A stretch of DNA of 20,000 nucleotides from an uncultured virus (IMG/VR IMGVR_UViG_3300037419_002733) (taxonomy: Duplodnaviria; Heunggongvirae; Uroviricota; Caudoviricetes). Shown here piece after piece: positions 1 to 20,000 of this stretch. A program made the position numbers and the translations under genes. Each line of letters starts with the position of its first letter. Position 1 is the first letter of the stretch. The stretch lies in IMG/VR virus record IMGVR_UViG_3300037419_002733; one strand, given 5' to 3'. Below the pieces are notes generated by a model that saw nothing but the letters and a program-made list of their open reading frames with translations, was not told where the DNA came from and ran no database searches.

Positions 1-882
1 GTCGGGGTAACTGGAACTTATGGGGCATCATCATCTTCCAACTGCGGATGTAATTTCGTATTCAACGACAGTTTGCTGGATTTCAATCCAACAACGGGAT
101 CTTGGATCGGTCCGCTCAATTCCGGGATGCCAGATGCGGGACCGATCATGGAAATGGTCCTCGATTCCTCCTTGCATGGTTACTATTACGAATTAAGTTA
201 TAATGATTCGACCCAGAAATGGGACCTCAAGGCTCACGCGCCGGTCAATCCATCCGGCGGCAACAACACCGACTGTACCTTGATGCATACCTCATGGGCG
301 GCAGCAAATTGGAATTGCTGCGGCGTCAACAATCTTTCCACCTCGGAAAGCACGTCCTTTACGTCATCTTGTGCTATTGCTACATATAATTTGACCTTAA
401 CTCCTTACAGGTATTGTGCCCCAACCCCTTTCCAGATTCGTTGTGGCAAGTGCGCCCTCGCGACGAAAGTTCCGAATACGATCACTCTGCATACCCAATT
501 CGGCGCAGGGAGTACGTGCCAGGCGACCGCGTTGGCTGGGACATTCACGCTCCAAAGATACACGTCGATACATCCATGCCATTGGGTGGGGGACATTCCG
601 GCTTTGCCGAATGTGAAATGGGTTATGGGGTATACAGATCACGGGGTATTCGCCGACAGCATGGGATATATATATCCCACCGGGCTTGCCAACAAGTGGT
701 ATATTACTGCATTTGATCCCATGTCAACATATGTGATGTGGTGGACGATTTCTGATCAGGATTTCAATTGCTGTGCGGAGACCTCAGCCTGGGATCTTAA
801 TGAGAGTAATTTGTCCCCGTGTAACCCCGGTGTAGGGAGCATAGCCACTACAACTCCCGTAACCCCTACAGGATGCCATTGA
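1..882 (+). CDS. Cysteine-rich hypothetical protein, 5'-truncated by the window edge (possibly virion/tail-associated or extracellular)
   Basis: Frame 1 is open from base 1 to TGA at 880-882. About 15 Cys, two 'NCC' modules (WNCCGVN, FNCCAET), rich in Thr/Ser/Gly/Trp. Confidence 0.75.
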   Translation, partial: VGVTGTYGASSSSNCGCNFVFNDSLLDFNPTTGSWIGPLNSGMPDAGPIMEMVLDSSLHGYYYELSYNDSTQKWDLKAHAPVNPSGGNNTDCTLMHTSWAAANWNCCGVNNLSTSESTSFTSSCAIATYNLTLTPYRYCAPTPFQIRCGKCALATKVPNTITLHTQFGAGSTCQATALAGTFTLQRYTSIHPCHWVGDIPALPNVKWVMGYTDHGVFADSMGYIYPTGLANKWYITAFDPMSTYVMWWTISDQDFNCCAETSAWDLNESNLSPCNPGVGSIATTTPVTPTGCH

Positions 883-983
883 GGTCTGGCAATTTTCTCT
901 GGTTTTTAGTTTACAGGCTAAAAAGAACCGGCTATAGTAAAGGGAGACGATTGGAGTTACGTGTTCATTCAAAGGTGACCACC

Positions 984-2234
984 ATGGCACCGAGGGGCAA
1001 AGGAACGATGAACCATGTCGGAGAAGAATCGCCTAATGAATTAGAATCCTTATTCTTGAAGCAAGGCGAGGGTTCAAGCGTCCTTTCGTCCTATAGCGAC
1101 GAAGAGAATTTCCTGCGGCAGTTGTTCTGCGAACAGTCGGACAATCAACACCTTGCTCACATGATAAAGCAAGATGTTGCCGAGTGGGACATGAAAGCAC
1201 TCGATGCTTTCATGGAATTCTCTGATTTCGCTGCCAAGCAGGAGGAAGGTATACTTGTACCAGAAGTCGGCGAGGAAGTCAAGACCGATCCCAAGAAGTT
1301 TCCGCAAGTGAAGATCGACGAGGTAATCCTCGGTTATGCCGCCAATCCCGAGTACGAGAAGCTGATCAACGACCCGGCGACGAAGACGTTGCGTGATCTC
1401 AACGCCAAGATCGACGTATCGGCTGATCCGTATCGTCTCGGACAAGATGCGTGGAATCCGGCTCGTTGGCGATATGTCCAAGGAACCGCTCCTTGTGTCA
1501 GATCCGTCCGGACGCTTGAGACCAAGCAAGAGCAGGACGCAGGTACACAGCCTGAGGTTCGCCCGTCAACACCTGAATCTGTATCTCCCGTGAACGAGGA
1601 TGAGAGTGGGACCATTGATGAAACGCCAGGGGATGTCCCTGCGGATGGTTTCCACGACGAGTTGGAAGTTGGGAAAGGAAAAGAAATCATGTCGGCAAGC
1701 TTTGGTGAGAAGTCGCCTTCGTGGCACAAAGGCAAGAAATTCAGCATCGGGCTGGCGATGCTGACGGCATTACTGACGCTCGATTCGACCAACATGGTCA
1801 AGAGCGCCTCCTACGTCTGGAACGCGGTCGGCATCAACAAGCAGGTCGGCGACGGCAGCGACGGCTACGTGGCGTATAGTAACTATGTCCTTGCCCAAGC
1901 CGAGTACAACGCGGTCAAAAGCCAGTTCGAGAAGGTCGAGTCGACCTTGAAGGGCGAGGAACTATTCGACGAGGTCGAGAAGCTCCGCGATGCTCGGCAC
2001 CACCTGAAGGACGCGAAGGAGAAGTTCCTCAAGCAAGTCGGCGAACGCAACAACCTCAGCGCCGATGCGAAACACGTCGTCATGGCGGCGGCTCAGAATA
2101 TGGACATCCCCGAGAAGAAGGTGGCGACTCCTGAAACGAGGGACGGCGACTTCCCCCATGCCGGTCCTGAGACAAAAACCACCGCCGCGCCCCACGAATT
2201 CGATCCTGACGCGAAGGAAAAGAGCAAGAAGTGA
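984..2234 (+). CDS. Hypothetical protein with acidic region, one hydrophobic segment and C-terminal coiled coil
   Basis: ORF 873..2234. Likely start ATG984 (AAGGTG upstream) or ATG1008 (AAGGA upstream). Hydrophobic FSIGLAMLTALLTL segment. Followed by a terminator hairpin. Confidence 0.75.
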   Translation: MAPRGKGTMNHVGEESPNELESLFLKQGEGSSVLSSYSDEENFLRQLFCEQSDNQHLAHMIKQDVAEWDMKALDAFMEFSDFAAKQEEGILVPEVGEEVKTDPKKFPQVKIDEVILGYAANPEYEKLINDPATKTLRDLNAKIDVSADPYRLGQDAWNPARWRYVQGTAPCVRSVRTLETKQEQDAGTQPEVRPSTPESVSPVNEDESGTIDETPGDVPADGFHDELEVGKGKEIMSASFGEKSPSWHKGKKFSIGLAMLTALLTLDSTNMVKSASYVWNAVGINKQVGDGSDGYVAYSNYVLAQAEYNAVKSQFEKVESTLKGEELFDEVEKLRDARHHLKDAKEKFLKQVGERNNLSADAKHVVMAAAQNMDIPEKKVATPETRDGDFPHAGPETKTTAAPHEFDPDAKEKSKK

Positions 2235-2289
2235 TCTGACCTTTCCGGATCACCCCTTGCTCGATGTCCGAAGAGTCTGATGCCCTCTC

Positions 2290-2337
2290 AGAAACCCGTT
2301 GAAAACATTTGAAGGTTTTTCAACGGGTTTCTTTTAT
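2290..2337 (+). terminator. Rho-independent terminator
   Basis: 16-bp perfect inverted repeat AGAAACCCGTTGAAAA (2290-2305) / TTTTCAACGGGTTTCT (2317-2332), followed by a T-rich run, downstream of a stop codon. Confidence 0.8.
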
Positions 2338-2411
2338 TAGTTGTCGTTCTAACTTCTGCTCTGCTTAACTTCGTGCCGCGACGGCACAAAATAGCAAAAG
2401 GACAGCTAGGA

Positions 2412-3290
2412 ATGTCTCTCGATCAACTCAACTCCATGTCCAAGTTGGCTCAACTCGTCCGCAAGGCAGAAGCCAAGACCAAGGGCGGCAAGATCGAACA
2501 GGATCTTGCCGATGCCAAGGACCGACGCGCCAGGGCGATTTCAAACCTCCGAAAAGCCAAGACCTGCTTCGACCAAGAGGCGAGCGTCCTCAAGTCGCAG
2601 ATCGAGGAGTGCGATAAGGATCGAACCAACCTGGAACGGATGGTCAAGGATTTGGCGAAGTTCCGCAAGGATCTCTCCGCGAAGGAACGGGAGCAAGCCG
2701 AAGCCTTGGTGGTGAGTTCCAAAATGGAAGTGGACGCCAAGGAAGAGGCGACACGGGCGCGGTACGACGAGATCAGCAAGGCGCTGGCTGAGGCGAGGAA
2801 GGAAGACAAGGCTTCGAGGGTCGCCTACGAGGCTCTGGTGGAGCAAGCCAGACGGCTGGACCTCGATTCGGAATTGCTGACCGAGGAGAGCGACCAGGAC
2901 GTGGAACTGGCGCTGGGGCTGAGAGGAAGGCTTCGCTACCTGTCGGCTGAGATCGACCGCGTCTTCCCCTGCTACAAGGATATGCCTCGCGAACTCCAAC
3001 ACCAGCAGTTGGCAGTCTGGATGGGGTCCTTGAGGCACATCCAATACCTGTTCGAGACTTCTTTAGACCCGGAAGACCGTCCCGACCAGACGGACATCAA
3101 TGAGCAGCGAAGGCTGTTCCATCGGCTCAAGGACATTTCGAGCCACTACCAGCCAGGTCACATCCCGTCGTTCCAGCAGGCTTGGGAACCCGAGACGGAC
3201 TGGAACGAGTACATGCGGATCGAAGCCGATCGACTCAAGCGGTGCTACGCGGCAATTGCGACACGCGAGACGGCAGTCCCGGTCCGATGA
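2412..3290 (+). CDS. Hypothetical protein with long N-terminal coiled coil and helical C-terminal domain
   Basis: ORF 2373..3290; ATG2412 is preceded by AAGGA. K/E/A/R-rich heptad character over about 170 aa, then a globular tail (WMGSLRHIQ...YQPGHIPSF...DW). Confidence 0.8.
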   Translation: MSLDQLNSMSKLAQLVRKAEAKTKGGKIEQDLADAKDRRARAISNLRKAKTCFDQEASVLKSQIEECDKDRTNLERMVKDLAKFRKDLSAKEREQAEALVVSSKMEVDAKEEATRARYDEISKALAEARKEDKASRVAYEALVEQARRLDLDSELLTEESDQDVELALGLRGRLRYLSAEIDRVFPCYKDMPRELQHQQLAVWMGSLRHIQYLFETSLDPEDRPDQTDINEQRRLFHRLKDISSHYQPGHIPSFQQAWEPETDWNEYMRIEADRLKRCYAAIATRETAVPVR

Positions 3291-3313
3291 CCTGAGTCTG
3301 AAATTCCTGCCTT

Positions 3314-3383
3314 GTGAACTAGCCCCGACCCTTTAGGGTCGGGGCTTCCTATCCAACCAATTGCCTGCCTAAACAGGACTTAC
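3314..3383 (-). mobile_element. IS200/IS605-type right-end / TnpB omegaRNA-like scaffold remnant; the hairpin may also act as a terminator for the upstream gene
   Basis: Minus strand reads GTAAGTCCTGTTTAGGCAGGCAATTGGTTGGATAGGAAGCCCCGACCCTAAAGGGTCGGGGCTAGTTCAC. It has an 11-bp stem (3321-3331/3336-3346) and ends in TTCAC, the layout I recognise from IS605-family right ends. No tnpA or tnpB in the window. Confidence 0.5.
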
Positions 3384-3410
3384 TATCACTATAAAAGACT
3401 CAATGTTACC

Positions 3411-3439
3411 TTGACATCAATTGCTTAATATGGTAAATT
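3411..3439 (+). promoter_or_regulatory. Sigma70-type promoter
   Basis: TTGACA (3411-3416), 17 nt, TAAATT (3434-3439), with an extended TG. Confidence 0.65.
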
Positions 3440-3444
3440 CCTCC

Positions 3445-3830
3445 TCAGACTTCTTTATGGAGTTTGTAGGTCTAACTCAGTAAGCGAAAAACGACCACCA
3501 TAAAAATTCTCGTAATAGACAATTAAATAAATTATTGCTGACGCTTTGTCGATGTGGTCTTTAAGCGTGCTTCTGAATAATGCAAGCATATTCTTGCAGA
3601 TAGCTGTGCCCACTGGTTTACGTCGGACCAGCATTCTAGATGTGTGATAATTTAAATCCAGGCAACGTGTAACCTCACGACCTGGTGGGTAATACGAAAC
3701 ACACTGCTAGGACAGCTTAAGACTCTACCTTGATTTGGAAATTCGTGGCGTAGACCTAGAATTACCCATAAAGGCGACGGTCTATACTGAGAAAGGATTT
3801 TCAGATGCTAAAGCCTACCTTGTTAGCTTT
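3445..3830 (+). ncRNA. Candidate large structured non-coding RNA, class unknown
   Basis: About 460-nt gap without a credible ORF after a near-consensus promoter. Many nested and crossing complementary segments (listed in findings). G-U wobbles favour the + strand. Ends at a GCTAA..TTAGC hairpin plus a T-rich tail. Confidence 0.5.
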
Positions 3831-3905
3831 CGTTCTTGTCTACTACGCCGGACTCTTCTGTTACTTGGGTTGCGTCGAATTCTTCGCGTGTCGAGGGCAT
3901 CAGGA

Positions 3906-4109
3906 ATGATCTCTGTGGTCGTCATCTACCTGCTGATTGGTGTTGCCTGCCACGGCATCTTCGAGGGCGCTAAGTGGCTGGAAGATTGGTCGGTGATCTT
4001 GGGCGGCTACTTCAACGTCGCGTTGGTCCTGTGGTGGCTGCCCTTGCTCCTCGTCGATGTCCTCATGCGGATGACTTTCGATCGGTATGATGCCGTTGAA
4101 GAAGGATAA
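3906..4109 (+). CDS. Small membrane protein with two predicted TM helices
   Basis: ATG3906 is in frame with ORF 3735..4109. Hydrophobic segments MISVVVIYLLIGVAC and VILGGYFNVALVLWWLPLLLV. Confidence 0.6.
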   Translation: MISVVVIYLLIGVACHGIFEGAKWLEDWSVILGGYFNVALVLWWLPLLLVDVLMRMTFDRYDAVEEG

Positions 4110-4114
4110 GTTCA

Positions 4115-4801
4115 ATGACTGATTCCAATCTCAATCGTCGGGAGATGCTGAAGGCGACTATCGCGGGCGGTGCAGTCGCGACCACTCCGGTTGTGGCGAT
4201 TGCTGGTGCCTCGGTGGTTCCCATGGCTCCCTTGCTCTCAACGCCATTGATGACTCTCAAGGGAGTCGGCGAGATCCAGGTCATCGATATGATCCAACAG
4301 ATCATCTACATCAAGACCCTCAAGGGCAAGATGAAGTGGCTGAAGGATGGTGAGCTTCACCGTGACGATGGACCGGCAATCATCGAGCCAGATGGTACGA
4401 GGAGATGGTATCAAAACGGCAAGCTCCACCGAGAAGACGGTCCAGCCATCGAACGGGCTGATGGTATCAAAGAATGGTATCAAGCTGATGAGTTTCATCG
4501 AGCAGACGGACCCGCCATCGAATGTCCCAGCGGAGCCAAATATTGGTATCAGGATGGCAAAAAGCATCGCGAAGATGGACCTGCCATTGAGCATGCCGAT
4601 GGCAGCAAAGAATGGTGGTTGAATGGCAGGCGTCATCGCGAAGATGGACCAGCCGTCGTACACGCCGACGGCTATAAAGCGTGGAGCCTAAATGACAGAT
4701 ACCATCGAGTAGATGGTCCAGCCATAGAACGCGAAAACGGCACCAAAGAATGGTGGCTGAATGGCGATCTCGTTCAGGTTGAACTTGCTCCTAAACAATA
4801 A
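4115..4801 (+). CDS. HREDGPA (MORN-variant-like) repeat protein with twin-arginine-like signal peptide
   Basis: N-terminal LNRREMLK followed by a hydrophobic Ala/Val/Gly stretch. Six ~22-aa W-x-x-x-G-x-x-HR-x-DGPA repeats. AAGGA RBS upstream. Confidence 0.85.
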   Translation: MTDSNLNRREMLKATIAGGAVATTPVVAIAGASVVPMAPLLSTPLMTLKGVGEIQVIDMIQQIIYIKTLKGKMKWLKDGELHRDDGPAIIEPDGTRRWYQNGKLHREDGPAIERADGIKEWYQADEFHRADGPAIECPSGAKYWYQDGKKHREDGPAIEHADGSKEWWLNGRRHREDGPAVVHADGYKAWSLNDRYHRVDGPAIERENGTKEWWLNGDLVQVELAPKQ

Positions 4802-4888
4802 CATCACCACCATCTGTTCGACTGTTGATTAGAACTGACATTCCACGAAATACAGGTCGTTCTTGCGACCAGAACAAGGAACATTGCC

Positions 4889-6718
4889 ATGGCTTCGTCG
4901 AAGCAGATCAAGGTTGGCGACAAGGTCCAAGTTCGACCCGATGTCGCCTGGAAAGAGCATTCGTATGCCAAACCCGGTTCACACCCGAGCACATTGTTCA
5001 CTTTGCGAGCCGGGGATGTCGTCAAGGTGGACACCATTTCCGCCTGGAACTTCATTAGTTTCAAGGTGTTTGGGTTTGAGGATAAGTTTGGTTTATATGT
5101 TTCCGATGTGATTCCTTACGAGGGCGACAAGGAATCGGTCGATGTCGACCCCTCGTTGATCAAGAAGATCGCAACGACGAAGGAGGATATCCCGTTCCAG
5201 TTCGCCCTGCTCGCTATGGAACACGGGGCATCCTCGCCGCAGGTCCACGAGTTCTACGACTTACACAAGTCGGATGCAGAGTTGGTCAAGAAATTCTTCG
5301 AGTTCACGCAACTCATGAATGTGTTTCAGACCAACGTTTACCGCGACCAGATTAAGAATCTGACGGAAGCGAAGCCAGAGAACAAGGTCCAGAAATCGGT
5401 CTCTCGGGAAGCGGTGCGAATCGCCCTGGAGAACATGACCGCTCAGGACGAGACCACGATCGGGACCTCGTCAGCGGCTCGGCTCTCGATCCTGATGAAA
5501 CATTTGAAATCGCTCAAGGAGGTATCGCAGGTCATCGATTTCATTTTCGATGAGATGAAAGAATCAGTCGAAAAAGTGATGAGCGAGGATGATTTGAATG
5601 GGTTTATGATCCCCTCGCTTCATCTGAATATGGATATGTGGCAGAAGATTGCGACCAAGTATCAGAAGTACCTGAAGGTTGCTCCATCATCTCCCACGGA
5701 ACAGCCGGTCTGCGAAACAGATGCCATTGGCACCAAGAGGTGGTATCTGAATGGACAACTTCATAGAGAAGATGGTCCAGCCATCGAATGTGCCAATGGT
5801 CGCAAGGAATGGCATCAGAACGGACAACTCCATCGCGAGGATGGTCCAGCCATCGAACATGTCAATGGCGATAAATGCTGGTATCTGAACGGACAACGCC
5901 ATAGAGAAGATGGTCCTGCCGTTGAATGGGTTGGTGGTCACAAGAAATGGTATCGGAACGGACAACTCCATCGCGAGGATGGTCCCGCTATCGAATGGGC
6001 TGGTGGTCACAAGGAATGGCGGTTGAACGGCAAGCAAGTCACAGAAGCCGATGTCATCAAGCCCAAGTCGCCCGAGAAGGAGCAGCCCGTCTGCGAAACA
6101 GATGCCGATGGCACCAAGAGGTGGTATCTGAATGGACAACGTCATCGCGAGGATGGTCCCGCCATCGAGCATTACGATGGAGGCAAGGAATGGTATCTGA
6201 ACGGACAACTCCATCGCGAAGATGGTCCTGCCATCGAATATGCCCATGGTTTCAAGCAATGGTATCTGAACGGACAACTCCATCGCGAAGATGGTCCCGC
6301 TGTGGAAGACCGTAACGGAGACCAAGAATGGTGGGTGAATGGAGAACGTCATCGCACCGATGGACCTGCCATCGAGAAGGTTTATGGCGGGAAATATTGG
6401 TATCAGAATGGCAAACGCCACCGGACTGATGGACCTGCCATCGAATGTGCCGATGGCACCAAGAGGTGGTATATAGATGGTAAGCTTCACCGCGAGGATG
6501 GTCCTGCTGTTGAATATGCTAATGGTTACAAAGCTTGGTATCTGAACGGACAATTCCATCGCGAGGATGGTCCCGCCATCGAATATGTCAATGGTCGCAA
6601 GGAATGGTGGCTGAACAACAAGCAAGTCACAGAAGCCGATGTCATCAAGCCCAAGTCGCCCGAGAAGGAGCAGCCGGTTTGCCTACAGATGCCAATGGCA
6701 CCAAGAGGTGGTGGCTGA
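4889..6718 (+). CDS. Large HREDGPA repeat protein: SH3/KOW-like N-terminus, helical middle, 11 in-frame repeats, frameshift near the 3' end
   Basis: AAGGA RBS before ATG4889. N-terminal IKVGDKVQV motif. Repeat blocks of 4 and 7 units separated by the linker KQVTEADVIKPKSPEKEQPVC. Repeat frame is lost at ~6683. Confidence 0.85.
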   Translation: MASSKQIKVGDKVQVRPDVAWKEHSYAKPGSHPSTLFTLRAGDVVKVDTISAWNFISFKVFGFEDKFGLYVSDVIPYEGDKESVDVDPSLIKKIATTKEDIPFQFALLAMEHGASSPQVHEFYDLHKSDAELVKKFFEFTQLMNVFQTNVYRDQIKNLTEAKPENKVQKSVSREAVRIALENMTAQDETTIGTSSAARLSILMKHLKSLKEVSQVIDFIFDEMKESVEKVMSEDDLNGFMIPSLHLNMDMWQKIATKYQKYLKVAPSSPTEQPVCETDAIGTKRWYLNGQLHREDGPAIECANGRKEWHQNGQLHREDGPAIEHVNGDKCWYLNGQRHREDGPAVEWVGGHKKWYRNGQLHREDGPAIEWAGGHKEWRLNGKQVTEADVIKPKSPEKEQPVCETDADGTKRWYLNGQRHREDGPAIEHYDGGKEWYLNGQLHREDGPAIEYAHGFKQWYLNGQLHREDGPAVEDRNGDQEWWVNGERHRTDGPAIEKVYGGKYWYQNGKRHRTDGPAIECADGTKRWYIDGKLHREDGPAVEYANGYKAWYLNGQFHREDGPAIEYVNGRKEWWLNNKQVTEADVIKPKSPEKEQPVCLQMPMAPRGGG

Positions 6719-6860
6719 ATAGGCAACTCCATCGCGAGGATGGTCCCGCCATCGAATGTGCCGATGGAACTAAGTTTTGGTATATAGATGGTAAGCTTCA
6801 CCGCGAGGATGGTCCTGCTGTTGAATATGCCGATGGAACTAAGTTTTGGTATATTCAAGG
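5700..6860 (+). repeat. 66-bp coding tandem repeats with a duplicated 57-bp linker
   Basis: Recurrent tggtatctgaacggacaactccatcgcgaggatggtcc units. An identical 57-bp segment occurs at 6031-6087 and 6619-6675. Confidence 0.9.
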
Positions 6861-6888
6861 TTCTCTTCTTCCTATGTACAGCAGCTAG
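6683..6888 (+). pseudogene. Frameshifted C-terminal continuation of the repeat protein (2 more repeats)
   Basis: 'tgc ct aca gat' at 6680 versus 'tgc gaa aca gat' in the two earlier block starts. The shifted frame reads TDANGTKRWWLNRQLHREDGPAIE...WYIQGSLLPMYSS*. Confidence 0.75.
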
Positions 6889-6976
6889 TTCCATCTTCGC
6901 CCGCATGGTCGACCAAAAGGGACTCCGAATCGTTCTCAGTAGCGATTCGGAGTCCCTTTGAAACAAGGACGTCGCG

Positions 6977-7273
6977 ATGAATCAGACCGAAGTGAGAAGG
7001 AATCGCCGACTAGCCAAATTCGCGTACTCACTCAACGATTATTGGTCCTATTTAACCATAATCACGCTTCTCCTGGGTACGTTCTCTCGATTTGGCTTCG
7101 TCCTGCTGGGGACCATCTTCAATACCACCTACCTAACCCGAATCATCTGGCAAGGTTGCCTCCAGAAAACCGAACCTTCGTCAAACCATGACAAGCCATC
7201 CAAAACCGATGGGGACCAAGAAACTGTCCTTACTGACCACAAACAAATGTTATATTATCGCTGGGAAGAATGA
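6977..7273 (+). CDS. Small hypothetical membrane protein
   Basis: AAGGA RBS before ATG6977. Hydrophobic YLTIITLLLGTFSRFGFVLLGTIF. Confidence 0.55.
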   Translation: MNQTEVRRNRRLAKFAYSLNDYWSYLTIITLLLGTFSRFGFVLLGTIFNTTYLTRIIWQGCLQKTEPSSNHDKPSKTDGDQETVLTDHKQMLYYRWEE

Positions 7274-7291
7274 TTAATTAAGGAAATTGGA

Positions 7292-7855
7292 ATGTTTGTA
7301 ATCCCATTAAGAAACATACACGAGACAAAAAGCTATGATTTTAATCTCTTGGAGATGGTTGATACATTCTCCTCCGAGGACCAAGAGTGGTATGATGTCC
7401 ACGGATGGGACCAATTCCGTCCCGAGTTCCACCAGAAACGCCTATTGCCCGAGATCGCCCTACCTCGGCACTACAATACACGCAACAGTGGCGAAATCGT
7501 AATCCCATTGGGGGACAAACGATATCGACTCACCATCAAAGAAGACGCCTGGAGCGAAAATTGGGAAGCAGGGGATAAGGAAGCTGTCTTTGTCGAGACC
7601 GATGATCCCGAGACCAAATATTTCGCTGGCACCAAGGGGACTCGGAGATATCGGGATTACGGAGTCACCCAATTCTTCGGTCAACCTCGGTGGATTCAGG
7701 GCGAATACTTCCCCGCTGATAGCGAAGGTAATCCCTGCAAACACTTGGTTACATATAATAATATCTGGGGAGATGCGGGAAACTGGAACATCCTAGCAGG
7801 CAAATTCGTGGACGGACTTCCGACGGAACTATATTTCGAGGCAAGCTGTTGTTGA
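7292..7855 (+). CDS. Hypothetical protein with DUF1963/YwqG-like C-terminal motifs
   Basis: TAAGGA RBS. FFGQPRWIQ and IWGDAGNWNI resemble the G-x-P-x-x-x-Q ... WGDxG motifs of DUF1963. Confidence 0.6.
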   Translation: MFVIPLRNIHETKSYDFNLLEMVDTFSSEDQEWYDVHGWDQFRPEFHQKRLLPEIALPRHYNTRNSGEIVIPLGDKRYRLTIKEDAWSENWEAGDKEAVFVETDDPETKYFAGTKGTRRYRDYGVTQFFGQPRWIQGEYFPADSEGNPCKHLVTYNNIWGDAGNWNILAGKFVDGLPTELYFEASCC

Positions 7856-7860
7856 TTTAG

Positions 7861-7889
7861 TTGGCAAAAGTCGTTCGACTTGGTATACT
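7861..7889 (+). promoter_or_regulatory. Sigma70-type promoter upstream of the CRISPR leader, with a palindrome in its spacer
   Basis: TTGGCA (7861-7866), 17 nt, TATACT (7884-7889), extended TG. Palindrome AAGTCG-TT-CGACTT at 7868-7881. Confidence 0.6.
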
Positions 7890-8150
7890 AAATGCTGGGA
7901 AATCAAGTACCTTTCCAGGATCAGAGAGTAAGATTGCCAAATTGTCTTAAATCTCTTTCAAAATAAGGACTTAAGGCTGAAAGTCCGAATCCCAGGTGCA
8001 TGATTCTTCGTAAGTTGTTCTTTGACAAGACGTTCTGGCTATGATGGCTCACGCCAATGCTTCATCTTATTGCCTTGTTGATGCCGATGAGCAAGATGCT
8101 TGAAAACCAAGTGTCTAAGTGGTTGGACATCAAGAGCTTAAGATGAGGCA
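7890..8150 (+). promoter_or_regulatory. CRISPR leader
   Basis: Non-coding and adjacent to the most conserved repeats. Three imperfect TAAGT...CTTA-type motifs at 7948-7973, 8011-8035 and 8116-8140. Confidence 0.65.
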
Positions 8151-9027
8151 GTGATCCTCATTCCACGCCCTAGAGGCGTTTAACACGACCCTAATACAGC
8201 TTGGCTGTGGGAGCGTATCTGGTGATCCTCATTCCACGCCCTAGAGGCGTTTAACACACGAGGTGCGGCGGATGTATGGCATCACGCACGAGGTGATCCT
8301 CATTCCACGCCCTAGAGGCGTTTAACACGCCCGGTGGCGCAGATCAGGGAGGTGGTCCTTGGATGGTGATCCTCATTCCACGCCCTAGAGGCGTTTAACA
8401 CCGAGAACATACCTTCGACGTGTACGCTCAATCACGGTGATCCTCATTCCACGCCCTAGAGGCGTTTAACACATGCATCTTCGAGTAGATGCCCTTGAAA
8501 TAGTGGAGTGATCCTCATTCCACGCCCTAGAGGTGTTTAACACATACCAAATTATTAGGATATTGCTAGACGAAGAAGTGATCCTCATTCCACGCCCTAG
8601 AGGTGTTTAACACTCATCCGGTCCGCGCGACACGACATCGGACGCGCCGTGGTGATCTTCACTCCACGTCTCAGAGGCGTTTAACACAAGCGGTCAGTTG
8701 AGGACGTCAACCAATAAGTTAACCTGATCCTCACTCCACGCCCTAGAGGCGTTCGACACAGGACGAAAACCAGGACGTCCGGCGAATTATGCACGCATGA
8801 CTTTCATTCCACGGTCTAAAGGCGTTTAACACTGTTGAGTTCGATTTCAAATGAAAGTAACCCTCACTCCACGCCTTAGAGGCGTTTAGCACACCAAGCC
8901 GGGAGGAATCGTGTGTTGGCAAGAGGGTGATCCTCACTCCACGCCCTAGAGGCGTTTAACACGGACCGCCATCGGAGTTGAAAAGCCTCTGGTGATCCTC
9001 ATTCCACGCTCTAGAGGCGTTTAACAC
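8151..9027 (+). CRISPR. CRISPR array: 13 repeats, 12 spacers, plus a degenerate 14th repeat at 9056-9091; no cas genes in the window
   Basis: 36-bp repeat GTGATCCTCATTCCACGCCCTAGAGGCGTTTAACAC starting at 8151, 8222, 8293, 8366, 8437, 8508, 8578, 8652, 8724, 8797, 8857, 8927, 8992. Unique spacers of 35, 35, 37, 35, 35, 34, 38, 36, 37, 24, 34, 29 nt. Internal hairpin ACGCC-CTAGA-GGCGT. Confidence 0.98.
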
Positions 9028-9062
9028 TTTGCGCCGCGTCCCTCTCCATCTAAGACTATCTC

Positions 9063-9770
9063 TCATTCCACACTCGAAGAGTGTTCAAACAACTGCTCAA
9101 CCCGCCTCGACTTCTCCCCCGTCCTATCCTTGATATCGGTCTTGGTCTCAATCTCCCATACACAAGTGAAATCCTCAGGAGCACTATACTCCGAGACCAA
9201 GACCGTATTCTCAACCGACCTCTTCCGCACCCATTCCCAGAACCGATCATGGTCGAACCGACCCACCGAATACCCCACCGTCCCCCGATAAGGAGGATCG
9301 CAGTAGATCAATGACCCGCTCGGCACCTCGACCTCATTGTAACCCCCGCACTCGAACCGCACATCCCCTAAGCCCATCATCTTCTTCTTCAACGAATTCC
9401 TGGCGTTCGATGCGTAATTACGACCAGTCTTGTTCCTAGCGTATCCGCCAAACCATTTACCACTGTTACTACAGCCGAAACCCACGAAGCCACGCAATGC
9501 CATGTCCGTCCCCGCCCGTATCAATTGATACTCCGACTCTGTGACCACAGCAGGCGGCTCCCAGCCCGTCTGTAACGCCCGCCACATCGCAATCAACTCC
9601 GGATGCAGGTCGCTCGCGATACGCATCGACCCACATACATTGCTCATGACCCAGCACGCACCGCAGAATGGCTCCCAATACGCCTGACCATCCCCAAGCC
9701 GCGAATTGATGTAACCAGCCAATTCCCGACAGACCTTTCCCTTGCCCCCGAAATACTGAATAGCGATCAC
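9063..9770 (-). CDS. dam: DNA adenine methyltransferase (Dam / D12 class N6-MTase)
   Basis: Motifs YFGGK, EPFCG (motif I), SDLHPELI and IYCDPPY (motif IV) occur in the expected order. 235 aa, GTG start. Confidence 0.92.
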   Translation of the reverse strand: MIAIQYFGGKGKVCRELAGYINSRLGDGQAYWEPFCGACWVMSNVCGSMRIASDLHPELIAMWRALQTGWEPPAVVTESEYQLIRAGTDMALRGFVGFGCSNSGKWFGGYARNKTGRNYASNARNSLKKKMMGLGDVRFECGGYNEVEVPSGSLIYCDPPYRGTVGYSVGRFDHDRFWEWVRKRSVENTVLVSEYSAPEDFTCVWEIETKTDIKDRTGEKSRRVEQLFEHSSSVE

Positions 9771-9809
9771 CTAGAATAAATTAAACTTCGATTACTTATT
9801 AATGACCTA

Positions 9810-9838
9810 TTGACCTAAATTTAGACCTGTGCTACAAT
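9810..9838 (+). promoter_or_regulatory. Sigma70-type promoter for the paralog array, divergent from the MTase
   Basis: TTGACC (9810-9815), 17 nt, TACAAT (9833-9838), extended TG. Three GACCT direct repeats overlap it. Confidence 0.7.
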
Positions 9839-9890
9839 AGGTAATTGACATCCAATCAGTTTTTAGCCGATCAAAAAAGGCGAAGAAGCA

Positions 9891-10493
9891 ATGCCGGAAC
9901 AAAAGGACCTGAATCTCACATGGAAAGCACATCATCCAGTGGATGACTTCTCCACATGGACCTCTCAAAGTAAAAGAAACGAATCTACAAATTTCAAAAT
10001 TAAATATCTTGGCATGGCTCAAAATTATCAGCTTACGACATTCCTCAAAGCCTCCGGAGAACAGGCGACATTCCATGCCGACTGGAACGAAGCCGTAAGA
10101 TATGCCAATCGGTGGGACTTGTCATATTTCAATACAATGCGACGTGACCAAAAGAAGGAGCCGGACAACATGCCTTTCGAAGAATGCTATATCACGACGG
10201 ATGTCGCCGAAGAAACACCCCTCCAGGAAGCCGCCCGACTCGCACAAACCATCAAAGACCTCGCTGCCGAATTGAAGAAAGTAGGCGGATCGCCAAAGAA
10301 GAACGAACAACTAGCCAAAAATATGCTCCGAACCAATGACCCAAATGCCCCGTGCGATATCTTGGAGGAAATCATCGTCCTCGACGATATCCTCTATAAC
10401 CTTTCTCTGACATTCCACAAAATCAATCAGCAGCCCTCGCCGCCACCGGAAATCGCCGAAGAAGAAGCGATCATCATCACAGACAATTGGTAA
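9891..10493 (+). CDS. Hypothetical protein, paralog array member (acidic/ECYI subgroup)
   Basis: Starts MPEQKDLNLTW. Contains FEECYI...ETPLQE helix. Pro/acidic tail ending in W. Confidence 0.8.
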   Translation: MPEQKDLNLTWKAHHPVDDFSTWTSQSKRNESTNFKIKYLGMAQNYQLTTFLKASGEQATFHADWNEAVRYANRWDLSYFNTMRRDQKKEPDNMPFEECYITTDVAEETPLQEAARLAQTIKDLAAELKKVGGSPKKNEQLAKNMLRTNDPNAPCDILEEIIVLDDILYNLSLTFHKINQQPSPPPEIAEEEAIIITDNW

Positions 10494-10514
10494 CGCCGAC
10501 CGACACCCTAATCC

Positions 10515-10548
10515 GCATTAATAACATGAAGTTTTGCGTTATTAATGC
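10515..10548. promoter_or_regulatory. 11-bp inverted repeat (operator or hairpin) between genes
   Basis: GCATTAATAAC (10515-10525), 12 nt, GTTATTAATGC (10538-10548). Confidence 0.5.
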
Positions 10549-10565
10549 CCCAAAGGATGCGAACC

Positions 10566-11525
10566 ATGCCAGACGCAGATACAGCCCTCGACTGGAAGCC
10601 AGCACGCATCGCCCAGGATGCGACCAACTATTATGTCAAGGCGGTCGCGGATGGCGAAGAAACCACCCATAATTACCGGATTCTCGCGGTCATCCCCAAG
10701 GCATACTCGAAGCCGGTCGTCACCATTCATCAGAATCAACTTGGAGCGACCATCCACGCCCTCTCGACCGCCAAAGTCATCTCTCTCAATTGGGTATCGG
10801 GATCATATGCCAAAACGGTCAAGGAAGACGCCGACGACAAAGAAGCGTTCGATTGTTTCGTGATCACAGCCAACGACCACCTGTGGAAGCTCGTCCACCT
10901 CAACGCCAATTACGATTCGCCCCGAGACCGAGGAGAATACACTAGTCTGCCCAAAGCAAGGACCGCAGCCAACAACTTCAAATCCCTCAAGCCTCTCCCC
11001 AAATCGAAAACGACCACTTCACCCAAGTGGTTCGAAGGCATCTACACATCGTCATACGTCCATAACGAAAACCAACTCGCTTATGCCGCCCTCATCCCCA
11101 GCAACAACATCAGTCTTCTCTACATTTTCCGCGATGGAAAGTCCAAGGTCAGTGTCACGCCCTATGTCACGGAAGAAGGTGCCAAGAAAGCATTCGAGAA
11201 GTTCGTTGGTCATGATTATTTGTCCTGGCGACCACTTCACATGATGATCAACGCAATCTCTGTCACTCCGATGAAGACCCATTTCTGGCTCATCTATCCT
11301 TTCCTGGACAAATACCGGCAAACGATGTTCGCCAACGACAGCGCGAAGCCGGTCGTCAGTCATTTTAAGTCGGTCCACGAAGCCAAGGAAGACGCCCAAG
11401 CCAAAGAAAATCTAAAGCATCTCCCGACCGAGGAACGACGCCCAGAGCCGGTCTCCCAGGAATTACTCAATCGAAACAAACAATCGACCCTCAAAGCCAT
11501 CGCTGCCTTCCGGGAATCCTTCTAG
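10566..11525 (+). CDS. Hypothetical protein, paralog array member with C-terminal AI..FR helix
   Basis: AAGGA RBS before ATG10566. Starts MPDADTALDW, ends ELLNRNKQSTLKAIAAFRESF*. Confidence 0.85.
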   Translation: MPDADTALDWKPARIAQDATNYYVKAVADGEETTHNYRILAVIPKAYSKPVVTIHQNQLGATIHALSTAKVISLNWVSGSYAKTVKEDADDKEAFDCFVITANDHLWKLVHLNANYDSPRDRGEYTSLPKARTAANNFKSLKPLPKSKTTTSPKWFEGIYTSSYVHNENQLAYAALIPSNNISLLYIFRDGKSKVSVTPYVTEEGAKKAFEKFVGHDYLSWRPLHMMINAISVTPMKTHFWLIYPFLDKYRQTMFANDSAKPVVSHFKSVHEAKEDAQAKENLKHLPTEERRPEPVSQELLNRNKQSTLKAIAAFRESF

Positions 11526-11585
11526 AATGCCCCCAGAACCAGCGACCCGAAGAAAACGTCCTGTTCCACCATCCCGACCCAAGAG

Positions 11586-11625
11586 ACGCTCCTGGCTTGA
11601 CCTGGAGCGTGTTTTTTGATATGAT
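11586..11625 (+). promoter_or_regulatory. Overlapping terminator-like hairpin and sigma70 promoter
   Basis: Stem ACGCTCC (11586-11592) / GGAGCGT (11604-11610) followed by GTTTTTT. TTGACC (11597-11602), 17 nt, TATGAT (11620-11625). Confidence 0.6.
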
Positions 11626-11655
11626 GTTTTGAAACCAAAACGAAAGGATGACCTC

Positions 11656-12390
11656 ATGTTTTTAGTCGCATTCGAATGGAAGGTTTCTCAAGGCGGGAAA
11701 TATACCACGCATTACGGCACCAGCACGGTCACCGAGAAGGAATACACTGTCGAGGTCAGTTCCGGTCCTAACAATCTGATCACCCGACTTGTATACACCG
11801 GAGACGACGGGGTAGGGCGGGTCCGTCTTTGCGAAAACCCAAAAGAAGCACGCCTTTTAGCTGAGAAAATAGACCAAGAACACATCAAGTCGGTGGGCAA
11901 ACTAGAATGGAACGCGATTACAAACCTTCGGTCGGAAGCCCAGAACCAGGCAGGATATTTCTTCATAGTCCATACTTATGTAACAGACAATAAGGCAACG
12001 CTCGTAATTTATAAGCCGGAAGGGGGATATTGGAAATTGCCGTTGACTTATGATTCCATGGCGGATGTCAAGATCATGGCTGATAAGTGCAACTATCAGA
12101 TTCTCACCAAACCCAAACCTAAGAAGACCAAGGAAACCAAGGAATACGGGGAATGCTACATCGCCAACTACGAAGAAGAAGCTGGAACTGAAGTCGCCAA
12201 GGGAGACGAATCCCCGCTCGAACGATTCATCCGATGCCAGCGAGACCTCATCGAGCAAATCAAGTCGCTCAGAGCCGATCGCGATAGTTACGAACAAGTG
12301 GCACTCGATCTTAAGGAGATCGAGCCGAACCTCATGACCGAATTTTACGAACTCAGCAATTATCTTTCGGTAATCCAAGGCTACATGTGA
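11656..12390 (+). CDS. Hypothetical protein, paralog array member (acidic/ECYI subgroup)
   Basis: AAGGA RBS before ATG11656. FEW near the start, two beta-beta-beta-alpha-like modules, YGECYI...ESPLERF coiled coil. Confidence 0.8.
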   Translation: MFLVAFEWKVSQGGKYTTHYGTSTVTEKEYTVEVSSGPNNLITRLVYTGDDGVGRVRLCENPKEARLLAEKIDQEHIKSVGKLEWNAITNLRSEAQNQAGYFFIVHTYVTDNKATLVIYKPEGGYWKLPLTYDSMADVKIMADKCNYQILTKPKPKKTKETKEYGECYIANYEEEAGTEVAKGDESPLERFIRCQRDLIEQIKSLRADRDSYEQVALDLKEIEPNLMTEFYELSNYLSVIQGYM

Positions 12391-12486
12391 CCAACAAATG
12401 GGATGAAACGAAGTCAACATCGGACCACACTAAGCGAAATCGTATATTGAAGACCTGTCAAGAGGCTGACCAAGAAGGAGATCGAG

Positions 12487-13206
12487 ATGCCAGAGCCGCA
12501 GAAACTCAAATGGAACAAGCTGGGATACGGGAAAGTTTTTACCGCGCACGCACAGGATAACCCCAATGCCCGGTACAGGGTCGAGAAAAATCCGAGCGGG
12601 GGCTGGAACTTCTCCGTCGTCCTGGATAACGGCAAGGGTGACGGGACTCGGGGACCATTCAAGTCTCCAGAGGACGCCAAAGAAGTCGCCCAATTGGTCC
12701 ATAACCATCTGGTCGAACCAGGCATGTCCCTCGGAGCCACCTACGAAGAAGGCTACATCCCCCAGCAGGGTGAAGCAGTGACCGAGACGAAGCAAATCGA
12801 TGTCGAGAAACTGGTCGAGACGCTGGAGATGATGCGAAAAGAATTGGAGCATCGGTGCAGCACCCCCCAGGACACCAGCGAATTCCTCGGGCAACTCCGG
12901 AAGGCGAAGAACTTCACTACCTTCGGGACCTTCGACACGATCGAGTGCGTTGCCGTCAAGCTCTGCAACCTCGTCGAAAAGCTCGGCGGGATCATCGACG
13001 AGGAAACTGCCGCCATCCCAATCGACGATCCCAGCATCGTCAACCACACATTCTTGGATAAACTTTTCCAGATGGGTGATGATGATGAGGATGATGACTC
13101 TGAGCCTGCACCCCCGCCTGCCCCGACCCCTGTAAATGTCGATGTGGTCGAAGACGATGATTGGGAAATCGATCCGTGGGACTTCCAAAACGAAAATGAA
13201 TTCTGA
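12487..13206 (+). CDS. Hypothetical protein, paralog array member with highly acidic tail
   Basis: AAGGAG RBS. Starts MPEPQKLKW, contains GPFKSPEDAKEVA and YEEGYI. Tail DDDEDDDSEPAPPP...DDDWEIDPWDF. Confidence 0.85.
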   Translation: MPEPQKLKWNKLGYGKVFTAHAQDNPNARYRVEKNPSGGWNFSVVLDNGKGDGTRGPFKSPEDAKEVAQLVHNHLVEPGMSLGATYEEGYIPQQGEAVTETKQIDVEKLVETLEMMRKELEHRCSTPQDTSEFLGQLRKAKNFTTFGTFDTIECVAVKLCNLVEKLGGIIDEETAAIPIDDPSIVNHTFLDKLFQMGDDDEDDDSEPAPPPAPTPVNVDVVEDDDWEIDPWDFQNENEF

Positions 13207-13227
13207 CCAAACCATAAGGACATGACT

Positions 13228-14343
13228 ATGCCAGACCAAGGACAAGTTCTCGCGTGGGACTACTGTAAGGTCGCAGAGACCGATTCCCATTATTATTTCA
13301 TCAACACCTCGACTTGGACCCCTCGCCTCCATATCCTCAGCAAACAGGAACACCATCATTATAGCCAGACGTTCATGCTCATTTCCACCGCGACCGACGA
13401 CGCCGAGGCGAGAGCCGGTCGCACTCTCCAGTGGAAGTATGCAGTCGCATTCTCCGAAAGTAAGGGGCATATTTTCTTCTACAAACGAACTCCCACGGAG
13501 GAATTCCTTCTCGTCCATTTTGATGCTAACTCCAAGAACATTCCGACCCAAGTGATTTGCGACTCCAAGGATGATGTCATCAAAACAGCCAACAACATCC
13601 TTAACAACGCATCGACCAACGAAGGGCAAGAAACGATGCCAGACCAAACCGAAATCACGGAAGTCATCCAAGACCAAGCCCCGACCAAGAAGAATCCCGA
13701 GAATCTCCTCGTCTGGCGATCGGGATTCCTCCTTAAGCCCAATAACCCCGACGAACCGCATTGCTTCATCGCGACTTCGAAGTCGGGTGATGACCCGATC
13801 CTCAAGGCTTTCTTCTTTACCCCCAACGACTGCACTGTCAAGGTCGAGTGTCTTGACTTTAATTACATCGCCGCTATCGAGGCTCATGCCAAGGCAAAGC
13901 TCCCAGGCGGATACACGAAACACTCGGTCGTGTGTACCAGAAACACAGACTTGTCGAAGAATATCTTTTATTTCATCGAAGTTTGCTCGGCTGACAAGAA
14001 AAATCTTTACACCCTCTACACGCTCGGACATGAAGACACCCAGGCAACCCATAATACCACGCAAGTATTCAATCTCCTGATGGATGCCAAGACCGCTGCC
14101 GACAAGCACGACGCCGACACATTCAACCAAAACCAAAGTTATACTTTCAACTTCAACCACCTTTCCACTTTCGGGAAGTTTTCGACCAGGAAATATTCCT
14201 CGTATATTGAGAATTTTTCGTATTCGTATAGGCGAAAGAAGCGACTGGATGACGAGCCTCGGGAACCGGACCAACAGCAACTCGTCCAGAACAAGGAAAC
14301 CACCCTCAAGGCGATCCAGAATTTCCGCGACCTTATCAAGTGA
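13228..14343 (+). CDS. Hypothetical protein, paralog array member with internal duplication and C-terminal AI..FR helix
   Basis: TAAGGA RBS (ATG13222 or ATG13228). Starts MPDQGQVLAW with a second MPDQ at 13636. Ends QLVQNKETTLKAIQNFRDLIK*. Confidence 0.85.
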   Translation: MPDQGQVLAWDYCKVAETDSHYYFINTSTWTPRLHILSKQEHHHYSQTFMLISTATDDAEARAGRTLQWKYAVAFSESKGHIFFYKRTPTEEFLLVHFDANSKNIPTQVICDSKDDVIKTANNILNNASTNEGQETMPDQTEITEVIQDQAPTKKNPENLLVWRSGFLLKPNNPDEPHCFIATSKSGDDPILKAFFFTPNDCTVKVECLDFNYIAAIEAHAKAKLPGGYTKHSVVCTRNTDLSKNIFYFIEVCSADKKNLYTLYTLGHEDTQATHNTTQVFNLLMDAKTAADKHDADTFNQNQSYTFNFNHLSTFGKFSTRKYSSYIENFSYSYRRKKRLDDEPREPDQQQLVQNKETTLKAIQNFRDLIK

Positions 14344-14364
14344 ATCAAATCAAAGGAACACAAG

Positions 14365-14940
14365 ATGCCATTAAAATGGTCCCCGATAAGAGTGTTTGAA
14401 AAACCGTCGAAGCAAAACGTCCTTTGCTTCCAACACTCTTCGCATACTTATACCATCAACACGATCACGACCGACGTGGATGCCAAGGTCCACGCGACGC
14501 CGAATCAACTCGAAAGCTACGTGTCCGAGAAATTCGAGACCACTGCCGCCGAACTCAAGTGGTCCGATGATGCCAACCATGCCATCGACATGACCGAGAA
14601 TACGCTCGAAAATGTCCAGTTCTATGCCTTTCGCCGGACACCGCCCGACACCTTCCCCAGCGAGATTTCGAAAGCACGGTTTGAAGCCAACCCGTATTGC
14701 TTGCTCTATGTCTACACCAGCAGCAAGAACTCAAGGCAGATCCACAAATGGTACCTGCCAAGTATGACCGCCGCTCACACACTCGCCGAGGAACTCACCT
14801 TCACGGCACAGGAGAAAAGCTACATGCCCAAGCCGCGCCCGAAATCAGTCCCGAAACAACCAGACCCGGACCCCGAAAAACTCATCCAGAACAAACAAGA
14901 CCTCAAGAATGCCATCGAGAATTTCAGGACCAGTTTCTAA
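14365..14940 (+). CDS. Hypothetical protein, paralog array member
   Basis: AAGGA RBS. Starts MPLKW, ends KLIQNKQDLKNAIENFRTSF*. Confidence 0.85.
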   Translation: MPLKWSPIRVFEKPSKQNVLCFQHSSHTYTINTITTDVDAKVHATPNQLESYVSEKFETTAAELKWSDDANHAIDMTENTLENVQFYAFRRTPPDTFPSEISKARFEANPYCLLYVYTSSKNSRQIHKWYLPSMTAAHTLAEELTFTAQEKSYMPKPRPKSVPKQPDPDPEKLIQNKQDLKNAIENFRTSF

Positions 14941-14951
14941 AGGACCAAACA

Positions 14952-15458
14952 ATGCCCCTCCAATGGATGAATGCCGAAGTCCTCGATGACCCTAGAGGTC
15001 TATTCGCCTTCCTGCTGCAAGGAAATATGCCCATTTCCTATGTCATCAACCAGCAGTGTAATTTATTCCGTTCGCGATCGAATGCCACCCGCGATCAAGC
15101 GGTTTCTTGGGTCACGACTATACTCGGAGAACCCGCAGAGAACCTCTCGTGGAAGAAAGATGCCCTGGTCTCATGCCACATCGACTGGCATACCCTGGAG
15201 CAACACTATTTCTTCATCCATGAGCGAACCCAGACAAACCCTTGGCTCAAATACCACATGACCTATGTCCGTCATCGCAAGAACGAAACGAACATCCTGT
15301 ACTATTCCAGCCTCAACCGGAACGCACTCCAATTCGTCACAGCCGAACGGCTGGTATCCGGACTATCGGACAAACCCCAAGAGACCAATCAACGACGACT
15401 CCTCCAGAACAAGCATACCGTCCAACAAGCTATTCATAACTTCAGAATTAATTATTAG
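14952..15458 (+). CDS. Hypothetical protein, paralog array member
   Basis: TAAAGGA fuses the upstream stop with the RBS before ATG14952. Starts MPLQW, ends RLLQNKHTVQQAIHNFRINY*. Confidence 0.85.
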   Translation: MPLQWMNAEVLDDPRGLFAFLLQGNMPISYVINQQCNLFRSRSNATRDQAVSWVTTILGEPAENLSWKKDALVSCHIDWHTLEQHYFFIHERTQTNPWLKYHMTYVRHRKNETNILYYSSLNRNALQFVTAERLVSGLSDKPQETNQRRLLQNKHTVQQAIHNFRINY

Positions 15459-15468
15459 GACCCATACA

Positions 15469-15996
15469 ATGCCCAAACGATCGATCTATGATATCGGCTG
15501 GACCATGATTAAGGTGTTCGTCCCGGTGAAACATGCGACACCCGGTACCCCCTACCTCATCACCTACTTCAGCAATGACCACCCCATGAACCCTTGGAAG
15601 ATACTCAAGATCGACCCGAACAGCATGACCGCTTCCGAGGAACCCCGCAGATTCTCCCACCACGAGGAGATCATCAAAGCCTACGAAACTCTGCCGGTCG
15701 ACCTCAACGTCGCCTACGCCGACTGCGGTAGCTCCGCAAAACCGTCAGAGAAAGACGCAGAGTTCCCGGAATATGTCGTCGTGACGACCGACCAAGTGCA
15801 ACTCATCCTCATCGATCCCGTCACCAAGCAAGTCCAGATCGAAAACCACGCGACCCTCACCGTCGCCGCCATCAAAGCCAATGAAATATACAAACACAAG
15901 CAATCACTCAAGGAAATCCAGAACCAGGAATCCTTGCTGGTCTATCGCAAAACCATCCAGCAGGCAATCGCCGACTTCCGAAGAGCCAATTTCTAA
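15469..15996 (+). CDS. Hypothetical protein, paralog array member
   Basis: TAGGA stop+RBS before ATG15469. Starts MPKRSIYDIGW, ends SLLVYRKTIQQAIADFRRANF*. Confidence 0.85.
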   Translation: MPKRSIYDIGWTMIKVFVPVKHATPGTPYLITYFSNDHPMNPWKILKIDPNSMTASEEPRRFSHHEEIIKAYETLPVDLNVAYADCGSSAKPSEKDAEFPEYVVVTTDQVQLILIDPVTKQVQIENHATLTVAAIKANEIYKHKQSLKEIQNQESLLVYRKTIQQAIADFRRANF

Positions 15997-16007
15997 AGGA
16001 CCAAAAG

Positions 16008-16493
16008 ATGCCAGAGATTTCCGGACTCGACCAATGGACCAAAGCCAAAACCGCTCATACCATCGACACAAGGTACGTCGTCACCGACAATCGACTCATC
16101 CAGACCAACCGCAATACCAATCGGATCATCTACGACCAGCCCATCTACCACGTGCTGAATACGATCCAAGCCATCGAGACCTCCGTCCACCAAAACCTCC
16201 TCTGGACCGAAGCCTACATCAATGACCAAAACGACCAACTCCATTTCATACTCATTCCAACCACCACGTTCCTGGGAACCTTCCTCTACCACTTCGACCC
16301 GAATAAGCCTGATGTTTATGCCAAAATCGTCGCCAGCCTCAAAGGACCCGAAATCATCCCCAAAGCTAACGAGATCCTCCGGAGATTCCTTGACAAAAAA
16401 CCCATAAATGTTAAAATGAACACCGACCAACAACGACAGTTCCGGCAGGATGTCATCCGCGCAGCAAAACACTTCCGGGAAGCCAATTTTTAA
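16008..16493 (+). CDS. Hypothetical protein, paralog array member
   Basis: TAAAGGA stop+RBS. Starts MPEISGLDQW, ends QRQFRQDVIRAAKHFREANF*. Confidence 0.85.
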   Translation: MPEISGLDQWTKAKTAHTIDTRYVVTDNRLIQTNRNTNRIIYDQPIYHVLNTIQAIETSVHQNLLWTEAYINDQNDQLHFILIPTTTFLGTFLYHFDPNKPDVYAKIVASLKGPEIIPKANEILRRFLDKKPINVKMNTDQQRQFRQDVIRAAKHFREANF

Positions 16494-16502
16494 GGACTAA
16501 AA

Positions 16503-17012
16503 ATGCCCGTCATACCGCCCTTCAGCCAGTGGCTCATCGCCAAAGCCATCCAAACCGATCTTTACACCTATTTCGTCACCGAAGAATATGCATATATACT
16601 CACTAATAACAAAGACCAGGTGTTCACGGCAGTCCCCCACAAATCCAGGACCCAGAAGTTCCAGGCGATCAGGGACGCAACCGTGAACACCAAGACATTC
16701 TACTTCCGCCACTTGGGGTTCCCTCACCCCGACGAACCGGAGAACTACCTCCAACTCCTCCTCACTTACAATGAGCAAACCTACACGAACGTCGTCCGCG
16801 TCTTCACGAGGAGTAAACCCAACCACCTAGGACCAACCAACCGGTTCGAATTCGCCGCTGGATCACTCTCTCGCGACCATAGACTCCTCCAGGAATTCTT
16901 CGACCAATTCTATCCCCCAGCCCAAGAGCCAGAGGAAGTCGCCCAATTCAAGGAAACCAACAGGAAATCCCTCAGGAATATTATCGACAATTTCCGGACC
17001 CTAAACCCCTGA
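16503..17012 (+). CDS. Hypothetical protein, paralog array member
   Basis: TAAGGA stop+RBS. Starts MPVIPPFSQW, ends KETNRKSLRNIIDNFRTLNP*. Confidence 0.85.
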   Translation: MPVIPPFSQWLIAKAIQTDLYTYFVTEEYAYILTNNKDQVFTAVPHKSRTQKFQAIRDATVNTKTFYFRHLGFPHPDEPENYLQLLLTYNEQTYTNVVRVFTRSKPNHLGPTNRFEFAAGSLSRDHRLLQEFFDQFYPPAQEPEEVAQFKETNRKSLRNIIDNFRTLNP

Positions 17013-17064
17013 GACCAAATAAACTAAACCCACGCGGACTCGTCAACTAACAGGATCGACGAAA

Positions 17065-17559
17065 ATGCCACGCAAAAATTTTCCTGAGCTAGACCAATGG
17101 ATCGATGCCCAGACCGCTTACACCCCCGATAAACGATACATCGTCACCACCACCAGAGTATTCTGCATCGACCGGTTCTCGGGTGCCATCACCCAAAACA
17201 CAGTCTATAACTTCTCGTACCTTCGAATCAAGCAGGAAATCGACCTGAAAGAAGGTAAGCTCGACTGGAAACCGGCAAAATATCACAGGCTATTCGCCTC
17301 GAAGCCGAGACTCTTCGTCGCCATCCCCGACATCAATATCTCCAGCTACTTCGCACTCTATCACTTCTCACCCTACGAGACCGACCAACAACAAGCCCAT
17401 ATCCAGATCAAACTCCAAAAGGACCAAGTCGTCGCCACCGCCCAGAAGATATACGACAGCCTCATAGGTAAGCCGCCGCAAGATGACACCACAAACACCC
17501 AGATCCAACGCAAACAAGACCTCAAGAAAGCAATCAACCACTTCCGAACCAATTACTAG
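17065..17559 (+). CDS. Hypothetical protein, paralog array member
   Basis: AGGA RBS. Starts MPRKNFPELDQW, ends QIQRKQDLKKAINHFRTNY*. Confidence 0.85.
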   Translation: MPRKNFPELDQWIDAQTAYTPDKRYIVTTTRVFCIDRFSGAITQNTVYNFSYLRIKQEIDLKEGKLDWKPAKYHRLFASKPRLFVAIPDINISSYFALYHFSPYETDQQQAHIQIKLQKDQVVATAQKIYDSLIGKPPQDDTTNTQIQRKQDLKKAINHFRTNY

Positions 17560-17569
17560 GACCAACACA

Positions 17570-18094
17570 ATGCCCGTCCCACCACTCTACAACTGGACCC
17601 AAGCCTATTTCATCGTCACCCCCGGCAGCACCTTCATCATCACCGACAAATACCTCTACACCGTCAATCCCTTTATGAACAATATCGACCAAATCAAAAC
17701 CCTCCACGCCAGTTACGACAGGCACCAAGCCTATAACGACCTCGTCAACTATTACAAGCCGTCGCCCAATAACATCGACAGTATCCAGGCAATCGAACTC
17801 CCGCACCCCACCATCGAGAACGGGCAAATCCTCGCCTATCTCCTCTACAAGCCCCAGCGGGATAACCCCACACTCATCTCAAGACGATTCGACCCAAACA
17901 ACCTCGCCGCCACCCAGGTCATCGGAACCTACGAAAGATTCTCGATCCCCAACGCCTACTACGCATTCAAGCAAGCCTTCGATTCCCTCGAACCAACCAA
18001 GCATAAACATAAGCACAATCAAGACCAATACAAACAAGAAACCCTCAAGGCAATCCAAACCTTCAGGCAAAGCAACTCGATGCAAATCGAATGA
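17570..18094 (+). CDS. Hypothetical protein, paralog array member
   Basis: TAGGA stop+RBS before ATG17570. Starts MPVPPLYNW, ends DQYKQETLKAIQTFRQSNSMQIE*. Confidence 0.85.
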   Translation: MPVPPLYNWTQAYFIVTPGSTFIITDKYLYTVNPFMNNIDQIKTLHASYDRHQAYNDLVNYYKPSPNNIDSIQAIELPHPTIENGQILAYLLYKPQRDNPTLISRRFDPNNLAATQVIGTYERFSIPNAYYAFKQAFDSLEPTKHKHKHNQDQYKQETLKAIQTFRQSNSMQIE

Positions 18095-18139
18095 GTCGGA
18101 ACAAAATACATGATACACGCTACCGGAGAAAATAATCGA

Positions 18140-18682
18140 ATGAATGTACCCGAAATCCAAAATTGGGATTATGCCTACAAAATCCAAATCGAAGAAATTA
18201 CCTACATCACCTACGACTCCATCATCTTCACACTCCAACACCATCACCTCGAAAAAGCCGACAAGGGCAGCTACGCCTGCACCCTCTTCGACCAAATCGA
18301 CCACAAAAAAATAGAAAGCACACTCCTCTGGGAAACTATCAGGCACTATCAGACCACAAACCCAAATCACCCAGACCACTCACTCCACTTCTTCGCCACA
18401 CCACACAGCCATACACTCAAACTCTACGTACTCGATGTCCCGTTCCAATACAACCACGCGCAACACTTCACCTACAAAGACCTCAAACGCCCATTCAGAA
18501 CCTATACCTACTCCGATAATGTCCCAGCCGCACTCAAAGATGTCCAAAGAAGAACCGCACAATCCTGCAAGACCAAAGAAACACAACAGACCGAAATCAC
18601 CCAGAATCCACAAGACCTCAAACAACAAACCCAACTCCAAAACCTCAAATCCCAGGTCCATGACTTCAGAAGGAAATATTGA
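18140..18682 (+). CDS. Hypothetical protein, paralog array member
   Basis: GGAG RBS before ATG18140 (alternative start 18110). Starts MNVPEIQNW, ends QTQLQNLKSQVHDFRRKY*. Confidence 0.8.
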   Translation: MNVPEIQNWDYAYKIQIEEITYITYDSIIFTLQHHHLEKADKGSYACTLFDQIDHKKIESTLLWETIRHYQTTNPNHPDHSLHFFATPHSHTLKLYVLDVPFQYNHAQHFTYKDLKRPFRTYTYSDNVPAALKDVQRRTAQSCKTKETQQTEITQNPQDLKQQTQLQNLKSQVHDFRRKY

Positions 18683-19230
18683 TGTATACCACTATCCCCA
18701 AGAATCTCGCCCGCTGGGACCTCGCCTTCATCAAGCAGAATCAACAAGAAAATACAACCTATATCTCCACAATCGACGCCGTCTATACCATGAAAAATAA
18801 ACACCTCGTGGAAATCGACAGAAAAGAACACATCAATGACTCCCTCAAAAAAATCAACGAAAATATCAAGACCTCTTGGGAACCCGCGAAACACTATCAG
18901 ACCAAACATCCAAATCACACAGACCACTCTCTCCACTTCGTCATTACCACCTCCTCAACCCTAAAACCTAGACTCTATATCTGGGAAACCAAGAACGACA
19001 ACCAAATCCACTATAGAACCAAAGTCCAACTGCACCAATTACAATTCACAGCCAATGACACAACAAACATGAAAATAATGATAAAACTCGCACAGGATTC
19101 ATACGACTTACTCATCCCAAATAAACAACAAAATGAACAACAACAAACCCAACTCCAAAACCTCAAATCCTATATCCAAAACTTCAGAAGGAAAAACGAA
19201 ATGATCTCCGAACCCAATGCCCCAGGCTAG
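18682..19230 (+). CDS. Hypothetical protein, paralog array member and closest paralog of the preceding gene
   Basis: TGATG stop/start overlap with AGGA RBS. Shares the HYQT.HPNH.DHSLHF and QTQLQNLKS....FRRK motifs with the upstream gene. Confidence 0.85.
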   Translation: MYTTIPKNLARWDLAFIKQNQQENTTYISTIDAVYTMKNKHLVEIDRKEHINDSLKKINENIKTSWEPAKHYQTKHPNHTDHSLHFVITTSSTLKPRLYIWETKNDNQIHYRTKVQLHQLQFTANDTTNMKIMIKLAQDSYDLLIPNKQQNEQQQTQLQNLKSYIQNFRRKNEMISEPNAPG

Positions 19231-19475
19231 GATGCCCAGGAAGGCTCCCAGAAGCCCCGTGACGCGATCCGGACAGGTAAAACGACGAATCCCCCGTACC
19301 CATGATAGAAGTCTCGTAGAGGGCGTTTATGGAGGAAAGACGATGAAGCCCTAATCGATGCCGCGTTCAACGCCTACGAACAAGCCGTCGTCAGCCACAT
19401 GACCAAACAGGTGAAGGACGACTGTCAGGAAATCCAAAGAAAAATCAATAAGTCACTTACGGAAGGATATGTCCT

Positions 19476-19682
19476 GTGACAGAAGCACAAGAACATGAAT
19501 TAGAACAACTCAAGAACATCCCAGCATTCAAGGCAATCGTCGACCAATACCAAGGCATACTCCATAGCACCAAGGACTATCTCCCTAGCGAAGGATACGA
19601 ACTCCTCGAATACTCAATCTATAAGATGCTCTACCAGGTGGGAGTGCAGACGCTCGAAGACCTATACATCCTGTACAACTAA
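19476..19682 (+). CDS. Small hypothetical protein
   Basis: GTG start with AAGGA RBS. 68 aa, helical character. Confidence 0.55.
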   Translation: MTEAQEHELEQLKNIPAFKAIVDQYQGILHSTKDYLPSEGYELLEYSIYKMLYQVGVQTLEDLYILYN

Positions 19683-19763
19683 AGCCGCAATCTCGTCGGC
19701 GAACACTATCGAGATCGCCGACAAGAGACTCTGATCGAGTTTTAGACCCTAAAACAACAACAA

Positions 19764-19798
19764 TTGACCTAGACACCAAATAAGACTTATGCTAGAAT
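19764..19798 (+). promoter_or_regulatory. Sigma70-type promoter
   Basis: TAGACA (19770-19775), 17 nt, TAGAAT (19793-19798) with extended TG. Alternative: TTGACC (19764), 18 nt, TATGCT. Confidence 0.5.
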
Positions 19799-19803
19799 TA
19801 AAC

Positions 19804-19845
19804 CATGACTTGGGGAGGCTGAAATAAATGTCTCCCCAAGTCATG
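19804..19845 (+). repeat. 14-bp perfect inverted repeat / strong hairpin at the predicted transcript 5' end
   Basis: CATGACTTGGGGAG (19804-19817) / CTCCCCAAGTCATG (19832-19845). Confidence 0.75.
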
Positions 19846-19937
19846 AATCATGCAAGACTCAATTATACCTGAGGTCTACAGCACACAACGTATAATCAGT
19901 CGCACAAAACTAACCACATAACAGAAATCAACCAACC

Positions 19938-20000
19938 ATGGCAAACGATAAAGACAACAACCTCAAGCCCGCGTGCCTCAAGAGTACCAACCTCAGGTTC
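19938..20000 (+). CDS. Possible start of a CDS running off the window
   Basis: ATG19938 is open to the window end (MANDKDNNLKPACLKSTNLRF). Confidence 0.35.
   Translation, partial: MANDKDNNLKPACLKSTNLRF

Follow-up and report, generated by a model that had tools for sequence, protein, structure and literature searches.

A conserved promoter-led non-coding module shared by two very large soil phages

A non-coding module shared by two otherwise dissimilar phages

We identified a real, discrete, and conserved non-coding unit of 378 bp, belonging to no catalogued family, at positions 3409..3786 (+ strand) of the window, the whole 20,000-nucleotide stretch of uncultured phage DNA that was analyzed. 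The unit comprises a promoter and about 340 nt of untranslated sequence and is common to a second viral record, G001 (298,603 bp; locus L005), which was found by an exact-word scan. It is probably functional, because it recurs almost unchanged in two giant soil phages with next to nothing else in common, a comparison that covers the parts present in the two records, both of them fragments (estimated to be 43% complete for the phage studied here and 59% for G001). We tentatively favor the reading that 3409-3786 is a self-contained, horizontally shared module consisting of a promoter and a long untranslated RNA leader, or a non-coding RNA derived from such a leader.

The window corresponds to G000:C1:46039-66038 (minus strand), G000 being a 253,022-bp IMG/VR virus record. 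This record harbors about 34 tRNA genes, including one with a CTA anticodon, and also codes for class I aminoacyl-tRNA synthetases, GatB, an RNA ligase, RlaP, a Ro60-type protein, and DnaJ, a gene content that identifies it as a fragment of a very large phage. Among deposited phages, its nearest match was a 595-kb uncultured phage, with 33.5% identity over 35% of one protein.

Identity between G000 and G001 runs from the -35 box, and both flanks are unalignable, with 14/48 identical columns on the left (3380-3408) and 21/56 on the right (3787-3830). The main part of the module (3409-3722) is identical at 309 of 314 positions and its end (3761-3786) at 26 of 26, the sole strongly diverged stretch inside it being a variable patch at 3723-3760 (+ strand; 21/38 identical). 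The module was the best blastn HSP between the two genomes (94% over 385 nt), by far the strongest of 10, and the whole 20-kb window had three short matches to G001 in all. At the protein level, 15 of the 290 G000 ORFs of at least 100 aa matched G001 by tblastn, with 9 matches of at least 60% coverage (median identity 29%). The module is single-copy in both genomes. A further record, G002, is identical to the window over 1-3646.

Five differences were identified in 3409-3722, three in the promoter spacer (3418, 3420, and 3423) and the others at 3518-3519, giving 3 changes in 17 spacer nt vs 2 in the 278 nt predicted to be transcribed up to 3722 (Fisher p = 0.0015). Divergence this uneven speaks for purifying selection within the predicted transcript; an older-edged recombination mosaic could produce a similar uneven picture. 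The two versions of the variable patch fold differently (z +0.58 vs -1.90). No significant match to the patch was found elsewhere in G000 or G001 (best, a 14-nt word at E 0.057), and a guide-like role was dropped for want of a target in either record.

Promoter, reading frames, and gene layout

The module opens with the near-consensus sigma-70-type promoter that the initial annotation had pointed out (3411..3439, + strand), which scores 10/12 and consists of TTGACA at 3411-3416, a 17-nt spacer, and TAAATT at 3434-3439. An extended -10 TG lies at 3431-3432, the predicted start is near 3446-3448, and the G001 copy has the same promoter hexamers and TG. The initial annotation had also described the gap behind the promoter as free of ORFs, which is correct for the + strand but not for the minus strand, where a 59-aa ORF (3455-3634) had been overlooked. 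On the + strand, all stop-free frames in 3400-3800 have at most 38 codons; counted from a start codon, no ORF exceeds 33 aa. We also examined recoding of TAG, since the phage has the CTA-anticodon tRNA, yet TAG ends 12 of 138 long frames; reading it as sense still gave no long ORF on the + strand of the element, and a TAG-recoded ORF was dropped.

The gene upstream (2373-3290) encodes a 305-aa product and is followed, 32 nt past its stop, by a G+C-rich stem-loop (3322..3345, + strand) with a 10-bp stem and the loop TTTA, which was read from the sequence and is likely the terminator of the upstream operon, although the consensus scan, finding no T-run, did not score it as one. The stem-loop sits within a 53-nt repeat (3313-3365) with a second copy at G000:148330-148382 (87% identity). 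Downstream, 2 small hydrophobic-protein genes on the + strand, 3805-3909 (34 aa) and 3906-4109 (67 aa), overlap at ATGA, the first of them starting 19 nt past the module end with AAAGGA 7 nt ahead of its ATG. The 67-aa product had weak PHROG matches alone (E 0.007). In G001, the upstream gene is divergently oriented, and the module ends 45 nt ahead of a Dam-methylase gene, heading a methylase/polymerase operon. No terminator-like site was identified in 3000-4300 of the window or in 1100-1750 of locus L005.

The succession of a stem-loop ending the upstream operon, a promoter, and no terminator before the downstream genes is leader-like, and without a terminator at its 3' end, the predicted RNA could be no more than a 5' leader to the genes that follow. 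The parts of the usual leader mechanisms, attenuation and masking of the ribosome-binding site, are not visible, because the conserved block holds no terminator and ends at 3786, ahead of the Shine-Dalgarno sequence at 3793-3798. Further, the unrelated downstream genes in the 2 phages argue against a gene-specific regulator.

A third lineage and the extent of the family

Words of the element occur in 9 soil and rhizosphere metagenome runs, none of them an RNA run, and 4 of these runs were aligned to the element at 80% likeness. Most of the run pieces belong to the G000-type or G001-type phage, as their loose ends equal the G001 flanks; record 13 of run X9 (3500-3536, A+T-rich, 7 differences) was excluded as probably spurious. 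We identified a third, diverged copy on a 2,206-nt Logan contig, record 8 of run X6 (soil metagenome). Over 3484..3567 (+ strand), this copy has 8 other letters and 3 gaps, with the listed changes all in 3510-3527 (substitutions at 3517, 3521, 3526, and 3527, insertions after 3510 and 3512, and a deletion at 3519) and none listed in 3484-3509 or 3528-3567. A second retained block is the hairpin CCAGG..CGTG/CACG..CCTGG (3657..3685, + strand), with 2 other letters. In place of 3568-3656, the contig has 102 letters, and it is unlike the window on both outer sides. The segments 3484-3509 and 3528-3567 and the hairpin at 3657-3685 have thus been kept across a deeper split, with a replaceable segment between them. 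Such block-wise retention amid replaced or diverged sequence counts for the reading as a module.

The element had no match among phage GenBank records (blastn in 'distant' mode) or plasmids. Scans with 20-mers found G001 alone among viral contigs (exact word), 2 loci in metagenome contigs, both in unrelated G+C-rich sequence, and 1 locus, a word-only match, in the genomes of 185,579 species. A 16-mer from the block common to the three lineages occurred at 37 loci in viral contigs, of which only those of G001 and G002 align beyond the word. Neighboring genes were also used as bait: the upstream 305-aa protein retrieved G002 only, the downstream 67-aa protein retrieved none, and the Dam methylase of G001 retrieved identical copies only. 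The methylase and its four closest relatives (55-66% identity) led to 80 loci, none of which carries the element (nhmmer best E 2.3), and whole-record searches of 5 phages with a related Dam, of which four exceed 230 kb, did not detect the element (best E 0.14), nor did those of 4 other records. The element is known from three lineages in these searches, and no larger family was found.

Folding, covariation, and a possible stand-alone RNA

The initial annotation had interpreted 3445-3830 as a large, pseudoknotted RNA, dense in complementary pairs. A reading of this kind, in which the module would encode a new class of RNA (an 'ornate' phage RNA), stand-alone, trans-acting, intricately folded, and pseudoknotted, with its 3' end made by processing, is in our view doubtful. 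It agrees with a unit that has its own strong promoter and 5' hairpin, about 340 nt without an ORF, and no Rfam family; a near-invariant core in unrelated phages with different neighbors would suit a function independent of those neighbors, and the variable patch and the replaced segment 3568-3656 resemble swappable peripheral domains. Against it stand the lack of a terminator or defined 3' end, the small number of lineages, and the measurements of folding and covariation given below.

All 18 longer strings listed in the initial annotation lie exactly where it had placed them, and the shorter ones (CTGGT/ACCAG, CCAGG/CCTGG, CGTG/CACG, CTAG, and GTGTG/CACAC) are also present. The density claimed for them did not hold, energy and pair counts both being ordinary for this genome. 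Folded over 3445-3830, the + strand reached an RNAfold MFE z-score of -1.70, equaled or bettered by 5/100 shuffles, and the minus strand one of -2.04 (3/100); over 3445-3790, the two strands gave -2.20 and -1.99, respectively. These values, z -1.7 to -2.2 on either strand, compare with a background mean of -1.70 (sd 2.2) in 38 evenly spaced 346-nt windows of the same genome, 15 of which were at or below -2.2 and 16 at or below -1.7. The folding energy thus does not clearly set the element apart from shuffles and genomic background as that of a structured RNA. Complementary k-mer pairs are only mildly above dinucleotide shuffles, with 31 pairs at k=6 vs 19.9+-6.0 (a count reached by 27/500 shuffles) and 4 at k=8 vs 1.3+-1.5 (40/500); the counts at k=5 and k=7 were reached by 12/500 and 29/500 shuffles. 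Counts as high as those of the element were reached by 15.6-24.3% of 655 genome windows (76th-84th percentile), and the pairing is not beyond genomic background.

Among local folds, the 5' hairpin of the predicted RNA (3446..3466, + strand; 8 bp including two G.U pairs, loop UUUAU) alone stands out. On the + strand, it folds at -8.2 kcal/mol (z -3.23, 0/200 shuffles as good), and it collapses on the minus strand (-0.2 kcal/mol, z +0.63) because two of its pairs are G.U. Sub-domains folded alone were unremarkable, including 3484-3570 (z -0.44) and the patch at 3716-3762 (z +0.58), and the fold of 3655-3700, which spans the second block retained in the third lineage, was not significant (z -1.64, 14/200 shuffles as good).

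As PMC8250186 also cautions, a single-sequence fold is no evidence of conserved structure, and the little comparative variation available lends the large pseudoknotted fold no more support than energy or pair density do. RNAalifold on the two full sequences (G000 and G001, 94% identical; the third is partial) predicted 95 nested pairs, of which none had changed on both sides. Two long-range helices of the initial annotation fared poorly. The ATAGAC/GTCTAT helix (3515-3520/3780-3785) is broken in both relatives, in G001 through the loss of one pair (3518 G>A opposite C), in the third lineage through the deletion at 3519, which disrupts it. The CTCAGTA/TACTGAG helix is weakened in G001 by one mismatch and one wobble, and its 3' arm overruns the end of the conserved block at 3786. 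For TAGGTCTA/TAGACCTA, 6-7 pairs are still possible in G001, but with a shifted partner. The remaining listed helices are invariant and therefore uninformative. Two substitutions fall in a predicted hairpin (3512-3518/3532-3538), 3517 A>G from the third lineage and 3518 G>A from G001, and each retains pairing as G.U; these one-sided, wobble-preserving changes pair on the + strand only and give a weak hint of a + strand RNA.

The absence of any known family, already suggested in the initial annotation, was borne out. At Rfam 15 gathering thresholds, the whole window had no match to a set that included raiA, ROOL, GOLLD, OLE, 6S, RNase P, tmRNA, group I/II introns, riboswitches, and ribozymes, and ARAGORN called no tRNA or tmRNA in the window, in line with the lack of tmRNA, RNase P, and group II hallmarks noted before. 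At E <= 10 on 3250-3950, 4 weak Rfam matches were found, all in 3264-3407 (the stem-loop region) and none in 3445-3830. A literature text search retrieved no description of such an element, a kind of search that cannot find a sequence. GOLLD, ROOL, raiA, and OLE are large orphan 'ornate' RNAs described as often linked to phages or prophages (bioRxiv 10.1101/2024.12.08.627333, PMC5737381). The module is likewise an orphan, a phage-carried, ORF-free, conserved non-coding stretch, but it does not match their Rfam models even at E <= 10, and those RNAs are defined by abundant covariation, which none of the 95 pairs displays here.

Possible DNA-level elements and recent transfer

We consider it rather unlikely, slightly more so than a stand-alone RNA, that the module is a DNA-level element, such as a recombination or shuffling cassette or a transcription-primed (R-loop) replication origin, or neutral DNA recently moved between co-infecting phages. 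The arrangement of a stem-loop and a promoter, with the stem-loop repeated elsewhere in G000, speaks for such a reading, and the 98-100% identity outside one patch looks as it would after recent exchange. Further, G001 and G002 share an IMG/VR numeric prefix in their contig names, and the element is present in both soil and rhizosphere runs; the near-identity could reflect recent transfer between co-occurring phages. An R-loop origin would be in keeping with the A+T-rich stretch at 3499-3535, 50-90 nt past the promoter. The position of the G001 module at the head of the methylase/polymerase operon likewise speaks for a DNA-level or transfer reading. However, the third lineage has kept blocks amid replaced sequence, a sign of selection acting for longer, the unevenness of the divergence is significant, and the module, unlike shuffling cassettes, is present once per genome. 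Its ends have neither terminal inverted repeats nor target duplications, no iterons or direct repeats were found, and the 5' hairpin and wobble-preserving changes are strand-specific. A DNA-level cassette, an origin, or a neutral transfer is a poorer fit to the retained blocks and to the features that depend on the strand.

Differences between G000 and G001 are concentrated toward the left edge and in a single patch, a pattern that a recombination mosaic would also give.

PeSLs occur in several copies per genome and serve as sites of recombination. In T4-like phages, they are described as small, composite terminator/early-promoter cassettes, non-coding and with a stem-loop, that are shared between stretches of otherwise unrelated sequence (PMC4122927; see also PMC2839356). 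Our module is similar in that it, too, is shared amid unrelated sequence and that a promoter lies near a stem-loop, itself repeated once, at a place where, as with PeSLs, neighboring genes differ between phages. It differs in its size of 378 bp with about 340 conserved bases, predicted to be transcribed, beyond the stem-loop and promoter layout and in being single-copy, and what it has in common with G001 begins with the promoter and leaves out the stem-loop.

Candidates of low probability

A small minus-strand protein gene (3634 to 3455, 59 aa), with coding constraint as the source of the conservation, is very improbable. Both G000 and G001 have the intact ORF, which differs between them by one V-to-A change, and its frame is stop-free for 83 codons, yet it matched neither Pfam nor PHROG, and its single relative in a clustered collection of 5.8 billion proteins was the G001 copy (98% identical). 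Six degenerate minus-frame patterns retrieved 2 loci in viral contigs, in the same two phages, and none of 416 candidate stretches in metagenome contigs was confirmed. No Shine-Dalgarno sequence was seen by inspection, nor was a minus-strand promoter-like site found upstream. The net +1 indel of the third lineage falls inside the ORF, and its unchanged 26- and 40-nt runs adjoin heavily diverged sequence; further, the module extends 150 nt past the ORF on one side. The frame is not kept in the diverged third copy, and the ORF is probably not a gene.

The chance that the module is a tracrRNA-like CRISPR RNA is smaller still. The phage has its own same-strand array at 8151-9092, which lies 4.4 kb downstream and comprises about 14 repeats of 36 nt, and a 924-aa Cas12/C2c1-RuvC-like ORF starting at 19938, at the window's end, and G001 has a 74% match to the repeat-spacer sequence. 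Against this, no anti-repeat was found in the element, and the best duplex between repeat and element reached -17.5 kcal/mol, a strength equaled or exceeded by 164 of 169 random windows of the genome (mean -24.4, sd 4.1). In G001, 64 kb separate the element from the repeat-like match. By inspection, the repeat has its own 3' hairpin, which is a feature of tracr-independent type V systems. At E <= 0.001, array spacers compared with G001 and the element gave nothing but self matches, the one other match being a 15-nt word in G001 (E 0.006). A transposon or MITE was rejected, as no inverted repeats mark the ends at 3409 and 3786, the flanks have no duplication, and each genome has one copy.

A proposed portable promoter and RNA leader

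We return to the preferred reading, a portable promoter with a long RNA leader or a leader-derived RNA, in which the pseudoknotted fold of the initial annotation plays no role. From the sequence comparisons, we infer that the module is transcribed, that RNA and not DNA is its active form, and that its target is a host factor. Host RNA polymerase would start at the sigma-70 promoter, near 3446-3448, and the transcript would open with a stabilizing 5' hairpin, with about 340 nt of untranslated, nearly invariant sequence behind it. The + strand orientation is suggested by the 5' hairpin and the wobble changes, which fold and pair, respectively, on that strand only. Transcription would continue into the downstream genes, those of small membrane proteins here and of the Dam methylase and polymerase in G001, since no terminator-like site precedes them in either phage. 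As a leader or a released fragment, the RNA may act on a host component, for example, RNA polymerase, a defense protein, or an RNA-binding protein. A host factor would be the most plausible target because the carriers have hardly a protein in common and the genes behind the module are not the same.

The closest parallels, in logic alone, are the PeSLs and the putRNA of HK022, the latter a nascent, cis-acting antitermination RNA described as acting alone on host RNA polymerase (PMC9378689). Like putRNA, the module would be a phage RNA element downstream of an early promoter, here a predicted one; no likeness to putRNA in sequence or fold was seen, neither parallel is taken as a homologue, and 3445-3830 had no Rfam match of any kind. 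Since putRNA needs no phage protein, such a property would explain the sharing of the module by phages that have only a host in common. The put sites are small, about 70 nt each. Phage morons are independent, promoter-bearing transcription units between phage genes that carry a protein gene and usually a terminator; the module is also a promoter-led unit in different neighborhoods of unrelated phages but has neither.

A bolder form of the proposal, which we regard as speculative and no likelier than a stand-alone RNA, is a new class of host-directed phage RNA, an early transcript of ~340 nt with a near-invariant core that would be traded among unrelated >500-kb soil phages. Such an RNA could reprogram RNA polymerase or act as a decoy for a defense system, and it would be traded since the host machine is shared; the 38-nt patch and the replaceable segment 3568-3656 would then be lineage-specific add-ons.

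Implications for giant phages

The case for the module rests on conservation and not on a drawn fold, as the pairings found by eye are no denser than those elsewhere in the genome. Giant phages have been studied almost entirely via their proteins, and the best-conserved DNA between G000 and G001 is non-coding. The module is small and synthesizable and has a recognizable promoter, which makes promoter activity, transcript ends, and read-through directly testable. Functions that depend on the host alone, such as transcription takeover, anti-defense decoys, and replication priming, are not easily detected through protein homology, and the module would point to an RNA- or DNA-level function of this kind, depending only on a common host.

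Noncoding repeats and folded DNA

We identified a second noncoding family, this one made up of repeats, in 2 otherwise unrelated phages, with 3 copies in G000, the virus record containing the window (86657-86752, 123047-123228, and 236712-236852), and 2 copies in G001, a second huge-phage record (65917-66097 and 139077-139211). The copies are 95-180 nt long, share 82-92% identity, and contain hairpins, with at least 1 compensatory pair (C-G to T-A) among them. No match to Rfam was found for this family at E <= 1. Four further viral contigs that matched its pattern proved to be unrelated sequence.

A terminator-like 53-nt stem-loop repeat was identified in 2 genome copies with 87% identity (window 3313-3365 and G000:148330-148382), the second of which was also found in G002, a record identical to the window over 1-3646. 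Out of 38 sampled 346-nt windows of G000, 4 were far better folded than shuffles (z-scores of -5.9 to -7.6), well beyond the flagged element (window 3445-3830). These lie at approximately 29000 (L007:9000-9346), 35500 (L007:15500-15846), 100500 (L011:500-846), and 224000 (L017:4000-4346) in G000, with repeats, palindromes, or real RNA structure as candidate causes.

CRISPR array and Cas12-like ORF

A CRISPR array was identified at window 8151-9092, with about 14 repeats of 36 nt and spacers of 24-38 nt; the repeat sequence has its own 5-bp hairpin close to the 3' end. Because the repeats become increasingly degenerate toward 9092, the 7856-8150 side probably carries the leader. The 13 spacers gave only self matches in G000 and no match to G001 or to the flagged element at E <= 0.001; a single 15-nt word was shared between a spacer and G001 (E 0.006). 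Outside the main array, sites at ~107.3 kb and ~99.8 kb of G000 showed strong complementarity to the repeat, at -59 and -48 kcal/mol, respectively, against a background of about -24, and these may be extra repeat copies or mini-arrays. An ORF of 924 aa starts at the window's end (19938), ~10.8 kb from the array, on the minus strand of G000 (43327-46101); its Pfam match is to a RuvC-like domain of the C2c1/Cas12 type (E 5.5e-15).

Protein genes and tRNA bank

Two MORN/DUF6745-type repeat protein genes (window 4115-4801 and 4889-6718) come next after small membrane-protein genes, the product of the former having a TAT signal-like N-terminus, and a third was annotated at G000:1966-3123. A tRNA with the TAG-reading anticodon CTA (L011:18149-18222) is accompanied by a bank of ~33 other tRNA genes (L015-L017). 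Among 138 long frames, 77 end in TGA, 49 in TAA, and just 12 in TAG, so TAG may be partly reassigned or suppressed in the G000 phage. Further, genes for a Ro60-vWA protein (G000:185976-187598), an RlaP-family nucleotidyltransferase (G000:171317-172342), and a T4-type RNA ligase (G000:121262-122356) suggest that this phage may harbor an RNA-repair or Y-RNA-type system.
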